A stretch of 64,000 bases of DNA from Candidatus Poseidoniales archaeon (GTDB lineage Archaea; Thermoplasmatota; Poseidoniia; Poseidoniales; Poseidoniaceae). The stretch is taken from assembly GCA_038146705.1 (NCBI GenBank), contig JAYQSB010000003.1, positions 2,968 to 66,967 on the forward strand, read 5' to 3'. The notes under the pieces are model-generated. The model was not told the DNA's origin and did no database searches. It saw nothing but the letters and a program-made list of their open reading frames with translations. How positions within the stretch are numbered: position 1 is the first letter of the stretch; the number at the start of each line of letters is the position of its first letter. Below, one piece after another: positions 1 through 64,000 of this stretch. The translations under genes were made by a program, and so were the position numbers.

Positions 1-3000
1 GCCCCAGGTCACAATTCTGGCGGTGGTAGTTACGCAGAAGACACCGGTGCAGGTGCTGATGGTCACCTTGTTGTTGTGAATGACACACGTATCACAATCG
101 ATGATGCATATTCATTCCACCCATCAATCGGCGTCGACATGCAAGGTAACACACACATTGCTTGGATGGATGGCCGAAACTATGGATTTGAAAAGGATGT
201 GAACTACGAGACATTCTACACCAAACTCCGACTTCAAGGCGCTGGTGCATGGGACGGTGCTGAACAAGGACTGTCCACATTTGCCATCAAGAAAATTGAT
301 GACACTCCAATTTCGACGGTTGAAGGTCCAAATGGCTTAGCCCCTGGCCGAGCATACGGTGGTAACTCAGTTTTCCCTTCACTCCTCACAGACGATCAAA
401 ACAATGTCCACATCGCTTGGGTTGACTCAGGCAATGCATCAGCCGATGAGGAAATTCTCTATGTACGACTGAACTCAACTGAATTGACAGGCTCAGGCCT
501 TACCGCTCTCGACCCTTGGGAAGCAATCCCTGTGACAAGTTGGCAATCCAACAAACTTGGACCAAATTCAGGTCGTCAACCGAGCATCGGTATGCCTCCT
601 GCGTTTGCAAATGACTTAGGTAGCGGAGCACACATAGCATGGTCTGATACCAACAAGTGCAGTGACGAGAACAACAACAATCGATTCACGATTTGCTATT
701 CTCACGTTCTTACCGGACAAGTCGATGTCGACTTTGACCTCGGCGAGACCTTCTATCACGTGATCGAACCAGGCGAACAAACCATCTACAACTTGACAAT
801 GAACAACTCAACACCTGGTCCAAAAGACCTCGTTGCTGATACATACATGCTCAACATTTCAGGTGTACCGCAAAATTGGACTGCAACCTTGTACTTCTCG
901 AACAACCACACGGCCATCTTTGATGATACGCCAATTTTCCTTGAGGGCGGAGAAGATATTCGCTTCTACATGCGAGTACGAGCACCATCGATATACCAAG
1001 CCAATGGAGACGAGTTAGCGAATATCGTGGTATCGGCCAAATCGACGAAAGATCCTGCGATTCAAAACGAGTTGAATACACTGACACTGATGGATGTTGT
1101 TCACGGAATCAATCTTGATACATCACACAGTATGGTTGATGTTGAACAAGGCGATCAAGCAATATTCTCTATTACCATTACCAACACTGGAAACGTTCAC
1201 GATGCTTTCGTGTTCTGGGATCCAGCTACGCTCGAAGGCCAACAAGAGTGGCTCCTACCATTCGGATGGCAAGTTGAGTTCCCGATTCGCGTTGAACTTG
1301 ACCCTGGCCAATCTGTTGTCAAGAACTTGGTGATTAGCGTTCCAACTTCTGAAGACCCAGGAGCTTTCGTTCTCTATGTGAAAGGTTGGTCCGAAGGCGA
1401 ACCGATCAAGTCCGTCGAAAAGGGAACCTATGACGTTCTCGAATTGGGTGTTTTCGTTTCGATTCGTTCAACAGGAAACATTGTCTTTAACATCGATGAC
1501 CAAACTGAACAAGTCTTACCTGCAACGATATCAGAATTATCTCGACCAGCAAGCCAACAAAACTCATGTGCAATTTATGAAATCGATGTGACAAAGAATT
1601 TCGATTCAGGCAACCTTGTTTTCACAACACCAGGTGCCCCTGAAGAGCGCCCAGAAGGCATCGCTCTCGAAGCATGGCGACAAGAGCAATGGACAATTGA
1701 TGTTGAATTTGATGTCGACCATCCAAACCCAGAACTTGGTACACCACTCCCATGGACGATTCCAGGTGGCGAAGAATTTGTGACCAACGAAGTTCGAGTG
1801 CATGTCTGTGCTCCGATCAATGCGACCGCTGGTTTAGGTCCAGCGATTACGCTCAAAGCCCATCTTGAAGGATACCCACGAATTTCAGCCTCCAAGATTC
1901 TTTCAACATCCGTCGTTCACGTCTTTGATTTGGATGCTGGTATCGACCCAGAAGTAGGTACGAGTATCGAAGTCAATCCAGGCGAACAAATCACTCTTCC
2001 AATCTCAGTGAAGAACGATGGAAATGGACCAGATCGATTCGATTTCCGACTAGCTCGTGTTACCGACGCTTTCGGCGTTGATGTCATTTGGGACATCGAC
2101 ATTCCACGAGCATCGCTCATGGAATTGTCCGCTGGCACGTACCAAGAATTCGATGTCCTCATGAACGTTCCAAATCAAGTCAAGGCTGGCGAATACACTG
2201 TCGTTCTCCAAGCATTTTCCGAAGAACCATACCCGGATGCAAGCGGTAGGGACACTCGTCTTCGAGACACAGTTGAACTCTCGGTGACCGTCAATGAATT
2301 CCATGACATGCAAATTTCCATGGATTCAAGTGTTGACAATCCAGTCAAGACATCGGCACCAGGTAAGATTGTTTCATTCACGCTGAATGTAACCAACAAT
2401 GGTAACGTTCCTGATGTTCCAACGCTCAACAACCACACTGCAACACAGACTGGTGACGACCTCGTGTGGAACACCATGCCTGGCATGTTTACGCTCACCA
2501 ATTGGTATGTCGTTTGGAAGGTTGTCAAGCAAACCGGTATCGATGCAAGTGAAGTGCAAGACTGTGAGGTGTTTGAAGCACCACCTTCAGCATTCCCAGA
2601 AGATAGTTGTGTCTATCTTGCATACAACGAAGAATACCGACTACCAGAAATGGCGCCATACGAAACCATCACTGTGGTCGCGGAAGTTCACATTGCACCA
2701 ACAGCGGCTTTGAGCACCAAGAATATTGGTTTGAAGGTTGCATCGATGTATGGAGATATGGAGAATGATGGTGATCATGACGATTCTCCAAGTTGGGATG
2801 GCGAAAACCTCGATTCAAACGAATTCATCGTCACACTACGACTACGTGCTCCTAACCTCATCGTGAGAGAAGTTCGTGTGGCCGACACATCGGGTGAAGT
2901 CGACTCGACGTTGCCGATTGGTATCACACTGGTCAACAACGGAAACGTCCATGCAACCGACATCGAAATCGTTCTTTGTGAATACGATAACGAAAACGAT

Positions 3001-3429
3001 GCTGATATCATCCGTGAAATCAAGAAGAACGGCTGTGAAGAAGAGCGCGTCGTCATGCGACAAGTTGTGGGAGCACTGCTTGCACCTGATGCATCTGAAG
3101 ACGAAAAAGAAGTTGAACTCTACCTCCTGTATCCAATTACGGCTGGAAGTAAGGGCGTATATGTCGTCGTCGACCCACAGAACCTCATTGTTGAATCGGA
3201 CGAAGGCGATAACGTCGTTGCTATCAATCAACCACTCGAATCATCGAGTCCGTTCCTTGATGTTGCTTCGGAAGTTGTGTCCAAGACCGCTCTACCATTC
3301 GTGGTGATCGTTCTGACACTTGCTCTCCTCGGCGTTGTCTATCTTGTTGGCCGAAGTCGACGAGATGAGGTCAACAAGCGTATTGCTGAACAATCGTCGT
3401 TGATTTCTGTCCTCAGCGACGAACTCTGA
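1..3429 (+). CDS. Large cell-surface protein, 5' end outside the window; N-terminal repeated HIAW-D blades, multiple CARDB/Ig-like modules, C-terminal TM anchor
   Basis: The reading frame is open from nt 1, so the GTG at 76 is only the first start-like codon. Repeats GNTHIAWMDGRN, NNVHIAWVDSGN and GAHIAWSDTNK are present. There are four or more modules with ITITNTGNVHDAF, SVKNDGNGPDRF, LNVTNNGNVPDVP and ITLVNNGNVHATD. The C-terminal hydrophobic helix ALPFVVIVLTLALLGVVYLVG is followed by RSRRD. Confidence 0.7.
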   Translation, partial: APGHNSGGGSYAEDTGAGADGHLVVVNDTRITIDDAYSFHPSIGVDMQGNTHIAWMDGRNYGFEKDVNYETFYTKLRLQGAGAWDGAEQGLSTFAIKKIDDTPISTVEGPNGLAPGRAYGGNSVFPSLLTDDQNNVHIAWVDSGNASADEEILYVRLNSTELTGSGLTALDPWEAIPVTSWQSNKLGPNSGRQPSIGMPPAFANDLGSGAHIAWSDTNKCSDENNNNRFTICYSHVLTGQVDVDFDLGETFYHVIEPGEQTIYNLTMNNSTPGPKDLVADTYMLNISGVPQNWTATLYFSNNHTAIFDDTPIFLEGGEDIRFYMRVRAPSIYQANGDELANIVVSAKSTKDPAIQNELNTLTLMDVVHGINLDTSHSMVDVEQGDQAIFSITITNTGNVHDAFVFWDPATLEGQQEWLLPFGWQVEFPIRVELDPGQSVVKNLVISVPTSEDPGAFVLYVKGWSEGEPIKSVEKGTYDVLELGVFVSIRSTGNIVFNIDDQTEQVLPATISELSRPASQQNSCAIYEIDVTKNFDSGNLVFTTPGAPEERPEGIALEAWRQEQWTIDVEFDVDHPNPELGTPLPWTIPGGEEFVTNEVRVHVCAPINATAGLGPAITLKAHLEGYPRISASKILSTSVVHVFDLDAGIDPEVGTSIEVNPGEQITLPISVKNDGNGPDRFDFRLARVTDAFGVDVIWDIDIPRASLMELSAGTYQEFDVLMNVPNQVKAGEYTVVLQAFSEEPYPDASGRDTRLRDTVELSVTVNEFHDMQISMDSSVDNPVKTSAPGKIVSFTLNVTNNGNVPDVPTLNNHTATQTGDDLVWNTMPGMFTLTNWYVVWKVVKQTGIDASEVQDCEVFEAPPSAFPEDSCVYLAYNEEYRLPEMAPYETITVVAEVHIAPTAALSTKNIGLKVASMYGDMENDGDHDDSPSWDGENLDSNEFIVTLRLRAPNLIVREVRVADTSGEVDSTLPIGITLVNNGNVHATDIEIVLCEYDNENDADIIREIKKNGCEEERVVMRQVVGALLAPDASEDEKEVELYLLYPITAGSKGVYVVVDPQNLIVESDEGDNVVAINQPLESSSPFLDVASEVVSKTALPFVVIVLTLALLGVVYLVGRSRRDEVNKRIAEQSSLISVLSDEL

Positions 3430-3460
3430 TTATCGATTATACCTCGAATGAGGTTTTGAC

Positions 3461-4573
3461 ATGGCGAATACAGATTATTATCAAGGCTTCACAAAATCAA
3501 TGGTCAAGAAATTGACAAAAACAAGAGAAGCCCGTCAGGGAGATCCGTTGTACAAACGAAGAAATTCCCGGACTTCTAGAGTGCTAATTCAATATGAGAT
3601 GTTCAAGAATCTTGAAACTGATCATTTAAACAAATACAAAAAAGGATATGTTGTTGTTCTCACCCCAAAAGAATACTTTGAATCTAAAGATACACCTAAA
3701 ACTGATCTGGATTCCAGAATAGAATTGGGAAAGAATGCCATTGTCTATTACCAATTAGATGATGAGGATTGGGACAACCTCCCTATTCAAAATGATTGGA
3801 TCCAGGTTGTAGAAAAATCAAGTGCAAAAGGAGATTGGTCGGGCCATTTTGCAGTCAATATTACAAATGCGACACCGAAGAAGAAATCATTTATTGTTCG
3901 AAAAGATGAAACTAAAGATCACAATAGCTTCAAATGGATGAAGAGAAAAGTGAAAAATTTGAAACGGAGAGTTGACAATGGGCTTGGAGGAAAAGGCTTA
4001 GGGAATTATGATTTTGACTATTGTGATGAAGATACCCTTGAAAAAACATTATTTCAATTAGCATATTATTTCTGGAATATGAAGGGTATTAATGATGTTT
4101 TAGTTAAGGAATATGACAACGGTATTGGGTTTGGGCAAAATGGTCAAATAGATAAGAATAACATGACAAAACCTAAGTTCAAAACATGGTTGAAAGAATC
4201 CAAAGAGGCAGTGGAAAAATATGTACAAAAACATAACCTTGACGATAAGAAAAAATTAGAAGAAAGTAGAATTTTTAGAAATGGAAAAGTCGTTTGTCCT
4301 CTATGCTTACAACCGATGAAGGCGGAAGATTTGACATCGGTTATTGAACAAGACCTTGGGCGCACCAGTGCAGGACAAACAATTACCTCTATTGTTTTAA
4401 TGCACATCAATCCACTGAGGCCAGGAGAATTTAATCATAGACCATTCAACTTAGGTTGGGGACATAAGTGGTGCAATACGATTCAAGAGAATTTACAGAT
4501 TGATGAAACCCTAAGTGAATTGGCTAAAATTTTGAAGTCAAACGATTGGAATGTTAAAGAACCCAAGAAATAA
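3461..4573 (+). CDS. HNH / His-Me finger endonuclease-like protein, candidate restriction endonuclease; N-terminal ~275 aa unassigned
   Basis: The C-terminus reads CPLC, then about 30 aa, then LMHINPLRPGEFNHRPFNLGWGHKWCN. This matches the HNH pattern CxxC...(D/E)HIxP...N...NLxx..HxxC. A GAGGT Shine-Dalgarno-like sequence lies 8 nt upstream of the ATG. The gene is AT-rich and convergent with a methyltransferase gene. Confidence 0.55.
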   Translation: MANTDYYQGFTKSMVKKLTKTREARQGDPLYKRRNSRTSRVLIQYEMFKNLETDHLNKYKKGYVVVLTPKEYFESKDTPKTDLDSRIELGKNAIVYYQLDDEDWDNLPIQNDWIQVVEKSSAKGDWSGHFAVNITNATPKKKSFIVRKDETKDHNSFKWMKRKVKNLKRRVDNGLGGKGLGNYDFDYCDEDTLEKTLFQLAYYFWNMKGINDVLVKEYDNGIGFGQNGQIDKNNMTKPKFKTWLKESKEAVEKYVQKHNLDDKKKLEESRIFRNGKVVCPLCLQPMKAEDLTSVIEQDLGRTSAGQTITSIVLMHINPLRPGEFNHRPFNLGWGHKWCNTIQENLQIDETLSELAKILKSNDWNVKEPKK

Positions 4574-4592
4574 TTAGAGTGGAATTTTCATT

Positions 4593-7280
4593 CTAGAATA
4601 ATTTTTGCTGATGTGTCCCGTTGTCATTCAACGTTGATGCAATCGGTTCTGAGAAGCTATCTATCCTTCCCGCCCGTCGTTTTGATAATTCAAAATAATT
4701 CACATCCATTTCGATACCGATACCTTTCCTGCCCATGTTCCTAGCAACAATAGCTGTGGTTCCCGAACCTGAAAACGGGTCAAGGACAATTTCACCTTTG
4801 TTCGTGAAATAGGAAATAGAGAGTTGAGGTATATCCTCTGGAAATGGAGCAGTGTGACCAAATCGATTGACGCCCTTGCTGTCAATTTTGATGACGGGTG
4901 AGAACGATTTGATGTTCGAATCAAGGAGGTTTTCTTCTTGATTCTCGTTTCGCCGTAATTCACCTGGTTTTTTGAAGACGAACATGTGCTCATAACAATT
5001 TGCAGGGCGTTGATAATACGGCGTAAATTTTCCATCGTTTTTATGCCGATTGCTTTGAGTCTCACCTTTGTCCCAAATGATGTTGTCGAGGATTTCAAAT
5101 CCGCAATGTAAGAAAAGCAAAATGGTGTATGCACCGAGAGGTATTCTCTTCTCTCCCATTTTTGAATTCACTATAATTTCTTCATTTCCATACGTGTCCC
5201 CAATATTGTAGAAGAACACGCCACCGTCCTTCAATACTCTGAAACATTGTTCATTGATGAGAAGCATATCTCGAAGGTACATGTACAAATTAGGCCACTG
5301 AGAGTATTCTCTCGCATTGAAATATGGTGGTGAAGTAACTTCATGATCGATTGATTGTTCAGCCATCCCTGCCATGATTTCTGCACAATGTCCATGAAGG
5401 AACATATCCGATGTCGCTGTGTCGAGCATTGGTGATGCCGTTCTTCGTTGCTTTTTTGGTTGACCACAAAATCCATGAGGAAAAATACGAGTCATAAAGT
5501 CAGATTCACAAAAATTACTCCAAGAAGTTGACATGCCCTTGTCTACATTTCTCGGCATTTGGAATTGTTCGAGCGCTTCTTCTGGTTGCAAATGCAAGAA
5601 ATTTCGCTTCAGGTCTTCACACGTTCTCTCAAACACAGCAGTAGAATTCGATTGCACAACGAGAATTTTATCATCTTCGTATGTGTAATAATTTACGAGC
5701 ATTCTTGTGAGATCAAATTCATCAAGTATATTGACAACATCTTTCCTGAACTTTTGTGTTAACTCTCTTGGAATGACATTATTTGGGTTTGAACCCAACA
5801 GCGAATCTTGCATCATATTCGACTTTCTTGAATATCGTTTACCCCGATTTGTTTTACTACGTGAGCCACATAAGTTATTCTTGCACTCCCAACTTCGTAT
5901 ACCGATTTCAGGAAATGAATTCCCAGAAATTTCGAGACTTCCACATTCAGGACAAGGTATTTTTCTATCTTCAAAATCGTTTTTGAAGAAGGTCACAAGT
6001 AAATCGTATTCATTGACCACATCTGTGATTCCTGGTCGTTCGCTGGGTTCTTTTTTCAGAATGAAACAATCTTGAAATGAAAACCCGATATCAATGTTTT
6101 TGAACGTCAGGATTTCCTTTTTCATCTTGTTCTTTAGAACTTCTGATGTAGCGACGACATCTTTGAATTTCATTTTTCCTTTGAGAAAGAGATTGATGTT
6201 TTTCTCATCTTCATCGGTCAACTCGATGTTGTGGTTGTACTCTATCATTTGACGAGCAATTTTTCCACCATTGTAGTAGTGCCTTTCCTCTCTATAATGG
6301 CGAAATTTCTCGCAAAAAACGAGAATTTTTGCATACAGTTCCCATTTTATGTTTTGATTGTTTACCACCACATCCGAAATTTTGATGGTCAATGTTTTGT
6401 GATTTTCAATTGAGGCGTACATCGAAGCAATTATGTTCGTTATTTCATCAATAGCCTCATCCTTCTTTTGATATGGTTTGAAAAATGATTGATCGATATC
6501 CAAATGAATGAGGCCATACGTTTCCGCTTCATTTGGAAAACAAACGGAATCATAATGTTGGGTAAATGACAAAATTGCATTTTCTCGGGACACCATCCCT
6601 TTATCATGACACAATTTTTTCAATTGTTTTTGCTCAGCCTTCGATAAATCTTTTTTGAGGAACTTCGTATTGCTCTTAAATATTTGATGGCACGACCTCT
6701 CTGCATGTTCATTCCAAGCAACCAATCTTGAAAATAGAAAGTTGACATAATCAAACACTCTTTTTGTCTTTCCATCTTTGATGGCTTCTTCCAACTTTTG
6801 TTTGAATTCCTCGACAGCGTCTTGACTTGTCTTGTGTTTCCCAATATATGTCTTCAACGAGAAGCCATTTGTCAATTTATTTGTGCCAACAGCATGAATC
6901 CTGTCTTGTAAATGTGCTTCAATGCGACGAAAATCATCTTCTAAATTGTAATCAAGAACTCGCCTAAGGCGGTCTTTCTCATACCTGCCAAGTCGGATGT
7001 CTCCAGCTTGTTCAATACTTTTGACGACTTTTTCCAAACGTTTTCTGTTGCCTACAAAGGCATCGGTAATGATGCACTCAACAATATTTTCTTGCAATTC
7101 CTTGGGCTTTTCATCAAGCTCCGGAAGTTCAATCGTTGATAGTTCCAATTTGACATGTATTCTTTCTAGAAATTGCTTAATCCAAAGCACAGATTCTTGT
7201 GCAATGAATTGCATATCAACGAACCGCCACCGACTGCGAATAAACTTTTCATCAACAATCCATAGGTTTCTGTGAACCAT
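4593..7280 (-). CDS. Beta-class N4/N6 DNA methyltransferase (PF01555-like) with ~600-aa uncharacterised N-terminal extension containing a zinc ribbon
   Basis: The C-terminal ~280 aa carry motif IV DHEVTSPPYFNAREY followed by motif I VLDPFSGSGTTAIVA, the beta-class order. The extension contains CPECGS...WECKNNLCG, with the CPEC codons at about 5943-5954. The ATG at 7278-7280 overlaps the xthA stop. Confidence 0.75.
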   Translation of the reverse strand: MVHRNLWIVDEKFIRSRWRFVDMQFIAQESVLWIKQFLERIHVKLELSTIELPELDEKPKELQENIVECIITDAFVGNRKRLEKVVKSIEQAGDIRLGRYEKDRLRRVLDYNLEDDFRRIEAHLQDRIHAVGTNKLTNGFSLKTYIGKHKTSQDAVEEFKQKLEEAIKDGKTKRVFDYVNFLFSRLVAWNEHAERSCHQIFKSNTKFLKKDLSKAEQKQLKKLCHDKGMVSRENAILSFTQHYDSVCFPNEAETYGLIHLDIDQSFFKPYQKKDEAIDEITNIIASMYASIENHKTLTIKISDVVVNNQNIKWELYAKILVFCEKFRHYREERHYYNGGKIARQMIEYNHNIELTDEDEKNINLFLKGKMKFKDVVATSEVLKNKMKKEILTFKNIDIGFSFQDCFILKKEPSERPGITDVVNEYDLLVTFFKNDFEDRKIPCPECGSLEISGNSFPEIGIRSWECKNNLCGSRSKTNRGKRYSRKSNMMQDSLLGSNPNNVIPRELTQKFRKDVVNILDEFDLTRMLVNYYTYEDDKILVVQSNSTAVFERTCEDLKRNFLHLQPEEALEQFQMPRNVDKGMSTSWSNFCESDFMTRIFPHGFCGQPKKQRRTASPMLDTATSDMFLHGHCAEIMAGMAEQSIDHEVTSPPYFNAREYSQWPNLYMYLRDMLLINEQCFRVLKDGGVFFYNIGDTYGNEEIIVNSKMGEKRIPLGAYTILLFLHCGFEILDNIIWDKGETQSNRHKNDGKFTPYYQRPANCYEHMFVFKKPGELRRNENQEENLLDSNIKSFSPVIKIDSKGVNRFGHTAPFPEDIPQLSISYFTNKGEIVLDPFSGSGTTAIVARNMGRKGIGIEMDVNYFELSKRRAGRIDSFSEPIASTLNDNGTHQQKLF

Positions 7281-8062
7281 TATTCAAGAGAAAAATCGGC
7301 GACAACTGGTGCATGGTCTGAAACGTCTAATCCACCCTGCCTTACAATGTTGCACGACGTTATGGCAGGGATGTTGTTTGGATTTATCAGGATGTAATCA
7401 ATCCGCCATCCCCTGTTTTTTGCTCGTGCTTGGCCTCTGTTGGACCACCAAGAGTATTCTTGATGTCCTTCGCCATGCATATGCCGAAACACATCACACC
7501 ATCCATCGCTAAGCAGTTTCGTCATCCATTGTCGTTCATGTGGAAGGAATCCCGATGTCTTTGCGTTTGCTTTGGGGTTCCAAATATCGTCTTCTGTATG
7601 AGCAATATTCAGATCACCAACGACAAAAACAGGTTTTTCATGCTGGAGGTAGGGTTGTAGAAATGAACGCCAATCCTCCATCCATTGCTCTTTATACACT
7701 TGGCGCTCTTGTTTACTTGAACCACTTGGTAGATAGGTGTTAATACAGATGCAAGACTCATGCTCAGTGACAAGGACTCTCCCCTCACTATCTGTTGGGT
7801 CGAGGGGAGAATTCATACCGGTTTGCAGAATACTGAATGGTTGTTTTGATAATGTTGCAACACCGGAATAGCCTTTTTTTTCAGCGGGGTGCAAATGGAC
7901 ATGATAACCACTTGGCCATGACCAGTTTGCCGGTAACTGTTCATCTAAGGTTCTCGTTTCTTGCAAGAGGATGATGTCGGCATCGAACGATGAAAAGTAT
8001 TGGTCAATGCCTTTTCGAATCGCCGCCCTTAATCCATTGACATTCCATGTTACAACCCGCAT
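7280..8062 (-). CDS. xthA: Exodeoxyribonuclease III / AP endonuclease
   Basis: VVTWNVNGLRA, LLQETR, VGDLNIAH and SDHAPV are hallmarks of the ExoIII/EEP family. Confidence 0.9.
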   Translation of the reverse strand: MRVVTWNVNGLRAAIRKGIDQYFSSFDADIILLQETRTLDEQLPANWSWPSGYHVHLHPAEKKGYSGVATLSKQPFSILQTGMNSPLDPTDSEGRVLVTEHESCICINTYLPSGSSKQERQVYKEQWMEDWRSFLQPYLQHEKPVFVVGDLNIAHTEDDIWNPKANAKTSGFLPHERQWMTKLLSDGWCDVFRHMHGEGHQEYSWWSNRGQARAKNRGWRIDYILINPNNIPAITSCNIVRQGGLDVSDHAPVVADFSLE

Positions 8063-8094
8063 ACTCCGTGGAATTCAAGGAGGGGGATAAATGT

Positions 8095-9174
8095 TCAAGA
8101 GCGTAGTTTTGAAGCAACAATTTTGCCCGATTGGACCGCCGCATCAGCAAGCAGATACTCGGAAGAGAGCCAGTCTCCGGCAAGATACAAACCGTGTTCT
8201 GCAAACATGTCCTCTGAATTTTCACTTCTCATCCAGATCGGAATTTTTGCTTGCTCACGGACATTGACAATGTGTTGACGCCAACCGGCCAATCTCTCAT
8301 CAAGAAATGTAGAGAGAATCTCGAGCCCATTTTCATTTGGTGAAGAAATTAACTTTGCAGCAGATAAGATCGAGCCAGGATGAACCATCCGCGGCTGTAT
8401 TCGTGACAAATGGTAAACGAATTGTTGTTGTTCTGCATCGATGATGCAATGATAGTTCCCCATCGGATTTGACGATAACGCTACATCAATCGTTGAAGCA
8501 TACTGTTGTTGTATCGGTTGTAAGTCTCCGATACCGAGGGGTTTGAGTAATTTTTTTGTTGACTTGGGGCCACATGCCAAAACAACAGCATCCGCATCCA
8601 CTCTTCGTTTATCGACAAGTTGAACGCCAGTCTCATCAATTGAATTGACCTTGCAATTTGTCTCGACATACACACCGATTTCGTCCAAGGCACTGGCAAA
8701 GCGTCCGATGATGCCTGCCCAGCCTTCTGCAGTGACCATTGCATTGTGTTTGGCAAATCCTTTGATTCTCTCAGATGAAGAACGAAGATTCATCCCATAT
8801 GTAGCAAGAAGATTGAGGCAACGCACGCCATAACTTGAATCGTCCATTGTACGAATTGCACGTCGAAATTCCGCAATCCCTGCGTACGATTGAGGGCGTA
8901 AGAAACCATTTGTGGTGATGATGTGCTCAATTCGCAATGGTTGCATATGCAACCTCACTCGACTCAACTTCTTTGTCAAACGATGCATGGGTCCATTTTT
9001 CAATAGGAGATGTGGGCCAAATCCAAAGGAAATTCGGCCGACTTGTTCCGAAGTTCCACGGCCACCGATACGGTCTTTCGATTCTAAAAGAACCACATGA
9101 TGATTCTCAGCGGACAGGTGAAGAGCAGCGGATAAACCACTCAAGCCCGAACCTATCACAACGATTTTGGCCAT
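8095..9174 (-). CDS. FAD/NAD(P)-binding oxidoreductase (amine oxidase / phytoene desaturase-like)
   Basis: After re-picking the start at M40 there is an N-terminal Rossmann motif, KIVVIGSGLSGLSAA...LLESKDRIGGR. A C-terminal LYLAGDW is present. The longer ORF-track start would overlap nadC. Confidence 0.6.
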   Translation of the reverse strand: MAKIVVIGSGLSGLSAALHLSAENHHVVLLESKDRIGGRGTSEQVGRISFGFGPHLLLKNGPMHRLTKKLSRVRLHMQPLRIEHIITTNGFLRPQSYAGIAEFRRAIRTMDDSSYGVRCLNLLATYGMNLRSSSERIKGFAKHNAMVTAEGWAGIIGRFASALDEIGVYVETNCKVNSIDETGVQLVDKRRVDADAVVLACGPKSTKKLLKPLGIGDLQPIQQQYASTIDVALSSNPMGNYHCIIDAEQQQFVYHLSRIQPRMVHPGSILSAAKLISSPNENGLEILSTFLDERLAGWRQHIVNVREQAKIPIWMRSENSEDMFAEHGLYLAGDWLSSEYLLADAAVQSGKIVASKLRS

Positions 9175-9246
9175 AAAACATGCTTGATGAACCATTTGAA
9201 AACATTGTTGTATTAGGAAAATGTACTCTGTACATAGGAGGCTATT

Positions 9247-10182
9247 ATGATGGCAGATGATGGACCTCGGATGCCGCATGATAGAGGCCATCTATTGTGG
9301 ACGAGCACAGGTGGTCCCGAACGACCCCTGCTCGCCAGCTTTGACCGTTGGACAACCGCAATTCTTGGTGATGATGATGTCTCTGAGTTTATGATGGCAG
9401 AAGGCCCTGTGCTTGAAGGCAGCATAGTAGCGAAAGAAAATGGTATCATTGCCGGTTGTTCTGCAGTCGATTATATGCTTCAGATTTGGTGTCCCGATAT
9501 CCAAATTTCCTGGAGGGCAAACGATGGGAAATCAGTTCAAAAAGACGATACTATAGCCATGATCAAAGGCAGTTCTGAATCATTATTACGTATGGAACGT
9601 TCAATTCTCAATATTCTCGGCCAATTATCTGGGATTGCGACTGAATCGAATCGGTGGGCGACAATTGCTCCTAAACAAATTGCATGTACAAGGAAAACAG
9701 TTTGGGGTCTTCTTGACAAATGGGCTGTTCATTTGGGAGGAGGTCTCACCCACCGATTGAGTAAAAATGATGCAAAGATGATCAAAGAAAATGATCTTTC
9801 AAGTTTGATTGATGTTGGCACCAACGAGGAACGAATCACATCAATATTGACTGAACTTCACAAGGAAGATTATGGGGCATTTCTAGAGATTGAGGTGAGA
9901 ACAGCGAAAGAAGCAATGCTTGCAGCCGCCGTTTGGAAATCATTTCAACTTGAAGATAAACTTGTGATTATGCTCGACAATATGGCTCCAGAAGACTGCA
10001 AGAAGATTGCTGAGGAAATGGAGCAGTACGAATTACGTGCATCGGTTATCCTCGAAGCAAGTGGAGGCATCACATTTGACCAATTATCTAATTGGAAAGA
10101 ATGCAAAATGGATGTGTTGAGCACAAGTTCTCTCAACCGTGGTACGCAACCACTTGATCTCACATTGCTCATTGAGTTGTAG
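9247..10182 (+). CDS. nadC: Nicotinate-nucleotide pyrophosphorylase (quinolinate phosphoribosyltransferase)
   Basis: IVAKENGIIAG, TRKTVWGL, GGGLTHR and MIKEND fit the NadC family pattern. The start is uncertain (9247 or 9271). Confidence 0.8.
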   Translation: MMADDGPRMPHDRGHLLWTSTGGPERPLLASFDRWTTAILGDDDVSEFMMAEGPVLEGSIVAKENGIIAGCSAVDYMLQIWCPDIQISWRANDGKSVQKDDTIAMIKGSSESLLRMERSILNILGQLSGIATESNRWATIAPKQIACTRKTVWGLLDKWAVHLGGGLTHRLSKNDAKMIKENDLSSLIDVGTNEERITSILTELHKEDYGAFLEIEVRTAKEAMLAAAVWKSFQLEDKLVIMLDNMAPEDCKKIAEEMEQYELRASVILEASGGITFDQLSNWKECKMDVLSTSSLNRGTQPLDLTLLIEL

Positions 10183-10193
10183 GGTGTGTTAGT

Positions 10194-10943
10194 TTGACTG
10201 ACCATGCTGCCGACCCATCTCATCCGAGATATTCCTCCCTTCTCCAACGACAAAAATTGGAACGAGCTAAGAAATTAGGAATGTTAGCAGACAGCGCCCT
10301 CATAGCCCATGGTAGAGGGGAGGCTTTTGATTACCTCCTAGGAGAAAAAACGCATTCATTTGCACATGATGCCATCATTCAAGCATTAGCGGTGCTTAAA
10401 CAAGCACAACATCCTATCTTGAGCGTCAACGGAAACACCGTTGCTCTTGCAGGACTTGAAATCTTACAATTAGCATCACACCTTTCATGCCCTGTAGAAA
10501 TCAATATTTTTTATCGAACACCAGAACGGATGAATGCCCTCCTTACAGAATTGGAACATATCAACAAAGAGCACGACCTTCATGTCAACATCCTGGGGGC
10601 GAACCCCGATGCGACAATACCCGGACTCAAGGGACCGAGAGCAAAATGTGAATCATCGGGAATATTTTCATCCGACGTCATCTTTGTTCCATTAGAAGAT
10701 GGTGATCGCTGTCAAGCACTGAAAAAAATGGGCAAGACCGTCATCGTTGTTGACCTCAATCCAATGTCCAGAAGTGCGATTCACGCATCGATAACAATAG
10801 TCAACGAACTCCATCGAACAATAGAGCATATGATCGAAGTTCTTGAACAAAACCATGACGTTTCAAAAATAGAATCATTCAGCCATCATTCGATTCTAGA
10901 GAGGGCATTGATAACGATTCGTCAAGGTGAGAAGAAGGATTAG
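10194..10943 (+). CDS. Archaeal phosphopantothenate synthetase (4-phosphopantoate--beta-alanine ligase)
   Basis: HPRYSSLL...LIAHGRGEAFDYLLGE is characteristic of the archaeal CoA-pathway enzyme (COG1701). The apparent start is TTG. Confidence 0.75.
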   Translation: MTDHAADPSHPRYSSLLQRQKLERAKKLGMLADSALIAHGRGEAFDYLLGEKTHSFAHDAIIQALAVLKQAQHPILSVNGNTVALAGLEILQLASHLSCPVEINIFYRTPERMNALLTELEHINKEHDLHVNILGANPDATIPGLKGPRAKCESSGIFSSDVIFVPLEDGDRCQALKKMGKTVIVVDLNPMSRSAIHASITIVNELHRTIEHMIEVLEQNHDVSKIESFSHHSILERALITIRQGEKKD

Positions 10944-12124
10944 AATTCTTCATCCAGCAAATCTGCTAGTCGAGTTGCAATTGATGTTCCAACTTGGCTA
11001 CAAGAAGCATAGCCACCGATATCATAGGTGAGTTCTTTTCCTTCTTTGAGATGGTCAGCAACACCTTGGTCAATGCAATTTGCAACACGAAGCAAATCAT
11101 CATCACCGTGCTTCCTGCCGAGGTAATCCATCATCATTTGAATGGAGTTTATTGATGCAATCGGGTTCACTTTGTTTTTACCTGCATGTTTTGGAGATGA
11201 ACCATGGACTGGTTCAAAGAATGCATGGGCGTCACCAACATTTCCCGAAGCAGCCATGCCCATACCGCCTTGCAACACTGCACCAAGGTCGGTGGCAATA
11301 TCGCCGAACATGTTTGAGGTAACAACAACATCATAATGTTCAGGATTCCTTGTCAACCATTGTGTGAATGCATCGATGTATCCATAATCTGATTCAGTTC
11401 CTGGATACTCTTCAGCAATTTCTGTGAATACTCTTCGAAACAACTGACAACCACGTGTGACGTTCGATTTATCGACACAAGTCACTCGATGTGCACCGTC
11501 AGCAGGCGCCCCATTTCTTGTTTTTGCAATCTCAAAACCCATTCGAATCAATCGTTCAGAGCCCTTTTGCGAAATTGGTCGAGCATCATATGCTACTTCA
11601 CCATCGATCCCGGGAAAGTCCATTGCGGGTGGTTCATATTCAGCACGACCCAAGGCTCTATCGGCACTTCTCCGAAGTAATGCGTGGTACAAACCCTCAG
11701 TATTTTCACGAAGAATGGTCATGTCGACCATGCCGGGTTTCCAAACTTGCGTGAACTCGCCATGAATTTTGTGTCGAACCCCTTCGTAGAGTTTGATTGG
11801 CCGAATGTTTGCATACAAATCAAGACCGCTTCGCAACCCAAGAATGACTGAACCTCCTGCAAGATCACCGTTTTCCAAACGTACGCCAGGTGCACCAATT
11901 GCTCCAAGGAAAATCGCATCAGCCTCATCTTTACAGAACTCAAACGAGCCTTCCTCCCATTCCTTACCAGTTTCCTTGTAGTATTGTCCACCACAGGGAA
12001 TCACAGTTTGTTCAAAACCTGAATTGGTATGCTGCTCAATAGTTTGCAGTATTTTTTGAGCCTCCACCGCCACTTCTCTTCCAGTTCCGTCACCTGGGAG
12101 AATTGCAACACGATAGTCGCTCAT
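10940..12124 (-). CDS. Isocitrate / 3-isopropylmalate dehydrogenase family protein
   Basis: [24 protein letters not shown] and NMFGDIATD are present. The start was re-picked at MSDYRV. Substrate cannot be assigned from the sequence alone. Confidence 0.8.
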
Positions 12125-12241
12125 GATTTTGGCCAAAAGAATCCCATACATGAACAAAACCCCTGTGTATTGTGATGGTCTTGCATGGTAAACCCCCCTA
12201 TTTCCACTGGAAAATCAAAATAGACATGTAGATGAACAGTC

Positions 12242-12958
12242 TTGCTCTCTCCAATTGAAATAATTGAGAGGAAATACATGGGAGGCTTGATAGGCTGTCA
12301 ATACGCACAGCCAAGTATGTCCGAACACAAGAGCCATGAAAATAAATCTAGTGTGAAGATTGACGATTTGCCACTTGAAATCCAACAATTAAATGACATC
12401 ATGCTCGGTATTCAGCCCGACTGGAATGTTTTCGATTGGATTGCTGAAAAGGCACTTATGGAGATGGAATTAATCGAATGTGATTTGGAAAAAGAACGAT
12501 TGCATGCGGAACAACGCCTCCATAGGATTCAGGATTTAGCCCGCCGATTTCCAGAAAATGAAACCGAAGACCCTTACCAAAAGAACCTCTTTGACTGCTT
12601 TGATGTCGATGATCATAGTACATTCACACGACTTTCTGACCGAGCACAATTGGCAGAAGAACATGATTCAGAATCTGCTTTTGTAAATATGGTTGTTGAT
12701 GTGAACCCCGATACAAATTTTGATGACCCGCTCTTAGCAATATCATGTCAAATCATTCTCATGGGTGTGGAAAAAAGTATTGCTAAAGGACAATCCTTCG
12801 CAACGATTGAAACGATAATACATCAAGCAAAAAGTCATAATTTAAGTGCCGATGAAACCGAAGAAGCCCTTGACTTCCTTCTAACCACAGGTCAATTGAT
12901 TGAAATTGATGATGATTGTTTCATTTTGAATGATTTTGATGATAGTAAAAACGATTGA
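12242..12958 (+). CDS. Hypothetical acidic cytoplasmic protein, possible C-terminal winged-helix-like segment
   Basis: This is the long ORF in a codirectional series with a 4-nt overlap to the next ORF. It is very D/E-rich with no TM segments. The start is uncertain (alternatives 12278 and 12317). Confidence 0.5.
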   Translation: MLSPIEIIERKYMGGLIGCQYAQPSMSEHKSHENKSSVKIDDLPLEIQQLNDIMLGIQPDWNVFDWIAEKALMEMELIECDLEKERLHAEQRLHRIQDLARRFPENETEDPYQKNLFDCFDVDDHSTFTRLSDRAQLAEEHDSESAFVNMVVDVNPDTNFDDPLLAISCQIILMGVEKSIAKGQSFATIETIIHQAKSHNLSADETEEALDFLLTTGQLIEIDDDCFILNDFDDSKND

Positions 12959-13314
12959 TTTTCCAGAATCTACATTTCTTGAGGTTGGTTGAGTTGGGGA
13001 AAAAAGAGCATGCACAACGCATTCTGGATGCACTTGACACATCGAAAAGATTACGAAAACGTCTCATCATCGTTGTTTTATCACTACTTGTTATCGGCGT
13101 CGTGGCCTTTTTCCAAGGATTCAACCTTACACTCATCGTTGGGGTTGAATTACTTCTCTTTGTCTTCCTTTCATTCAGCGTTGACAGGGAACGCCAATCC
13201 ATTGAATATAATCTCGATTTAGGATTTAAAAAATTAGGTTGGACTCGTCCAGAAGAAATTGACGAAAAGACAACACAAAATTTACTGAAAATTATTGGCG
13301 ATGAGAGAACATGA
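12955..13314 (+). CDS. Hypothetical small membrane protein (2 predicted TM)
   Basis: It has ATGA-type 4-nt overlaps with both neighbours. The hydrophobic stretch is LIIVVLSLLVIGVVAFFQGFNLTLIVGVELLLFVFLSF. Confidence 0.45.
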   Translation: MIFQNLHFLRLVELGKKEHAQRILDALDTSKRLRKRLIIVVLSLLVIGVVAFFQGFNLTLIVGVELLLFVFLSFSVDRERQSIEYNLDLGFKKLGWTRPEEIDEKTTQNLLKIIGDERT

Positions 13315-14018
13315 GCAAAGAAATTTCTCAACTTCTTTATCCAATACAACCTCCTTTCAAATCGATATTATTTTGGATATTTCATTTTACAATGACCGGC
13401 ACAGCGTTCATATTTTTTGTCCTCACCCTCTTTTCAATTGATGGATTCTATCTCATGATGATTCTTTTTTTCCAACTGATTACCGTCTTCCTCCAAATTT
13501 TTATTTGGAATATATCCGAGAAAAAGAGAGTCATCCAACTTGAAAAAATTCTCCTTGATTTTGATTCAAGTTGGGATGTTGTTCGAGAATCTGTCCAAAC
13601 CGATGAAGAAGCGGATCTTTTGTACCAAGCGTTTACAAAAGTGCATTTCCAAACACCAGAATCAATTTCACCTCGAATGCAACGAGGTTCAGATGAAAAA
13701 GGGCCTTCTTGGGGAAAAGAAGAAGCGACGTTATCACCGAATGTTGACCGGCGGGATGCAATTCGATCATCATCGACGTATGATGGCTTGGATGGGCCAC
13801 TGCAAGTTGGAGAAAAAATCGTTGAGGAAGCAAATCAAAAATATGCCCAAGAAGCTCAAATTCGCTGGGAGGAGGCGGAAAAGAATGACGCTGATTTAAT
13901 TGAAGCAGGGGTCGAACGACTCGGCGACTTGCTACGAACAGATTGGTTTGAGAAAAATTCTGAGGACGGTGCCGTTGCCCGGCTGATGTCAAATAACAAC
14001 CAAAAGAATGACGAATAG
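13311..14018 (+). CDS. Hypothetical membrane protein (N-terminal 2 TM, charged C-terminal domain)
   Basis: It overlaps the upstream ORF by 4 nt. The hydrophobic N-terminus (ILFWIFHFTMTGTAFIFFVLTLF..., MMILFFQLITVFLQIFIW) is followed by about 150 aa of charged sequence. Confidence 0.5.
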   Translation: MSKEISQLLYPIQPPFKSILFWIFHFTMTGTAFIFFVLTLFSIDGFYLMMILFFQLITVFLQIFIWNISEKKRVIQLEKILLDFDSSWDVVRESVQTDEEADLLYQAFTKVHFQTPESISPRMQRGSDEKGPSWGKEEATLSPNVDRRDAIRSSSTYDGLDGPLQVGEKIVEEANQKYAQEAQIRWEEAEKNDADLIEAGVERLGDLLRTDWFEKNSEDGAVARLMSNNNQKNDE

Positions 14019-14035
14019 AGAAGACATCATAATCT

Positions 14036-14108
14036 TCGAAACCTCCCATACACCATGAAAGTCAGCGTGGGGCCATTTTGATGAGCACAATTTTGTATCG
14101 AAACCTCC
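14036..14108. repeat. Two copies of an 11-nt direct repeat TCGAAACCTCC, 62 nt apart, in the intergenic region upstream of the GtrA-like gene
   Basis: The copies lie at 14036-14046 and 14098-14108 and were read directly from the sequence. Confidence 0.5.
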
Positions 14109-14157
14109 GCACAACGGATGATGATGTGTCGTAATCCGCAGATGATACACCAACTCG

Positions 14158-14613
14158 ATGAATGATATGTTTCCACTCTTCAATCAATTTTTTGCAAAAG
14201 GTTCCCTTCAGCGCTTTGGCTTAGCTGGCGGATTTAACACCCTCCTTTTTTTGATATTCATCGAAATATTCTATGCCATTGTTGAGGATTCATTTGCGCC
14301 GTTTATTTGGGCAGTATCTTGGATTTTGACAAGTTACATTGCTCACTACATTCATCGTTGGTTTACGTTTGATACAACAGAGCCAATTCAAAAAACGATT
14401 CCAATGGTTGCGATTCTCTACATCATAGGGATGTTAGGCTCCACGTGGACATATGTGGAATTCTTAGAGATTCTAACCATTGACATTCGACTAATTGCAT
14501 TACTTAATGTTCTGCTGTGGGGGGCGGTGACATGGTTGAGTATGAGGGTACTCATTTTCAAACATGTCAAGGGGTCTATGTTGCATACGATTCCAATAAT
14601 GCAAGAGGAATAA
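14158..14613 (+). CDS. GtrA-like small polytopic membrane protein
   Basis: It is about 150 aa with four hydrophobic helices and an N-terminal LQRFGLAGGFNTLLF typical of the GtrA family. Confidence 0.55.
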   Translation: MNDMFPLFNQFFAKGSLQRFGLAGGFNTLLFLIFIEIFYAIVEDSFAPFIWAVSWILTSYIAHYIHRWFTFDTTEPIQKTIPMVAILYIIGMLGSTWTYVEFLEILTIDIRLIALLNVLLWGAVTWLSMRVLIFKHVKGSMLHTIPIMQEE

Positions 14614-14935
14614 TTTCCAAGGCACGTTCATTTGTTGCCTCTAGGTCAACAGGGCATGCGGCTCCCTGCTGAACTGCTGATAACCATGTGGCCGCACATA
14701 CACACCATGAATCACCTGGCTTTAGTCCAGGGAAATTGAATTGAGGAACCGGCGTAATGAGGTCGTTCCCCTGTCCACGAGCGAATTCGAGAAAAGCCTC
14801 AGTGACGATACAACATACGGTATGAGAACCTCGGTCGGATGAATCAGTGTTGCAGAAGCCATCTCGGTACCATCCAGTTAATGGTTTGCAAGAACACTCA
14901 GCAATATGTTCTCCGAGCACATTTTTCTGCTGCAT
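14576..14935 (-). CDS. DUF2237-family protein
   Basis: CKPLTGWYRDGFCNT...GSHTVCC...FLEF matches my recollection of DUF2237. Its 3' end overlaps the convergent GtrA-like gene by 38 nt. Confidence 0.6.
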   Translation of the reverse strand: MQQKNVLGEHIAECSCKPLTGWYRDGFCNTDSSDRGSHTVCCIVTEAFLEFARGQGNDLITPVPQFNFPGLKPGDSWCVCAATWLSAVQQGAACPVDLEATNERALEIIPLALLESYAT

Positions 14936-14990
14936 GTTTCAAACAAGACAAGCAGACATTTGAATTTGTGTACGAAATCATACAACTTTA

Positions 14991-15323
14991 TCATATTCTT
15001 TTCTTAAAAAATGAAAATTTACGTTTTTGTGATTGGGGTTGAATAATTTGATTCAATTTTCCTTTTTTGTCAAGATTTAATAGATCATCAAATCCTCCAA
15101 TACGATTGCCGTTGATGATAATCTGAGGAACTGTTTTTGCATTGTTCGTTTGTTGTTGGAAGTACATTTGCACACCAGGGTCGTTTGAAAGTTTATGCTC
15201 ATTGAATGGAATTTTTCTCGAATAAAAGAATTGTTTTGCTTGAGTGCATGCTGAACAACCCCTCTTCGTCCATATATCAACTTGAATTTCGTCTTGGGGC
15301 ATATCTTTTGCAAAATGAAACAT
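14991..15323 (-). CDS. Glutaredoxin
   Basis: It has a CSAC active-site CxxC and VPQIIINGNRIGGFDDL. The start is 15323 or 15302. Confidence 0.8.
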   Translation of the reverse strand: MFHFAKDMPQDEIQVDIWTKRGCSACTQAKQFFYSRKIPFNEHKLSNDPGVQMYFQQQTNNAKTVPQIIINGNRIGGFDDLLNLDKKGKLNQIIQPQSQKRKFSFFKKRI

Positions 15324-15394
15324 GGCTTGAATATAATGCCGTTTTGCTAAAATCTTCCGCTGAGTTCTTGAAGCATAAAGTCGCGCGTATTCTC

Positions 15395-15826
15395 ATGCTA
15401 CCTGATACCGTACACAAACTACCCCGTGAAGAACGATTTGCCTATGCCAAATTGCTTGCTTTTATTGCCCGTATTGATAACGAATTAACCGTAGATGAAA
15501 TGGCAATGTTCGAACAAAGGCTAGGGACTGCACTTCTCTCCCCGAATCAAAGAGACATGATACGGGCAGCACTCAAGAATCCACCATCACTTGAAGAATG
15601 CCTTGAGGATTTGCACGGCGAGGCGGGTAAGCTTGCATTACGTGATGCAGTTCTCATGGCAGCAGCAGATGGTAATGTCGACGAAGATGAGCGGGATGTA
15701 CTTGAAGAAATCTCAGAGCATTTGGGCCTCAAAGAGGAGGCGGTTGACTTACTTCTTGAGTGGACTGTCAAAGGATACAAATGGATGAAACAAGGATACG
15801 AACTTCTCAACTCCCTTGAGGAGTAA
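15395..15826 (+). CDS. TerB-like (tellurite-resistance TerB / DjlA N-domain fold) protein, paralog 1
   Basis: AAADGNVDEDERDVLEEI is present and the first half shows the same D-x-x-x-E periodicity. The start was re-picked at the 15395 ATG because the ORF-track N-terminus overlaps the glutaredoxin gene. Confidence 0.6.
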   Translation: MLPDTVHKLPREERFAYAKLLAFIARIDNELTVDEMAMFEQRLGTALLSPNQRDMIRAALKNPPSLEECLEDLHGEAGKLALRDAVLMAAADGNVDEDERDVLEEISEHLGLKEEAVDLLLEWTVKGYKWMKQGYELLNSLEE

Positions 15827-15828
15827 GA

Positions 15829-16263
15829 ATGTTCCCCGATCCAGTCGGTTTATTCCCATTGAATGAACGACTATCTTACGGCCACATTCTCGTTCACATT
15901 GCAGCCGTTGACGGCACTCTTGTGAGAGAAGAGGTTCAAGCGATAGAAGGATACATTGGCAAATGTCTCATTCCTCCAGACCAAAGAGACGAGATTCGGC
16001 AGGGGTTTGAGAGTCCAAAATCCCTCGGCGAACTTCTGAATAATGTCTCGGACGAACTTTTACATTTTGCACTTCGAGATGCAATTATCGTAGCATCAAT
16101 TGATGGGGAATATGATGAATCTGAGATTGCGTGTATTCGTGAGATAGCAACGAAGATTGACATGTCAGATGAAGACTTGTCTAAGGTATTTGACTGGGTA
16201 AAATCAGGGTGGAAATGGAATAGTGAATATAAAAAATTTATCTCTAAAAATAGCCAAAAATGA
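15829..16263 (+). CDS. TerB-like protein, paralog 2
   Basis: It is 144 aa and colinear with the upstream paralog (ALRDAIIVASIDGEYDESEIACIREI; both end in W-x-K-x-G-(Y/W)-KW). The gap is 2 nt. Confidence 0.6.
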   Translation: MFPDPVGLFPLNERLSYGHILVHIAAVDGTLVREEVQAIEGYIGKCLIPPDQRDEIRQGFESPKSLGELLNNVSDELLHFALRDAIIVASIDGEYDESEIACIREIATKIDMSDEDLSKVFDWVKSGWKWNSEYKKFISKNSQK

Positions 16264-16385
16264 ACCTTTTACGAAGGGCTACATTCAAACCATGAAAGCC
16301 TTCCGCTCTGTTTGGTGGGGGACTTTTGCAGAACGGAGTAAGTGGATGGTACGCTAGACTGGACCGATGTTTAGAAGATAGAAAT

Positions 16386-18314
16386 ATGCAGATTGAAATC
16401 TGGCTTGAAACCTGGGAAAAATCACTCCGAACGTTTCAACCAATCGCAGCGTTGTTGCCTGAAGACTGGCCAACACTACCGGCGAATCTTCTTACTGACC
16501 CTGGCCATGTCCTTGACCATTTACTTGCTCGTCACGATGCTGAGTCTGATGGAAGATCCCCACGAGGCGCTCATCCAACTCCCCCTCGTCTTGCCGATGC
16601 AATAATTGCATCTGAATTACGCGAACCTCTCGTTCATCCAAAAAAACCAGTTCAACAAAATAATTTCTTGATGTCAAATTTACCACCCGGCTTCCGTCAA
16701 CATGTCAAAAATCTGAATCTGCCACCTTCGGCCCAAGAAGAAGCCGTCGACAACGAAGATGAACAAGCACAAGTCGATAATAATCGGCGCACGATTAGCG
16801 GCATCCCTCTACCAATTGCTGATACTGCAGCAGGAGGCGGATTGTTCCATGCCCGCCTCATGCGGCGACACGCGGAAATTCACGAAGACAGCCCGCCTGA
16901 AACAAGGAAGCAAGACACACGCAAATTTTTCGAGCACATACAATTGCTCGACATCGACCCTCTAGCTGTACAAAGCACAAAGCGACGCCTGTTACTCGAA
17001 GCAATCCGATTGGAACTTGTGAGTTTTGGTGCTGAACAGCCAAATAAAATTTCACGAAAAGAAATGGAGACTTTGCTTGACACAGGCGTCAAAGAAGGGG
17101 ATGCGTTGCAAGATGATTGGCCCTGGGATTGTGAACCTCAACTCGTTCTCACAAATCCACCGTGGTTGAGAATCAAGGACCGATTCCGTGGACAAGACGA
17201 CGGAAGTAAACTCAGAAAGGAACTGGGGGACCAATTACGATCTATCGTTGATGACGATAAACCACGGTTTTCTACAATGCGAGGCAATGTTAACCTGTAC
17301 AGACTGTTCATTGAGCGAAGCCTACAGATACTGGAAAAAGGAGGTCGGCTACGCCTCATTGCTCCCGATAGTCTTCTGAGAGAACAGTCATCACACCCAC
17401 TTCGAGAACTTCTTGTGAATGAACATGCATGGCATCATGTTTGGTGTATTGAAGAAGCAAATCTTCTGTTTCCAGGCATGACACAAGGCGTTGTCGTCCT
17501 CGGTATTGATGCTAAAGAAACGCCAGTTTCGCTCACATTGCGAGGTCCAATTACACGTTCAGACTTGCGTAAGGAAGGCGACGGGCTCTCATCGAGAGTA
17601 CCCTCATTCCAAATGGAAGAGACAAGATGGAAGAAATGGGCAAGAAACACTTGGGCAGTTCCACGCCTCCCCCGTGACAGAATCGAGAGAAAATATACAC
17701 TTGAAGTTCTTGACAAACTTGCAACACGGCCCCGCCTCAACGATGACCAGCATGTCCTTACCACAAATGGTCAACATGTCCGAGTTCGAGTGGGAGAAAT
17801 AGACCAAACTTCAAACTCCAAAAGCATTGAGACGTGGGTAAAAGGAAGAGAAAGTCACCCATTTATTCGCGGAGTACATTTCCATGAAGATGATGCCGGG
17901 CAAGTATTCATTCGCCATCCTGCATTTAGAACAGACATTCCATCCCGAGCAAGTGAACGTCAACTCGCTATGTGGATAGGTGAACAGCCAACACACCAGG
18001 GACCGCGACTCGCATGCCAAGCAATTGTCAATGCCCATCAAGAGCGTCGCTTGAGGTGGGCGGTCATTCCAGCAAACTGTGTCTTGGGCAACAGTGTCAA
18101 TCATATTGAACTTCATTCAGATATCGAAAAGCGACTCACTGACGAACACGGCAATTTGCACAATGCATTGAATTGGTTGTGCGATCATTTGAACGATAAT
18201 GACCTTGATGAGTGGGCGCGAGCATGGGCTGCAAACAACAATGTCAATAATTATGAATTGGAAACACTCCCTCTCGACTTAAATGGTGAAATGGTGAAAC
18301 CTGATTCGCAATGA
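16386..18314 (+). CDS. Gamma-class N6-adenine DNA methyltransferase (Eco57I/TaqI-like) with C-terminal specificity-like region; no partner nuclease seen
   Basis: The motif order is GAHPTPPRLA (motif X-like), ADTAAGGGLF (motif I), then LVLTNPPWLRIK (motif IV NPPW). The ORF-track start at 16326 is TTG and the first ATG is at 16386. Confidence 0.7.
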   Translation: MQIEIWLETWEKSLRTFQPIAALLPEDWPTLPANLLTDPGHVLDHLLARHDAESDGRSPRGAHPTPPRLADAIIASELREPLVHPKKPVQQNNFLMSNLPPGFRQHVKNLNLPPSAQEEAVDNEDEQAQVDNNRRTISGIPLPIADTAAGGGLFHARLMRRHAEIHEDSPPETRKQDTRKFFEHIQLLDIDPLAVQSTKRRLLLEAIRLELVSFGAEQPNKISRKEMETLLDTGVKEGDALQDDWPWDCEPQLVLTNPPWLRIKDRFRGQDDGSKLRKELGDQLRSIVDDDKPRFSTMRGNVNLYRLFIERSLQILEKGGRLRLIAPDSLLREQSSHPLRELLVNEHAWHHVWCIEEANLLFPGMTQGVVVLGIDAKETPVSLTLRGPITRSDLRKEGDGLSSRVPSFQMEETRWKKWARNTWAVPRLPRDRIERKYTLEVLDKLATRPRLNDDQHVLTTNGQHVRVRVGEIDQTSNSKSIETWVKGRESHPFIRGVHFHEDDAGQVFIRHPAFRTDIPSRASERQLAMWIGEQPTHQGPRLACQAIVNAHQERRLRWAVIPANCVLGNSVNHIELHSDIEKRLTDEHGNLHNALNWLCDHLNDNDLDEWARAWAANNNVNNYELETLPLDLNGEMVKPDSQ

Positions 18315-18374
18315 GGAAATGATTTCCTAAATGGTTTCCGTTTTGTAGTCTGAAAGTGCCATAATATGTACATA

Positions 18375-18382
18375 TTTTTAAA
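18375..18382 (+). promoter_or_regulatory. Possible archaeal TATA box (TTTTTAAA) upstream of the THEP1-like gene
   Basis: TTTTTAAA lies about 51-58 nt upstream of the ATG at 18433. No transcript data are available. Confidence 0.25.
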
Positions 18383-18432
18383 TGGTTAAAGAGAGTGGAA
18401 TAAGGCGTCGTTCTAAAAATTGGTGATACAAG

Positions 18433-19014
18433 ATGGGAATTCATCCAAAAATTGGCATTACAGGATTACCCCGAAGTGGTAAATCTGCGGTCATGGAAAG
18501 GGTTCTTGAAATGCTTGTTGAAGAGCGAACCAGAGAGATTGAGATGCGATCCGGCATCATTGAAAAACCGATTATGGGCGGTGTTCAAACCGAACCTCTT
18601 ATCGAAAATGGCGAACGTCTCGGATACAAAATTATTGACATTGTTTCCAAAGAAGAAGGTATCATCGCTCACAGAGACATCGACTCAAGGCTTCGCGTCT
18701 TAGGCTTCGGTCTTGACCTTGAATCATTAGCTAGAGTTGCAGTTCCTGCCATAACATACGCACATGAAAAATGTGAAGTCCTCGTCATCGATGAAATTGG
18801 TAAATTTTCGGTTGAATCTGAAGAATTTGTCAATGCGGTTCGTGAGGCACTTGAAGTTGACATGCCGACCTTACTCACCCTTCACAAAAAGAGTCGCCAC
18901 CCTTTGCTTCAAGATATCCGGCGAAGAGATGATGGTAGAATACTCGAAGTAACGCCAGTAAATCGAGCCCTCCTCCCTTACAAAATTCATAAATTGATGA
19001 GAGAAACATACTGA
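18433..19014 (+). CDS. Nucleoside-triphosphatase THEP1-like (NTPase_1)
   Basis: Walker A is GLPRSGKSAV and Walker B is VLVIDEIGK. The ~190 aa size is typical. Confidence 0.75.
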   Translation: MGIHPKIGITGLPRSGKSAVMERVLEMLVEERTREIEMRSGIIEKPIMGGVQTEPLIENGERLGYKIIDIVSKEEGIIAHRDIDSRLRVLGFGLDLESLARVAVPAITYAHEKCEVLVIDEIGKFSVESEEFVNAVREALEVDMPTLLTLHKKSRHPLLQDIRRRDDGRILEVTPVNRALLPYKIHKLMRETY

Positions 19015-19060
19015 GGCCAAATTACCAATGGCTTGATGTTCCAATGCTCCATCGCTGCTT

Positions 19061-19405
19061 ATGCACGCACCCCACAAGGCCGCCTCCTATCTCTTGGGCG
19101 GCTTAGGTGTGGGGCTCCTCCTCGCAACAGGATTTGCCCTCCAACAGAATAGGATGTCGGTCACTGAAGTTAGCGCCGGACACCTCATTCTCATCTCAGG
19201 TATTGTTTGTCTGATTTTAGCGTATGTAACCAGCAAAGGCGTTGGTCCATTATCCACACTCTTTCCAAATGAATCGTTAGAAGAGTTATCTGAACGAATA
19301 CAATCGGAGTTTCATGAAGAAGAAAAGTATGAACGAGTAAGCAATGCTTGGGCTGAATTAGAAGCCACAGTACTCACTTCAGAACTTGCGGAAGGCGAAG
19401 AATGA
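19061..19405 (+). CDS. Hypothetical membrane protein (2 TM)
   Basis: Hydrophobic helices are LLGGLGVGLLLATGFAL and LILISGIVCLILAYV, with an acidic C-terminus. Confidence 0.45.
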   Translation: MHAPHKAASYLLGGLGVGLLLATGFALQQNRMSVTEVSAGHLILISGIVCLILAYVTSKGVGPLSTLFPNESLEELSERIQSEFHEEEKYERVSNAWAELEATVLTSELAEGEE

Positions 19406-19439
19406 AAATAGTCAAAAACTAATCAATTCTCATCTAATC

Positions 19440-20093
19440 ATGGCCTCGGGCATTCTTCTCCCACCCGAGCAAACCACAAAAGGATACAAGAAAGCGTTGA
19501 AAATTTTAGCAATTCTATGGTTTATCACATATTTAGGAGGATATGGTGGTACTGATAATCCCACACTTATATCGCTCAATGGTCTTTCATGTTGTGGAAT
19601 ACTGCTTATGATGGTATTGATATTTACTGGTGATTCAAAATACAAAAAGCAGCAAGCCAGGTATAAAGTTCAACTTGCACGAGTACAACAACAACAGGTT
19701 TTGAATTCTCAACCTGTTCAACAACAAGTCATTCATCATCACCACCACGCTCCCCAAGCCCAACAACAACAGGTTCAACGCCCAACTCAATTAACTCCTG
19801 AATTCAAACTTAATTACGCAATGAATTTAGAAAAAGCTCGAAATTTTGAGAAGGCAGCAGAAGCCTATTTTGAATTAGGAATGTTTGAGGAATCCGCAAG
19901 GATACGTCAAACGTATCTCGAGAAGGACAAGGGGACAACAGTGAACATTGGAAAAGTAGGCGATACACACATCAATGATTCTGTTGTCATGAATGAACCG
20001 ACCCCTCCATTGCAACCTACGAGATGCAGATCATGCCAGCAATCGGTTGAGCCCGAATGGACAATGTGCCCTCATTGCACCCAGCCACTCTAA
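19440..20093 (+). CDS. Membrane protein with Q/H-rich low-complexity linker and C-terminal zinc ribbon
   Basis: The start was re-picked at the 19440 ATG. It has two TM segments, then QQQQVLNSQPVQQQVIHHHHHAPQAQQQQVQ, and a C-terminal CRSCQQSVEPEWTMCPHC. Confidence 0.5.
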   Translation: MASGILLPPEQTTKGYKKALKILAILWFITYLGGYGGTDNPTLISLNGLSCCGILLMMVLIFTGDSKYKKQQARYKVQLARVQQQQVLNSQPVQQQVIHHHHHAPQAQQQQVQRPTQLTPEFKLNYAMNLEKARNFEKAAEAYFELGMFEESARIRQTYLEKDKGTTVNIGKVGDTHINDSVVMNEPTPPLQPTRCRSCQQSVEPEWTMCPHCTQPL

Positions 20094-20148
20094 TTTTCAC
20101 ATCGGTGAATTCTTGAATTAGGAGCCTGTCCACTAGAACGGTGAGCAA

Positions 20149-20532
20149 ATGAGCAATGTGCCAGAAGGATTGTATTACACAAAAGAACACGAATGGATTC
20201 GAATGGATGGCAATGTTGCTACGTTAGGAATAACAGACCATGCACAAGAAATGCTCACAGACATTGTTTACATTGAATTACCAGTGTCCGGAGATGCCGT
20301 AGAAGACATGGGCGAATTTGCTATCGTTGAATCTGTAAAATCCGCATCACCAATATTTGCACCACTTGCTGGAGTCATTACCGAGGTGAATGATGCACTT
20401 GACGATGCTCCTGAATTGATGAATACAGATCCTTACGGTGAAGGCTGGATCGTTAAAATTGAACTCGAAAATCCAGACCAAGTATCAACACTCATGGATG
20501 CTGCTGCTTACAAATCAGAAATTGGCGAGTGA
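20149..20532 (+). CDS. gcvH: Glycine cleavage system H protein (lipoyl carrier)
   Basis: YTKEHEWI and VESVKSAS (lipoyl-lysine motif) are present, and the protein is 127 aa. Confidence 0.9.
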   Translation: MSNVPEGLYYTKEHEWIRMDGNVATLGITDHAQEMLTDIVYIELPVSGDAVEDMGEFAIVESVKSASPIFAPLAGVITEVNDALDDAPELMNTDPYGEGWIVKIELENPDQVSTLMDAAAYKSEIGE

Positions 20533-20534
20533 AG

Positions 20535-21074
20535 ATGTCAAGCTCCAACCACTGGAGCCTGTATGTCGACGGTTCATGTTTAGAAAATCAAAACGTCACT
20601 GCCCAAACGCCTGCCGCGTGGGGCGTAGTTATCGTCACTGGTGATTCTGGATTAGGAAAAGGAACAGGCGAACTTTTCCATGAATTTTCAGGAATGGTCA
20701 TCACATCTTCTGATGAACATGAGTTTATTGGAGCCGAGGTTGGGTCAAACAATACCGCTGAATTGACCGCGTTTGCAGAGGCATTACGCTGGCTTCTCAT
20801 CGAAGGTGGTACTGATTCAGCCATCATTCGAACCGATTCACAGTACGCTGGTAATTTAGCATGTGGCAAATGGAAACCTTCAGCGAATGTTCAACTTGTT
20901 CGTCATGTTCAGTCACTTTGGAATGAGGTAAGTGAGATGAGGCCACTTGAATGGCAGCATGTCCGAGCACATCGTGGACATCGTTGGAACGAAAGAGCAG
21001 ACCATATCGCTAGTCGTAAGGCTGCTGGCGAATTACCAGAGCCGCTGAGTTTTTGGAAACCAGGCCAACGTTAA
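20535..21074 (+). CDS. rnhA: Ribonuclease HI
   Basis: The DEDD residues sit in YVDGSC, NNTAELTA, RTDSQY and WNERADHIA. An in-frame GTG at 20529 overlaps the gcvH stop. Confidence 0.85.
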   Translation: MSSSNHWSLYVDGSCLENQNVTAQTPAAWGVVIVTGDSGLGKGTGELFHEFSGMVITSSDEHEFIGAEVGSNNTAELTAFAEALRWLLIEGGTDSAIIRTDSQYAGNLACGKWKPSANVQLVRHVQSLWNEVSEMRPLEWQHVRAHRGHRWNERADHIASRKAAGELPEPLSFWKPGQR

Positions 21075-21928
21075 CCGATTCTTTCCCTCAGCCAGCCCAA
21101 TAGTTCGTCCCTGTAATCAACCCTTCTCAAACCATGGTCTATCTGTGATTTTAACCACGCAAGAGGCAATCCAGAGTCGTACCATGCCATTTGGTCAAAG
21201 CAGTGACTATGCAATCGGCCTTCTTTCATCCAATGTTTTTGCATTTCAATCGTCTGCAATTCACCAAATTCTTCGTGAGAATACCTCTGCAACAATTTCA
21301 TAGCGTCTTGTGTAAAGATATAGCGGCCACACAAGGCGAGATTCGAAGGAGCATCATGTTGACTTGGTTTCTCAATGATTTCAACCACTCTGCTACCTTC
21401 AACTTTGGCGATGCCATAGTGTTCAACCTCTTCGGGTTTAACTCGAAACAGTGCCACTGTGGGCTCATTTGTTTTGGCAAATGTATTGACCAATTGCATG
21501 CTTGCCGTCGACGGCTCAAAATGTTCAGTTGATGAATGTCGATCGAGAAGAATGTTATCTCCAAGCAGAACTAAACATGGACCTTCGACAAACGGTAGGG
21601 CTTGCATCAGAGCATCACCAAAGCCTTTTGGCTGATGTTGAACATGAAACTGAATATCAACACCATTGGAGGCATCAAAGAACTGCTCATCCATTTTTCC
21701 TCTGTATTGTTTCAACTCAGTAGCATCAAGAATCACCTCTAGATTTTTATTCGGCGATGTCACGATGTGCAAGACCTCCACACCTGCTAACTTTGCCTCA
21801 AAAATGAGATGAAGAATTGCTGGAATATCAACAAGGGGTAACATTTCTTTTGGGACATAGGCACTTGCAGGAAACATCCGAGACCCAATGCCTCCCGCCA
21901 CAATAATGCCGTGAGAAACACCCGTCAT
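21071..21928 (-). CDS. Sugar-1-phosphate nucleotidyltransferase (UTP--glucose-1-phosphate uridylyltransferase-like)
   Basis: GIIVAGGIGSRMFPAS and PKEMLPLVD are present. The start was re-picked at MTGVSHG (21928). Confidence 0.8.
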   Translation of the reverse strand: MTGVSHGIIVAGGIGSRMFPASAYVPKEMLPLVDIPAILHLIFEAKLAGVEVLHIVTSPNKNLEVILDATELKQYRGKMDEQFFDASNGVDIQFHVQHQPKGFGDALMQALPFVEGPCLVLLGDNILLDRHSSTEHFEPSTASMQLVNTFAKTNEPTVALFRVKPEEVEHYGIAKVEGSRVVEIIEKPSQHDAPSNLALCGRYIFTQDAMKLLQRYSHEEFGELQTIEMQKHWMKEGRLHSHCFDQMAWYDSGLPLAWLKSQIDHGLRRVDYRDELLGWLRERIG

Positions 21929-21980
21929 GGTTCCCTCAAGAATGAATAGGCTTTCAAATATAGGCTCTTTCAGAATCTCA

Positions 21981-22391
21981 ATGAGGGAAAATAAAGTAAT
22001 TCTGGCCCTCGCCATTTTTGGCTTCATCGGCGTTCTTTTTTCCATCAGTGACGCTCAAATTTCGGGGCCATGGAATTCGCCTTCATTTACTCGGGGTGTT
22101 ATAGGATTAGGAGGATTAGCATGCTTGTATTTTGCATGGTATGGGATAGTCTTTGGTCGATTCGGTATTGTGCCAAGTCAAACTATGTGGAAAAATCCAC
22201 AAAAAACGAAATGGAGTGTTTTCTTGTTTGGATGTTGTATGCTATCAATAACAAAAATCTTGCAAATAACGCCAATTGGCAAAACATTTCCCGCACCGGC
22301 TGGCCTTCTATTGACATTTATTGGCTGTCTTGCACTGCTCAATGCGACATATGTACATCTGACGTTAGGTGTTCTATCTGAAGAAGAATAG
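21981..22391 (+). CDS. Hypothetical membrane protein (4 TM)
   Basis: It has four hydrophobic segments. The start was re-picked at MRENKV so that it is divergent from the galU-like gene. Confidence 0.45.
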   Translation: MRENKVILALAIFGFIGVLFSISDAQISGPWNSPSFTRGVIGLGGLACLYFAWYGIVFGRFGIVPSQTMWKNPQKTKWSVFLFGCCMLSITKILQITPIGKTFPAPAGLLLTFIGCLALLNATYVHLTLGVLSEEE

Positions 22392-22392
22392 T

Positions 22393-23886
22393 TCAGTCAT
22401 CGAGAAATCCTAGGTCTTGGTCGAGGACTTCGAGAGCCGAATCTAGTTTAGGCAGTTTTTCAGGGACTTCCATCGACGAAACATGAGATGAATTCTGCTG
22501 ATGATGCGGTATATCGCCACCATCTTTGAGCCATTCCAACCACTTGTCTTTTCCACCGGGTTTCCTCATTTCTAGCGGCTCCCAGAGTGGATTCAAATCA
22601 GCATTGAGGTCCGTGAGTTGTTGAACTTTTTGAGCAAAATGATGCGGTGCAATTTCCTCCATGCGAAGAAGAAGTTCTCGCAATCGAGTTCGTACGACTT
22701 CATCGCCATCCATCCACAAAACGGGAACGATATTTCTTCGGTCCTTAGGATCAAATTCAATGTAATCTCTCAAATTTGAAACAAGATTTCGACGTACGAT
22801 AGGAGTTGGGTGTGAGGCTAGAGATTGAATCGTATCTGCCCAGGTGTCTTTGTCGAGATATTTTAAATCACCAACGGTTGAACTCGCTGCTGCTAAGACA
22901 CCTTCATCAGTTGACTTCAACATATCCTGTAGATACGGATGTGCCTTCCACCCCAATCTTCTAAACATTCTAGTCAAAACATCAGCCATACCTCGTTGTA
23001 TGAGGGTTTCATCTCTTTGATGGAGCCGTTCAGCGAGTTCAAGACCTAACTCAGGATCAAATTCAATGGTTTTTGCCAAGCATAGAATTACCTTTGATAC
23101 AACTTCAACATTTGAATCGGCACTTCTTCTCAACAAAATATTTGGTAAGTTGAGAGGGCCGACAAGCGGTGGTCTTTCCATCAACAACCGCACCCATTCC
23201 ATAAGAAGTAACCGACGTTCAGCATTGTCTGATTCCAAACGTTCGAGAATCCAGAGAGCGGCTTTTACACCTTCTTCATGTGCAATCACATCGGTCATCC
23301 GAGGGACGACAGCATTAGGATTCCATTCCATATGTTGTGGTCCAACATCTGGTTGAGTGTGCCATGTACCAGGTCGTTCAGCCAGGGCGATTGACTCAAG
23401 CAAATGATATCCTTCGTGAACAGCAGATCCATGAGGTTTTGTGCACAATCCATCGATAAGTGCAACACTGAGCCACCACTTATCCGAATTAGGTGCATAT
23501 TTATCAAATGCTTCAGCCAACCAATCGGTAGCGATATGAAACATCAAACGATCTGCAACATCTTCTTGACGCCTTTTTAGCCATGTATTGTGAACTTCAA
23601 ACGGGTCATCAGTTAAATTCATCCGGTAGGGAACAAGTCGTTCAACGACATTGATGAGATGACGTTCAAACATCCCTTTATCGAGATTTAGAATCCCGAG
23701 ACCTAGCGAAAAAAGGTCATGTGGGGCAGCTGGATGAATTGCTGGAAAATCAGGGTCCTGAACGGGTGGGCCCGGAAGCGGCCATTTTGTTGTGCCGTAC
23801 TCAAGGGCTTCAACCAGTTTTTTTGCTACCAATTCAAAAATTGATTCAACCAATTCTTTTCGGGCTTTGGACATTTCACCCACCAA
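22393..23886 (-). CDS. Hypothetical all-helical (HEAT/ARM-like repeat) protein with acidic C-terminal tail
   Basis: It lies 28 nt downstream of tfb on the same strand. No catalytic motif was recognised. The C-terminus is LDQDLGFLDD. Confidence 0.5.
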   Translation of the reverse strand: MVGEMSKARKELVESIFELVAKKLVEALEYGTTKWPLPGPPVQDPDFPAIHPAAPHDLFSLGLGILNLDKGMFERHLINVVERLVPYRMNLTDDPFEVHNTWLKRRQEDVADRLMFHIATDWLAEAFDKYAPNSDKWWLSVALIDGLCTKPHGSAVHEGYHLLESIALAERPGTWHTQPDVGPQHMEWNPNAVVPRMTDVIAHEEGVKAALWILERLESDNAERRLLLMEWVRLLMERPPLVGPLNLPNILLRRSADSNVEVVSKVILCLAKTIEFDPELGLELAERLHQRDETLIQRGMADVLTRMFRRLGWKAHPYLQDMLKSTDEGVLAAASSTVGDLKYLDKDTWADTIQSLASHPTPIVRRNLVSNLRDYIEFDPKDRRNIVPVLWMDGDEVVRTRLRELLLRMEEIAPHHFAQKVQQLTDLNADLNPLWEPLEMRKPGGKDKWLEWLKDGGDIPHHQQNSSHVSSMEVPEKLPKLDSALEVLDQDLGFLDD

Positions 23887-23914
23887 AGTTATTCAATGGG
23901 AAACAAAAGACCAC

Positions 23915-24841
23915 TCAGATGTCGAGTTCAATGTTGAGGTTTTGAATCAATTCCTTGTATCGATTTCGAATCGTAACTTCTGTCACACCCGCAACTTCGG
24001 CAACTTCCCGTTGAGTTCTTCTCTTTCCGCATAGCACTGAAGCAATGTAGATGATTGAAGCAGCGATTCCTGTAGGTCCCCGACCACTCGTCAATTCTTT
24101 TTCCTGTGCAGCTTTGATGAGTTCGTGTGCTTTTGATTCAACTTCTGCATCGAGACCGAGGCCTGAACAGAATCTGGAAATGTAATCCTCTGGCCCTGTT
24201 GGCATAATTTTCATTTTCAACTCTCGGACCATAAATCGGTATGTTCGACCAATTTCTTTTCGACCAGTTCGCGACGCTTGGCCGATTTCATCGAGTGTTC
24301 GAGGAACACCACATTGTCTGCATGCAGCATAGAGAGATGCAGCCGCAACCCCTTCTATTGAGCGACCGCGTATCAATCTCTTATCAACAGCTTTCTTGTA
24401 ATTCACAGCGGCTGCCTCGCGAACAGTCTTTGGAAGTTCAAGTCTGCTTGCCATTCTATCAAGTTCAGCAAGGGCCATAGCAAGATTTCTTTCTGTTGCG
24501 TTCGAAACTCTGCTTCGCTTTTGCCATTTCCTCATTCTGTAGAATTGAGACCTGTATTTTGAATTGATCGTTTTCCCAGAGTAATCTTTGTTTTGCCAAT
24601 CGATGTCAGTGGACAGACCTTTGTCGTGAAGCATGACGGTCATAGGAGCCCCAGTTCTTGCTCTTTGATCGCCTTGTTCGGGTGAGAAAACACGCCATTC
24701 TGCACCTTGATCAATGACATTGTCTTCAAGAACGAGGCCACAGTCATTACAAACGACCTCGCCACGAGTTTCGTCTCGAGAGAGAGACCGACTTCCACAA
24801 TCACTGCATTTTACGATATCTTCGACTTGTTGGTTATCCAT
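23915..24841 (-). CDS. tfb: Transcription initiation factor IIB (TFB)
   Basis: It has an N-terminal zinc ribbon (CSDCGS...CNDCGLV), a B-finger region and two cyclin-fold repeats. Confidence 0.92.
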
Positions 24842-24892
24842 ATTTTCACATCCCTATGTTCCAAAGGAACATTATTTCCCCCAAAGAAAGCA

Positions 24893-24900
24893 TATTTAAA
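24893..24900 (-). promoter_or_regulatory. Possible TATA box (TTTAAATA on the minus strand) for tfb; near-palindromic, could also serve the divergent aconitase-family gene
   Basis: The plus-strand sequence is tatttaaa, 52-59 nt upstream of the tfb ATG (24841). Confidence 0.3.
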
Positions 24901-25019
24901 CTTTTCATGTTGACTTAATAATCATATTCATTTTACAGCAAATGATTTTTTCAAATTCATCTTTCATCAAAGCCGAACGGGTTAAACATGGGAGGGGCCT
25001 CCAGTGGCATGGGGATGGA

Positions 25020-27008
25020 ATGGAGCAACGCACTATGCCGCACACAATTCGCCTCAGCCCCGGAAAACGAGTTCTCTTTCTTACCAAAGATTTGGATTTG
25101 ATTCGAAAACAGTTGTATGATGGCTTGAATCTTCGAATGGAAGACTTGCGAATGGAAGATCTTCTCGATGATATCAATACCGACGTCATGACGCCTGCTT
25201 GGGTTTGTTTTGACCATCGGCCCGAAGATATTGCGAAAAATGCATATGCTGGCTTAATGCACAACGGTTTGCGAGTGTTTTCAGAAAAAGCACTGATAAA
25301 TGGAAATTTCGAAGTTATCGTTTCTGGTCAGCGCAAGGGGACTGGATCAAGTCGAGAAACAGCAGCTCAATGTGAACGGTGGGCTGGTATTCGAATCGTC
25401 ATAGCAGCATCTTTTGCCCCAATACATGAACGAAATAACATCAATTTGGGTCAACTTATGGGTGATTATGAAATCCTAAAACGACTTCAAAACGATGAAG
25501 AAATACCCCTCGAGGAATTCACCAACCGGTATGACCCCGTCACAAAACTCATTCTCGAGCATGGAGGCTTGTTTCAATTCGCCCAAGCACTCAAAAACAA
25601 TACGATTCAACTTCCCGAAATTTCGACACCATCCCGACCTATGACGATGGCAGAAAAAATCATTGCAAACAATCTGGTTGGACAATTGGAAGGGCAATGC
25701 GTTCAACCAGGCGACCCGGTCATCGCTGAAGTTCAAGGGGGTTACTCACATGAATTCACAACTGCACAGGTTCATGAGTTCTTAGCAAAGGAATATGGTG
25801 AAGAATATACGCTGCCAAATCCAGCAAAATTTGCTGTTTTTGAAGACCATCTTTTGTATGCTCATCATAACCCAAAATTTGTTCCATTTATGGATAAGGT
25901 CGAAACACTTCGTCGTTTACAAAAAGAATTTCAAGTCCATACAGATGTACGAGATTACTCAGCAATCGATGGCATCTCGCCGGGCATTTGTCACCAAGTC
26001 GCACGAGAAGAATTCATTGAAATTGGTGATTTCATTCAGGCAACAGACTCGCACACATGCATGGGCGGGGCATCAAACGCTCTTACTTGGGGTGTCGGGG
26101 CCACTGAATATGCAAATTTGATCAGCGCCGGCTTCACCTTCGTGAAGGTTCCAGAATCAATTCGTTTTGAACTCGTGGGAACTCTTCACCCAGGATGTAC
26201 GGCAAAAGATGTCATTCTCTACATTTTAGCAGACCATGCACGCAAAGAGTTGACCCTTAATCGAAGCATGGAATTTGGTGGTCCGGGCCTTGCATCGTTA
26301 TCTATCGACGAACGTGCAACCCTATGCAATATGGCGACTGAATGCTCAGGAAGGACAGGAATCTGTGAAGCAGATGATGCTCTGCTCGACTGGATGCTTG
26401 CATCACAACCACATCTGTCTCGCGAAGAGCAGTCCCGAAAAATCATCACAGCCGATACAGGAGCCCAGTACGATGGAGGAATTCACACAATTAATTTGTC
26501 CAACATCGTACCCATGGTCGCTCACCCAGGAGACCCGGACAAAGGCATCCCAAGTGACCCCACGAATGGAGCAAATGTTTCCGACATAGGGGAGGTATCA
26601 ATCAATATTGCCTATGGAGGTTCTTGCACTGCTGGAAAAATCGATGACATTGCATATTATGCACAAGTATGCCTTGCTGCAAAAAATGCTGGTTTAATCG
26701 TCAACGGTGACGTCGAATTTTACATTCAGTATGGGTCCAAACATGTCAAAGATGTCGCAGTTTCGAATGGCTGGCATCAACTTTTCCTTGATGTTGGTGT
26801 AAAAATCATCGACCCCGGATGTGGTGCTTGTATTGGTGCAGGCCCGGGTGTTTCTACAGACGAAAATCAGGTGACAGTATCAGCAATCAACAGAAATTTC
26901 CAAGGCCGTTCTGGGCCAGGAAAACTTTACCTTGCAAGCCCTCTTACTGTCGCAGCAAGTGCGTTCACTGGTAAAATCACTTCTTGGGTTGACGATTTAT
27001 TCGCATAA
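25020..27008 (+). CDS. Aconitase-family hydro-lyase with N-terminal swivel (LeuD-like) domain fused before the LeuC-like catalytic domains
   Basis: The swivel motif GQRKGTGSSRETAAQ comes first. It is followed by TDSHTCMGGA, GGSCTAGKIDD, GCGACIGAGPG and NRNFQGRSG (Fe-S cluster and substrate motifs). The start is uncertain (24942, 25020 or 25035). Confidence 0.8.
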   Translation: MEQRTMPHTIRLSPGKRVLFLTKDLDLIRKQLYDGLNLRMEDLRMEDLLDDINTDVMTPAWVCFDHRPEDIAKNAYAGLMHNGLRVFSEKALINGNFEVIVSGQRKGTGSSRETAAQCERWAGIRIVIAASFAPIHERNNINLGQLMGDYEILKRLQNDEEIPLEEFTNRYDPVTKLILEHGGLFQFAQALKNNTIQLPEISTPSRPMTMAEKIIANNLVGQLEGQCVQPGDPVIAEVQGGYSHEFTTAQVHEFLAKEYGEEYTLPNPAKFAVFEDHLLYAHHNPKFVPFMDKVETLRRLQKEFQVHTDVRDYSAIDGISPGICHQVAREEFIEIGDFIQATDSHTCMGGASNALTWGVGATEYANLISAGFTFVKVPESIRFELVGTLHPGCTAKDVILYILADHARKELTLNRSMEFGGPGLASLSIDERATLCNMATECSGRTGICEADDALLDWMLASQPHLSREEQSRKIITADTGAQYDGGIHTINLSNIVPMVAHPGDPDKGIPSDPTNGANVSDIGEVSINIAYGGSCTAGKIDDIAYYAQVCLAAKNAGLIVNGDVEFYIQYGSKHVKDVAVSNGWHQLFLDVGVKIIDPGCGACIGAGPGVSTDENQVTVSAINRNFQGRSGPGKLYLASPLTVAASAFTGKITSWVDDLFA

Positions 27009-27152
27009 TTCGATGTGAACTTCATCTTCACATTGTAAAAATGTGGCTCTGCAATATCATTTTACGATGATATTTTAAGATGGGTTGTGCCGCTGTCCGT
27101 TGTACTACTGGCCCAACGTTGTGATGACAAAGGAGCACCAGGAGGAAGAATC

Positions 27153-29252
27153 ATGGGAATAGCGGAACGCCTCGCCTCACAACAAAAACAAGTTGCGATA
27201 TCGGAATTTTTTGAAAAGAACAAGCATTTTTTGGGTTTTGACTCCTCCGTACGTTCTCTCATTACTGCGGTGAAGGAAGCTGTTGACAATGCCCTTGACG
27301 CTTGTGAAGAAGCACGAATTTTACCAGAAATTTTCATCCAAATATCAAAAGTTGATGATAAGAAAAATATCATTGAACTCTTGATTGAAGACAATGGGCC
27401 CGGCATTCCAAAAAAGAGCATCGAGAAGGTGTTTGGTCAACTCCTCTTCGGCTCAAGATTTCATGCGATTCGACAATCCCGTGGTCAACAAGGCATAGGT
27501 ATCACGGGCGTTGTAATGTATAGTCAACTAACAACGGGACGAAAGACCCATGTCCGATCAAAAATAAAGTCAGAGGCTACAGCATCAATCGTCAAAATAG
27601 GCCTGGATACTCGGGCAAACAAAGCCATCAAGGAAGGCGAAGATAGAGAAATATGGATGGGTCGAGATGGTGAGCCAAAAGAACATGGGTTAGAAGTTCG
27701 AACCCGATTAAAAGGGAAATACCAAAAAGGCAGGCAAAGCGTTTGGCAATACTTGCGAATGACGAGTATTGTCAATCCTCATGCAGACATTACCTACGTT
27801 GACCCTGACGGTGAGACATTTCACTGGCCAAGGGTTACAGAACGTTTACCAACCAAGGTTGAAGCGATTAAACCCCATCCTCATGGCATCGAACTTGGTG
27901 CACTACAACGAATGCTTCGAGAATCAAAAGATTCGAAGATGAATATATTTTTGAGAAATAATTTCAGCGGAATTTCGGTTCGTGCTGCCAAGGAATTACT
28001 CGCTGCTGCAGAAGTCGAGGAAAAAACAAAACCTCCTTCTATGGCACCAGAGCAAATTCGTGCTCTTCTTGAAGCGTTTCAGGGTGATAGATTGTTTCAA
28101 GGAAAACAGATTAAACTCCTCAATCCACCAACCAACTGTCTTTCGCCAATTGAAGAACTTCTCATCAAAAAGGGGTTGTCAAAAACGATTGATTCAAAGT
28201 TCGTAACGACAATGACCCGAGCACCTGCTGTATCGTCTGGTAATCCGTATCAAGTAGAAGTCGGCCTGATTTTTGGTGATGGGATGGCCGCTGACAAACC
28301 TGTAGAAATTCTACGATTTGCTAATCGTGTACCGCTCATGTATCAACAAGGAGGATGCTTGCTTACCAAAGCCATTGAAAGTGTTGATTGGCGCCAGTAT
28401 GGGCTCGACCAAGCTGGTGGAAAAGGAATACCAAAAGGTCCGGCGGCCCTTTTGGTCCATTTAGCAAGCACCAATGTTCAATTCACATCTGAGGCTAAAG
28501 AAGCGGTGGCAGATAATGAGGAAGTGTTTGAAGAATTGCGAAAAGCGATGCTCGAAATGGGGCGCGGTTTACGTAAGCATCTAGAAAAACAAAAGAAAAA
28601 AGCCAAAACACAAGAGAAATTTGAGTTGGTCAATGATATCATTCCAGCGATAGCTGAAAAATCTGCAAATATTCTTGAGCGCCCAGTGCCCGATTTGTCA
28701 GGCTCAATTACCAGAATTATGGGGGCTGTCATCGCAGAATCTGAAACCAATTGGAATAAAGAAACGAAGATGGTCGATGTGAAAATTACAATTTTTAATT
28801 ACACGACGAGAGCGAGATCATACACTATTCTAGCGAACTATCCTGAGCGTGATGGAGCAGAGATAACTGAAAATCAAACCGGAGGCCGCAAGGAGACCAT
28901 CGGGCTTTGGGCTTGGAAATTAGACACGTTACAACCCGGGGAGGTCACATCGATTACATACTCATTACTCAATCTAGAACGAGGAGATTGGACTGACACG
29001 GATGTCTTCTATCGAGGTACTCAAGAAATTATTGGGGCTTCAAAGATGGATGAGAAAATCTTACAGGATTTGAAAACAAGGGAAGAGCAGAGTACAAATG
29101 AATCAGATGATGACCTTGACCAAGAAAGCAAAGATGGGGATGAGCAACAAGAGAGTAATGTCGAGGATGGTGATATTCCAGATGATGACATACCCACACC
29201 TAAATCACCGCCGCCCACCGGCCAACGAACACTTTTCGGAGGAGATGAATAA
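27153..29252 (+). CDS. top6B: DNA topoisomerase VI subunit B
   Basis: Bergerat-fold motifs VKEAVDNALDA and IEDNGPGIP are present. AGGAGG lies upstream of the ATG at 27153. The C-terminal tail is acidic. Confidence 0.92.
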   Translation: MGIAERLASQQKQVAISEFFEKNKHFLGFDSSVRSLITAVKEAVDNALDACEEARILPEIFIQISKVDDKKNIIELLIEDNGPGIPKKSIEKVFGQLLFGSRFHAIRQSRGQQGIGITGVVMYSQLTTGRKTHVRSKIKSEATASIVKIGLDTRANKAIKEGEDREIWMGRDGEPKEHGLEVRTRLKGKYQKGRQSVWQYLRMTSIVNPHADITYVDPDGETFHWPRVTERLPTKVEAIKPHPHGIELGALQRMLRESKDSKMNIFLRNNFSGISVRAAKELLAAAEVEEKTKPPSMAPEQIRALLEAFQGDRLFQGKQIKLLNPPTNCLSPIEELLIKKGLSKTIDSKFVTTMTRAPAVSSGNPYQVEVGLIFGDGMAADKPVEILRFANRVPLMYQQGGCLLTKAIESVDWRQYGLDQAGGKGIPKGPAALLVHLASTNVQFTSEAKEAVADNEEVFEELRKAMLEMGRGLRKHLEKQKKKAKTQEKFELVNDIIPAIAEKSANILERPVPDLSGSITRIMGAVIAESETNWNKETKMVDVKITIFNYTTRARSYTILANYPERDGAEITENQTGGRKETIGLWAWKLDTLQPGEVTSITYSLLNLERGDWTDTDVFYRGTQEIIGASKMDEKILQDLKTREEQSTNESDDDLDQESKDGDEQQESNVEDGDIPDDDIPTPKSPPPTGQRTLFGGDE

Positions 29253-30349
29253 TGGCTGTTCGAAGAACTGTAGAAGAAACAAAAGAAGCGTTGCATGATG
29301 TTGTTGCTGAAATGTATGATAAAATTGTCAAAGGCGAGCCTCCAACTATGACGCTTCCAGTGCGAACAAAGAATAACATTGGATTCGATAATAAACTTGG
29401 CGTGTACAAATATGGTAAGAAAAAATCAATTCGAGATGCGACGAGCTTAGGGTCAGCAAAACAATTGCTGCGTGCACTCCACGTCATTGAATTCATCGAA
29501 GAGATGATCGATGCAGAAAAATCATCTACCCTTCGTGAAATGTACTACATTTCTGAAAGTTGGGGATTAGGGAAATTTGGTTCGCAAAACGAATCAAATA
29601 ATCTTGCAGAAGATCTCGAAGTTGTCACACGATGTCTGCGTGAAGATTTCAAACTCAGGCCTGAAGAAGATGGTGCTCGAATGATTGGAAACTTGACATT
29701 ACGGGAACGAAATCGCCGAGGGCAATGGATGGAGATTAACGCCCGAGATGATGTAGGAGATTCAGGATATGGAGTTCCATACAATGTCGAAGAAGAAAAA
29801 ATAGAGTTGATGCATCACGATATCGATTTCATTATGGCCATTGAGACTGGTGGTATGTTCGATAGGCTAGTTGAAAATGGATTTGATGAACAATATCGTT
29901 GTGGTTTATTGCACCTCAAAGGACAACCTGCACGGTCAACTCGACGGATTATGAAGCGGATGAGCGAGGAATGGGATTTGCCAGTTGTCGTTTTCCTTGA
30001 CGGTGACCCGTGGTCGTTCCGTATCTTTGCTTCGATAGCCTATGGTGCAATTAAGACAGCTCACATTTCAGAGTATCTTGCAACACCTTCTGCGACATAT
30101 CTCGGCATCACTTCAGATGATATCATTGCTTATGATTTACCGAGTGATGATTTATCCACAAAGGACAAGGAGGCATTAACGGCTGAGTTAAGCGACCCTC
30201 GTTTTGCTGATGGATGGTGGCAAGAACAGATCAACATGATGCTTGACATCGGTAAAAAAGCTGAGCAACAATCGCTTGCAAAATATGGTTTGGATTTCGT
30301 GACTGAGACCTATCTGCCCGAAAAGCTAGCAGCATTGGGTTTAGGTTGA
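29252..30349 (+). CDS. top6A: DNA topoisomerase VI subunit A (Spo11 homologue)
   Basis: LREMYYISE carries the catalytic Tyr region, and the Toprim motifs are [10 protein letters not shown] and [15 protein letters not shown] overlap links it to top6B. Confidence 0.92.
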
Positions 30350-30354
30350 CATGA

Positions 30355-30960
30355 ATGTATTCAGCATTTGTGGAAGGATTTGCCCTTAGTTTCGGTCTAA
30401 TACTTGCGATAGGGGCTCAAAATGCATTTGTTATCCGTCAAGGATTACTTCGTTCACACCTTTTCCTCGTGTGCTCAATTTGTGCCGTATCAGATGCGAC
30501 CTTGATTTATCTTGGCGTGTATGGCTTTGGTTCTTGGCTCTCTTCTGTTGAGGACGCCAAACTCGCCATTACATGTTTTGCTGCCCTCTTTATGTTTATT
30601 TACGGATGTTTACGCATCAAGTCAGCGTTAAATCCTGAAGCATTAAACATCGATACTACAACCACATCCACTGGTTCTATCGCTTTAACAACACTTGCTT
30701 TCACATGGCTTAACCCCCATGTGTATCTTGACACAATTCTTCTGATTGGCGGGGCATCAACAAGGTATCTTGGCACAGAGCGAAATTTGTTTGCGGTAGG
30801 GGCTGCTTTTGCATCGTTTATCTTCTTCTTTTCACTTGGATATGGTGCTCGCTCTATCTCAACGCATCTTTCTCAACCGAGGACGTGGAAATTCATCGAT
30901 GGTTCTATTGCTGTTCTCATGTTCGGGCTTTGTAGCATTTTAATCGCATCAATTTTATGA
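30355..30960 (+). CDS. LysE/ArgO-family amino-acid exporter
   Basis: GAQNAFVIRQG is present, and the protein is about 200 aa with 5-6 TM segments. Confidence 0.8.
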   Translation: MYSAFVEGFALSFGLILAIGAQNAFVIRQGLLRSHLFLVCSICAVSDATLIYLGVYGFGSWLSSVEDAKLAITCFAALFMFIYGCLRIKSALNPEALNIDTTTTSTGSIALTTLAFTWLNPHVYLDTILLIGGASTRYLGTERNLFAVGAAFASFIFFFSLGYGARSISTHLSQPRTWKFIDGSIAVLMFGLCSILIASIL

Positions 30961-31002
30961 CGATAACATGAGATTAAAGAGGTTGTAAGAATTGGAAGTC
31001 AC

Positions 31003-32034
31003 ATGGAGAACACGAACCAAGACAAAAGTTCTCCTTGGCCAAAGCGCCTCGTTTTGGGCGGGGTCATCTTTGCTGTATTGGGGTTTTTCTTATTGGTGGG
31101 CCAAGGCTCATCAATCGATTCTATTTTCAATCCACAGACGAGCAACGTTGTCGAATTTACGGGTGAACAAGGTGAGACACTTGAACTCGAAAGAGGGTGC
31201 TATCGCCTTGTTCAAATCACTGGTTCATCGACATTGAATGTCACATTGACCGCAGTTGATGGCTCAAACCTTACGGGTGAATCATTATCCGAGAAAAGTT
31301 GCAAACTCGACTGGCAACCCCAATCACCCTCTGCAACATATTCGACCACGGCTTCCTGGGAAATTCAAGAGGGATCGTATTTCTTAGAGGTGACCTGCCC
31401 AGAAGATTGCACATCGACTCAATCATGGTTTATTTCAATCGATGCTATGCAAAAGGGATTCTTTAGCAACAATCTACTTGTCATTGGCCTCTCAATGTGT
31501 TGTTTAAGCATCCTTGTTCTCCCAATGGGTCTTATTTTGTCGTACTCGAATTCTAAAAATAAAAATCCTAATGTTGTGTTGATGAATCAACATGGTCATC
31601 CTGTCCATCTCGAAAATTTACCACCTCATATCGCTCAACAAATACAAGAAGAACTCACGAATTTCCCGCCCCAACAGCAGCAAATCGCTCCACCCTTTGC
31701 CAATCAACCACAAATGCCACAGCAAGAGTCAGATGTGAGAGATGGAAGTTTAGAAGTTCAACAAGGCAAACTCATGACGACTGAACAAGTTTATGCATTG
31801 ATGAGGGGCGATATTGAATCAGCACAAAACTTCAATCCAGGAGGGCCAATTGATAATGAAAAGGTCATGGATGATGCTGCAAACGCAGTCGCTATCGCAA
31901 GTTGGGATGAGGGCGTTCCAACCCAAGCAATCGAATCAAAATCTCCAATGCCTTCACAACAACCCAAATCACGAAAAACTCCTGAGAAGAATGAAAATAC
32001 TTCGTCTTGGAAAGACTGGGATGAAATGAATTGA
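31003..32034 (+). CDS. Hypothetical membrane protein (signal-anchor, extracytoplasmic domain, TM, Q/P-rich cytoplasmic tail)
   Basis: The two TM segments are VLGGVIFAVLGFFLLVG and LLVIGLSMCCLSILVLPMGLIL. The tail includes PPQQQQIAPPFANQPQMPQQ. Confidence 0.5.
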   Translation: MENTNQDKSSPWPKRLVLGGVIFAVLGFFLLVGQGSSIDSIFNPQTSNVVEFTGEQGETLELERGCYRLVQITGSSTLNVTLTAVDGSNLTGESLSEKSCKLDWQPQSPSATYSTTASWEIQEGSYFLEVTCPEDCTSTQSWFISIDAMQKGFFSNNLLVIGLSMCCLSILVLPMGLILSYSNSKNKNPNVVLMNQHGHPVHLENLPPHIAQQIQEELTNFPPQQQQIAPPFANQPQMPQQESDVRDGSLEVQQGKLMTTEQVYALMRGDIESAQNFNPGGPIDNEKVMDDAANAVAIASWDEGVPTQAIESKSPMPSQQPKSRKTPEKNENTSSWKDWDEMN

Positions 32035-32038
32035 TTCG

Positions 32039-32854
32039 ATGAGTTCAAAAACATCCTCTTCTCTAGGTAACCTAGAGTTGAGTAGTATGACCGACTTAGA
32101 CACCGCACTCAAACTGTTGCAAAACACCCTCCGCCGTGAAATATTAGAACGGCTTGTAAAAGAACCACATTATCCAATGCAATTGGCAGACTTAATCGGA
32201 ATTAGTCAGCAAGCAACGATGAAACACCTCAAGGAAATGGAACGAGGGGGACTTGTGGAATCAACCCGAGTTCCCTCGGAGAAGGGGGGCCCGCCGAGAA
32301 CAATTTATTCTGTTGAAAAATCATTCTCAATTCGAATCGACCTTGCACCAGACATGTTCAAATGCGAGAAGAGAAAACTTCCGCAAGGTAGCCCAATTCG
32401 TCTATCTAGTCAATTACCATCCGATGGACGCCCCCTTGCAGAATTTATCGCAGGCCGTCGAAAAATGAGTGTTGTTGAGGGCCTTGATGTCCTTCATGAG
32501 TTGTCGGACTCGCTTGAACGACTTGACCAGCAAAGAGATGCATTGATCTCTTTGCACCAACATATTCGCAGCAAAGTCTCTCAAGGCGTCTCAGATGAAT
32601 TTGATACGTATGAAGAGAGAGCAGTCGTCCAAAAAATCCTCGATACACCGAGGGAACCTGTCGATTTTACGACACTCATCCCTCCCGAATTATTGATGCA
32701 TGGTTCAATGGATGAATTATTAGACACGATTCGTGATAAATTAGAACGAGACATTTCCAAACGAGAAGGGCAATTTATTGGAACCCAACTCAACACAGAC
32801 TTGCGTTGGTACCTCATGCCAAGCAAGCGGCGTTTGAATTCAAATGACGATTAG
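32039..32854 (+). CDS. ArsR-like winged-helix transcriptional regulator with long helical C-terminal extension
   Basis: The HTH is QLADLIGISQQATMKHLKEMERGGLV. The gene lies 4 nt after the upstream membrane-protein gene. Confidence 0.6.
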   Translation: MSSKTSSSLGNLELSSMTDLDTALKLLQNTLRREILERLVKEPHYPMQLADLIGISQQATMKHLKEMERGGLVESTRVPSEKGGPPRTIYSVEKSFSIRIDLAPDMFKCEKRKLPQGSPIRLSSQLPSDGRPLAEFIAGRRKMSVVEGLDVLHELSDSLERLDQQRDALISLHQHIRSKVSQGVSDEFDTYEERAVVQKILDTPREPVDFTTLIPPELLMHGSMDELLDTIRDKLERDISKREGQFIGTQLNTDLRWYLMPSKRRLNSNDD

Positions 32855-33207
32855 TTTCTCGAACCAAACAGAGAAGTTCTCGATTTTGACACAATGATAT
32901 AGAGGATGTCTCGAATTGGAAGAGGTACTATCCAAACAATCGGAAACCACATCTTGTAGTACCACCGAAGATAGAGCAAGACCCGTATTGCTGCAGCAGA
33001 ACGAATGAATGTCTTACCATTTCGAACCAAATAGACACTGTCAACGCGTTGATGGGCTTCGGAAAAAGTTGAAATCGTCGTTTGACCTTCTTCACTTTCA
33101 ATAGCAAGAATTTGTAAATCCGAATCCGATGTTAACCGCTTTCGAACAAATTTAGAGAGCCAGTGACATAGATTGCACCACCCATCAACAAGAAGTATAT
33201 CGCCCAT
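32851..33207 (-). CDS. DCC-family thiol-disulfide oxidoreductase (DUF393)
   Basis: N-terminal LVDGWCNLCHWLSKFV is present, and the protein is about 118 aa. Confidence 0.7.
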   Translation of the reverse strand: MGDILLVDGWCNLCHWLSKFVRKRLTSDSDLQILAIESEEGQTTISTFSEAHQRVDSVYLVRNGKTFIRSAAAIRVLLYLRWYYKMWFPIVWIVPLPIRDILYIIVSKSRTSLFGSRN

Positions 33208-33216
33208 ACAGCACCC

Positions 33217-33435
33217 TCATTTTTCAAGAATTTCTGTGAGTAAAATGAAGATATCATCTCCAATATCTCTCAATGATTGTAAATTTTCATGTTGAATGAC
33301 AATTGAAATTTCACTTTCATCCCCATGGTCTTCAATCGTGTAAGAACACGGCTGCCCATCCAGAGTGCTTGCAAGAGAAGACACGATTTCTTTTGCCCCA
33401 ATCCATCGAATTTCAGCACTATGCACCTCTGCCAT
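33217..33435 (-). CDS. Small hypothetical protein (72 aa); weak resemblance to KEOPS subunit Pcc1
   Basis: The start was re-picked at M42 of the 113-aa ORF to avoid overlap with hflX. ISIVIQHENLQSLRDIGDDIFILLTEILEK resembles the Pcc1 pattern (beta strand, A-x-D-x-x-x-LR, then helix). This is from memory only. Confidence 0.3.
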   Translation of the reverse strand: MAEVHSAEIRWIGAKEIVSSLASTLDGQPCSYTIEDHGDESEISIVIQHENLQSLRDIGDDIFILLTEILEK

Positions 33436-33484
33436 GAAAGCGGTTGAGGGGTGGGCTGATATGAGACTAACCATTCGTACCTCC

Positions 33485-34840
33485 ATGGAAGGCCCAAATG
33501 CGAATGGCAGTGTCATCGCAGGAAGCGGGGGCGTCCTTCTAGGAGAAGGTAGAACCAATCACGAAGGCAGGAAAGCCCTCCTTTTGGTCCGAGGAGATGA
33601 AGATACCAGTGAGTATGAAAATCTCGCCTCAACAATGGGCATTCAAATTGTTGAGAAAATGATTCAGCCAGGTAAAATCAATCCTGCAAGTTATTTTGGA
33701 GGAGGCCGATTGAAACTCATCCAAGAAACTCTAAACATCAAATCTGGAGCTTACAAACAGGTCAGCCTCATTCTACTGCACACAAATGCGACACCTCGCC
33801 AACTTGTAGCCATCGACCAAATTTTAGGCATCGAGGTGTGGGATAGAGTCCGCCTTTTGCTCGCACTCTTCACCTCTCATGCATCATCCGTTGAGGCCAG
33901 AACCCAAGTCCGAATAGCAAAATTATTGGCCGATCGCACCATTCTACGTGAGGCCGTATCCGTTCAGACCACTGGTGAACGAGCAGGATATGGTGGAGAA
34001 GGTGCAACGGCATTACAGACAATTATTGGCTCGCTCAATCGGGAACTTGCGACATTGAGAAAACGATTAGGAAAACACGCTCACTCCACAGCACTACGAC
34101 GAGAACAGAGGCGGAAGCAAGGTCTCAATACAGTAGGGTTGGTAGGGTATACGAATGCTGGAAAATCATCACTTTTCCGGGCATTGTCCGGGAAAAAAGT
34201 GCTTATTGAAGACAAATTATTCTCAACGCTTGAACCGACATTAGGTCAAATGGAAAAAAATCCAAGAATTCTCATTGCGGATACAATCGGATTTATTGAT
34301 AATATACCAAATGCCGCTTTAGCGTCATTTAAATCAACCTTTGCTGAGGCGTTAGAAAGCGAAATACTACTCCATTTGATTGATGCCTCTGACCAACCCG
34401 AAGAAATCCAAAGAAAGTTTACGACCACAAAAAACGAACTTAATGAAAGGCTCACAGAAACAGGATTTGATCAATCGTTCACGACTATGGTTGTCTTCAC
34501 CAAAATAGATAGAATATCGGTTCAACATACTGCGTTCCTTCGTAGGTGGATAGAGGATGAACAACTCAAAAATGTCCACTTCATTTCTTCAATTTCTCAT
34601 CAAGGAATCGATGAATTACGACATTCAATCTTCCAACATTTATTCGGTTCGTTACAGTCAATAATCGTGAATATTTCATCTGATGGACTGGGACAAAAAG
34701 CAGTTCATGCACTTTATTCAAACGGCTATATCGTGCACAGGAGTGAACATGATGAGCACTTATTCTTTGACATGTGGATATCGGAATCAGAATTAGCGAA
34801 ACTGCTCCATCAATTCCCTCACACGATTGAACACAAATAG
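33485..34840 (+). CDS. hflX: GTPase HflX
   Basis: The HflX N-domain is followed by G1 GYTNAGKSSLF and G3 ADTIGFI. The start is uncertain (33461 or 33485). Confidence 0.85.
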   Translation: MEGPNANGSVIAGSGGVLLGEGRTNHEGRKALLLVRGDEDTSEYENLASTMGIQIVEKMIQPGKINPASYFGGGRLKLIQETLNIKSGAYKQVSLILLHTNATPRQLVAIDQILGIEVWDRVRLLLALFTSHASSVEARTQVRIAKLLADRTILREAVSVQTTGERAGYGGEGATALQTIIGSLNRELATLRKRLGKHAHSTALRREQRRKQGLNTVGLVGYTNAGKSSLFRALSGKKVLIEDKLFSTLEPTLGQMEKNPRILIADTIGFIDNIPNAALASFKSTFAEALESEILLHLIDASDQPEEIQRKFTTTKNELNERLTETGFDQSFTTMVVFTKIDRISVQHTAFLRRWIEDEQLKNVHFISSISHQGIDELRHSIFQHLFGSLQSIIVNISSDGLGQKAVHALYSNGYIVHRSEHDEHLFFDMWISESELAKLLHQFPHTIEHK

Positions 34841-34855
34841 AAGGATGTTGTAAGC

Positions 34856-35788
34856 ATGACCGTGGGAGATGAGGTTGTTGAGCAAACTCCACCAGTCGAT
34901 GATTATCTTGATGATATCATTGAAGACCAACCACTTGTGTTTTCTACGAGTGATGTAGCTCTTTACATCCCTCAAAAGAAATTGCACCCCATAGGTCGTT
35001 CAATCGCTATTTTTGTTATTTGTATATCCGTATTAGGTGCAGCAAATGGAGCAGATTTTGTCGACCCGAATTCTGGATTGGTGCGTGCTGATGAATTTGT
35101 GTATCGGTTAGCATTGACAGCACCACCTGAAAGTGCACAATTTGATGGTGTAATTTACGATGATGATGGGCAGCCATTCGATGGCATGCTTATTCACGTA
35201 TCATGGGAAGAAAAAGATGGAGGAATAAATTCAACCGAAATGGTGACAAATCAATCAGGTGAATTTCATTTTGAAAACCTTACACCAGGCCTTCTTATTG
35301 TGGATATGTATGTTGAGCGAGACGGCTACAAAGATTGGTACACAAATCGTATACTTTTATCTCCACCTGCAATTATTGAACCTATTGGATTCACAAATAT
35401 CGATTTCACGATGCCCAGCCAAGATGAGTTCCAAAATTCTCCTTGCAGAAACGGAGAGTCAAATTGTACAGTTCGAATCATTGACATGACACCAACTCAA
35501 ATGGAGCACCCAATCATGGATCCAAGTGCGGCGAGTGCCTACGTTCTCATCGGGTTTGGCTTTATCGGACTTGCTCTCATCGCATCAGGGTTTGCAATCT
35601 GGGCATTGCTTGGTCATTCAGTCGGTGTACTTCGCATGTCAACCATGTTCGCATTTTTTACTATGGGACATTATTATTCTGCTTGTATACTTGGCCTTGT
35701 AGCATTTCTCTTGACCTTCGCAATACCAAAAGATGCTGACTCCGTCTATCTTGAACATGGAAGCAGAATGTCAATGGACTTATCATAG
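34856..35788 (+). CDS. Membrane protein with extracytoplasmic carboxypeptidase-regulatory-like beta-sandwich
   Basis: An N-terminal TM is followed by GVIYDDDGQPFDGMLIHV...TNQSGEFHFENLTPG (CarboxypepD_reg-like) and three C-terminal TM segments. Confidence 0.5.
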   Translation: MTVGDEVVEQTPPVDDYLDDIIEDQPLVFSTSDVALYIPQKKLHPIGRSIAIFVICISVLGAANGADFVDPNSGLVRADEFVYRLALTAPPESAQFDGVIYDDDGQPFDGMLIHVSWEEKDGGINSTEMVTNQSGEFHFENLTPGLLIVDMYVERDGYKDWYTNRILLSPPAIIEPIGFTNIDFTMPSQDEFQNSPCRNGESNCTVRIIDMTPTQMEHPIMDPSAASAYVLIGFGFIGLALIASGFAIWALLGHSVGVLRMSTMFAFFTMGHYYSACILGLVAFLLTFAIPKDADSVYLEHGSRMSMDLS

Positions 35789-35808
35789 GAGAAGAAGGTG
35801 AAGAACAC

Positions 35809-36879
35809 ATGGACCTCTTAGGCCATACATGGATGCAGCGTCAACTAGGCCAAGCAGTCTCATGTGTTTTTTTGACAAAAAACAACGGCGTTATCGCAGG
35901 AGGCTGGGACGGAGCACTATGTTACTGGGACGCAGAAGGTGGTCAAATTTGGGAAATTACGACCAGCAGTCGTGTAAGTTCAATTCTTGAATACGACGAT
36001 ATGTTTGTCGCCACCAGCGGTCTAGAAGTTGTTGCCGTTTCAAAAAATGATGGGACCATCAAGTGGATTACAGCCCTCGAGGGAAGTTCAGATGGCTTGT
36101 TACAATTTGAAGATTTTATCGTTGCAACATCTTCAACATATGATATTGAACATAACGATTTCATTGAATCAGCAATCTGGAGAATTAGTTTTGATGGAGA
36201 TATTGAATGGGTTCATCGTTTAGATGAGCGACCTTGGTATGCATATGCTGATGATCAGTATGCACATTTCGGCCTAGGTCGTCCGCGTTGTGGCCTTTTG
36301 TCAATTTCTATGGAACGTCAAACTACATCACACACGCCATTCTCAACCGACAGTCCAGTCATGTGTGGGAATTCACTCGACACAGAGCATATTTTTGGAT
36401 TGGCCAGCGGCCATGTGGTGACTGAAACGAACATCGTCCATCAAGCCTTAACTGGTGTTGAATTCCTGTCAACATCGCACGATGGTTTTCTTGTTGGTTT
36501 AGAAAATGGAGATTGCCGTTTGTTCAATCAAACTGGCGATGAACAATGGCAACTGAGTGGCCAAGCGATATGTGGGCTGCTCTCAACATGGTCAAATCCA
36601 TCATCGGGATATGTCTGGATTGCTCGCAAACGTCTCGATGAGGGTGAATTGGTTGTTGTTGATGAGAAAGCCGGCTCCATTATCGCAACATCAAACACAT
36701 CTCGCGTACATTCAATGGTGTCAAATGATGAACGATTGTGTATTGGTTTTGAGGACGGGCAAGTGATTGTTTGGGAGCGAGAAATGTTTCACCGCCGTCA
36801 AAACCAAGCGAGTCAAAACACAGAGATCGACCCCGAGAAAGAAGCAATGCGAGCTCGATTAAGGGCATTACGCAGATGA
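35809..36879 (+). CDS. PQQ/WD40-like beta-propeller repeat protein with basic helical tail
   Basis: Repeated G-x-x-W blade-like motifs occur ([36 protein letters not shown]). No signal peptide is present. Confidence 0.55.
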
Positions 36880-38262
36880 GCCCGTCATATCTTCGGGACG
36901 AACCCACGATTCAAATTCTTCCTCAGTAACAAGACTTAATTCGAGCGCAGATTGTTTCAGTGTCAGTCCATGTTCGTGTGCATGCTTCGCAATTTTAGCA
37001 GCCTTATCGTACCCAATATGATTGTTGAGGGCCGTGACAAGCATCAGAGAATTGTTGAGATGTGAGTCAATATTTGCTTGATTTGGTTCCATGCCGACCA
37101 CGCAATGTTCTCGGAATGAGCGGCAGGCATCGGTAAGAAGTTGTAACGAATGAAGGAAGTTATGAATCATCATCGGTTTGAAGACATTGAGTTCAAAATT
37201 ACCTTGACTTCCGCCGACGGTGATTGCTGTGTGATTGCCCATAACTTGACAACAGACCATCGTCATTGCTTCTGATTGGGTGGGATTGACTTTTCCTGGC
37301 ATAATCGATGAACCGGGTTCGTTTGCAGGCAAGGAGAGCTCACCAATTCCACATCGTGGGCCTGAGCCGAGCCATCGAACATCGTTTGCAATTTTCATCA
37401 AACATACTGCGAGCGTATTGAGTGCACCAGAGGCAGAAACCAAAGCATCGTGTGCAGCGAGTTGTGCAAATTTATTTTCAGCAGAACAAAATGATAGTCC
37501 TGTAATGTTGCAGATTTCATCGGCAGCCATTTGGGCAAAAAGTGGATGAGTGTTGAGGCCAGTACCTACCGCAGTACCTCCTAAAGCGAGTTCGAAGACA
37601 TCGTCGAGGACAAAATCTAATCGTCGAATACAAGCATCGAGTTGAGCAACCCAACCAGAGACTTCTTGCCCCAACGTCAATGGAACAGCGTCCATCAAAT
37701 GGGTCCGACCAATTTTGACAATATCTGACCAAGCCTCAGATTTTTCTCGGAGTGAATCTCGTAATGTTCGTACACTTGGCAAGAGGTCGTGGACCATGGC
37801 TTCCGCTGCAGCAATATGCATGGCGGTGGGAAACGTGTCATTGGATGATTGTGCTCTGTTGACATGGTCATTTGGGTGAACAGGGTCCTTTGAACCGAGC
37901 ACCCCCCCAGCGAGTTCAATAGCACGGTTTGCAATGACCTCATTTGCATTCATGTTGGATTGTGTTCCACTTCCAGTTTGCCAAACTCGTAACGGAAAGT
38001 GGTCGTTGAGCTTTCCATCCAAGACCTCTTGAGAGGCGGCAATAATCAGGTCGCCTACCTCTGGAGAAAGTTGCTTGAGTGCTACATTTGTTTTCGCAGC
38101 CGCTTGTTTGAGAATTCCAAATGCTCGAATTACACCAGGTGGCATTGTATCGTTACCGATGTCGAAATTAATGAGTGAACGTGCTGTTTGGCAGCCATAG
38201 TAACGGTCGTTTGGAACTTCAATTTCTCCCATGGTATCGGATTCGATACGCGTGTCTGCCAT
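36868..38262 (-). CDS. fumC: Fumarate hydratase class II
   Basis: It carries the signature [16 protein letters not shown] and is 464 aa. Confidence 0.93.
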
Positions 38263-38321
38263 ACAAGGTTCCTAACACCGACATCCTATGAATTTGCACA
38301 TTCGAGGCACCAAATTTTTCC

Positions 38322-38933
38322 TTATTCTTCAATTTTTTTCAACGAACCAAATTCACTTGCAAGGATTGCCCCAATACAACAAGAAACGGCGTAGATCATA
38401 ATCACTGAACTATGATTTGACAAAAGGTTCGGTCCAATTGTCCTCGCTGGATTCATACTTGCACCTGTGAGGGAACCAAAGAAAAAAGCGAGGAATGCCA
38501 CTGTGCCCCCCACCCATACGGCAATGGCGAACATGGACGAGGTTTGTCGTATGATGAAAAGAATGCTGAGCATGAGCAGCATAGTAATGAAAATTTCAAT
38601 TCCCACAAGTTCTGCTAAGCCGATGTGATTTGCAGGGGTGGTCGGCCCTGCACCTCCTGATAGTAAAGATCCAATGAACCCACCACTAATTTGAGCAACG
38701 ATGTATGGCAAAACAAGGCCTTTGTCGAGATTGCCACTTCGCCAAAACCCTAACGTTACTGCAGGATTGATATGAGCGCCTGAAACAGGTCCAAAACAAA
38801 TGATGGCGATACAAACTGCAAGGCCAAATGTGAAAGACACTGCAAATGAAGACCAACCAAGTGCGATTGAACCGCACCCAACGCCGACCATAAATGCGGT
38901 ACCACAAAATTCGGCACCTACTTTTTTCCACAC
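38322..38933 (-). CDS. MIP-family channel (aquaporin/glycerol facilitator-like)
   Basis: It has two NPA boxes, HINPAVTLG and SMNPARTIG, and six hydrophobic helices. Confidence 0.85.
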   Translation of the reverse strand: MWKKVGAEFCGTAFMVGVGCGSIALGWSSFAVSFTFGLAVCIAIICFGPVSGAHINPAVTLGFWRSGNLDKGLVLPYIVAQISGGFIGSLLSGGAGPTTPANHIGLAELVGIEIFITMLLMLSILFIIRQTSSMFAIAVWVGGTVAFLAFFFGSLTGASMNPARTIGPNLLSNHSSVIMIYAVSCCIGAILASEFGSLKKIEE

Positions 38934-38956
38934 AATAATTTGGCGTTAAGCACGCC

Positions 38957-40192
38957 TTATTGGTTTATCTTCCGTAGTATAATGACGCCACCTGTGAGGA
39001 TGATGAAGAAGATGACAAGGAGCGTGGCATGTATGCCACCTTCATTCAACTGGGCCTGACTTGAGGACGGTTGAGCATCCTCGCTGTTGACTTGCCAATC
39101 CCACCAAGCAAAAGTTGCGACAATGTTGAGACCGGTTTGTAATCCAGATTCTACGCCGCCTCGACCTCCGCCCAATGTGTTGATGGTTGACACTGAATCA
39201 CTTTGAGCATGTTTCGGCGTTTGTTCACACGCATCACCCTCCTCGTAGATGTATTGATGCTGACCGCGAATCCAAGTTGCAGTATGACCATTCATGATGA
39301 AATTGAAATGATCGGAATTGCCTTTCGTATCGTCGATAACACGAACCCATTGCTCTGGATGAGAGAGGTTTGAATTGATCGATTTCAAGTGCTCTTGGAA
39401 CCATTCTGCTCGTGCTTGCATCTCCTCGGTGACTTCAAGTCCGTTCCCTTCATAATACGACCAGTCGGATACTGGCGAGGTGAATTGATACAAAGTCCAA
39501 AATTCTTCATCGCAGCCAGCGAGTTGACTAGCAAGAGGCGTTTCCACAGGCCAGTTGAGTGCAAACATGTCAAGATTCACATACGTAACTTCAACATCCT
39601 CGGGAATCTGTTCGGTCACGAAGTGTAAACTGCCTTTTCCACCACCCTCAGGACTTCCGCTCCCTTGCCATTCCTCGTAATCCCACCAACCGAGTTTCCA
39701 AGTATGCGTCGGCTTACCCTCCCATAATGAAAACACGCGTGCAAGTTCAAGTAACGCCCCAGAACCAGTCCCATCATCATAAGCACCACTGCTTGTGCAG
39801 GTGGGATATGTCATCCCGATGAGAGGGGGAGGTGAGTAGCAAATTGCATCATGATGTGCACCAACAACATACCATTTGTCGGGTTCGTTACCCTCAATTG
39901 TCACAACGATGTTTTCGCAATTTGTACAAACCTTTGTTGTGAATGGTTGCCGTTCAACGTCGTAACCCATCGACTCCAACTCCGAAGCAATCCATTCTCT
40001 TGCATTTTGGTTCGCATTTGTGTCAATGCGTCTGTAGCCGAAATCGGTCATCGATACCATGTTGTCATATGCCCGACTCCCTTCTGGCCACACCGGGGGT
40101 TCTTCTTCGACAACTTCCATGCCAAGATTGCCAGACAATGGTAACATGGTCAAAATGAAGCATGCGAAGAGCATACGACGTATCTGAGCCAT
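38957..40192 (-). CDS. M28-family metallopeptidase, secreted with C-terminal TM anchor
   Basis: It has a signal-like N-terminus, VVGAHHDA, YDDGTGSGALLELAR and the C-terminal helix LLVIFFIILTGGVIIL. Confidence 0.7.
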   Translation of the reverse strand: MAQIRRMLFACFILTMLPLSGNLGMEVVEEEPPVWPEGSRAYDNMVSMTDFGYRRIDTNANQNAREWIASELESMGYDVERQPFTTKVCTNCENIVVTIEGNEPDKWYVVGAHHDAICYSPPPLIGMTYPTCTSSGAYDDGTGSGALLELARVFSLWEGKPTHTWKLGWWDYEEWQGSGSPEGGGKGSLHFVTEQIPEDVEVTYVNLDMFALNWPVETPLASQLAGCDEEFWTLYQFTSPVSDWSYYEGNGLEVTEEMQARAEWFQEHLKSINSNLSHPEQWVRVIDDTKGNSDHFNFIMNGHTATWIRGQHQYIYEEGDACEQTPKHAQSDSVSTINTLGGGRGGVESGLQTGLNIVATFAWWDWQVNSEDAQPSSSQAQLNEGGIHATLLVIFFIILTGGVIILRKINQ

Positions 40193-40231
40193 GACTTGAC
40201 CTCTACGAGCATCATATCTTGAGGTTTCGCT

Positions 40232-41206
40232 TCAATCCCATTTACCTTCAACATCATACTCTTCTGGACCGATAGCAACTTTGCCTTGACCAGCAGAATA
40301 CCAACCACGGTACATCAATCTCGTTTGATATGGTAACACAAAATCACCATTTTTCGAGACTGCAATCAAGCCGCCACGTCCGCCAAAAGGTTCAACCGCG
40401 TGCATGATTTTTATTGCCGCTTCTTCCAATGTCACGTTGAGATGTTGCAGATTTGTTGCAAGCGTATGAGCCGCACATGTACGAATGAATGCTTCCCCAA
40501 CGCCAGTGCATGAAATAGCAACTTGCGAATCCGCCCACGTTCCAGCACCGATGATCGGTGTATCCCCCACTCTCCCATTGGGTTTACCAGTCATGCCTCC
40601 AGTCGATGTTGCAGCTGCCAGATGGCCGTGAATATCAAGAGCGACAGCACCTACAGTTCCATGACCATCATCCTCTAAATCATGGTCGAGAGCGGCCATG
40701 TCATCTTCGTCGGTTGTTCCTGGTCTGAGCGATGCCCGTTTCCATTTCTCCCATTGTGCCACACGAAGTTCGGTCACAAACCAACCCGCTTCGACCATTT
40801 CGCATCCGCTTCTTTCTGCAAAATCATCAGCGGCACTGCCGTGGAACATGATGGGCCATTCTTGCTCAAGCAATCTATGTGCAACATCGACAGGGTGGCG
40901 AGTGCGTTGTAAACCGATGACAGCCCCTGCCCGCCCGTCTTTTCCGTCCATGATGCTTGCATCCATTGTAGCACGTTTGTTTTCGTCGAGGACTGAACCC
41001 TTTCCAGCATTAAAGAGAGGTTCGTCCTCGAGCCATTCAACAGCTAATTTTACTGCTTCAAGAGCATCGATTTCACCACGCTCAAGCCTTGGGCCAATGG
41101 TCCTGAGCAATGTTTGCATACATTGGATTCGCTCAGGGTCTAAATCGCTCAAACCCTTCCACGGACCGTCTCCGCCTGCTCCACCGTGAATGACGAGCAC
41201 GGTCAT
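40232..41206 (-). CDS. Isoaspartyl peptidase / L-asparaginase (Ntn hydrolase)
   Basis: VIHGGAGG and GHGTVGAVALD (autocleavage Thr) are present. The start was re-picked at MTVLVIHGG. Confidence 0.85.
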   Translation of the reverse strand: MTVLVIHGGAGGDGPWKGLSDLDPERIQCMQTLLRTIGPRLERGEIDALEAVKLAVEWLEDEPLFNAGKGSVLDENKRATMDASIMDGKDGRAGAVIGLQRTRHPVDVAHRLLEQEWPIMFHGSAADDFAERSGCEMVEAGWFVTELRVAQWEKWKRASLRPGTTDEDDMAALDHDLEDDGHGTVGAVALDIHGHLAAATSTGGMTGKPNGRVGDTPIIGAGTWADSQVAISCTGVGEAFIRTCAAHTLATNLQHLNVTLEEAAIKIMHAVEPFGGRGGLIAVSKNGDFVLPYQTRLMYRGWYSAGQGKVAIGPEEYDVEGKWD

Positions 41207-41211
41207 TGAGT

Positions 41212-41694
41212 TCACTCTATGACGCTGCAACGAATGATTTGTTGTGGTTCAAGAGGGCGGTCACGACCATCAGTGTCACAACCTTCAATGGCACGAACCG
41301 CACTCATGCCATCGACAACTTCACCGAACACGGCATGGTTTCCATTGAGCCAAGGCGTTGCAACGGTTGTCAGAAAGAATTGTGACCCACCAGTGTTTCG
41401 ACCAGCGTTTGCCATCGATAGAATACCAGGCTTGTCGTGTTTCAATGCAAGAGCAGAGGGTTCACAGGGAATCTGCCATCCAGGTCCACCAGTTCCAGCT
41501 CTATTCGACTTTGGGTCTTTCGAATGAGGGCAACCACCTTGGATCATGAAGTCTGGAATCACTCTGTGAAAGTGTAGGCCGTCGTAATGCCCGGCGTTCA
41601 CGAGTTTAACGAAATTTGCCACTGTATCGGGGGCACTTCCGTGAAAGAGGTCAATGGTAATATTTCCAGCACTTGTTTCCATAAGGACTTGCAT
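41212..41694 (-). CDS. Cyclophilin-type peptidyl-prolyl cis-trans isomerase
   Basis: FHRVIPDFMIQGG and SMANAG are present. The start was re-picked at MQVLMETS. Confidence 0.9.
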   Translation of the reverse strand: MQVLMETSAGNITIDLFHGSAPDTVANFVKLVNAGHYDGLHFHRVIPDFMIQGGCPHSKDPKSNRAGTGGPGWQIPCEPSALALKHDKPGILSMANAGRNTGGSQFFLTTVATPWLNGNHAVFGEVVDGMSAVRAIEGCDTDGRDRPLEPQQIIRCSVIE

Positions 41695-41780
41695 AGTTGA
41701 TGCACAGAGCGGTTGTTCAAGAGCATTGTGTTCAGTTGATGAAAGCAAGAATTCAAAAAAAGAGTGCTTTTCATTGAAAC

Positions 41781-42236
41781 ATGAGCAATATCCTCGACAT
41801 AGAATTCAACACAATGAATGATGAAACAACGACACTTCGACAACTCGGAGGGTCAAAATGGCTTGTTGTAAATGTCGCCTCAGCCTGCGGAGCAACGCCT
41901 CAGTATGCTGGCCTCCAAACAATATATGAGTCGAATGAGGACGTAACAGTGGTCGGTTTTCCTTGCAACCAATTTGGTCGACAAGAGCCAGGAACACATG
42001 AAGAAATATGTGAATTCACTTCAACAAAATATCAGGTTACATTTCCACTCATGGCGAAAATTGATGTGAACGGTGAGCAGCAAACCCCACTCTATTCCGA
42101 ACTTTGTAAGGTTGAAGACTCCACAGGGCACTCGGGAGAAATTCGATGGAATTTTGAAAAATTCCTCATCGACAATGATGGCAATGTTCAACGATTCTCA
42201 ACTCGCGTTCTTCCAAGCGACATTGCCTTGGAATAA
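41781..42236 (+). CDS. Glutathione peroxidase (Cys-type)
   Basis: VVNVASACGATPQY with a TGC Cys codon at 41886-41888, GFPCNQFG and WNFEKFL are present. Confidence 0.88.
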   Translation: MSNILDIEFNTMNDETTTLRQLGGSKWLVVNVASACGATPQYAGLQTIYESNEDVTVVGFPCNQFGRQEPGTHEEICEFTSTKYQVTFPLMAKIDVNGEQQTPLYSELCKVEDSTGHSGEIRWNFEKFLIDNDGNVQRFSTRVLPSDIALE

Positions 42237-42289
42237 TCCAATCAGTAAAGAGCGACATCCTGCGATAGAGGTTTGAACACTAAAATTGT

Positions 42290-42973
42290 TCAATCCAAAA
42301 TGATATTCTCGTTGTTTAAGGCATGATGCCACATACCATTCAATCGAACGATGTTGTACGCTGAGCGGTCAACACGGTTGACAATGTTAACAACTTCTAA
42401 TCGAGCAGCTTTACCACCCATCGTATCGGAGTTCAAACTTGAAAGGGCTGCAACTGCTTTTGCATGGAAATTTTTGACTTCAATCCAGTGGATACGCACC
42501 TCATCAGCAGGAACCTCTTTCCCTTCGGTTAAACAGACGATTGTAATGTCAATCAAGTGATTGAGATGTTGATGCATTTCCAAAACAGGCTCCACAATTT
42601 CTTGAGGTAACTCATCAGCCTCTTCGTCGATGGAACGGTCAGAGCGAGCGATGTCACGGGCATGTCGGATAATTCGCTCCACTGTATCGACTGCACGAAG
42701 GTATGTAGCGATAATTCTGAGGTCCTGCATCAATGGTTGATTAAGTGCTAAGATGAGCAGTAAATCATTGGTTAAATCCCAATTGATTTCACGAGCTTTT
42801 GCTCGTGCACGTTTTGCCTCAGAATACACTTGCGAATCAAGTTTCGTAAACGCCTCAATTGCGTCGTCGTAGATGTGTTTTGCTTCTTCAAAATATTCTT
42901 TCAGTTCTAATTGTACAGATTTTATTCTTTGATCGAGTCCAGTTCTAATTGGCATTTTATTCACCTCATCCAA
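42290..42973 (-). CDS. phoU: Phosphate transport system regulator PhoU
   Basis: It is a 227-aa two-repeat helical protein directly downstream of pstB, with an 8-nt overlap. Confidence 0.85.
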
Positions 42974-43781
42974 ATCGTCCAGTAATGTAGCGTTTTGTTA
43001 ACTCTTGGTCAGGGTCAGAAAAGATCTTCTCCGTTTTGTTGAATTCAACCATGCGTCCAAGATACATAAATCCGGTATAATCACTCACTCGAGCAGCTTG
43101 TGACATCGAATGTGTTACAATGACAACAGTGAAATCCTTCTTCAATTCAAGAATTAATTCTTCAATCGCCGCGGTGGCAATCGGGTCAAGTGCACTACAT
43201 GGTTCATCCATGAGAATAACATCTGGTTCGATTGCGATAGAACGTGCAATGCAAAGTCGCTGTTGTTGTCCACCGGAAAGTGATGTGCCAAGATCATGTA
43301 ATCGGTCGGAGACCTCAGACCAAATTGCCGCTCGTTTGAGACTATTTTCAACAATTGAATCCAATTGCTCTCTACTAGGTTTATGGTGAAGTTTTACACC
43401 ATATGCGACATTATCGTAAATTGACTTAGGGAATGGGTTTGGCCTCTGGAAAACCATACCTATGTTTTTTCGAATGCCCACCAAATCAGCATCCTTCGCA
43501 GTGATCTCGGTTTCACCTTGAACGATTTTACCCTCGTATCGACAAATCGGGATTAAATCATTCATTCGATTGATTGTACGCAGCAACGTACTTTTTCCGC
43601 AACCAGAAGGGCCAATAAGCGAAGTCACACAATTTTTTGCAATCGGTAAGGAAACATCATACAACGCTTGTTTTGTTCCATACCACAAATCAAGTCCATC
43701 GATGTGTATTTCAGCATCACCATCAATATCCAATTTTCTCGTTGATGGTGGTATGTCATTCTCGATATTTTCTTCTGTCAT
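42966..43781 (-). CDS. pstB: Phosphate ABC transporter ATP-binding protein
   Basis: [24 protein letters not shown] and ILMDEP are present. Confidence 0.93.
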
Positions 43782-45484
43782 GAGTTCAGTCTCCTTCGAT
43801 AATATTCTCTAAGTATGATTGCGATGCTGTTCATCGATATCATAACGGCAATAAGAGCAATACTCGCTGCAGCAGCCATTGCATGCCATTCATGACCAGG
43901 TTCTGCAGTCCATGCATAAATTTGGATTGGTATCACTGTGAAGTTAATGTTCCCATCCGTGAGTGCTGCAAAGGGTTCGGGGTCGAAAAGCACAGCACCA
44001 AATGCACCGACAACAAGCAGGGGGGCAGCTTCACCAACGATACGACTCATGGCGAGAATCGTCCCTGTCATCATACCAGGCATGGCTGATGGTAACACGT
44101 GGTCTTTCGTGACTTGCCATCGGGTGCAACCTATTCCGTAAGCGGATTCACGAATAGACCGGGGCACGCTTCTAAGCGCTTCTTGTGCTGCGAGAACAAT
44201 GATTGGCATCGCCATGACGCCCATTGTCAAACCAGCAGCAAAGATAGAAGGTCCAAATCCAAGCCCGAAACCTCCTTCTCGAACGAATATTGCTAGTCCA
44301 AAGAGTCCGAAAACAATCGATGGAACACCAGCAAGATTTGTGATTAAAGCTTGAATCAACTTGGTAAGCCGTGTTGGCTTTGCATATTCTTCCAAATAAA
44401 TCGCTGCACCTATCGATACTGGAATTGCCATAACCATAGCGATTCCCATGACCCAAAAGGTTCCATAAAATGCTGAACGAATACCAGAAGAATATGGCTG
44501 GAAGATGTCTTGATACCGTTCAGTCAGGAACGGTATGTGTACATTGAGTGGGATGAAAAATGTTGAAACGAGGAAGAAAAGCCTAGCCCAAAGCATCAAC
44601 CCGTCGCGATTTACAATTGAATGCTTGAGTAAAGTTCTGTCATTCAATGACTTCATCTGATTGCTCAGTCTGAATATTCCCTCCGATAGATTGGCAAGCA
44701 TTCTCAAGCCGATAAAACAATTCAAAACGATGAAAAATCGGATGATTGTAATCTCATAGAAGATGAAGAAAAGAAATGGCACGAGCGAGATCCATCGTAT
44801 AATTTGATGGTTTTTAGATATTGAAGCGATTGGTTGAATAATTTTCTCGTTCGGGAAAATATACACGAAAATCATCACCATCAAGAGACACCAACTTATG
44901 ATAGCAATCGATTCTTCAATTGAAACTCCGTTTGAAAATACAGTACTAACATCACTTTGAATGACAAAAGTGTTGACTTGTGGATAACCAGTTTCATTGG
45001 CAGCAGGTGTTGGTCCAGAGATTTGATGGACGGAAACTGGAGTACTCAGCGTTGAGTAAATGTAAAATTTCGTCTTCTTACCCACTGTTACTTCGTTTGT
45101 ATCAACTCCATTTTCATTAAGTTGAATATTTTCCTTTACATTTCGTTGAGGAATGACGGTGATCTCAATTTCATGCTCATGGCTACCGTTTTCATCGTCC
45201 CAAGCGAGTTGGATGACAATTGGTTCGGATATGAGGTTTCCATCCTCATCGACAGAAGGATTATCCCATTTCAAAATATAATCAGATATGGGTAAAAATT
45301 CTGTTGCAGCTACAATTTCACCTTCCTCACCATCAATAATGGTTGGTTTTGCGATTTGATAGACTAAAATGAGGAGAAAAACCAAACCGATAATACTTGT
45401 TAAAGCCAAGCCTCCGGACCCTACTTTTTCAATGAATTCTCTACCTTTACGGTTTCGAACAGGGAGTTTATCAATCTCTTTCAT
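43778..45484 (-). CDS. pstA: Phosphate ABC transporter permease PstA with ~290-aa N-terminal extension
   Basis: It is the second permease in the pstC-pstA-pstB-phoU order. The C-terminal half is a typical PstA core. The N-terminal half adds a TM anchor, an extracytoplasmic domain of about 170 aa and extra TM segments. Confidence 0.8.
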
Positions 45485-46812
45485 CAGTACTCCTCCCTGA
45501 AACTCGTTAGAATCTTGTTGCCCAAGAGATTCAAACTCAATGTGATAAAGAAGAGATATAGGCCTACTGCAAAGATTGTGAGGTAGCCAATATCCCCGTA
45601 CGACAAGTCACCCGAAACTTTCTGAGCAATATATGCCGTCATTGTTTGAGCAGGCAGGAACATATTTGTGGTGAAAACAGCAACTGTTCCTACAGCGAGT
45701 GTGACGGCCATCGTCTCACCAACAGCACGTGATAAAGCCAAAATGATACTTGCAATTATGCCCGATAGTGCTGCTTGAATCATAACAAACACTGTTGTTT
45801 CTATCTTTGTTGCACCCAGAGCGAGCGAACCTTCTCTCAATTCATTTGGTACAGCCCTCAATGCATCTTCGGACATTGATGCAATCAATGGTAGAATCAT
45901 TATACCCACGACGATAGCGCCGTTAATTGGATTGAGAATATTCGGGGGTTCATCTATCCACCCTTGTGTGAATGCATATTCTCCAAATTCGACCACAATG
46001 GGTCCGATATAAATAAATGCGAAGAAACCGTACACGACCGAAGGAATTCCAGCAAGTATTTCCAAGGTCGGTTTCACCACAGCAACGAGGCGTGGTTGAG
46101 CATATTCAGACAGAAAAATTGCACATCCTACACCAATTGGGACTGCAATCAGCAACGCCCCGAACGCAACCTGTATTGTTGTGAAAAGAAGGCTATTGAT
46201 ACCAAAAGACATGTTTTCACATAAACTTCTACGGTCCGGACATGACCCTGTTGGCGTCCATTGGGACTGGAAAAAGAACTCGCCAAGTGCTCCAGAGTAA
46301 TTTGTTGTGATAGCGAGTGAAAACGATGCAATACCAAGGGCAAAAAGGGTTTTTTGTAAACCAATTTTTTGTTGGACAAAATCATCATCAAACGAAACAT
46401 CTGCAATAAATTTCCAAGTGAAAATGATGCAAAACATCGAGATTCCGAGCAATATATTATCAAAATAAATGAAAAGAATAAACGCTACCAAATACAACGC
46501 AAACACTGCTTTCGGGGGAAGAAGAACCATTGTTTGTGGTATTTTTGCGCTAAGGTTGGGTTTTTTTCGCACAAGAATCATCGAAGCATAGCATAGGAGA
46601 AACACTCCACTCGCCATGCCATATTGACTCATCAGTCCTTTGAATTCGATGTCAAAATCAAACCATCCGCGTGATGCAGCAACTTCTTGGAAAAATTCTA
46701 CTGATTCACCGAGTAAAGTTTCAATGATTCCAATGGTGATGAAAATAACAGATAACCCAGATAGAAAAAGGAAGATATGTGCCTTATCTTCAAATTGTAT
46801 CTTTGGAACCAT
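45484..46812 (-). CDS. pstC: Phosphate ABC transporter permease PstC (extended N-terminus)
   Basis: It is the first permease of the operon, shares a 1-nt overlap with pstA and has a permease core in the C-terminal ~300 aa. Confidence 0.8.
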   Translation of the reverse strand: MVPKIQFEDKAHIFLFLSGLSVIFITIGIIETLLGESVEFFQEVAASRGWFDFDIEFKGLMSQYGMASGVFLLCYASMILVRKKPNLSAKIPQTMVLLPPKAVFALYLVAFILFIYFDNILLGISMFCIIFTWKFIADVSFDDDFVQQKIGLQKTLFALGIASFSLAITTNYSGALGEFFFQSQWTPTGSCPDRRSLCENMSFGINSLLFTTIQVAFGALLIAVPIGVGCAIFLSEYAQPRLVAVVKPTLEILAGIPSVVYGFFAFIYIGPIVVEFGEYAFTQGWIDEPPNILNPINGAIVVGIMILPLIASMSEDALRAVPNELREGSLALGATKIETTVFVMIQAALSGIIASIILALSRAVGETMAVTLAVGTVAVFTTNMFLPAQTMTAYIAQKVSGDLSYGDIGYLTIFAVGLYLFFITLSLNLLGNKILTSFREEY

Positions 46813-46821
46813 GGAATCATC

Positions 46822-47859
46822 TCATTGGTATTGCATTTGCTCATACATGAGAATGTTGATGAGGGATTCAGCATAGTTAACGCTGTATGCACACAATCTT
46901 CGCATGGATTCAGAAATTTTGAATTCGGCAAAAAGTCGCTCAGCCGAACCTCTTCCATTGTAGTGCTCGTCTTCTGCAGTTTCGACTTCTTTTCGAAGAG
47001 TTGAAAGATTTATTTTGCATTGGTGTATAATCGTTGTATCCTTTGTGTACATGTTGTGAATGAGTTTTTTCAAATCCCGTGACCATGGCTCGATCGCCTT
47101 CAGTGGGTATTCCGAAGTTTTCATTTTGACAATTGAAGCATTATGTCGCACCAGGGTCGCTAATCGAGTGGCGTGGTCACCCATTCTTTCTAAAATCCGA
47201 GCGATGTTTGCATGTTCCATGGCAGAATACCGACTCACACCAAGTTGTTTTTCAACTGAACTCGAGTAAATCGAGGATGCAACTTGGCGTTCAATCAACA
47301 TCCTTCGAGCATCAATTTGGCGTTCACGTTCTTCTATGTCAGACAACAGTTCAACATCCTCTCCGGATAAAACATCAAATGAGTCTTTGACAAGGCTAGC
47401 GATGAGAATATACATCCGATTGACAGAAACTTGAAGTTTTAATTCCGATGGATTGAGGAGTGAAACGATAATGATTTCTTTTTCCGATTCCGTTTCAATT
47501 TCCATTCCTCGCGAATCTCTCAAGAATTCGCGAACTGTTTTTTTTACAGTTCTCGATATTGGGTCCTTAGAATGTATTCGTATAGAGTCACAACCGGTGA
47601 GGTAGGTACCTATGAGTAAATCCATAATTTCGCTCCCAACCAGTGTCGAATCAATAGAAACAGTAGATTTAAGGGAACTCTGTGATATTGGAGAAATTTT
47701 CAAATCACCAGATTGCATTTCATTTAGATTAACAACATCACCCTTAGCGAGGTTATGTTGCTCAACCCAACTCTTAGGGAGGGATACGATGACCGTGGAG
47801 CCTCCTGTGACTTGGAGCTTTCGGAAGGTCGAATCCTGGTTTAAATGTTGGCCGCCCAC
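46822..47859 (-). CDS. AbrB/SpoVT-domain plus PhoU-domain phosphate-uptake regulator (archaeal type)
   Basis: N-terminal VIVSLPKSWVEQHNLAKGD is a looped-hinge-helix AbrB-like motif. It is followed by PhoU-like helical repeats. The gene heads the pstCAB-phoU operon. Confidence 0.7.
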   Translation of the reverse strand: MGGQHLNQDSTFRKLQVTGGSTVIVSLPKSWVEQHNLAKGDVVNLNEMQSGDLKISPISQSSLKSTVSIDSTLVGSEIMDLLIGTYLTGCDSIRIHSKDPISRTVKKTVREFLRDSRGMEIETESEKEIIIVSLLNPSELKLQVSVNRMYILIASLVKDSFDVLSGEDVELLSDIEERERQIDARRMLIERQVASSIYSSSVEKQLGVSRYSAMEHANIARILERMGDHATRLATLVRHNASIVKMKTSEYPLKAIEPWSRDLKKLIHNMYTKDTTIIHQCKINLSTLRKEVETAEDEHYNGRGSAERLFAEFKISESMRRLCAYSVNYAESLINILMYEQMQYQ

Positions 47860-47904
47860 ACAGCAGTCGAGATGCCATATTGATACATACTTCCCCTCAA
47901 TAGT

Positions 47905-47950
47905 GAATATAGTAATATATAGTTCTATATTATAAAACAGTCAATATATT
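47905..47950. promoter_or_regulatory. AT-rich divergent pst control region with repeated AATATA / TATATT hexamers and a TATAAAA element
   Basis: AATATA occurs at 47906-47911, 47914-47919 and 47943-47948. The inverted copy TATATT is at 47926-47931 and TATAAAA is at 47931-47937. Confidence 0.35.
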
Positions 47951-47980
47951 GGGCAACACTATGCTGTAAAAGTAATCCTC

Positions 47981-47999
47981 GGGTATCAGGGAGATACCC
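47981..47999 (+). other. Perfect 7-bp hairpin GGGTATC-AGGGA-GATACCC ending 2 nt before the pstS ATG
   Basis: This was read directly from the sequence. The purine-rich loop AGGGA sits where a ribosome-binding site would be expected. Confidence 0.45.
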
Positions 48000-48001
48000 A
48001 A

Positions 48002-49120
48002 ATGAGTGTAAAAACGACTAAAAATTTAGGAATAACATGGATGTTTGTTGTCTTGATGATGTTCAGCGGGTTAGCTGGATGTTTGGGCGGCGATGATACA
48101 TCTGAAGAAGATAAACAAGTTGAGCAGAAAACGATCAACATTGCTGGTAGCAGTACTGTGTTCCCAGTCGCAAGTGCTTGGGGGCAGTCATATTCTGAAG
48201 CGAATCCAGAATATGTTGTCAATGTCGCTGGCGGTGGTTCAGGTGCAGGTGCTTCCAAGGTTTGTAGCACCGACTCAGATTCGGTGAACATCGGGGATAT
48301 GAGCCGAGATTGGAAATCATCCGAAGCAACCAAAGGCGATGATGGATACACTTTCGCTTGTGAGAGTTCTGATGTAACTGTCACACAACTCATCGTTGCT
48401 ATTGATGGATTGTCAGTAGTCGTCAAGAAAGGCGGTGCAGCAGACCAATGCATCTCTTCGATGGGCGGATTGTCCATGGCACAACTTCGATGGATGTATT
48501 CCGACTGGACCGAAGCAGACCTCGAAGCAGACGGTCTCAACATGTCCTCAGTCACACCAGGTAACGACAACGATGGTGTTCGAGAATGGAGTGATCTTTC
48601 CAGCAACTGTGGCGACTCGGAAATCAAACTCTGGGGTGCTGATTCAGACTCAGGCACCTACGAGTACTTCGGTGAACAAGTCTTCTGTAAGAGTTGCTTT
48701 GCCGATGCTGAACCAGTTTCAGAATCCTTCGATGTCGATCGAGGATATCAAAACTCAGCTGACGACAACCAAATCGTTAACGGTATCACTGGTGATGAAA
48801 ATGCAATCGGCTACTTCGGATATGCTTACTACGAGGAGAACGAAAACGTCTTGTCTGTAGCGGCAATTGCAAACAATGACACCCACGGTGTAGAGGATGC
48901 TGGTGGTGCAGTAGCACCTGACGCAACGACAGTTGCAGACGGCAGTTATGCCCCACTCTCAAGGTACATTTACATGAACGTCAACAACGACGGTTGGGAT
49001 CTCGTTCGATCTTTCATTGAATATGGATTTAGCGAAGCCGGTATGGAACACGTCATGGATGTGGGCTATGTGGCTCTTCCAGAATCAATGCTTGAAGAAA
49101 TGAGAGCCCGAATTGGCTGA
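48002..49120 (+). CDS. pstS: Phosphate-binding protein PstS (lipobox-anchored)
   Basis: The N-terminal signal has the lipobox-like FSGLAGC. IAGSSTVFP and GGGSGAG are typical of PstS-family PBPs. Confidence 0.85.
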   Translation: MSVKTTKNLGITWMFVVLMMFSGLAGCLGGDDTSEEDKQVEQKTINIAGSSTVFPVASAWGQSYSEANPEYVVNVAGGGSGAGASKVCSTDSDSVNIGDMSRDWKSSEATKGDDGYTFACESSDVTVTQLIVAIDGLSVVVKKGGAADQCISSMGGLSMAQLRWMYSDWTEADLEADGLNMSSVTPGNDNDGVREWSDLSSNCGDSEIKLWGADSDSGTYEYFGEQVFCKSCFADAEPVSESFDVDRGYQNSADDNQIVNGITGDENAIGYFGYAYYEENENVLSVAAIANNDTHGVEDAGGAVAPDATTVADGSYAPLSRYIYMNVNNDGWDLVRSFIEYGFSEAGMEHVMDVGYVALPESMLEEMRARIG

Positions 49121-49170
49121 ACATGATTGAACGCAAACGTCCTCCGGTCAGTCATATAACCCGACGATAA

Positions 49171-49240
49171 GCCACCCGGCAACCCGCTCTGCATGACGGT
49201 ACATCCTCACACGTGGAGCACCAGGGTTTGCCGTGGTGGC
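49171..49240. other. GC-rich extended imperfect hairpin in the convergent intergenic region after pstS (candidate structured RNA, terminator or protein-binding site)
   Basis: GCCACCCGGCAACCC (49171-49185) pairs with GGGTTTGCCGTGGTGGC (49224-49240). That gives 15 bp with two 1-nt bulges. An inner GCTC/GAGC pairing adds 4 bp. By hand count, 49141-49260 is 72/120 G+C. Confidence 0.4.
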
Positions 49241-49266
49241 CCAATGGTCACGGCATAGAGAAATTC

Positions 49267-49887
49267 TTATTGATTCAAGTTGAGCGTTATCGCTTCCTGT
49301 TCAAAGTGTATCATTGAATGGAGAATTGTACCCGTCAACAGGCGATGTTTACGATTCATGTCATCGACTTTATTTCGTGTATCCAACTCAATTGTTTGAA
49401 CTTGTTGAGTGATACCAGCGATATCGGCGTAACCTTTCCAGACGATGATGCTGTAAAGTGTTTCAAAGGAACGATGTTCCTCCATGATCAAGTCAGTATA
49501 CTGTGTCAATGTTCGGATTGAGGATGTTGCGACAATGCCAACGAAGAGAGTGACGCTGATTGAGATGATGAGGGCATTCTGATTCCACCCAAAAAATGAG
49601 TTTAGCCCTCCTGTGCCCAAGACAAGCGCAACTGTGAGAAACCATCCCATTTGAATGACTTGCGTTCGAATAGAGGAGAGTTCAGAGTTGACTGAGATTG
49701 CTGTATTCATTTTCATTTGAATATATGTGATGATTCTATCGATATTTCTTCCCAGAAGAATCTGATTCAATCCCTCCTGTGTGTTTTCTGTTGTATCTTT
49801 AATCTCGTTAGGGAATTCAACATCAATCATGGGCGTCATTCCATGTCGGTGAAAGTTGTTTATCATCAATTCGTTAGCAGATGACAC
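49267..49887 (-). CDS. Hypothetical membrane protein (2-3 TM, central)
   Basis: Hydrophobic segments are MGWFLTVALVLGTGGL and ALIISISVTLFVGIVATS. No family was recognised. Confidence 0.45.
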   Translation of the reverse strand: MSSANELMINNFHRHGMTPMIDVEFPNEIKDTTENTQEGLNQILLGRNIDRIITYIQMKMNTAISVNSELSSIRTQVIQMGWFLTVALVLGTGGLNSFFGWNQNALIISISVTLFVGIVATSSIRTLTQYTDLIMEEHRSFETLYSIIVWKGYADIAGITQQVQTIELDTRNKVDDMNRKHRLLTGTILHSMIHFEQEAITLNLNQ

Positions 49888-49944
49888 TCGACACCCAATT
49901 CAAATGTCCCGGCAATCATTGATTGCCATATGAAAGCATATTAT

Positions 49945-51546
49945 TTACGATTCTAATGAATGGGGAGCCGCGGCGTTCACTTCAGCAGAAACACCATCTG
50001 CGTACCTCTTGAAATTCGTGTTAAACATCACAGCAAGTTTGTCTGCTGTTTGGTCGTATTCTTCTCCATTTGTCCACGTGTTTCGTGGAACGAGAACTTC
50101 GGATGGTACGTTCGGGCATGAGGTTGGTATTTCAAATCCAAATCGTTCGTCCTTCACGAATTCAACATCATCAAGAGACCCATCTAGGGCGGCATTGAGC
50201 ATTGCACGGGTGTATTTGATTTTCATTCGATTACCCACGCCGTACGGTCCACCGGACCAACCTGTGTTGATGAGCCAAGCCGTCGAATCATGATGAGCCA
50301 TTTTGTCTGAGAGTAAGTCGGCGTAAACTCCCGGATGCATCGGCATGAATGGCTCTCCAAAGCAGGCGGAAAAGGTAGCCTGAGGTTCTTTGACCCCGAT
50401 TTCTGTTCCTGCTACTTTTGCAGTATATCCCGAAATAAAGTGATATGCGGCTTGTTCGGGAGTGAGGCGAGAGATCGGTGGTAGAACACCAAATGCATCA
50501 CAGGTGAGGAAAATGACATTCTGTGGATGACCTCCTTTCGAATCTTCTGTTCTATTATCGATAAATTCTATCGGATATGAGCCACGAGTGTTTTGGGTTT
50601 TGCTCGTGTCGTGAAAATCAGGAACACCTTGTTCATCGAGAACCACATTTTCGAGGATAGAACCATATTTTCGCGTGGTGGCGAAGATTGCTGGCTCATC
50701 TTCCTCAGATAAATCGATGAGTTTAGCATAACATCCACCTTCAAAATTGAAAACACCATTTGCTCCCCATCCGTGTTCATCATCACCGATGAGAGCGCGG
50801 AGTGGGTCAGCGGACAGCGTCGTTTTTCCTGTCCCGGATAATCCAAAGAAAATAGCGGTGTTCTCACCTGTCGTGTTGGCCGAACAGTGCATTGGGAGGA
50901 TGCCCTTCTTTGCGAGCAGGAGGTTCATCACTGAGAAAATGGATTTCTTGATTTCACCAGCGTATCGTGTTCCACCGATGATCACTTCACCAGAGGCGTA
51001 ATTGACGATGACAAAACATTCCGAGTTGACCCCGTCAGTTTCTGGGTTTGCTGTAAAGTGAGGTGCATGATACACGATAAATTCAGGTGCGTGGTGGGCA
51101 AGTTGTTCCTCAGTGGGCCGAATAAACATATTTCTTGCAAATGCGTTATGCCATGCATTTTCATTGATGACTCGGATTGGTAAGGCTTCGGAAATTTCTG
51201 CCCCACAGAATAAATCTTGAACGAATAATTGTTCCCTTGATGAGAGATGTGCAATGACTTTTGCCTTGAGTTGTTCAAAGACCTCAAGCGTTGTTGGAAC
51301 ATTGACATCTCCCCAATGAATGTCATTTTCAAATTCAGGCTCTTTCACAATGAATTTATCATTTGGCGACCGTCCAGTTCTATCTCCTGTTTCTGTGACG
51401 AGTGCACCATGAGCACTGAGAATGCCTTCATTTCGTTCGACTGAAATTTTCACAAGAGTTGGTGTTTCAAGGTTCCAGTGTATCGTTCCTGATGAAACAA
51501 TTCCATGTGCCTCGAGGGTAGCCCCCTTACGAGAAACGCTTTCCAT
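49945..51546 (-). CDS. pckA: Phosphoenolpyruvate carboxykinase (ATP)
   Basis: The kinase-1a motif GLSGTGKTTLS is present, along with RSPNDKF and IGDDEHGW. The start was re-picked at MESVSRKG. Confidence 0.92.
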   Translation of the reverse strand: MESVSRKGATLEAHGIVSSGTIHWNLETPTLVKISVERNEGILSAHGALVTETGDRTGRSPNDKFIVKEPEFENDIHWGDVNVPTTLEVFEQLKAKVIAHLSSREQLFVQDLFCGAEISEALPIRVINENAWHNAFARNMFIRPTEEQLAHHAPEFIVYHAPHFTANPETDGVNSECFVIVNYASGEVIIGGTRYAGEIKKSIFSVMNLLLAKKGILPMHCSANTTGENTAIFFGLSGTGKTTLSADPLRALIGDDEHGWGANGVFNFEGGCYAKLIDLSEEDEPAIFATTRKYGSILENVVLDEQGVPDFHDTSKTQNTRGSYPIEFIDNRTEDSKGGHPQNVIFLTCDAFGVLPPISRLTPEQAAYHFISGYTAKVAGTEIGVKEPQATFSACFGEPFMPMHPGVYADLLSDKMAHHDSTAWLINTGWSGGPYGVGNRMKIKYTRAMLNAALDGSLDDVEFVKDERFGFEIPTSCPNVPSEVLVPRNTWTNGEEYDQTADKLAVMFNTNFKRYADGVSAEVNAAAPHSLES

Positions 51547-51681
51547 AGTAGAGCGACGAGCAGGATGTCTTTTTCTCTTTTGGTTTCTCACCTCACCCTA
51601 ATCTGTCATTTTCGGCGTGAATGTCATGTTTTCTGGCAAGAATAAGGACAGTTTCAAAACTTGTATCATTAACCAACATCT

Positions 51682-54600
51682 ATGGAGGATTCCCATCCAT
51701 CTTCAAAATCGGAAGATGGTATTGACGAGGACATTCTCCGGCAAAAAGAATTTTCAAAACCAAAACATCTCGATGTGAGTAAATTTATGGTTATTCAAGA
51801 TGATGATGTCGATGAAAAACCATCCCATCAAGTTGAACATTCTGAAGGAAAGGATGAAGCCATCGGCGAGGCATCAGAATTATTTGTTGATTCATCGAAA
51901 TCTCAAGGCAGCACCACGATGAACGTTGAAGCAGAAGAAACGTTGAGCAAGGGTCTAATTATCGTGATGATAGGTATTTGGACCGCTCTTGGAGCAATGG
52001 TTGGGACCCAACTATCTCCTATACCGAGTGCAATCTCACTTTCTTCGATGGCCATCTTTGGATTTTGGTTATCAAATCGATGGATACCTCAAAAATCAAT
52101 GCGTTATCTCGGCGTTGCTTGGGCTATTATATCGATGAAATTGTTGTACGGCTTAAGTATTGATGCTTGGAGTTGGGGATGGTTTGCCTCAAGTCCGTTA
52201 GGTGAAGGTCAAACACTAGGCATCGCCCTCCTCACCTGTGTCGGATTGAATATCGTTCTCGCATTTTATCATGATGAGGATGCGATTGCGACCCAGGCAA
52301 CGCTTGTGTTTTTTGCAATTGGAAGCGCAGCTGGGGGATTGTTTGGAGGAACTGGCGTAGCAATTGTCTTGTTTATCGCTATGGTGTGCATGCACTCGTT
52401 GGCATTTGTTCGCTCCTCGGGCAATTTGGCGAGTCTAGGAATTGCAGTATCTTTTCTCTGGATTGGATTGCATGCACTATCAAAGGACTGGACTTTTTTA
52501 ACGCTTGATATTGTTCAGATATCAAACCGTTCAACTCTTTTCCTTTTGATGTGTGGTGCGACTGGTGTCAATGCATTTGTGGCAACGAGATTTGTAAAAG
52601 AACAAAATTGGCTGAGTAATTTTGTCGAAGCCATAGGGCTTGGAAAACCAAGTTTGTGGGCAGTTTCGGTCGGATTGGGCATGTGTGGGGCGCTCATGAC
52701 AATAGCAGCTCATCGAACCGAAACAGGTTTTGCTTTAGCACAGTTATTTCTTCTTGCGTTTGCATTCAGCACATCTTATCTTGTCGTACGCGGAGTTGCA
52801 TGGACGCGAGTTGCACCGATATCGATGATCGCATTACCAATACTCGCATTCATATTTGTTTTAATGGATCTTGATATTCTTAGGTTTGAACTGCCACTCG
52901 AATTACAACCATACGGTATGTTTGCAATATTCGCAGCTTTTCTTACCGTCATTATGTTGCTTCAAAATCAGCGAAAAGTTTCTGACCATGTACTGTGGAT
53001 CGGGGCGATAGCGTGTTCGATTTTGCTCACACTGTTGATTCCTTCCGAGACAACTTCGGATGCACAAATACTGATTATTTCTCAGGCTGCTTTATTTCTT
53101 TCACTAGCAAGTTTAGGGTTTCTTCGCCGGTCGGCATCCATCGCTGGAGCATCGATTCTCGCCCCTCAAATTTGGCTCATTGGTTATGCAACCGACTTTA
53201 AATCAAGATTGTTAGGTCAAGATGTTGTATTGAGTACAATTGCCTCAGAAGAACTTTCCATTTGGCTTGGGCTTCTTCTTTTCCAATCGGTGATTCTTTG
53301 TGTTCCAATGGGGCGAAGTCAACTTAACATCTTCAATCAACTCGACAATCTTTCAGAATTCGGAGCAAGGCTTTCGCAATCTGGCATCCTTCAATTGTGG
53401 AATATTTCATGTATTGGCTTTCTCCTGGTCATATGGGCTTTTACTTCTGAGGATGGTATTCCATACATTTTTGCATCGTTTTTGTTATGGTTTTCTCTTT
53501 GTTCGTTTCATCTAAGCCTATCATTGCATCAAAAACAAACCACAAACCCAACCAATCTCATGATTGTAGCAGGTTTCCTTAGTGCCGTACTTTCTTGGAA
53601 TTTTGGAAGTGGTGAATTTTGGTTCTTTGGATGGACATTGCTTCATGTCTACGCATATATCCGATACAAATCGTTCGACGAGATATTCAAAGAAACCGAG
53701 GAGCGAGGTTTTGCAAAAATGATGAATGCTTATCTTGGAATTTCAGCAATGTTACTCTTCACAATGATTCTTGACAATCAGACTCGAATCGAACTTGTCC
53801 CCGGATTAAAGCAAAGCCTTCAATTCAATCTAAGTTTCATGAATGCAATTTCAATGGGGTTAACGACTGCTTTGTTCTGGCTCACTATTCCAAAGATGCG
53901 AAACATGCTTCTTTCATCCTGCCTCATTATTGCATTGTTTATCGCTTATCTTCAATATTCACTCGAGACTACGTTTGTTTATGATGAAGCGATTGCTCTG
54001 CTTCTCTTTATTGCAACCGGGGCATACGCAACAATCTCTGGAGAAACCCGCAGAGGTCTTTCAATCATTGGAAAACGAGAAGAGCGCATTCAAAGACTGA
54101 TGGATAAACAGCAATTGATGCTTGATATTGTCAAAGATGAAGATGCCACATCAGTTAACATTCTCCATCGAATTGATGCTGAGCAGGTACGGCTGTTCGA
54201 AGAAAGAAAAAGAAGAAAGAAACGCTCAGGAGAAGGGCAAAATGATGAGATTTTTACCGCTGATATCCATTATCAACCAATCGTTGTCCTTTCATTTCTT
54301 GTGATCTTTAATCTCGGGACGGCATGGATTTCATATTCAACAGCCTATGCTATTGAAGCACTCCTTTTCGCTACATGTATCAATATGATTCTGTTTGGTC
54401 TGGCTCGATATCAAGCAAGCCGCTTTCAACTTCGAATGCCAGACATCATTGGCATTGAATCCACGGCATTCGTTGCAATGGGTGCCCTTGTGATCACACA
54501 TCTCGCAGGTAGAATGACGACCGGGGTGCTCGTTTCTGATGATTTCATACATTTGAGTGTCCTGTTTATCGGTTTAGCAACGCTTAGTGCAATGACGTTG

Positions 54601-55485
54601 TATCAACGACGTGACCTCGGGATGCGAATTCCAAATGTGGTTGAAGGAGTTGTATTTTTCTTCTTTCTCGACCGAGTTATTGCACTCATCTTTGGCGGGG
54701 AGGTTCCCCTATTTACACAAGTTAACCCCCTAACGAGTGAATTGCTCAATGCTACTGTTCCGTTGATGGTTGTTGAATTTGGACTTGTAGCTCTTGTCGG
54801 TGTTTCTGTGTGGATAGATCACGAGCGTGAACGCCGAAAACTTGCCGCTCATCGCTCTGCTTTGGAAAGGAGCGGAATGCTCCTGATGCTCGCCCTTCTT
54901 TCATGGGGCCTAGCAGCCTTTGCTTTCACCGCACACATGGTGCGACGAAGCTTGGTAAAGCAAGATGAAAAGTTGTTGCTCGGCTGTAGTATCGCCTTAT
55001 GTATCGCTTATGCATCCACAAGATATTGGCTTGTTGAATTTCTTCCTTTGTTACCGAGCGGAGGGGTTGCGATGTTCTCCCTTGGCATCTTCCTTCTCTT
55101 CGGCGTTGGTTATATCATCGTTTCAGGAAACTCTTCCTGGTTAACTTCAACATTATCCTCAGCACACATCTTGTTGTATGTCGCACCAATTCTCATGTTG
55201 AGTGGTTCTTTGTTTATTCTTGGAATTTTATCCCTTTCTGCTGTGACTTGGTTGAGTGGAATCATTGAGAACAGAAAAACGGTTAGAATCATGGGGGCGT
55301 TGAATTTACTCGTCGCATGGATTGGGTTAGCCATTGAGGCTATTTACGGTGGCTCAACTGATTTGGTCTTTTTAGGTCTGGTTGCTTCTGCCCTCGTTCT
55401 CTTCACTGTAACTGCCCTTTCTCAATCCCGCATGAAGACGATGATGGCTGAAAATTATTCAAGCAAATCCATCAATCAAAATTGA
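51682..55485 (+). CDS. Very large polytopic membrane protein (1267 aa, about 30 predicted TM) of unknown function
   Basis: An acidic soluble N-terminus of about 90 aa is followed by two blocks of hydrophobic helices. A charged helical segment (KREERIQRLMDKQQLM...EERKRRKKRSGEG) separates the blocks. Confidence 0.6.
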   Translation: MEDSHPSSKSEDGIDEDILRQKEFSKPKHLDVSKFMVIQDDDVDEKPSHQVEHSEGKDEAIGEASELFVDSSKSQGSTTMNVEAEETLSKGLIIVMIGIWTALGAMVGTQLSPIPSAISLSSMAIFGFWLSNRWIPQKSMRYLGVAWAIISMKLLYGLSIDAWSWGWFASSPLGEGQTLGIALLTCVGLNIVLAFYHDEDAIATQATLVFFAIGSAAGGLFGGTGVAIVLFIAMVCMHSLAFVRSSGNLASLGIAVSFLWIGLHALSKDWTFLTLDIVQISNRSTLFLLMCGATGVNAFVATRFVKEQNWLSNFVEAIGLGKPSLWAVSVGLGMCGALMTIAAHRTETGFALAQLFLLAFAFSTSYLVVRGVAWTRVAPISMIALPILAFIFVLMDLDILRFELPLELQPYGMFAIFAAFLTVIMLLQNQRKVSDHVLWIGAIACSILLTLLIPSETTSDAQILIISQAALFLSLASLGFLRRSASIAGASILAPQIWLIGYATDFKSRLLGQDVVLSTIASEELSIWLGLLLFQSVILCVPMGRSQLNIFNQLDNLSEFGARLSQSGILQLWNISCIGFLLVIWAFTSEDGIPYIFASFLLWFSLCSFHLSLSLHQKQTTNPTNLMIVAGFLSAVLSWNFGSGEFWFFGWTLLHVYAYIRYKSFDEIFKETEERGFAKMMNAYLGISAMLLFTMILDNQTRIELVPGLKQSLQFNLSFMNAISMGLTTALFWLTIPKMRNMLLSSCLIIALFIAYLQYSLETTFVYDEAIALLLFIATGAYATISGETRRGLSIIGKREERIQRLMDKQQLMLDIVKDEDATSVNILHRIDAEQVRLFEERKRRKKRSGEGQNDEIFTADIHYQPIVVLSFLVIFNLGTAWISYSTAYAIEALLFATCINMILFGLARYQASRFQLRMPDIIGIESTAFVAMGALVITHLAGRMTTGVLVSDDFIHLSVLFIGLATLSAMTLYQRRDLGMRIPNVVEGVVFFFFLDRVIALIFGGEVPLFTQVNPLTSELLNATVPLMVVEFGLVALVGVSVWIDHERERRKLAAHRSALERSGMLLMLALLSWGLAAFAFTAHMVRRSLVKQDEKLLLGCSIALCIAYASTRYWLVEFLPLLPSGGVAMFSLGIFLLFGVGYIIVSGNSSWLTSTLSSAHILLYVAPILMLSGSLFILGILSLSAVTWLSGIIENRKTVRIMGALNLLVAWIGLAIEAIYGGSTDLVFLGLVASALVLFTVTALSQSRMKTMMAENYSSKSINQN

Positions 55486-57051
55486 TTGGATTTCTTCCAC
55501 CAAGGGTTTGAGTTTGTCCATATCAAGACCTTGACTCAACCGAATTGAAAGATTGGTTTTCTCCTGAGTCCCACTATTTCGAATACCGATCGTCCCATGA
55601 CCATCTTGGTTTGAAAACTCGATAAAAAGAAGTGACGCCTCACCTTCAATAGTTCTTTGAACAGTCGTAAACCCTTGATGAGTAAGCATATTTTTGCACG
55701 TATGTACGCATGCATCAAAAAGTTCTGATGTTGGATTCCATCGTGAGCGGTGTGGATTCGAAATTGAAACCCGTTGTTTTTGTCCTTGAGGGAATGAGGG
55801 GAGTTGTGTTCCAAATTTTAGACATCGCAGCATCGTTGCGATTCCATCACCGACAAGCGAGCGACGTTGATTTAATGTTGAAGAAGCCATGACAAGATGC
55901 CCTGAATCTTCAACACCCAAGACCTCAAATTCTGAAGAACAGTCATCTCTTCTTGGGTTAAGCATATGCCCTAGCCACCGGTCACCTACTGCTGTTTCCA
56001 CCGTCCTGTTATGAGGGTTTACATTTGAGATAAAATGAACAAATTCTAGGTCTGATTCAATACTCGTTGCAACGAGCCAATTCATGTGTGATTGATGTTG
56101 AAGAATCATTGAAACCATCATATCGCCATCGAGAACACGAAAACCATTGTCGGTAGTCTCAATCAAAAAACATCGGTCGCCATCCCCATCGATTGCAACG
56201 CCAACAATGGTTCTGGGCTTTGTGTATTCGAGCGATTGAATCAATGCATGATGACTCATCTTTGCATCTTCTATCGACCAAAAATCGCCCGGAGATAATT
56301 CTCCAGCACCACATTGTTCGTTGAGAGCGTTAGCTGACGAGCTAACCTCTTCAGACGGGTAGCCGAGATGTTCAAGGAAATCACTTAACCACACGTGTGC
56401 TGAACCTCTCGAGGAATCAACTTTCAATGGTTTGTGAATGTGAAGATCAGACTTTTGTGAGGAATATGATGTCCAGTGCTGGATGCGATGAAGCAACCAT
56501 TGTTGATGAAATTCAGCACTTTCACTTTGTGATATACAACGCTTAGGTTTTGATAATTCTTGGACATCTTCATCCTCGACTGGGCGTTCTTCAGCGGATA
56601 GTTGAATCATGACATTTGAAAGGTATGTTTCACGTTCCGGGAGAGTCTTCATACCGTGAGCGTCAAACAGTTTGACCCCGGTATCTGAAACTGGATTATG
56701 ACTTGCAGTGATCATACAACCAAGCCGCGCGTTGTTTTCCAAAACGAGCCCGTGGAGTACGGGCGTTGAAGTGATGGGGGCATGAATAATTTCACACCCA
56801 TAGAGATGAAGACCAATGGTTAACTGTTGTGCAAATTGTTCATTGGCAGGTCGTTCGTCCCAGCCAATGATAATCGTGTTCTTTTCTCCAGGAAATAGAT
56901 CAATATTCAGTCCTATCGCTTCACCAAGCAATCGAAAGACATGGGGGTGGAGTTGGCGTTTTTCAAAAAATGACGTAATTGCGTCATTTTCATTCATATC
57001 TTCAAGCGTTGTTTGGCCACGAATTCCATCGGTTCCGAAGAAGGACGTCAT
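55459..57051 (-). CDS. Phosphoglucomutase / phosphomannomutase / phosphoglucosamine mutase family
   Basis: ITASHNP carries the phosphoserine and GVAIDGDGDRC is the Mg site. Confidence 0.85.
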   Translation of the reverse strand: MTSFFGTDGIRGQTTLEDMNENDAITSFFEKRQLHPHVFRLLGEAIGLNIDLFPGEKNTIIIGWDERPANEQFAQQLTIGLHLYGCEIIHAPITSTPVLHGLVLENNARLGCMITASHNPVSDTGVKLFDAHGMKTLPERETYLSNVMIQLSAEERPVEDEDVQELSKPKRCISQSESAEFHQQWLLHRIQHWTSYSSQKSDLHIHKPLKVDSSRGSAHVWLSDFLEHLGYPSEEVSSSANALNEQCGAGELSPGDFWSIEDAKMSHHALIQSLEYTKPRTIVGVAIDGDGDRCFLIETTDNGFRVLDGDMMVSMILQHQSHMNWLVATSIESDLEFVHFISNVNPHNRTVETAVGDRWLGHMLNPRRDDCSSEFEVLGVEDSGHLVMASSTLNQRRSLVGDGIATMLRCLKFGTQLPSFPQGQKQRVSISNPHRSRWNPTSELFDACVHTCKNMLTHQGFTTVQRTIEGEASLLFIEFSNQDGHGTIGIRNSGTQEKTNLSIRLSQGLDMDKLKPLVEEIQSILIDGFA

Positions 57052-57059
57052 GACATCAC

Positions 57060-57743
57060 CTAGAGTGAAGAATCTTCAGGATGAATCCCAGTCACCGTTG
57101 TGTTGGGTAAAACAACAGAATTTTTGCCGAGGACAACTCCGGGATTTGTGACCACATTACACCCAAGAGCACAACCTTCGCCAAGGACGGCACCAAATTT
57201 CCGCATGCCTGAACCTATTGTTTGATTTGACATCCTGAGGATGACTTCTTTTCCATCGTTCCTTAGGTTGCTTAATTTTGCACCAGCACCCAAATTCACA
57301 CCGCGACCGAGGATAGAATCACCAACATAATTGAAATGAGGTGCTTGAGCACCTGGTAGGAGAAGTGAATGCTTGACCTCTGTACAGTGCCCAACAATTG
57401 CTCCATCACAAATCCAAGAATATTGCCGGATGTATGCACCATGACGAATCGTTGCATTTGGCCCGACATAACATGGTCCAATAAAATGAACACCAGGCTC
57501 AACAGTAGCTGTATCATCGATGTAAATCATGCCATCTTTATCATCAAAAGTGCAATGCGATGGAATGTTTGATGATGTAAGGACAGCATCAAGTTGTTGC
57601 TTCAATCCATGACCATTCAAGAGATCCCACGCCGGTTTATCCTCTGGAAACGTTGGAACAGCACCTGTGGTAGATTCATGCTCAAGCGTAGGAAATAATG
57701 CTGAGGCAAAGACATAGGTTGGCCACTGCATAATTTGGGCCAA
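57060..57743 (-). CDS. Left-handed beta-helix (hexapeptide-repeat) transferase, GlmU C-terminal-like
   Basis: Hexapeptide periodicity runs through GPNATIRHGAYIRQYSWICDGAIVGHCTEVKHS...GRGVNLGAGAKLSN. There is no N-terminal nucleotidyltransferase domain. Confidence 0.7.
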   Translation of the reverse strand: MAQIMQWPTYVFASALFPTLEHESTTGAVPTFPEDKPAWDLLNGHGLKQQLDAVLTSSNIPSHCTFDDKDGMIYIDDTATVEPGVHFIGPCYVGPNATIRHGAYIRQYSWICDGAIVGHCTEVKHSLLLPGAQAPHFNYVGDSILGRGVNLGAGAKLSNLRNDGKEVILRMSNQTIGSGMRKFGAVLGEGCALGCNVVTNPGVVLGKNSVVLPNTTVTGIHPEDSSL

Positions 57744-57776
57744 ATGGTTCTATGGCATCAATGTGGTGATACCTGT

Positions 57777-58025
57777 CTACGCGGGATGGTAAATCCTCTT
57801 TCCGGTCGTTGTATCGAGTGTAAAAGCGATGATGCCTTTGAGATATCGTGGGATAAATAATCCGATCTTTCGTGGTGTAAGACCATGGTTTCTCATTTTC
57901 TTTTCATTCGAAAGGTGATGGACAATATCTGATGCTGAACATTGGTCCACAGTTTGCACATAATCGACAATCTCATTCTTTAGTCGTTCGAGTCGAGCTT
58001 CTTTTTGGGTCTTTTTCCGAACCAT
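57777..58025 (-). CDS. Small basic protein, possible winged-helix
   Basis: The start was re-picked at MVRKKTQKE. VDQCSASDIVHHLSNE has an HTH-like pattern, but this is weak. Confidence 0.4.
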   Translation of the reverse strand: MVRKKTQKEARLERLKNEIVDYVQTVDQCSASDIVHHLSNEKKMRNHGLTPRKIGLFIPRYLKGIIAFTLDTTTGKRIYHPA

Positions 58026-58089
58026 GATAATAATTGGACTTCGGAGGATATAGAGTTCATTCGGGCAAGCCGTGGGCTCCCACAAAAGC

Positions 58090-58908
58090 TCATTTCGTCG
58101 TCAACAACTCATTCCATTTGAATGAAGAACCGCGCCTGAATAATTTTTCATGAAAATCACGCTGATTGATGTGAAGACATCTTGCCAAGCGCCCTCGATT
58201 GTTGTAACACCCCAAACGCACATGAATTGGAATGAAAATATCTGACATAGAAATTGTAGGTCCGTTGGGTGGTGGCATTTTTGCTGCAACGGTTTCATGC
58301 TCGCCATCCCAATATAAATCCGAACTCGTTGGTAATGGTAGATTACAATCTGTTTCTAATCGAAGAGCACCTTCATCAAGTTTCATCGGTTTCCAAGCAT
58401 CACGTTGGCCTGCATTTAGCCATTCGAGAATCTGTTTCATTTGAGGTCTGGTGGCTAAACCAAGAAGTGTTGGCTCCCACCATCCTTCACTTCGAGCAAG
58501 TGTCACATGGTGAATTCCCGGCTTGACTTCTCGAGCATCCAAACTGTCAGCCCATGTTCTGCACAGATGCTCAAGGCGAACGAGGAGAAGCGGTAATGGA
58601 CTCATCATCATGTCTTGTAATCGATAAGGATTAGCACATTCACCAGTCAAGAGGATTGGAAATCGTTCGGACAATTGTGGTGCGTTGTTTTGTTGAAGCA
58701 ATTGGTCGAGTCCAATGTTTTCATGGTGGTAAGACTGGGCGATTTCCATGATGCCTTCACGGTTTAACTCCTCTGAAATGTCTTGGAATTTTGGATGTTC
58801 TAAGGTGATGAGTTGACGTTGAGTAAACAATACTGAGGAAGAAGGCAACTGCAACGGAGAATTTGATGAACTGTATGTCCAAAGTCTTGGATTTGTTTCC
58901 ATGAGCAT
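58090..58908 (-). CDS. Hypothetical protein
   Basis: It is a long ORF in an operon context. The start was re-picked at MLMETNP, 5 nt after the upstream stop. No motif was recognised. Confidence 0.45.
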   Translation of the reverse strand: MLMETNPRLWTYSSSNSPLQLPSSSVLFTQRQLITLEHPKFQDISEELNREGIMEIAQSYHHENIGLDQLLQQNNAPQLSERFPILLTGECANPYRLQDMMMSPLPLLLVRLEHLCRTWADSLDAREVKPGIHHVTLARSEGWWEPTLLGLATRPQMKQILEWLNAGQRDAWKPMKLDEGALRLETDCNLPLPTSSDLYWDGEHETVAAKMPPPNGPTISMSDIFIPIHVRLGCYNNRGRLARCLHINQRDFHEKLFRRGSSFKWNELLTTK

Positions 58909-58913
58909 CACAT

Positions 58914-59366
58914 TCAGTTTGTAAACGTCGCCTCGTGGAGGCACTGGGGGCAAGTCACTTTGATTGGTCGTTGACTTGGGATGCCAAGTGCAACACCGCA
59001 AGCAGGACAGACGATCGCTTGCTCAACCATCGACCGACGTTGTTTAGCCTCAACTGACGGGTCATAGTCAAAATGAAATTGGTCTTTGTTGACATATGTC
59101 GGTTCATCGATTTTGTGTGTTATGTCTGGTGATTGGCCAAATGCTGTTTTTTGCTGACGTTGTTCTTGGTTTGTGTGCATTAATGTTGCATCATACGTGT
59201 CTGCAGAGGGGTTGTCATGGATAGGTTGTGAAAATGAGGCCATGAGATTTCTCAGCGATTGTTCATCGATGCCATATTGGCGACATACTCTATCGATTTC
59301 GAGCATTTGGTCGTAGCCGTCAAGGCTCAGCAATCGATTGAGTTCATTCGATGGCACTTGAGTCAT
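58914..59366 (-). CDS. Hypothetical protein with C-terminal zinc ribbon
   Basis: CPACGVALGIPSQRPIKVTCPQC lies at the C-terminus. Confidence 0.45.
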   Translation of the reverse strand: MTQVPSNELNRLLSLDGYDQMLEIDRVCRQYGIDEQSLRNLMASFSQPIHDNPSADTYDATLMHTNQEQRQQKTAFGQSPDITHKIDEPTYVNKDQFHFDYDPSVEAKQRRSMVEQAIVCPACGVALGIPSQRPIKVTCPQCLHEATFTN

Positions 59367-59417
59367 AAGCGATGTGAGATGCTAACTGCATTTGAGTTTT
59401 GAGGGTCGTCGTGTTCC

Positions 59418-60536
59418 TCAAATACCCCAATATCGTTCTGACTGAGACTGCTTCGCTCGTAGTGTTCGTACAACGGTCATTGTCATCCATAAGATGACAA
59501 CCCAGATGATTGGTTGTGTAAAATCATCGAGAATGACTGAAACACTGAATTCATATCCTTGTTCTCGAAGAAGTTGGTCTGCAATGGTCAGTGCTGCATT
59601 CAAGAATGAATAGACGACCACGCCAAAAACGCTCAAAACAACCAAACGCCCTGAAAATGAACCTCTCTTTAAACGCAGAAGCATGAATCCTGCAGTTGAC
59701 GTAAGGAAGGCAATAATAATCCAAGCGAGTGATGAATGAACTACATTGAGCCATAGAACACTGGAGATTTCATCGCCTTTGAGCAGCGAGTATTCTCTCC
59801 AACCCTCTGCAACGGCGAAGATGGCACTGAAGAGGGTGGCCGTCCATAGAAGTGAAGAAAACATTGCAGCATCGGCGTTTTCACGCATTTCTTGAATTAC
59901 ACGATTCACCGTAGACTCCAAACCCGCACCTTTGCTGATAATGTAGAGGCCAAGGAGAAGAGGGAGGGCACCGATGACAATACCACCAACCTCGTCTGGT
60001 AGCATGATGCCTAATCCAATAATCGCAGTAATGATACCGAATGGAATCATGAATTTTGCTCGCCACTTCGGGTCCTCGAGAGCCTTTACGATGTAATAGT
60101 ACGTACCTTCTATACCCTTGGATTGTTTAACAATAATTTTCTGAACATGGTCAATGCGAACTTGAGATTGGATGATTGGAAGGACGCTTTCATCTTCTGC
60201 GCCATCGGTAACGAGGATGGCTTCATCTGGTTGGAATGCCGCTACGACTTCTTCGAGTTGGGCTGCGATTGCTCTGTCTGAACGCACGCCGACTTTTTCA
60301 TCTCCAGTCAAAATCGCAATTTCGACATCGTCATCGTCGTTTTTGGATTCACTGAGGGCATCGTGTTGTGAAAGGGCTCCCAAAATTGCGTTTGTATCGC
60401 TTTCTTCGGGATCTGCGATTCCTAATTTCAGTGCTGCAGTCAACACTTGTCTTCGGCCAACAACAGGGCCACGAATCGAGGTCTTAATGCCCAAATCATT
60501 ATCCCTATCGACAGTTAGAACCAAGGTTCTGGTCAT
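59418..60536 (-). CDS. DUF373-family archaeal membrane protein
   Basis: The N-terminal soluble domain (LVLTVDRDNDLG...ADPEESDTNAILGAL) and C-terminal multi-TM region match my recollection of DUF373. Confidence 0.7.
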   Translation of the reverse strand: MTRTLVLTVDRDNDLGIKTSIRGPVVGRRQVLTAALKLGIADPEESDTNAILGALSQHDALSESKNDDDDVEIAILTGDEKVGVRSDRAIAAQLEEVVAAFQPDEAILVTDGAEDESVLPIIQSQVRIDHVQKIIVKQSKGIEGTYYYIVKALEDPKWRAKFMIPFGIITAIIGLGIMLPDEVGGIVIGALPLLLGLYIISKGAGLESTVNRVIQEMRENADAAMFSSLLWTATLFSAIFAVAEGWREYSLLKGDEISSVLWLNVVHSSLAWIIIAFLTSTAGFMLLRLKRGSFSGRLVVLSVFGVVVYSFLNAALTIADQLLREQGYEFSVSVILDDFTQPIIWVVILWMTMTVVRTLRAKQSQSERYWGI

Positions 60537-60612
60537 GCTTCAACGCCCCGCTTGGTGTAGCCAAACCACTTCTTTCATTCAAACCCTTGTGTACTTTGAA
60601 CGTTTGCGGATA

Positions 60613-62187
60613 TTAGTTTGCTGCTGCTTTTTCTCTGCGTCTGATAACTGCTGCATCATCTTGGCCAGCCGGAGGGTCAATCCATTCTTCATCTCCTGGC
60701 AACACCAAATCAGCTCCAATATTGACTAATCGAAGCGCAAGATTCTGTTGGGTTGAAATGAGACGGTCCCAATCTGTAGAATCGTTGTTCCATGCTTTCC
60801 ATTGTGACATACGTCGAGTTGATTGAACAAACCTTGCATACAATTTCATGTGTGCTTTTGCGGTAAGTGGCCAAAAGAAAAAGAAAAACAAGAAAATACC
60901 AAATGAAGGTAACGTAATCACATATTTTAGGACGGCGTTCTCAGAGAGGAATACAAAAATTGGACTCGCATCATCTTGGAGCAACCACGCCATCGTCACA
61001 GACATGGCAGCCCACCATAATGGAAACATAAACATCGCTGATAATACCTTGATACTCCCCTGAAGAGCGTCATCAATTCTTGCTTTTTTCGTAAACCATT
61101 CAAGAAAACCTTGGAATTTGTATGGCACATAATTCCCAACCATTGCACCCCACGTAACAAGGCCAAACATCCAAACAACCGACCACAACCACAAAGCTAT
61201 GATTCGAAAGAGCCCCAAAAAATCCAACTGTTTCGGACGTGCATCGACATCGTATGGTGTGAGGTGAAGACGTTCAAGATGACGAAAATGTTCCTCACAT
61301 TCGCTTGCAAGAGTTTGTGTTCTTTCCGGTTCGTGCTGCATCATGTATTCCCAACCTGCACGTAGTCGCCGTGCTCCAAGTATTGATTCAGCATAGGATA
61401 GTCGTGTGATAGAGTCACCGGATTGACGTTGTTTTTCAGCATAAACAACACTCCTTCCTTTCCAAATAAGTCTTCTTTCTTCCCAGGAGGTTTTTGACAA
61501 ATTCGCCCGTTTTAGTTCAGTTTCAATTGCAGCGGTCACCACATCAATCCACAGTTGTTCTTGTTCCGGTTGTCCAGGTAATTCGGGAAGGTCCATTGGT
61601 CGTTCGAGGACGATCGCCGCTCGTTCGCGGAACCGACTAGAATCAGAGTAATGTAAACCAATTGGAATGATTCTTGGTTCTGGACGCCCCATATCTTTCG
61701 AGATTTTTAGAGCCTGAAGCATGATTCTTGCAGCGCCAGAACGTATTTTTTGCACACTTGCCAAGCCGTGAGTTGTCTCCTCTGGAAACATCAAAACTTG
61801 ACTTCCTTCTGCGATTTCGTGAGCCATTTGTTTCAATATTTTATCATATTTTGAAACGGAATTCAAAAGACTATCTTGCTTTCTCGGCGTTTCGAGTGAA
61901 ACAACGCCGGCCATTCGAAAAAAGAAACCGATGAAAGGGATTCGAAACAATGAATTTTGTACGAGCGTCGTCAACTTTCCATGTAATCTCGATGTCATCA
62001 CCATTGGGTCAATCAATCCATTTGGGTGCCATGTGATGAACAAGACGCCTCTGTCATCTGTTTGTTCGTTGTCCACCACATCGACTTCTCGAAACCAAAT
62101 GTTCGTTAAGAATCGAAAAAATAAACGGAAAAAACGGTATGCTAGGGGGACATTGTCATGCGGTGATGGGGCAGTGTCACCCTCCAT
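60613..62187 (-). CDS. PlsC/GPAT-like glycerolipid acyltransferase with C-terminal TM domain
   Basis: WHPNGLIDP is a variant of the HX4D acyltransferase motif. MFPEETTHG is FPEGT-like and IPIGLHY is present. There are 3-4 hydrophobic helices in the C-terminal third. Confidence 0.7.
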   Translation of the reverse strand: MEGDTAPSPHDNVPLAYRFFRLFFRFLTNIWFREVDVVDNEQTDDRGVLFITWHPNGLIDPMVMTSRLHGKLTTLVQNSLFRIPFIGFFFRMAGVVSLETPRKQDSLLNSVSKYDKILKQMAHEIAEGSQVLMFPEETTHGLASVQKIRSGAARIMLQALKISKDMGRPEPRIIPIGLHYSDSSRFRERAAIVLERPMDLPELPGQPEQEQLWIDVVTAAIETELKRANLSKTSWEERRLIWKGRSVVYAEKQRQSGDSITRLSYAESILGARRLRAGWEYMMQHEPERTQTLASECEEHFRHLERLHLTPYDVDARPKQLDFLGLFRIIALWLWSVVWMFGLVTWGAMVGNYVPYKFQGFLEWFTKKARIDDALQGSIKVLSAMFMFPLWWAAMSVTMAWLLQDDASPIFVFLSENAVLKYVITLPSFGIFLFFFFFWPLTAKAHMKLYARFVQSTRRMSQWKAWNNDSTDWDRLISTQQNLALRLVNIGADLVLPGDEEWIDPPAGQDDAAVIRRREKAAAN

Positions 62188-62223
62188 AGATTAGGATGAG
62201 AGGGTTCCTTATTATGACCATCC

Positions 62224-63435
62224 CTATTCCATCTTTTCAGTATTTATTTTGTGATCACTACTCGCAGATTCCGGAACAACGGGTGTTGATCTAGACCTCC
62301 ATCGTTGTGCAGCACGGATATACTTCAAAGGATGGTCCATCCACGGTTGATCGCACGTCCGATTATCACCTGGAAGAACTGGACAATTGTGATTCACTTT
62401 CAATTTTCCACAACCAGCAGGTGTGTATTCGTTAGCGTACACATGATCAACCTGATATGCAGTCGTCGCCTCGGAAAAGTCCGGAGCTCCTCTAAAAAAA
62501 TCCACCGTAGCTTCCTTTGCAAGCGACAGTGTTGAAGCCATTGATGCAAGGAAGAGTCTTCCAAAGTGATTAACGTTAACGCCCATTCCCAAATCTTGGA
62601 TGATTTTTTGCATACATGGTGGCCAATCCTCTTGATGAGCATCATTCATTGACAAGAATTCAGAGGCTTTGGTTGACAACAATTGCTGAACCATCGCAAC
62701 TGGTTCTGCAAGGCGCACTGCTAGTTCTGTTGTTACTTCGGGAACCTTTGCCAATGCAGTAGTTTCGATGTCATGCTTGATTCTTTCCCGTAAAAGTCGT
62801 GATAATTTTTCTGAGGAAGAATATGTTTTTTCTTGATGGAGAGTAATCCAACCTTTGTCAATTTCTACATTTGGTAATCTCCATCTCGGACCCGTGATTT
62901 TTGGACAAACTTCGATAAAATCAATCAGACCAATTTTCCATGTCGAAGATTGTGATGGGGCAGCGGCCATGTACCCATATCTTGCTTGAGTTTGCAGGCT
63001 TGCAGCCTCCACCTTTTGAATTGAGGAGAAATAGGTATTCGCAACAATTTCTAAATTCTTCTCATCTTGACAAAGAAGTTTTTCTGCCCTTGTAGCTTCG
63101 GCTTGCGCCCATCTTGAGATCAATCGTTCATCCTCAGAAGCGCAAACGACAAGTCTCGCATAATAGAACGAAAAGGCTTCGATGACTCTTCCCTCTTCGG
63201 TATGAATGTCTCCAGCACTGATTTGAACGCCGTCCTTCGACTCGATGGTATCAACAAGTCGCCCTCTCGCTCTTTTCCTTGCGTCTGCCATCATCGTTCC
63301 TTCGAGGAGTTCATCAAGGTCAATACCATGTTTCGATGCGAGTTGTGCGATAAATGCGCTCGCTTGAGGGAGGAATGGATAACGTGCCAATGTCACCTCT
63401 TGCTCCACAACGGGCGGAGTCTCGGGCACTGGCAT
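62224..63435 (-). CDS. priL: DNA primase large subunit PriL
   Basis: LARYPFLPQASAFI lies near the N-terminus. The C-terminal Fe-S cysteines are in WPPCMQKI and AGCGKLKVNHNCPVLPGDNRTC. The start was re-picked at MPVPETPP (63435). Confidence 0.8.
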   Translation of the reverse strand: MPVPETPPVVEQEVTLARYPFLPQASAFIAQLASKHGIDLDELLEGTMMADARKRARGRLVDTIESKDGVQISAGDIHTEEGRVIEAFSFYYARLVVCASEDERLISRWAQAEATRAEKLLCQDEKNLEIVANTYFSSIQKVEAASLQTQARYGYMAAAPSQSSTWKIGLIDFIEVCPKITGPRWRLPNVEIDKGWITLHQEKTYSSSEKLSRLLRERIKHDIETTALAKVPEVTTELAVRLAEPVAMVQQLLSTKASEFLSMNDAHQEDWPPCMQKIIQDLGMGVNVNHFGRLFLASMASTLSLAKEATVDFFRGAPDFSEATTAYQVDHVYANEYTPAGCGKLKVNHNCPVLPGDNRTCDQPWMDHPLKYIRAAQRWRSRSTPVVPESASSDHKINTEKME

Positions 63436-63512
63436 GTTTACCTCACATCTCTCACAGATTATCAACTTCAGGATAGGGGTTGTTTTGAAAAATACAACCC
63501 TAAGCCATAAGC

Positions 63513-64000
63513 ATGAGCCAACCTTCATTCGAATCACTTCGTCTTGTTCAAGACAAAGTTCGGAAACACTTTGGCTGGTCATTAGAGGCCGATATGCGAA
63601 GTGTAACGTCCATGGCTTCGATTTTTTGCGGTCCAAATCCATATGGCAACAATCAATGGAGCCCGGCGAACCGAGCATTGACACTAAACACACTTCAAGA
63701 CCGCATAATGGCTTCACAAGAACTCATTTTTGTAGGTGCAGCAGTTGAATCAAAGGAAATCCCCAAGGTTAAGCCGAACGGAACGGAATACATAGCCGCA
63801 GATGGGGCTGTAGGTGCTTTCACAGGCAAAGTTGCTCCACTCTGTGTCGTCTCAGACTTCGATGGACAACCATATCTTGAAGAGGCAATGAAGCACAATA
63901 TTCCCCTTGTGTTGCATGCACACGGCGACAATATTGATTTGTGGAAACATTCGTTTGAAACATGGGCGGCTTCATCGCATTCGCCACCCATTGTTCTCAC
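63513..64000 (+). CDS. MptE-like 6-hydroxymethylpterin diphosphokinase (DUF115), 3' end outside the window
   Basis: This comes from my own translation from the ATG at 63513. The frame stays open to the window end and is not in the ORF track. The sequence reads MSQPSFESLRLVQDKV...IAADGAVGAF...CVVSDFDG...LVLHAHGDNIDLW. The SDxDG and HAHGDN motifs are typical of archaeal MptE. Confidence 0.65.
   Translation, partial: MSQPSFESLRLVQDKVRKHFGWSLEADMRSVTSMASIFCGPNPYGNNQWSPANRALTLNTLQDRIMASQELIFVGAAVESKEIPKVKPNGTEYIAADGAVGAFTGKVAPLCVVSDFDGQPYLEEAMKHNIPLVLHAHGDNIDLWKHSFETWAASSHSPPIVL

Follow-up and report, generated by a model that had tools for sequence, protein, structure and literature searches.

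A predicted BstXI-family Type II restriction-modification module on a probably acquired insert in a Poseidoniaceae archaeon

Here we analysed a stretch of 64,000 nucleotides (the window) from a Poseidoniaceae archaeon (Marine Group II, Poseidoniales), in which positions 3455-7279 are filled by two intact convergent genes encoding a restriction endonuclease and a large DNA methyltransferase. The features of the locus are the following:

3430-3454, plus strand: left flank retained in empty sites, 25 nt past the surface-protein gene stop (blastn, sequence comparison)
3461-4573, plus strand: BstXI-family Type II restriction endonuclease, 370 aa (Pfam, PADLOC, homologues)
4295-4486, plus strand: beta-beta-alpha-Me (HNH) active site with CCHC zinc site, nuclease residues 279-342 (conservation, fold, profile)
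4574-4592, no strand: 19 nt separating the convergent stops, too short to hold a terminator or controller gene
4593-7214, minus strand: methyltransferase gene, 873 aa from the M23 start
4665-5417, minus strand: predicted active beta-class N4/N6 DNA methyltransferase domain, residues ~600-850 of 873 (Pfam, PDB, Foldseek)
5535-6527, minus strand: degenerate methyltransferase-like domain, residues ~230-560 (HHalign, BLASTP, AF2 element order)
5829-5960, minus strand: Cys4 zinc ribbon and basic motif, residues 419-462: IPCPECGSLEISGNSFPEIGIRSWECKNNLCGSRSKTNRGKRYS
6528-7214, minus strand: all-helical N-terminal domain, residues 1-229 (AF2 secondary structure; conserved in the family)
7215-7279, minus strand: spacer from the xthA stop to the methyltransferase start, with a promoter-like block conserved between the window and locus L008
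7280-8062, minus strand: xthA (exodeoxyribonuclease III; Pfam PF03372), right flank, a housekeeping gene outside the module

A preliminary description of this DNA had placed the two genes exactly between the stop codons of the surface-protein gene (3429) and of xthA (7280-7282), with their own stops 19 nt apart. The open reading frames are as described and the spacing stands, being repeated in L008 and L002-L007, but the methyltransferase begins at 7214 rather than at 7280. The ATG of its longest open reading frame (4593-7280, minus strand; 895 aa) overlaps the xthA stop, and we preferred M23 of this frame, 66 nt downstream, because relatives and gene callers begin there; in support of this start, the L008 protein has 873 aa, and L181 and L182 show the 66-nt spacing. 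The left flank contains a hairpin (ACCTC-GAAT-GAGGT, 3441-3454) followed by TTT, and an ATTATA that may be a TATA-like element precedes the nuclease ATG by ~24 nt. At the other end, the TATA-like TTTATT at 7239-7244, ~27 nt upstream of the methyltransferase ATG, is a putative archaeal promoter that would yield a leaderless mRNA; the block GATGAAArGTTTATTCrCAGTCGGTGGCGGTTCGTTGAyATG is common to the window and L008, the sequence upstream of it being different. Separate TATA-type promoters probably serve the two genes.

The roughly 275 N-terminal residues of the nuclease, previously described as unassigned, proved to belong to a known family, with residues 16-335 matching positions 4-289 of the 290 in Pfam PF09552 (RE_BstXI; E = 1.4e-30; 106.9 bits, cut-off 25), so that the protein is covered over its full length. 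PADLOC matched it to REase_II (E = 6.8e-40), 111 homologues were found and the AF2 model was confident (pLDDT 90, pTM 0.88). The CxxC...HINP...N...HxxC His-Me finger of the preliminary description is present, its C279, C282, H315, N330, H335, C338 and N339 being all invariant in 36 homologues. The best PDB fold match of the model was DraIII (4l0k; E = 8e-5), followed by the HNH domains of Cas9, colicin, Gme and McrA, and a profile match to DraIII 189-224 (E = 0.006) placed GWGHxxCNxxQ opposite GFAH198RFC201N202VAQ. DraIII is an HNH Type IIP enzyme (PDB 4L0K) that cuts the gapped palindrome CACNNN^GTG leaving 3' overhangs; its H198, C201 and N202 are essential by mutagenesis and roles have been assigned to its residues (PMC3996161). 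The active-site layout of the two enzymes is identical (CxxC...H(base)...HxxC-N(metal)) both have a CCHC zinc site, and in both the N-terminal domain is helical. DraIII is however shorter (227 against 370 aa), the TM score being ~0.45 on the DraIII length and the sequence similarity confined to ~36 residues, and it has a second, N-terminal zinc site, of which none is evident in the window nuclease. By analogy with DraIII, H315 would act as the general base and N339 as the metal (Mg2+) ligand, with N330 in a structural role, while C279, C282, H335 and C338 are predicted to hold the zinc that braces the site.

The BstXI system (Bacillus strain X1, CCAN6TGG) has its nuclease in the same Pfam family, over the full length, and its two-component Type II logic and interrupted-palindrome target are expected for the window pair too. 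The likeness runs via the Pfam family, with no close BstXI relative among the matches, and the specificity is not transferable. Homology to BstXI and DraIII suggests that the nuclease is probably homodimeric and targets an interrupted palindrome, cutting inside the spacer and leaving 3' overhangs.

The host would be protected by the 873-aa methyltransferase, with catalysis assigned to its C-terminal beta-class domain. The SPPY beta-class enzyme of the preliminary description was borne out: motif IV (TSPPY, 627-631) and motif I (DPFSGSGT, 812-819) are both invariant among homologues, the domain matches Pfam PF01555 (E = 1.7e-35) and, in PDB sequence searches, TTHA0409, the rotifer N4CMT, CcrM and M.PvuII, and Foldseek supported the fold (2zif, E = 1.6e-14). 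An SPPY motif is associated with N4-cytosine specificity as a tendency, no rule. N4-cytosine methylation is here the most likely outcome, N6-adenine methylation being possible. In the BstXI system the methylase is a Type I-like gamma-class enzyme with separate M and S subunits that makes m6A (PMC4335341, PMC3874165), whereas that of the window is a single-chain beta-class SPPY protein.

Upstream of this domain lie some 600 residues that the preliminary description had left unassigned, regarding the architecture as non-standard. This view could not be kept, as the full-length ~870-aa architecture occurs in >60 protein clusters (38-85% identity), the PADLOC Type II methyltransferase model (MTase_II, 912 positions) covers residues 244-870 (E = 7.5e-157), and the extra residues resolve into three parts: the helical domain (residues 1-229, with no Pfam or PDB match), the degenerate methyltransferase-like domain with its Cys4 zinc ribbon, and a linker. 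The ribbon cysteines (C421, C424, C444, C449) and, within the SKxNRxKRYS motif, S453, K454, N456, R457, K459, R460, Y461 and S462 are invariant in 32 homologues, with T455 and G458 conserved to 90% or more. The same ribbon/basic module is held by short ~415-aa beta-class methyltransferases (for example that of Patescibacteria, L091), which likewise neighbour BstXI-family nucleases and whose catalytic core is 49-57% identical to that of the window enzyme. In these short enzymes, however, the one active domain carries the ribbon as an insertion between motifs VIII and X, whereas the active domain of the window enzyme lacks a ribbon and the module lies upstream of it, in a distinct degenerate copy.

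In sequence and model comparisons this 600-residue extension resembles an inactivated second copy of the enzyme's own catalytic domain. HHalign of the short zinc-ribbon methyltransferases against the degenerate region gave E = 1.5e-40 (short 115-351 to large 243-518), and phmmer alignments to ~410-700-aa proteins run from residue ~245 through the ribbon. A less likely alternative is that the N-terminal 600 residues form a DNA-binding or dimerisation scaffold unrelated to methyltransferases, having only a mobile zinc-ribbon module in common with the short enzymes. In agreement with such a scaffold, the bulk of the BLASTP and HHalign score stems from the ribbon itself, a direct HHalign comparison between the family's N-terminal region and its C-terminal domain was insignificant (18 columns, E = 0.13), Pfam detected no methyltransferase fold in residues 1-600, and the 50 listed Foldseek matches resemble the ~270-residue C-terminal domain (beta-class methyltransferases of 180-350 residues), none pointing to the N-terminal region. 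Against it, when the ribbon was cut out the flanks still aligned to the methyltransferase core in the correct order and register (E = 2.7e-5 before and 2.1e-9 after the ribbon), the pre-ribbon score being 36.4 against 12.6±2.1 for 100 column shuffles (maximum 20); the AF2 strand/helix order in 233-542 parallels that in 603-835; and DQSF aligns with SPPY, and VVQSNS with DPFxGSG (DPFAGS). Under the duplicate reading, domain ~230-560 would be an inactivated copy of the same fold that retained the Cys4 zinc-ribbon/basic module, which we propose as the target-recognition part, and the protein may be a covalent pseudo-heterodimer whose dead copy recognises and whose live copy methylates. An analogy for such a division of labour, in which one subunit may bind or recognise and the other methylate, is offered by non-covalent homo- or heterodimers of the same catalytic fold, namely the dimeric beta-class enzymes CcrM, M1.HpyAVI and M.BceJIV and the active/inactive pair METTL3-METTL14. 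Unlike in those dimers, both copies would here be fused in one chain.

The composition of the island is foreign, as the preliminary description had claimed. Its GC content is 0.375 (nuclease gene 0.351, methyltransferase gene 0.384) against a mean of 0.439 (sd 0.014, minimum 0.403) in 529 other 3.8-kb windows (z = -4.5), and with a tetranucleotide distance of z = 8.2 it is by both statistics the most atypical 3.8-kb segment of the 64 kb. The 47-52% given earlier for the flanks was somewhat high, the immediate flanks having 44-49%. The reported lack of mobility signs also stood: no tRNA was found in the whole window, Rfam gave no match in 1-12000, the genes around the island are of housekeeping type and include no integrase or transposase, and a search of the insert for terminal repeats or target duplications found none.

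As for whether the flanking genes adjoin each other without the insert, a point raised in the preliminary description, they do so in four related Poseidoniales species (L010-L013), ~35 nt apart. The left junction lies precisely at 3454/3455, where the blastn match to the RM-less L013 stops; the match restarts only at 7389, the last ~105 nt of xthA (7283-7388) being unaligned with the empty-site allele. Conservation of both genes at this locus, which had been named as speaking against acquisition, is partial: they are kept in L008, L009, L002-L007, L181 and L182, with identical synteny across L008, L009, L181 and L182, but are absent from those four species. The presence of the module goes together with particular alleles of the xthA and amine-oxidase genes: carriers are 93-95% and 90-91% identical to each other in these two genes, but identity to L013 is only 78% and 68%, against 92-99% for the remaining genes of L013. 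Because L013 is equally distant from the two other groups, the direction of this replacement is not polarised, and co-transfer with the insert is only one reading of it.

Could the pair be ancestral at the locus and have been deleted later in L010-L013? The genes stand at an identical position in every lineage with this xthA allele, their dS in the L008 comparison (0.39) is near that of the flanking genes (0.51-0.55), and mobility genes and target duplications are lacking, all of which would suit such a history. It nevertheless appears improbable in view of the deviant composition, of the presence of neither gene in 75 other Poseidoniales loci (L014-L088), and of the closest homologues beyond the clade being only 43-53% identical and scattered among unrelated metagenomes and bacteria. 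Moreover, the four empty sites fall in two divergent groups and would call for two or more clean deletions. Under acquisition, the dS values and the identical synteny in L008, L009, L181 and L182 suggest a single entry before the window and L008 lineages parted; and because there is no tRNA or terminal repeat and the xthA and amine-oxidase alleles are carrier-specific, the route was most likely homologous recombination via the conserved flanking genes, without a dedicated integrase.

Considered together, it is highly probable that positions 3455-7279 are a 3.8-kb acquired insert that probably entered by recombination and carries a predicted-functional Type II restriction-modification module with a putative pseudo-heterodimer methyltransferase. 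That the module is instead decaying or domesticated, with a solitary epigenetic methyltransferase and an inactive nuclease, is very improbable. The dN/dS of the nuclease (0.32 against L008) is six-fold above that of xthA, no controller protein is present in the locus, and a motif-avoidance scan of the window gave nothing significant (CCAN6TGG was not depleted, with 19 observed and 18.7 expected), in keeping with decay; yet relaxed constraint is usual in restriction-modification genes, both reading frames are intact in all lineages, with no stops in either, and every catalytic and zinc ligand is kept. The dN/dS values lie well under 1 (0.19 for the methyltransferase), and by this sequence measure both genes are under purifying selection.

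The preliminary description rightly saw in the nuclease and methyltransferase an immunity module, PADLOC giving REase_II plus MTase_II, but its candidate novelty does not hold given the full-length Pfam and PADLOC Type II matches and the same pairing in Fusobacterium ulcerans. The pair is an ordinary two-gene Type II restriction-modification module, a fresh member of an already known kind. A new kind of defence system, to which the unusual size of the methyltransferase and its unlikeness to the Type I-like M+S methylase of prototype BstXI (PMC4335341) might point, is scarcely credible, since both proteins match only Type II models in PADLOC, the module consists of two genes and lacks any additional ATPase, helicase or sensor, BstXI-family nucleases elsewhere partner ordinary 340-440-aa methyltransferases, and the Fusobacterium pair comes with a classical HTH controller. 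In that predicted system (F. ulcerans 12-1B) the nuclease WP_008695579 adjoins an 891-aa SPPY zinc-ribbon methyltransferase, as in the window; it differs in being bacterial, in the divergent orientation of its genes (convergent in the window), in a nuclease only ~30% identical, and in the 69-aa HTH controller protein ahead of the nuclease, which the window lacks. BstXI-family nucleases and giant methyltransferases are also paired at several metagenome loci, and matching lengths and sources suggest a shared contig for P0008 (nuclease) and P0149 (837-aa methyltransferase), with a longest contig of 7,400 bp each (JGI), and for P0010 and P0162 (838 aa), with 4,471 bp each (NCBI/JGI).

Both open reading frames that the preliminary description had placed in a convergent two-gene island are intact at exactly the positions it gave:

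3461-4573, plus strand: nuclease gene, 370 aa
4593-7280, minus strand: methyltransferase gene, longest reading

The two stop codons are 19 nt apart, and the pair is flanked on one side by a large gene for a CARDB-type surface protein, which stops at 3429, and on the other by xthA, whose stop lies at 7280-7282. The longest methyltransferase frame reaches an ATG that shares one base with the xthA stop codon. The orthologue in the related locus L008 starts 66 nt further in and encodes 873 aa, and the gene calls on two other related loci, L181 and L182, show the same spacing, so that M23 (position 7214) is the likely start; methyltransferase residue numbers below follow this 873-aa reading. Translational coupling of xthA and the methyltransferase was for the same reason rejected as an artefact of the open upstream frame. 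The gap between the surface-gene stop and the nuclease ATG measures only 31 nt and contains no small HTH controller gene upstream of the nuclease. The two genes may be transcribed as leaderless mRNAs from separate TATA-like promoters, the candidates being ATTATA, some 24 nt ahead of the nuclease start codon, and TTTATT (7239-7244), some 27 nt ahead of the methyltransferase start codon.

The foreign composition that had been attributed to the island was borne out by windowed statistics. The G+C fraction of the insert (3455-7279) is 0.375, against 0.439 ± 0.014 in 529 other equally long windows (minimum 0.403; z = -4.5), and its tetranucleotide distance gave z = 8.2. For the flanks, which had been estimated at 47-52% G+C, the measured values were 44-49%. 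A second low-GC stretch at about 12600-13600 (0.33-0.39) holds hypothetical ORFs without Pfam matches and is collinear in two relatives that lack the restriction-modification (RM) genes (L013 and L010), so that low G+C by itself is weak evidence of foreign DNA. Reading the composition of the insert as a local feature of this genome is nevertheless countered by the tetranucleotide deviation and by the empty sites found in relatives, which together settle the question of foreign origin for the RM insert.

Relatives of xthA put the window in Poseidoniaceae (Marine Group IIa archaea). Comparison of eight window proteins with 88 fetched loci by tblastn yielded two locus states. In the first, the RM pair occupies the same position (L008, L009, L002-L007, L181 and L182), with identities to the window of 78% for the nuclease and 85-86% for the methyltransferase. 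In the second, represented by four species (L010-L013), the surface-protein gene, 92-99% identical, converges on xthA over about 35 nt. The blastn match of L013 is unbroken to window position 3454 and picks up again at 7389; the empty site also has the 25 nt that follow the surface-gene stop, in which the hairpin ACCTCGAATGAGGT lies, and the insert starts at 3455, six bases ahead of the nuclease ATG. That the nuclease-methyltransferase island is an insert, as had been proposed, is thus upheld by the empty site in relatives and by its composition. Of the other features of an island borne by an integrase or transposase none was found: the junctions carry no terminal repeats (searched over 3380-7420), the window has no tRNA, Rfam gave no match near the insert, and the neighbouring genes are housekeeping genes with no integrase or transposase among them. 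A tblastn search of a plasmid collection with the methyltransferase gave matches to the catalytic domain and no full-length relative, and viral contigs yielded only distant nuclease relatives (26-28% identity), neither search pointing to a plasmid or viral vector.

In the comparison of the window with L008, the two RM genes have a dS of 0.39 and the flanking genes one of 0.51-0.55. Because these values are near each other, the insert is older than the split of the two lineages. The dN/dS values of 0.32 for the nuclease and 0.19 for the methyltransferase show that the RM genes are under purifying selection. Identities around the insert are mosaic, L013 being 92-99% identical to the window in the surface protein, QRPTase, PPS and IDH, 78% in xthA and 68% in the amine oxidase, while all RM carriers have in common one xthA/amine-oxidase allele (93-95% and 90-91% identical). 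These identities suggest a recombination tract adjoining the insert at 7280-9171, and fit its arrival or spread by homologous recombination through the flanking genes, in a direction that they do not polarise.

The 275 N-terminal residues of the nuclease had been described as unassigned. This did not hold, since the Pfam model RE_BstXI (PF09552) matches residues 16-335 over profile positions 4-289 of 290 (E = 1.4e-30; 106.9 bits, the gathering cut-off being 25), making the whole protein a BstXI-family restriction enzyme whose kinship to BstXI is that given by the Pfam family model alone. PADLOC REase_II also matched it (E = 6.8e-40) and NCBIfam gave no match. Among 111 nuclease homologues, some annotated as 'BstXI family restriction endonuclease', PF09552 was found in all 110 full-length ones (P0001-P0110), the 208-aa fragment P0111 having no Pfam match.

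The His-Me finger proposed for the C-terminus was confirmed by several lines of evidence. First, C279, C282, H315, N330, H335, C338, N339 and Q342 are invariant in 36 homologues, H315, N330 and N339 corresponding to the general-base His, the structural Asn and the metal-binding Asn of HNH nucleases. Second, the AF2 model (pLDDT 90, pTM 0.88) places strands at 311-315 and 331-335 and a helix at 336-342, the beta-hairpin plus helix of HNH, and its best Foldseek match in the PDB is DraIII (4L0K; E = 8e-5, probability 1.00), followed by weak matches to Cas9 HNH domains, Gme HNH, colicin E7/E9, pyocin AP41 and ScoMcrA, all with modest TM scores (0.40-0.47 on target). Third, the family profile matches DraIII 189-224 (E = 0.006), with GWGH335xxC338N339xxQ opposite GFAH198RFC201N202VAQ; a phmmer search of the PDB with the nuclease itself gave no match, and DraIII was found only with the family profile. 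The general base of DraIII is H183, its Mg2+ ligand N202 and its zinc ligands C157, C160, H198 and C201, all of them essential (PMC3996161). C279, C282, H335 and C338 of the window nuclease are spaced as these four zinc ligands are, in agreement with a cross-brace zinc site flanking the active site. The 2008 Type II classification placed BstXI under 'unknown superfamily' (PMC2441816); we found no later open-access fold assignment, this listing being the only result for BstXI with HNH, and nothing relevant on PF09552 or on RM in Poseidoniales.

The C-terminal 270 residues of the methyltransferase match the beta-class family PF01555 (E = 1.7e-35), with TSPPY at 627-631 (SPPY 628-631) and DPFSGSGT at 812-819 both invariant and motif IV N-terminal to motif I. 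This domain is related to TTHA0409, rotifer N4CMT, CcrM and M.PvuII, and its fold matches 2zif, 8s9m, 6pbd and 1boo. The SPPY motif suggests m4C as the modified base, as do TTHA0409 and rotifer N4CMT, the nearest relatives with a solved structure. The enzyme had been considered to have no standard architecture, a view contradicted by more than 60 clusters that share its full length (38-85% identity, 90-98% coverage) and by the 912-position PADLOC MTase_II model, which matches residues 244-870 (E = 7.5e-157).

The RM reading itself stands: a known nuclease family lies beside a methyltransferase with intact motifs, and the pairing is kept in unrelated genomes, being also present in Fusobacterium, Patescibacteria and metagenome loci. 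The Fusobacterium ulcerans locus combines an 891-aa methyltransferase homologue with a nuclease of the BstXI family and with an HTH controller gene, to which the island has no counterpart. Both proteins of the pair fall in families already known and populated, and the pair is by sequence criteria an ordinary Type II RM module and not the candidate novel system of two non-standard proteins that had been suggested. Its methylase is, however, not that of the prototype. The BstXI partner is a Type I-like M+S enzyme making m6A (PMC4335341, PMC3874165), whereas that of the window is a single-chain beta-class methyltransferase, so that the window system departs from the prototype in its composition and not in its nuclease family. 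The survey of metagenome loci distinguished three classes of partner. Partner swapping is normal among Type II systems.

Partner methyltransferase classes in 80 metagenome loci encoding BstXI-family nucleases
Class 1: giant, ~850-917 aa; SPPY plus zinc ribbon
Class 2: short, ~416-440 aa; SPPY plus the same zinc ribbon inside the catalytic domain
Class 3: ~340-400 aa; DPPY, no ribbon

Proteins of about 730-800 aa (for example, P0245-P0308) match in the zinc-ribbon region only (query 370-525, protein ~300-460), and their N-terminus may differ; they may represent a fourth class of ribbon-bearing methyltransferase.

The class 2 enzymes bear on the 600 additional residues of the giant enzyme, in which Pfam identified no family (residues 1-600 or 229-600). 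BLASTP of the 414-aa short partner from the Patescibacteria locus L091 aligned its residues 88-229 with 608-749 of the window enzyme (49% identity) and 307-387 with 767-847 (57%), and also aligned 185-394 with 377-562 (31% identity, E = 2e-25). This last segment of the short partner holds a Cys4 ribbon (PCPxCG...SWECKNxxC) and a basic motif (RSKxNRGKRxS) and runs into core methyltransferase strands on either side of the ribbon. HHalign of the short-partner profile against region 200-590 of the giant family extended the match to short 115-351 and big 243-518 (E = 1.5e-40). Removal of the ribbon columns left both flanks aligned, at E = 2.7e-5 before the ribbon and at E = 2.1e-9 after it; the pre-ribbon score was 36.4, against 12.6 ± 2.1 (maximum 20) in 100 column shuffles, and reversed-template controls gave E values of 0.12 and 0.5. 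In the AF2 model (pLDDT 80, pTM 0.83) strands and helices follow one another in 233-542 as they do in 603-835, and in the alignments the N-terminal copy has DQSF opposite SPPY and VVQSNS opposite DPFxGSG. The duplication was detectable only through the short intermediates: direct HHalign of the N-region with the C-terminal domain of the same enzyme was not significant (E = 0.13 over 18 columns), and Foldseek with the whole model gave catalytic-domain matches only among the 50 listed.

Taking these results together, we consider it probable, with fairly good confidence, that residues 1-229 form a helical domain, 230-560 a catalytically dead duplicate that keeps the ribbon recognition module, and 600-850 the active copy without ribbon. 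Proteins with the ribbon region form a small family, in which 177 representatives (50% identity) have E <= 1e-3 and 41 have E <= 1e-30. The fuller proposal, towards which the balance tips slightly, is that a beta-class enzyme bearing a zinc ribbon was duplicated in tandem to give the giant methyltransferase, a covalent pseudo-heterodimer in which the upstream copy has lost catalysis (SPPY to DQSF, FxGxG to QSNS) and the downstream copy the ribbon, and that the BstXI family is DraIII-like HNH. Such a protein would be the single-chain counterpart, in bacteria and archaea, of the division between recognising and methylating subunits in CcrM dimers and METTL3-METTL14; we did not find this dead/live architecture described in the searchable literature.

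Under the proposed mechanism, the insert would have been gained by homologous recombination, the nuclease would act as an HNH homodimer that cuts a gapped palindrome, the SPPY domain would make m4C, and the dead copy and ribbon would supply recognition. DraIII (CACNNN^GTG) and BstXI both cut gapped palindromes. Site avoidance was examined in the 64-kb window for every 3+3 palindrome interrupted by 2-10 nt, other spacers serving as internal control. When the 576 tests were corrected for, no site was significantly avoided (CACN7GTG gave the best relevant p, 5.6e-4), and CCAN6TGG was at expectation.

The locus presents a complete Type II RM system that selection maintains and that occurs as an insert varying between strains and species of uncultured Marine Group II archaea. 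This group is poorly characterised as regards its defence systems and the barriers between viruses and hosts, and the clean occupied and empty sites of the locus can be used in population studies. The BstXI family may be grouped with the DraIII-like HNH enzymes, its catalytic and zinc residues being specified, and the methyltransferases of about 850-900 aa, which appear to be a fused dead/live pair, offer a tractable model for the partition of recognition and catalysis. The practical value is modest, the DraIII-like assignment and the probable dead/live tandem architecture being of specialist interest.

Three further observations concern the flanks and the public records. The surface protein, of which window positions 76-3429 are the 3' part of a 1682-aa gene, is 98-99% identical with a dN/dS of 0.017 and is kept more strongly than nearby housekeeping genes (QRPTase differs by 8-18% in the lineages compared), which is unexpected for a cell-surface protein. 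Four RM-carrying loci (L002, L003, L005 and L007), on independent metagenome contigs of the related population, break off 240-290 nt into the methyltransferase gene, just inside its 3' end, which hints at strain heterogeneity or at coverage breaks at the low-GC insert. Finally, two records, L016 (PBRN01000001.1) and L079 (CAXQWT010000038.1), show Poseidoniaceae-type synteny of xthA, amine oxidase, QRPTase and PPS, with IDH also in L016, under the public MAG titles 'Pseudobdellovibrionaceae bacterium' and 'Salipiger bermudensis', respectively, and are likely to reflect binning contamination.

Follow-up and report, generated by a model that had tools for sequence, protein, structure and literature searches.

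To understand why a beta-class DNA methyltransferase (MTase) carries some 600 residues ahead of its recognizable domain, we analyzed one long gene and its neighbor in a window of 64,000 nucleotides from a Candidatus Poseidoniales archaeon. The initial annotation had treated this extension as an uncharacterized module with a zinc ribbon that could be a sensor, a target-recognition domain (TRD) or a second effector domain. The two genes and the overall architecture are as follows.

3461..4573, plus strand: BstXI-family type II restriction endonuclease (REase), 370 aa, the convergent partner, 19 nt from the MTase gene
4593..7214, minus strand: long MTase, probable true coding sequence, 873 aa from M23 (the listed open reading frame reaches 7280)
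7215..7280, minus strand: 22-codon in-frame upstream extension, probably untranslated, with GGTGG conserved 13 nt upstream of the M23 start
6693..7214, minus strand: N-terminal all-helical domain, residues 23-196
5400..5579, minus strand: linker between two MTase-fold copies, residues 568-627, poorly conserved

The 895-aa reading frame at 4593-7280 on the minus strand proved to be real, with about 620 residues ahead of the Pfam N6_N4_Mtase domain, which covers residues 644-867 only. Translation probably starts at M23 (ATG, 7214-7212) and not at the first codon of the frame, because in L001 and L005, the two closest orthologues, the stretch from the upstream stop to this ATG contains no start codon, all homologue alignments begin at residue 23, and residues 1-26 have a pLDDT below 50 in the AF2 model. 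A start codon in the upstream extension is present in this genome only. One apparent homologue with a longer N-terminus (P0107) was rejected as a frameshifted assembly of the same locus. The PADLOC type II MTase profile PDLC03236, a long form of 912 positions, matched the protein with an E-value of 7.5e-157 and 522 bits; residues 244-870 correspond to profile positions 264-899, and the first ~240 residues are unmatched.

In the full-length AF2 model (pTM 0.88) the protein is predicted to be one rigid body. A Foldseek search with this model returned no PDB chain spanning both MTase-fold copies (TMq at most 0.23). The helical domain at residues 23-196, modelled with a pLDDT of ~80-97, is limited to the long forms of 840-917 aa and is absent or different in the ~750-aa relatives; its mean identity to homologues is 23%, and neither a Pfam match nor a homologue was identified for it. 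Mean identity in the linker falls to 10% with zero conserved columns, and pLDDT is 50-77 around residues 600-625.

To identify the N-terminal module, residues 1-620 were searched against Pfam, NCBIfam and PDB sequences (phmmer), and no match was obtained. Likewise, no nuclease, helicase, NTPase, ParB or sensor family was matched in Pfam, NCBIfam, PADLOC or PDB sequence searches, and the empty Pfam, NCBIfam and PDB sequence searches agree with the initial annotation, in which neither a Walker A nor a ParB, helicase or nuclease motif had been seen. Structure modelling of the extension followed by Foldseek, the check that the initial annotation had proposed, yielded a confident AF2 model of residues 1-625 (pLDDT 86.9, pTM 0.85) with beta-class MTases as the top matches. 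Thirteen matches reach E <= 0.001, with a TMt of 0.47-0.60, a probability of 1.0 and E-values as low as 1e-5, and every one of them is a beta-class DNA MTase: TTHA0409, M1.HpyAVI, M.PvuII and M.BceJIV. Lower in rank are CcrM, M.MboIIA, M.RsrI and type III Mod, then METTL14 and MTA1.

The module is related to short Zn-ribbon beta-class MTases of ~410 aa, found at about 40 loci, for example P0241 in an ANME-1 genome (L044:5455-6681). When the N-module profile was aligned to 40 of these short MTases with hhalign, the match had a probability of 100% and an E-value of 2.2e-53 and was collinear, with query residues 197-567 corresponding to template positions 4-377. By BLASTP, residues 397-516 are 42% identical to P0241 (E 1e-24), an alignment that runs across the ribbon. 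The features of this copy are given below.

5580..6692, minus strand: degenerate (pseudo) beta-class MTase domain, residues 197-567, a paralogue of the Zn-ribbon MTases of ~410 aa
6489..6512, minus strand: expected position of motif IV, reading LIHLDIDQ (family consensus L-I/V-x-L-N-I-N/D-Q), with TSPPYY deleted
6102..6341, minus strand: ~80-aa helical insertion, residues 314-393, an insertion in hhalign and absent from the short MTases

A direct internal comparison of N2 with the C-domain by hhalign gave three weak collinear matches (E 1e-3 to 0.1), which are suggestive. The kinship of the N-module and the C-domain was settled once the short MTases had been found, not by this internal alignment.

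Three motifs are lost from the N-terminal copy. At motif IV, hhalign places a 6-residue gap opposite TSPPYY, and no (D/N/S)PP(Y/F) is present; the GH(T/S)APFP block is missing, with an 18-residue gap opposite PVIKIN..GHTAPFP; and the position of motif I reads KILVVQSNS, without the glycine loop and without FxGxG. Across 48-87 homologues, none of the lost-motif positions is conserved as a catalytic-type residue. The N-terminal copy is therefore regarded as a pseudo-enzyme and not as an active member of the family, and residues 197-567 are, judged from their sequence, a copy of a Zn-ribbon beta-class MTase, duplicated and catalytically dead. The insertion at 314-393 is modelled by AF2 as four helices (H338-350, H356-366, H372-378 and H384-394) and has a mean identity of 25%. 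The novelty ascribed to the extension is thus lost for ~370 of its 600 residues, which match a known domain confidently. Its description as predicted helical does not apply uniformly, as residues 255-565 form an alpha/beta fold in the AF2 model.

We then considered what the degenerate copy has retained.

5868..5954, minus strand: Cys4 zinc ribbon CPECGS-x17-CKNNLC, residues 443-471, which follows the motif VIII equivalent and occupies the TRD slot
5823..5861, minus strand: basic stretch RSKTNRGKRYSRK, residues 474-486, invariant, a probable DNA-contacting element

The ribbon is as the initial annotation had described it, with the CPEC codons at 5943-5954 and the basic stretch following at residues 474-486. 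Since its cysteines (C443, C446, C466 and C471) and S475, K476, R479, G480, K481 and R482 of the basic tail are invariant in 87 homologues, it is not a chance motif. AF2 models a beta-hairpin at the ribbon (E451-458 and E461-466), and the mean identity of segment 437-516 is 60%, versus 57% for the active domain, which points to selection on the dead copy. In the active short MTases, motif VIII precedes the ribbon and the PVIKIN..GH.APFP block follows it. No Pfam family was found for it, nor any description in the searchable literature. The basic stretch at 474-486 probably contacts DNA. The ribbon is near-identical across the short MTases and across family members paired with different nucleases, and a non-specific or structural DNA contact therefore fits these data at least as well as sequence reading.

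The C-terminal copy has the complementary composition.

4671..5399, minus strand: beta-class N6/N4 DNA MTase domain, residues 628-870, without Zn ribbon (Pfam PF01555)
5322-5336, minus strand: motif IV TSPPY, residues 649-653, invariant or nearly so
4755-4781, minus strand: motif I DPFSGSGTT, residues 834-842, invariant or nearly so

This domain matches positions 1-220 of the 221 in PF01555 (E 1.7e-35; 123.5 bits versus a cut-off of 26.7), and its motif IV lies N-terminal to the FxGxG of motif I, which is the beta order. TTHA0409 was recovered from the PDB both by sequence search (6.7e-24) and by Foldseek (E 2e-15, TMt 0.76-0.78), in a search with TMt values of 0.7-0.8, and MboIIA reached a TMt of 0.82. 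In BLASTP the C-domain is 41% identical to P0241 (E 2e-65) with a 60-residue gap exactly at the P0241 ribbon; it has ~20 residues where the short MTases have a ribbon TRD of ~80. Thus, as far as motifs can tell, the C-terminal copy retains every catalytic and SAM-binding motif and is without exactly the ribbon. The SPPY motif of this domain suggests N4-cytosine methylation (m4C); SPPY is a tendency, not a rule, among m4C enzymes.

The short Zn-ribbon MTases are homologous to both halves of the long protein and have the same Cys4 ribbon, the same RSK.NRGKR(Y/F)S tail and the catalytic motifs of the C-domain. The best PADLOC profile of P0241 is the long-form PDLC03236. Unlike the long protein, however, they have catalysis and ribbon in one domain, presumably act as homodimers, and are followed by an ORF of ~200-250 aa instead of a BstXI-like REase. 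This ORF has a GID...QVK-type motif in common with the ~300-aa subunit of a two-ORF partner found elsewhere in the family. The ~300-aa and ~220-aa Cys-rich ORFs of L007, L009 and L012 were considered as a BslI alpha/beta pair, a candidate that was dropped because these genomes show no CCAN5TGG depletion.

The REase gene was assigned by Pfam RE_BstXI (1.4e-30, cut-off of 25 bits) and by PADLOC REase_II (6.8e-40). The long MTase has a homologous REase-like ORF no more than a few kb away at 17 other distinct loci. The MTase-REase pair is absent from 23 of the 24 congeners searched and lies in a low-GC stretch, and the MTase together with its convergent BstXI-family endonuclease would represent a horizontally acquired type II restriction-modification (RM) system.

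To predict the target of the system, we examined site avoidance. In this genome, CCN7GG is the most depleted of 128 half-site/spacer combinations (ratio 0.65, z = -24), and the depletion is visible on all large contigs. Other genomes were scored by the 6-base subset CCAN5TGG, and CCN7GG was scored in one Clostridia sample. The two carriers of the genus (this genome and one congener) contain 330-404 CCAN5TGG sites versus 863-1163 in four non-carrier congeners, and the site is depleted 2.4-5-fold in three unrelated Clostridia carriers. In a 400-kb sample of one Clostridia carrier, the CCN7GG ratio was 0.51 (z = -9). Two further carriers with a BstXI-like partner showed little (G044) or no (G045) depletion, and there was none in carriers that have another partner, made up of two ORFs, or lack a partner altogether. 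As the depletion is uneven among carriers, specificity may vary within the family. From this avoidance, which is indirect evidence, we predict CCNNNNNNNGG (CCN7GG) as the target of the RM system.

Other sources of this avoidance were considered. The carriers G000 and G006 are close kin and have at least one other MTase in common. Of the two other PF01555 genes of the genome, the first was rejected as the cause because it is a core gene in all congeners, and the second, which is carrier-specific, because it has no orthologue in the Clostridia carriers. The BstXI specificity CCAN6TGG was also rejected, since this genome shows no avoidance of it (ratio 1.14). The BstXI-family partner and the avoidance of a palindromic site in carriers lead to a type II RM reading, and the system would be an otherwise ordinary pair of this type. 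A departure from plain type II RM, as first suggested, finds no support in view of the BstXI-family partner, the PADLOC type II MTase profile, the 17 other loci and the avoidance of CCN7GG. The protein itself is indeed not a plain short beta-class MTase, as the initial annotation had held.

Taken together, these results make it likely that this beta-class DNA MTase is a pseudo-dimer contained in a single chain, with complementary degenerate halves and a division of labor. Its ancestor would have resembled the ~410-aa Zn-ribbon MTases, with a catalytic core and a Zn-ribbon TRD in one domain, and would have undergone a tandem duplication, or two such paralogues may have fused. Copy 1 (197-567) would then have lost motif IV, GH(T/S)APFP and motif I and kept the Cys4 ribbon with its basic tail, while copy 2 (628-870) would have kept all catalytic and SAM motifs and lost the ribbon; the helical domain 23-196, specific to the long forms, and the 80-aa insert 314-393 would have been added. 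In beta-class MTase dimers, the TRD of each subunit lies opposite the active site of the other. TRD and active site would likewise cooperate in trans within the protein. The ribbon of the dead copy would bind or read the DNA, a contact that we infer to be sequence-specific and not non-specific, and the live copy would flip and methylate the base. One strand would be methylated per binding event, and the palindromic site could be bound in either orientation. Of the three functions first proposed for the extension, target recognition is accordingly the best supported, and the sensor and the second effector are disfavored by the identification of 197-567 as a dead MTase duplicate.

The most serious rival to a pseudo-dimer with a reading ribbon is that the dead N-module is an obligatory structural partner and a non-specific DNA clamp that stands in for the second subunit of the dimer, and that all sequence recognition resides in the C-domain. 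The near-invariance of the ribbon and basic tail across nuclease partners and short MTases, unexpected for a specificity determinant, speaks for it. However, the ~20 residues in the TRD slot of the C-domain leave little for reading a bipartite site, and the carriers that show avoidance share one site, so that conservation of the reader is in keeping with a half-site that is also conserved; we consider this alternative unlikely. That the N-module is instead a second active MTase with divergent motifs, giving two catalytic sites, one per strand or half-site, would be in line with its MTase fold, and fused two-domain MTases exist. Yet TSPPYY and GH.APFP are deleted, motif I has no glycine loop, and there is no catalytic-type conservation in the 48-87 homologues, which makes such a second enzyme very improbable.

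It is hardly credible, too, that the pair is a non-canonical defense system instead of a type II RM, with the N-module acting as its sensor or as a second effector. The helical domain 23-196 and the 80-aa insert, which have no assigned function, would leave room for such a role; against this, ~370 of the 600 residues are accounted for as an MTase paralogue, no nuclease, NTPase, ParB or sensor match was found in Pfam, NCBIfam or PADLOC, the gene context across many phyla is a simple MTase and REase pair, and a palindromic site is avoided in carrier genomes, as classical restriction predicts. Finally, the upstream region might be untranslated and the real protein a short MTase starting near residue 600, as the initial annotation had allowed for. 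Only the first 22 codons have this spurious look; the frame is open with protein-level conservation over residues 23-620 in at least 87 archaeal and bacterial homologues, and the AF2 model is confident, leaving this option next to no probability.

A single-chain pseudo-dimer, in which each half keeps one job, would offer a clean natural test of the beta-class dimer model (PMC7544214), and the long MTase would be a convenient monomeric object for structural studies with DNA. It would explain the unusually long type II MTases (about 840-920 aa) of archaea and bacteria. In addition, an unannotated Zn-ribbon TRD, common to about 40 short MTases, is recognized, and a CCN7GG specificity is predicted for an RM system of an uncultured marine archaeon; the finding is no new defense mechanism. 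A farther-reaching version, to which we give slightly less than an even chance, takes the family as hard-wired proof of the division of labor. With catalysis lost from one copy and the TRD from the other, and a host that still needs protection from the nuclease, TRD and active site would act in trans, and the helical parts would measure out the N7 spacer of CCN7GG like a ruler. If this is true, the pairing of a live with a dead MTase arose in prokaryotes separately from the eukaryotic METTL3-METTL14 and MTA1-MTA9, here within a single chain.

Among known systems, BstXI (CCAN6TGG) is similar in that the REase studied here belongs to Pfam RE_BstXI and the site is an interrupted palindrome. In contrast, M.BstXI proper is an m6A enzyme of the gamma class with a type I-like M+S make-up (PMC4335341, PMC3874165), unlike the beta-class fusion described here. 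The BslI site CCNNNNN^NNGG (PMC4081073) equals the target predicted here. The REase of BslI, however, is built as alpha2beta2 and has Cys4 motifs (PMC4081073); in the window there is a single BstXI-family REase gene. A link to M.BslI may exist, judging from its length and the predicted site. M.BslI is a beta-group N4-cytosine MTase of ~912 aa, a length equal to that of the 912-position profile PDLC03236 matched by our protein.

The 16S rRNA MTase RsmC is described as having tandemly duplicated MTase domains with specialized functions (PMC1934991). RsmC resembles our protein as one chain with two MTase-fold domains from a duplication, but it acts on RNA, belongs to an unrelated family of Rossmann-fold MTases and has neither a Zn ribbon nor an RM context. 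The beta-class dimers M.EcoP15I Mod2, CcrM, M.PvuII, M.RsrI, M.MboIIA, TTHA0409, M1.HpyAVI and M.BceJIV have the same fold; their subunits are identical and fully equipped, whereas here the halves are covalently joined and each appears to be irreversibly without the function of the other. For beta-class DNA/RNA amino-MTases, dimerization is held by the authors of a review to be essential, with recognition and catalysis divided between the subunits (PMC7544214). In METTL3-METTL14 and the ciliate MTA1-MTA9 of the MT-A70 branch, the partner of the active subunit is a paralogue that supports substrate binding and has an eroded motif IV (PMC7544214). These pairs share with our protein the combination of an active and an eroded paralogue, and METTL14 and MTA1 are among the Foldseek matches of the N-module. 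However, these are eukaryotic pairs of separate chains that act on RNA or on ApT DNA, and their zinc fingers are located on the active METTL3 or on extra subunits, not, as in the archaeal protein, in the TRD slot of the dead partner.

The MTase studied here is a beta-class enzyme whose ORF and zinc ribbon are located as follows:

4593-7280, minus strand: long MTase ORF, 895 aa
5868-5954, minus strand: ribbon CPECGS-x17-CKNNLC, residues 443-471, CPEC codons at 5943-5954

The position given for the CPEC codons in the initial annotation was exact, and the long extension described there ahead of the MTase domain is real, as the sole Pfam domain (N6_N4_Mtase, residues 644-867) begins only at residue 644. 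NCBIfam and PDB sequence searches gave matches confined to the C-terminal 250-270 residues. The ribbon is directly followed by RSKTNRGKRYSRK. A database search with residues 1-620 matched 95 proteins, nearly all of 820-926 aa with PF01555, and the four ribbon Cys together with S475, K476, R479, G480, K481, and R482 were invariant in an 87-sequence alignment. Judging from this conservation, the ribbon-bearing extension is real and under selection. The search with the extension alone that had been proposed, run on 1.84 billion representative proteins, returned only 177 relatives, among them ~750-aa forms with only the 390-545 core in common. The long-MTase family is rare yet widespread.

Since no ATG, GTG, or TTG occurs from the upstream stop to the M23-equivalent codon in either of the two nearest orthologues (82-88% identical and syntenic), all homologue alignments begin at residue 23 or later, and residues 1-26 have a pLDDT < 50 in AlphaFold2 models, the true CDS is probably 4593-7214 (873 aa, from M23). 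The one-base TAATG overlap between the upstream xth-like gene and the MTase ORF (7212-7282) is probably an ORF-extension artefact. The conserved start ATG (7214-7212) leaves a ~65-nt spacer after the xth-like gene, containing a conserved GGTGG.

A3, which aligns the module's conserved portion, was scanned over one genome per species, yielding 71 loci in two groups. The first comprises ~25 long forms (840-917 aa) from Poseidoniales, Woesearchaeota, Asgard archaea, Clostridia, Bacteroidota, Patescibacteria, and Mycoplasmopsis. The second comprises ~40 short proteins (395-460 aa), complete beta-class MTases with TSPPYY, GH(S/T)APFP, and DPFxGSxT, which are apparently active. Their ribbon and basic tail (RYPCPVCGxLKVNGN...SWECKN..C.ERSKSNRGKRFS...WRKD) lie between motif VIII and the PVIKIN..GH.APFP block, the slot of the beta-class target-recognition domain (TRD). 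BLASTP against P0241, a short (~410-aa) MTase of an ANME-1 genome, aligned residues 628-863 of the window protein with 41% identity (E 2e-65) and a gap of 60 residues that coincides exactly with the P0241 ribbon, and residues 397-516 with 42% identity (E 1e-24), spanning the ribbon.

Profile-profile comparison of residues 1-620 with 40 short MTases gave a probability of 100% (E 2.2e-53), residues 197-567 (copy 1) aligning collinearly with positions 4-377 of 408. In this alignment copy 1 has lost TSPPYY and the 18-residue PVIKIN..GHTAPFP block, its motif I reads KILVVQSNS, and it carries an inserted helical segment of ~80 residues (314-393). According to column counts, no catalytic-type residue is conserved in copy 1 where motifs IV and I should lie. 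Residues 256-620 and 621-895 gave three weak yet collinear profile-profile matches; by inspection of the alignment, the N-terminal YRxLxNHxTLxIxIxNI and GFTFxDCFIL...ELLLxFxK echo YRxLKPGGVFLYNIGDI and GFELLDNIIWDK...YEHMFIFKK of the catalytic domain, respectively.

The AlphaFold2 model of residues 1-625 (87-sequence alignment) was confident (pLDDT 86.9, pTM 0.85). A Foldseek search of the PDB with this model, which excludes all of the Pfam-defined MTase domain, returned 13 hits at E <= 0.001, every one a beta-class DNA methyltransferase (TTHA0409, M1.HpyAVI, M.PvuII, and M.BceJIV; E 1e-5 to 8e-4, probability 1.0, target-normalised TM 0.47-0.60). Weaker hits included the rotifer N4C MTase, type III Mod, CcrM, M.MboIIA, and M.RsrI and, lower still, METTL14 and MTA1. 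The extension had been called uncharacterised; the predicted fold, whose top hits are exclusively of this class, and the profile alignment together place residues 197-567 among the beta-class MTases. Short-MTase BLASTP, profile alignment, and column counts lead to a four-part architecture:

residues 23-196: helical domain
residues 197-567: dead MTase copy, ribbon kept (copy 1)
residues 568-627: linker
residues 628-870: live MTase copy without ribbon (copy 2)

The homology of the two copies, their motif losses, and their complementarity are evident from the aligned sequences. Mean identity is 60% in the ribbon segment (437-516), 57% in the active domain, and 10% in the linker. The full-length AlphaFold2 model (pLDDT 86, pTM 0.88) indicates that the chain folds as a single rigid body and not as loosely tethered domains, and Foldseek with this model found no PDB chain spanning both copies.

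The convergent neighbour at 3461-4573 matched Pfam RE_BstXI (1.4e-30) and also PADLOC REase_II, while residues 244-870 of the MTase matched the PADLOC type II profile PDLC03236 (912 positions) with 522 bits. Contrary to the earlier suggestion that this may not be a plain type II restriction-modification (RM) system, the pair appears to behave as one; the MTase is in a catalogued type II family, and its C-domain is an ordinary beta-class enzyme. At 17 further distinct loci the long MTase has, no more than a few kb away, ORFs that were linked to this REase by an iterative search, mostly of ~370 aa and sometimes as two paralogues. At seven long-form loci (L013, L014, L015, L017, L020, L024, and L008) two REase-like ORFs instead of one, mostly of ~345-425 aa each, are adjacent, which suggests heteromeric nucleases. 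The C-terminus of the window REase (4330-4540) has a CPLC...H-x-N-P...N...GHKWC arrangement of HNH/beta-beta-alpha-Me-like layout; the clostridial relatives P0099 and P0100 are without those Cys. Instead of a BstXI-like REase, three long-form loci encode a conserved, Cys-rich ORF pair (~300 aa and ~220 aa):

L007:1829-3419, two-ORF partner pair
L012:3657-5193, two-ORF partner pair
L009:7813-9373, two-ORF partner pair

This pair had no Pfam or PADLOC match; the ~300-aa member carries CxxC pairs and a GID...IQVKTR motif, and the ~220-aa member is very Cys-rich. The short MTases (L029-L072, e.g., L044:5455-6681, which encodes P0241) occur in ~40 genomes of many phyla and are followed by a ~200-250-aa ORF (e.g., L039:6656-7267) that has a GID...QVK-type motif in common with the ~300-aa subunit; the two look like an unannotated RM family. 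No recognisable nuclease was found at a few long-form loci. In two Asgard genomes (L011:7836-11120 and L016:7934-11212) the long MTase is without a recognisable REase; a TPR protein is encoded on its upstream side, and a ~500-aa ORF and a second PF01555-like ORF (554-566 aa) lie downstream.

The window's 2.04-Mb genome contains 3094 CC-N7-GG sites, whereas other spacer lengths give ~4780 (ratio 0.65, z = -24), the strongest outlier of 128 dinucleotide half-site/spacer combinations, and the depletion was seen in 12 of 12 large contigs and with every flanking base. GG-N7-CC and CCAN6TGG were not depleted in this genome. The long MTase gene was present in only one of 24 congeneric species searched. 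The six-base subset CCAN5TGG was counted 330 and 404 times in the two carriers, whereas four similarly sized congeners that lack the gene had 863-1163. Three of five unrelated bacterial carriers showed a spacer-specific, 2.4-5-fold depletion of CCAN5TGG (N5/N8 counts 77/185, 51/255, and 25/74), and in a 400-kb sample of one of these three the CCN7GG count was 0.51 of that for same-phase spacers (z = -9). The other two carriers (G044 and G045) showed little or no depletion. No CCAN5TGG depletion was observed in carriers with the two-ORF partner or without a partner. A second beta-class MTase (VVTSPPY) of the window's genome, encoded outside the window (G000:C11:50602-51516), has a counterpart in the sister species G006 alone; it sits between two giant ORFs (1374 aa and 1576 aa), and no nuclease partner is obvious. 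As it has no orthologue in the Clostridia carriers, the obvious confounder of CCN7GG avoidance is removed. M.BslI is a ~912-aa beta-group m4C enzyme. The BslI site is CCNNNNN^NNGG (PMC4081073). The SPPY motif and the near PDB relatives TTHA0409 and rotifer N4C MTase are compatible with an m4C product of the window MTase. We consider it fairly likely that this RM system targets CCN7GG.

The RM pair lies in a GC trough (0.36-0.40 vs 0.45-0.48), and in the non-carrier congeners G022 and G002 the genes immediately after the xth-like gene are orthologous to genes found ~25 kb away here:

3430-7280 versus ~32860-36810 (G000:C3:35830-39780): the two regions compared

This places the pair at the breakpoint of an inversion or rearrangement and, together with the GC trough, means that it came in by horizontal transfer. 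A second Poseidoniales genome holds its closest relative.

Beta-class MTases of solved structure are dimers in which the TRD and active site of the same subunit face apart, and in M.EcoP15I one Mod subunit recognizes the site while the other methylates (Woodcock et al., PMC7544214). Had TRD and pocket worked in cis, losses of this pattern would have left the enzyme inactive, but the gene is conserved beside a nuclease gene. From the complementary losses and the dimer framework we infer that the copy 1 ribbon works for the active site located in copy 2, the only arrangement in which the losses appear sensible. The long MTase would be a single-chain pseudo-heterodimer with one composite site, its copies cooperating in trans: copy 1 would hold or read the DNA and copy 2 would flip the base and methylate it. 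Each binding event would modify a single strand, and the palindrome could be bound either way round. The near-invariance of the ribbon across nuclease partners argues for a conserved DNA contact, which may be non-specific or to a shared half-site.

In the limited literature searched we found no description of a dead ribbon-bearing duplicate complementing a ribbon-less live copy; the matches were analogies only, namely METTL14, the pseudo-MTase domains of fatty-acid synthases, and RsmC (rRNA). While MTase family membership, the C-domain type, and the apparent type II RM behaviour of the pair are ordinary, interpreting the 600-residue extension as a dead duplicate that keeps the ribbon, paired with a live copy without it, appears to be new. 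The real M.BstXI is of the type I-like M+S kind (PMC4335341, PMC3874165), whereas the window MTase is a beta-class fusion and thus a different solution for an interrupted site. The eukaryotic METTL3-METTL14 and MTA1-MTA9 pair an active subunit with a partner whose motif IV is eroded (PMC7544214), a likeness to the live and dead copies of the window protein.
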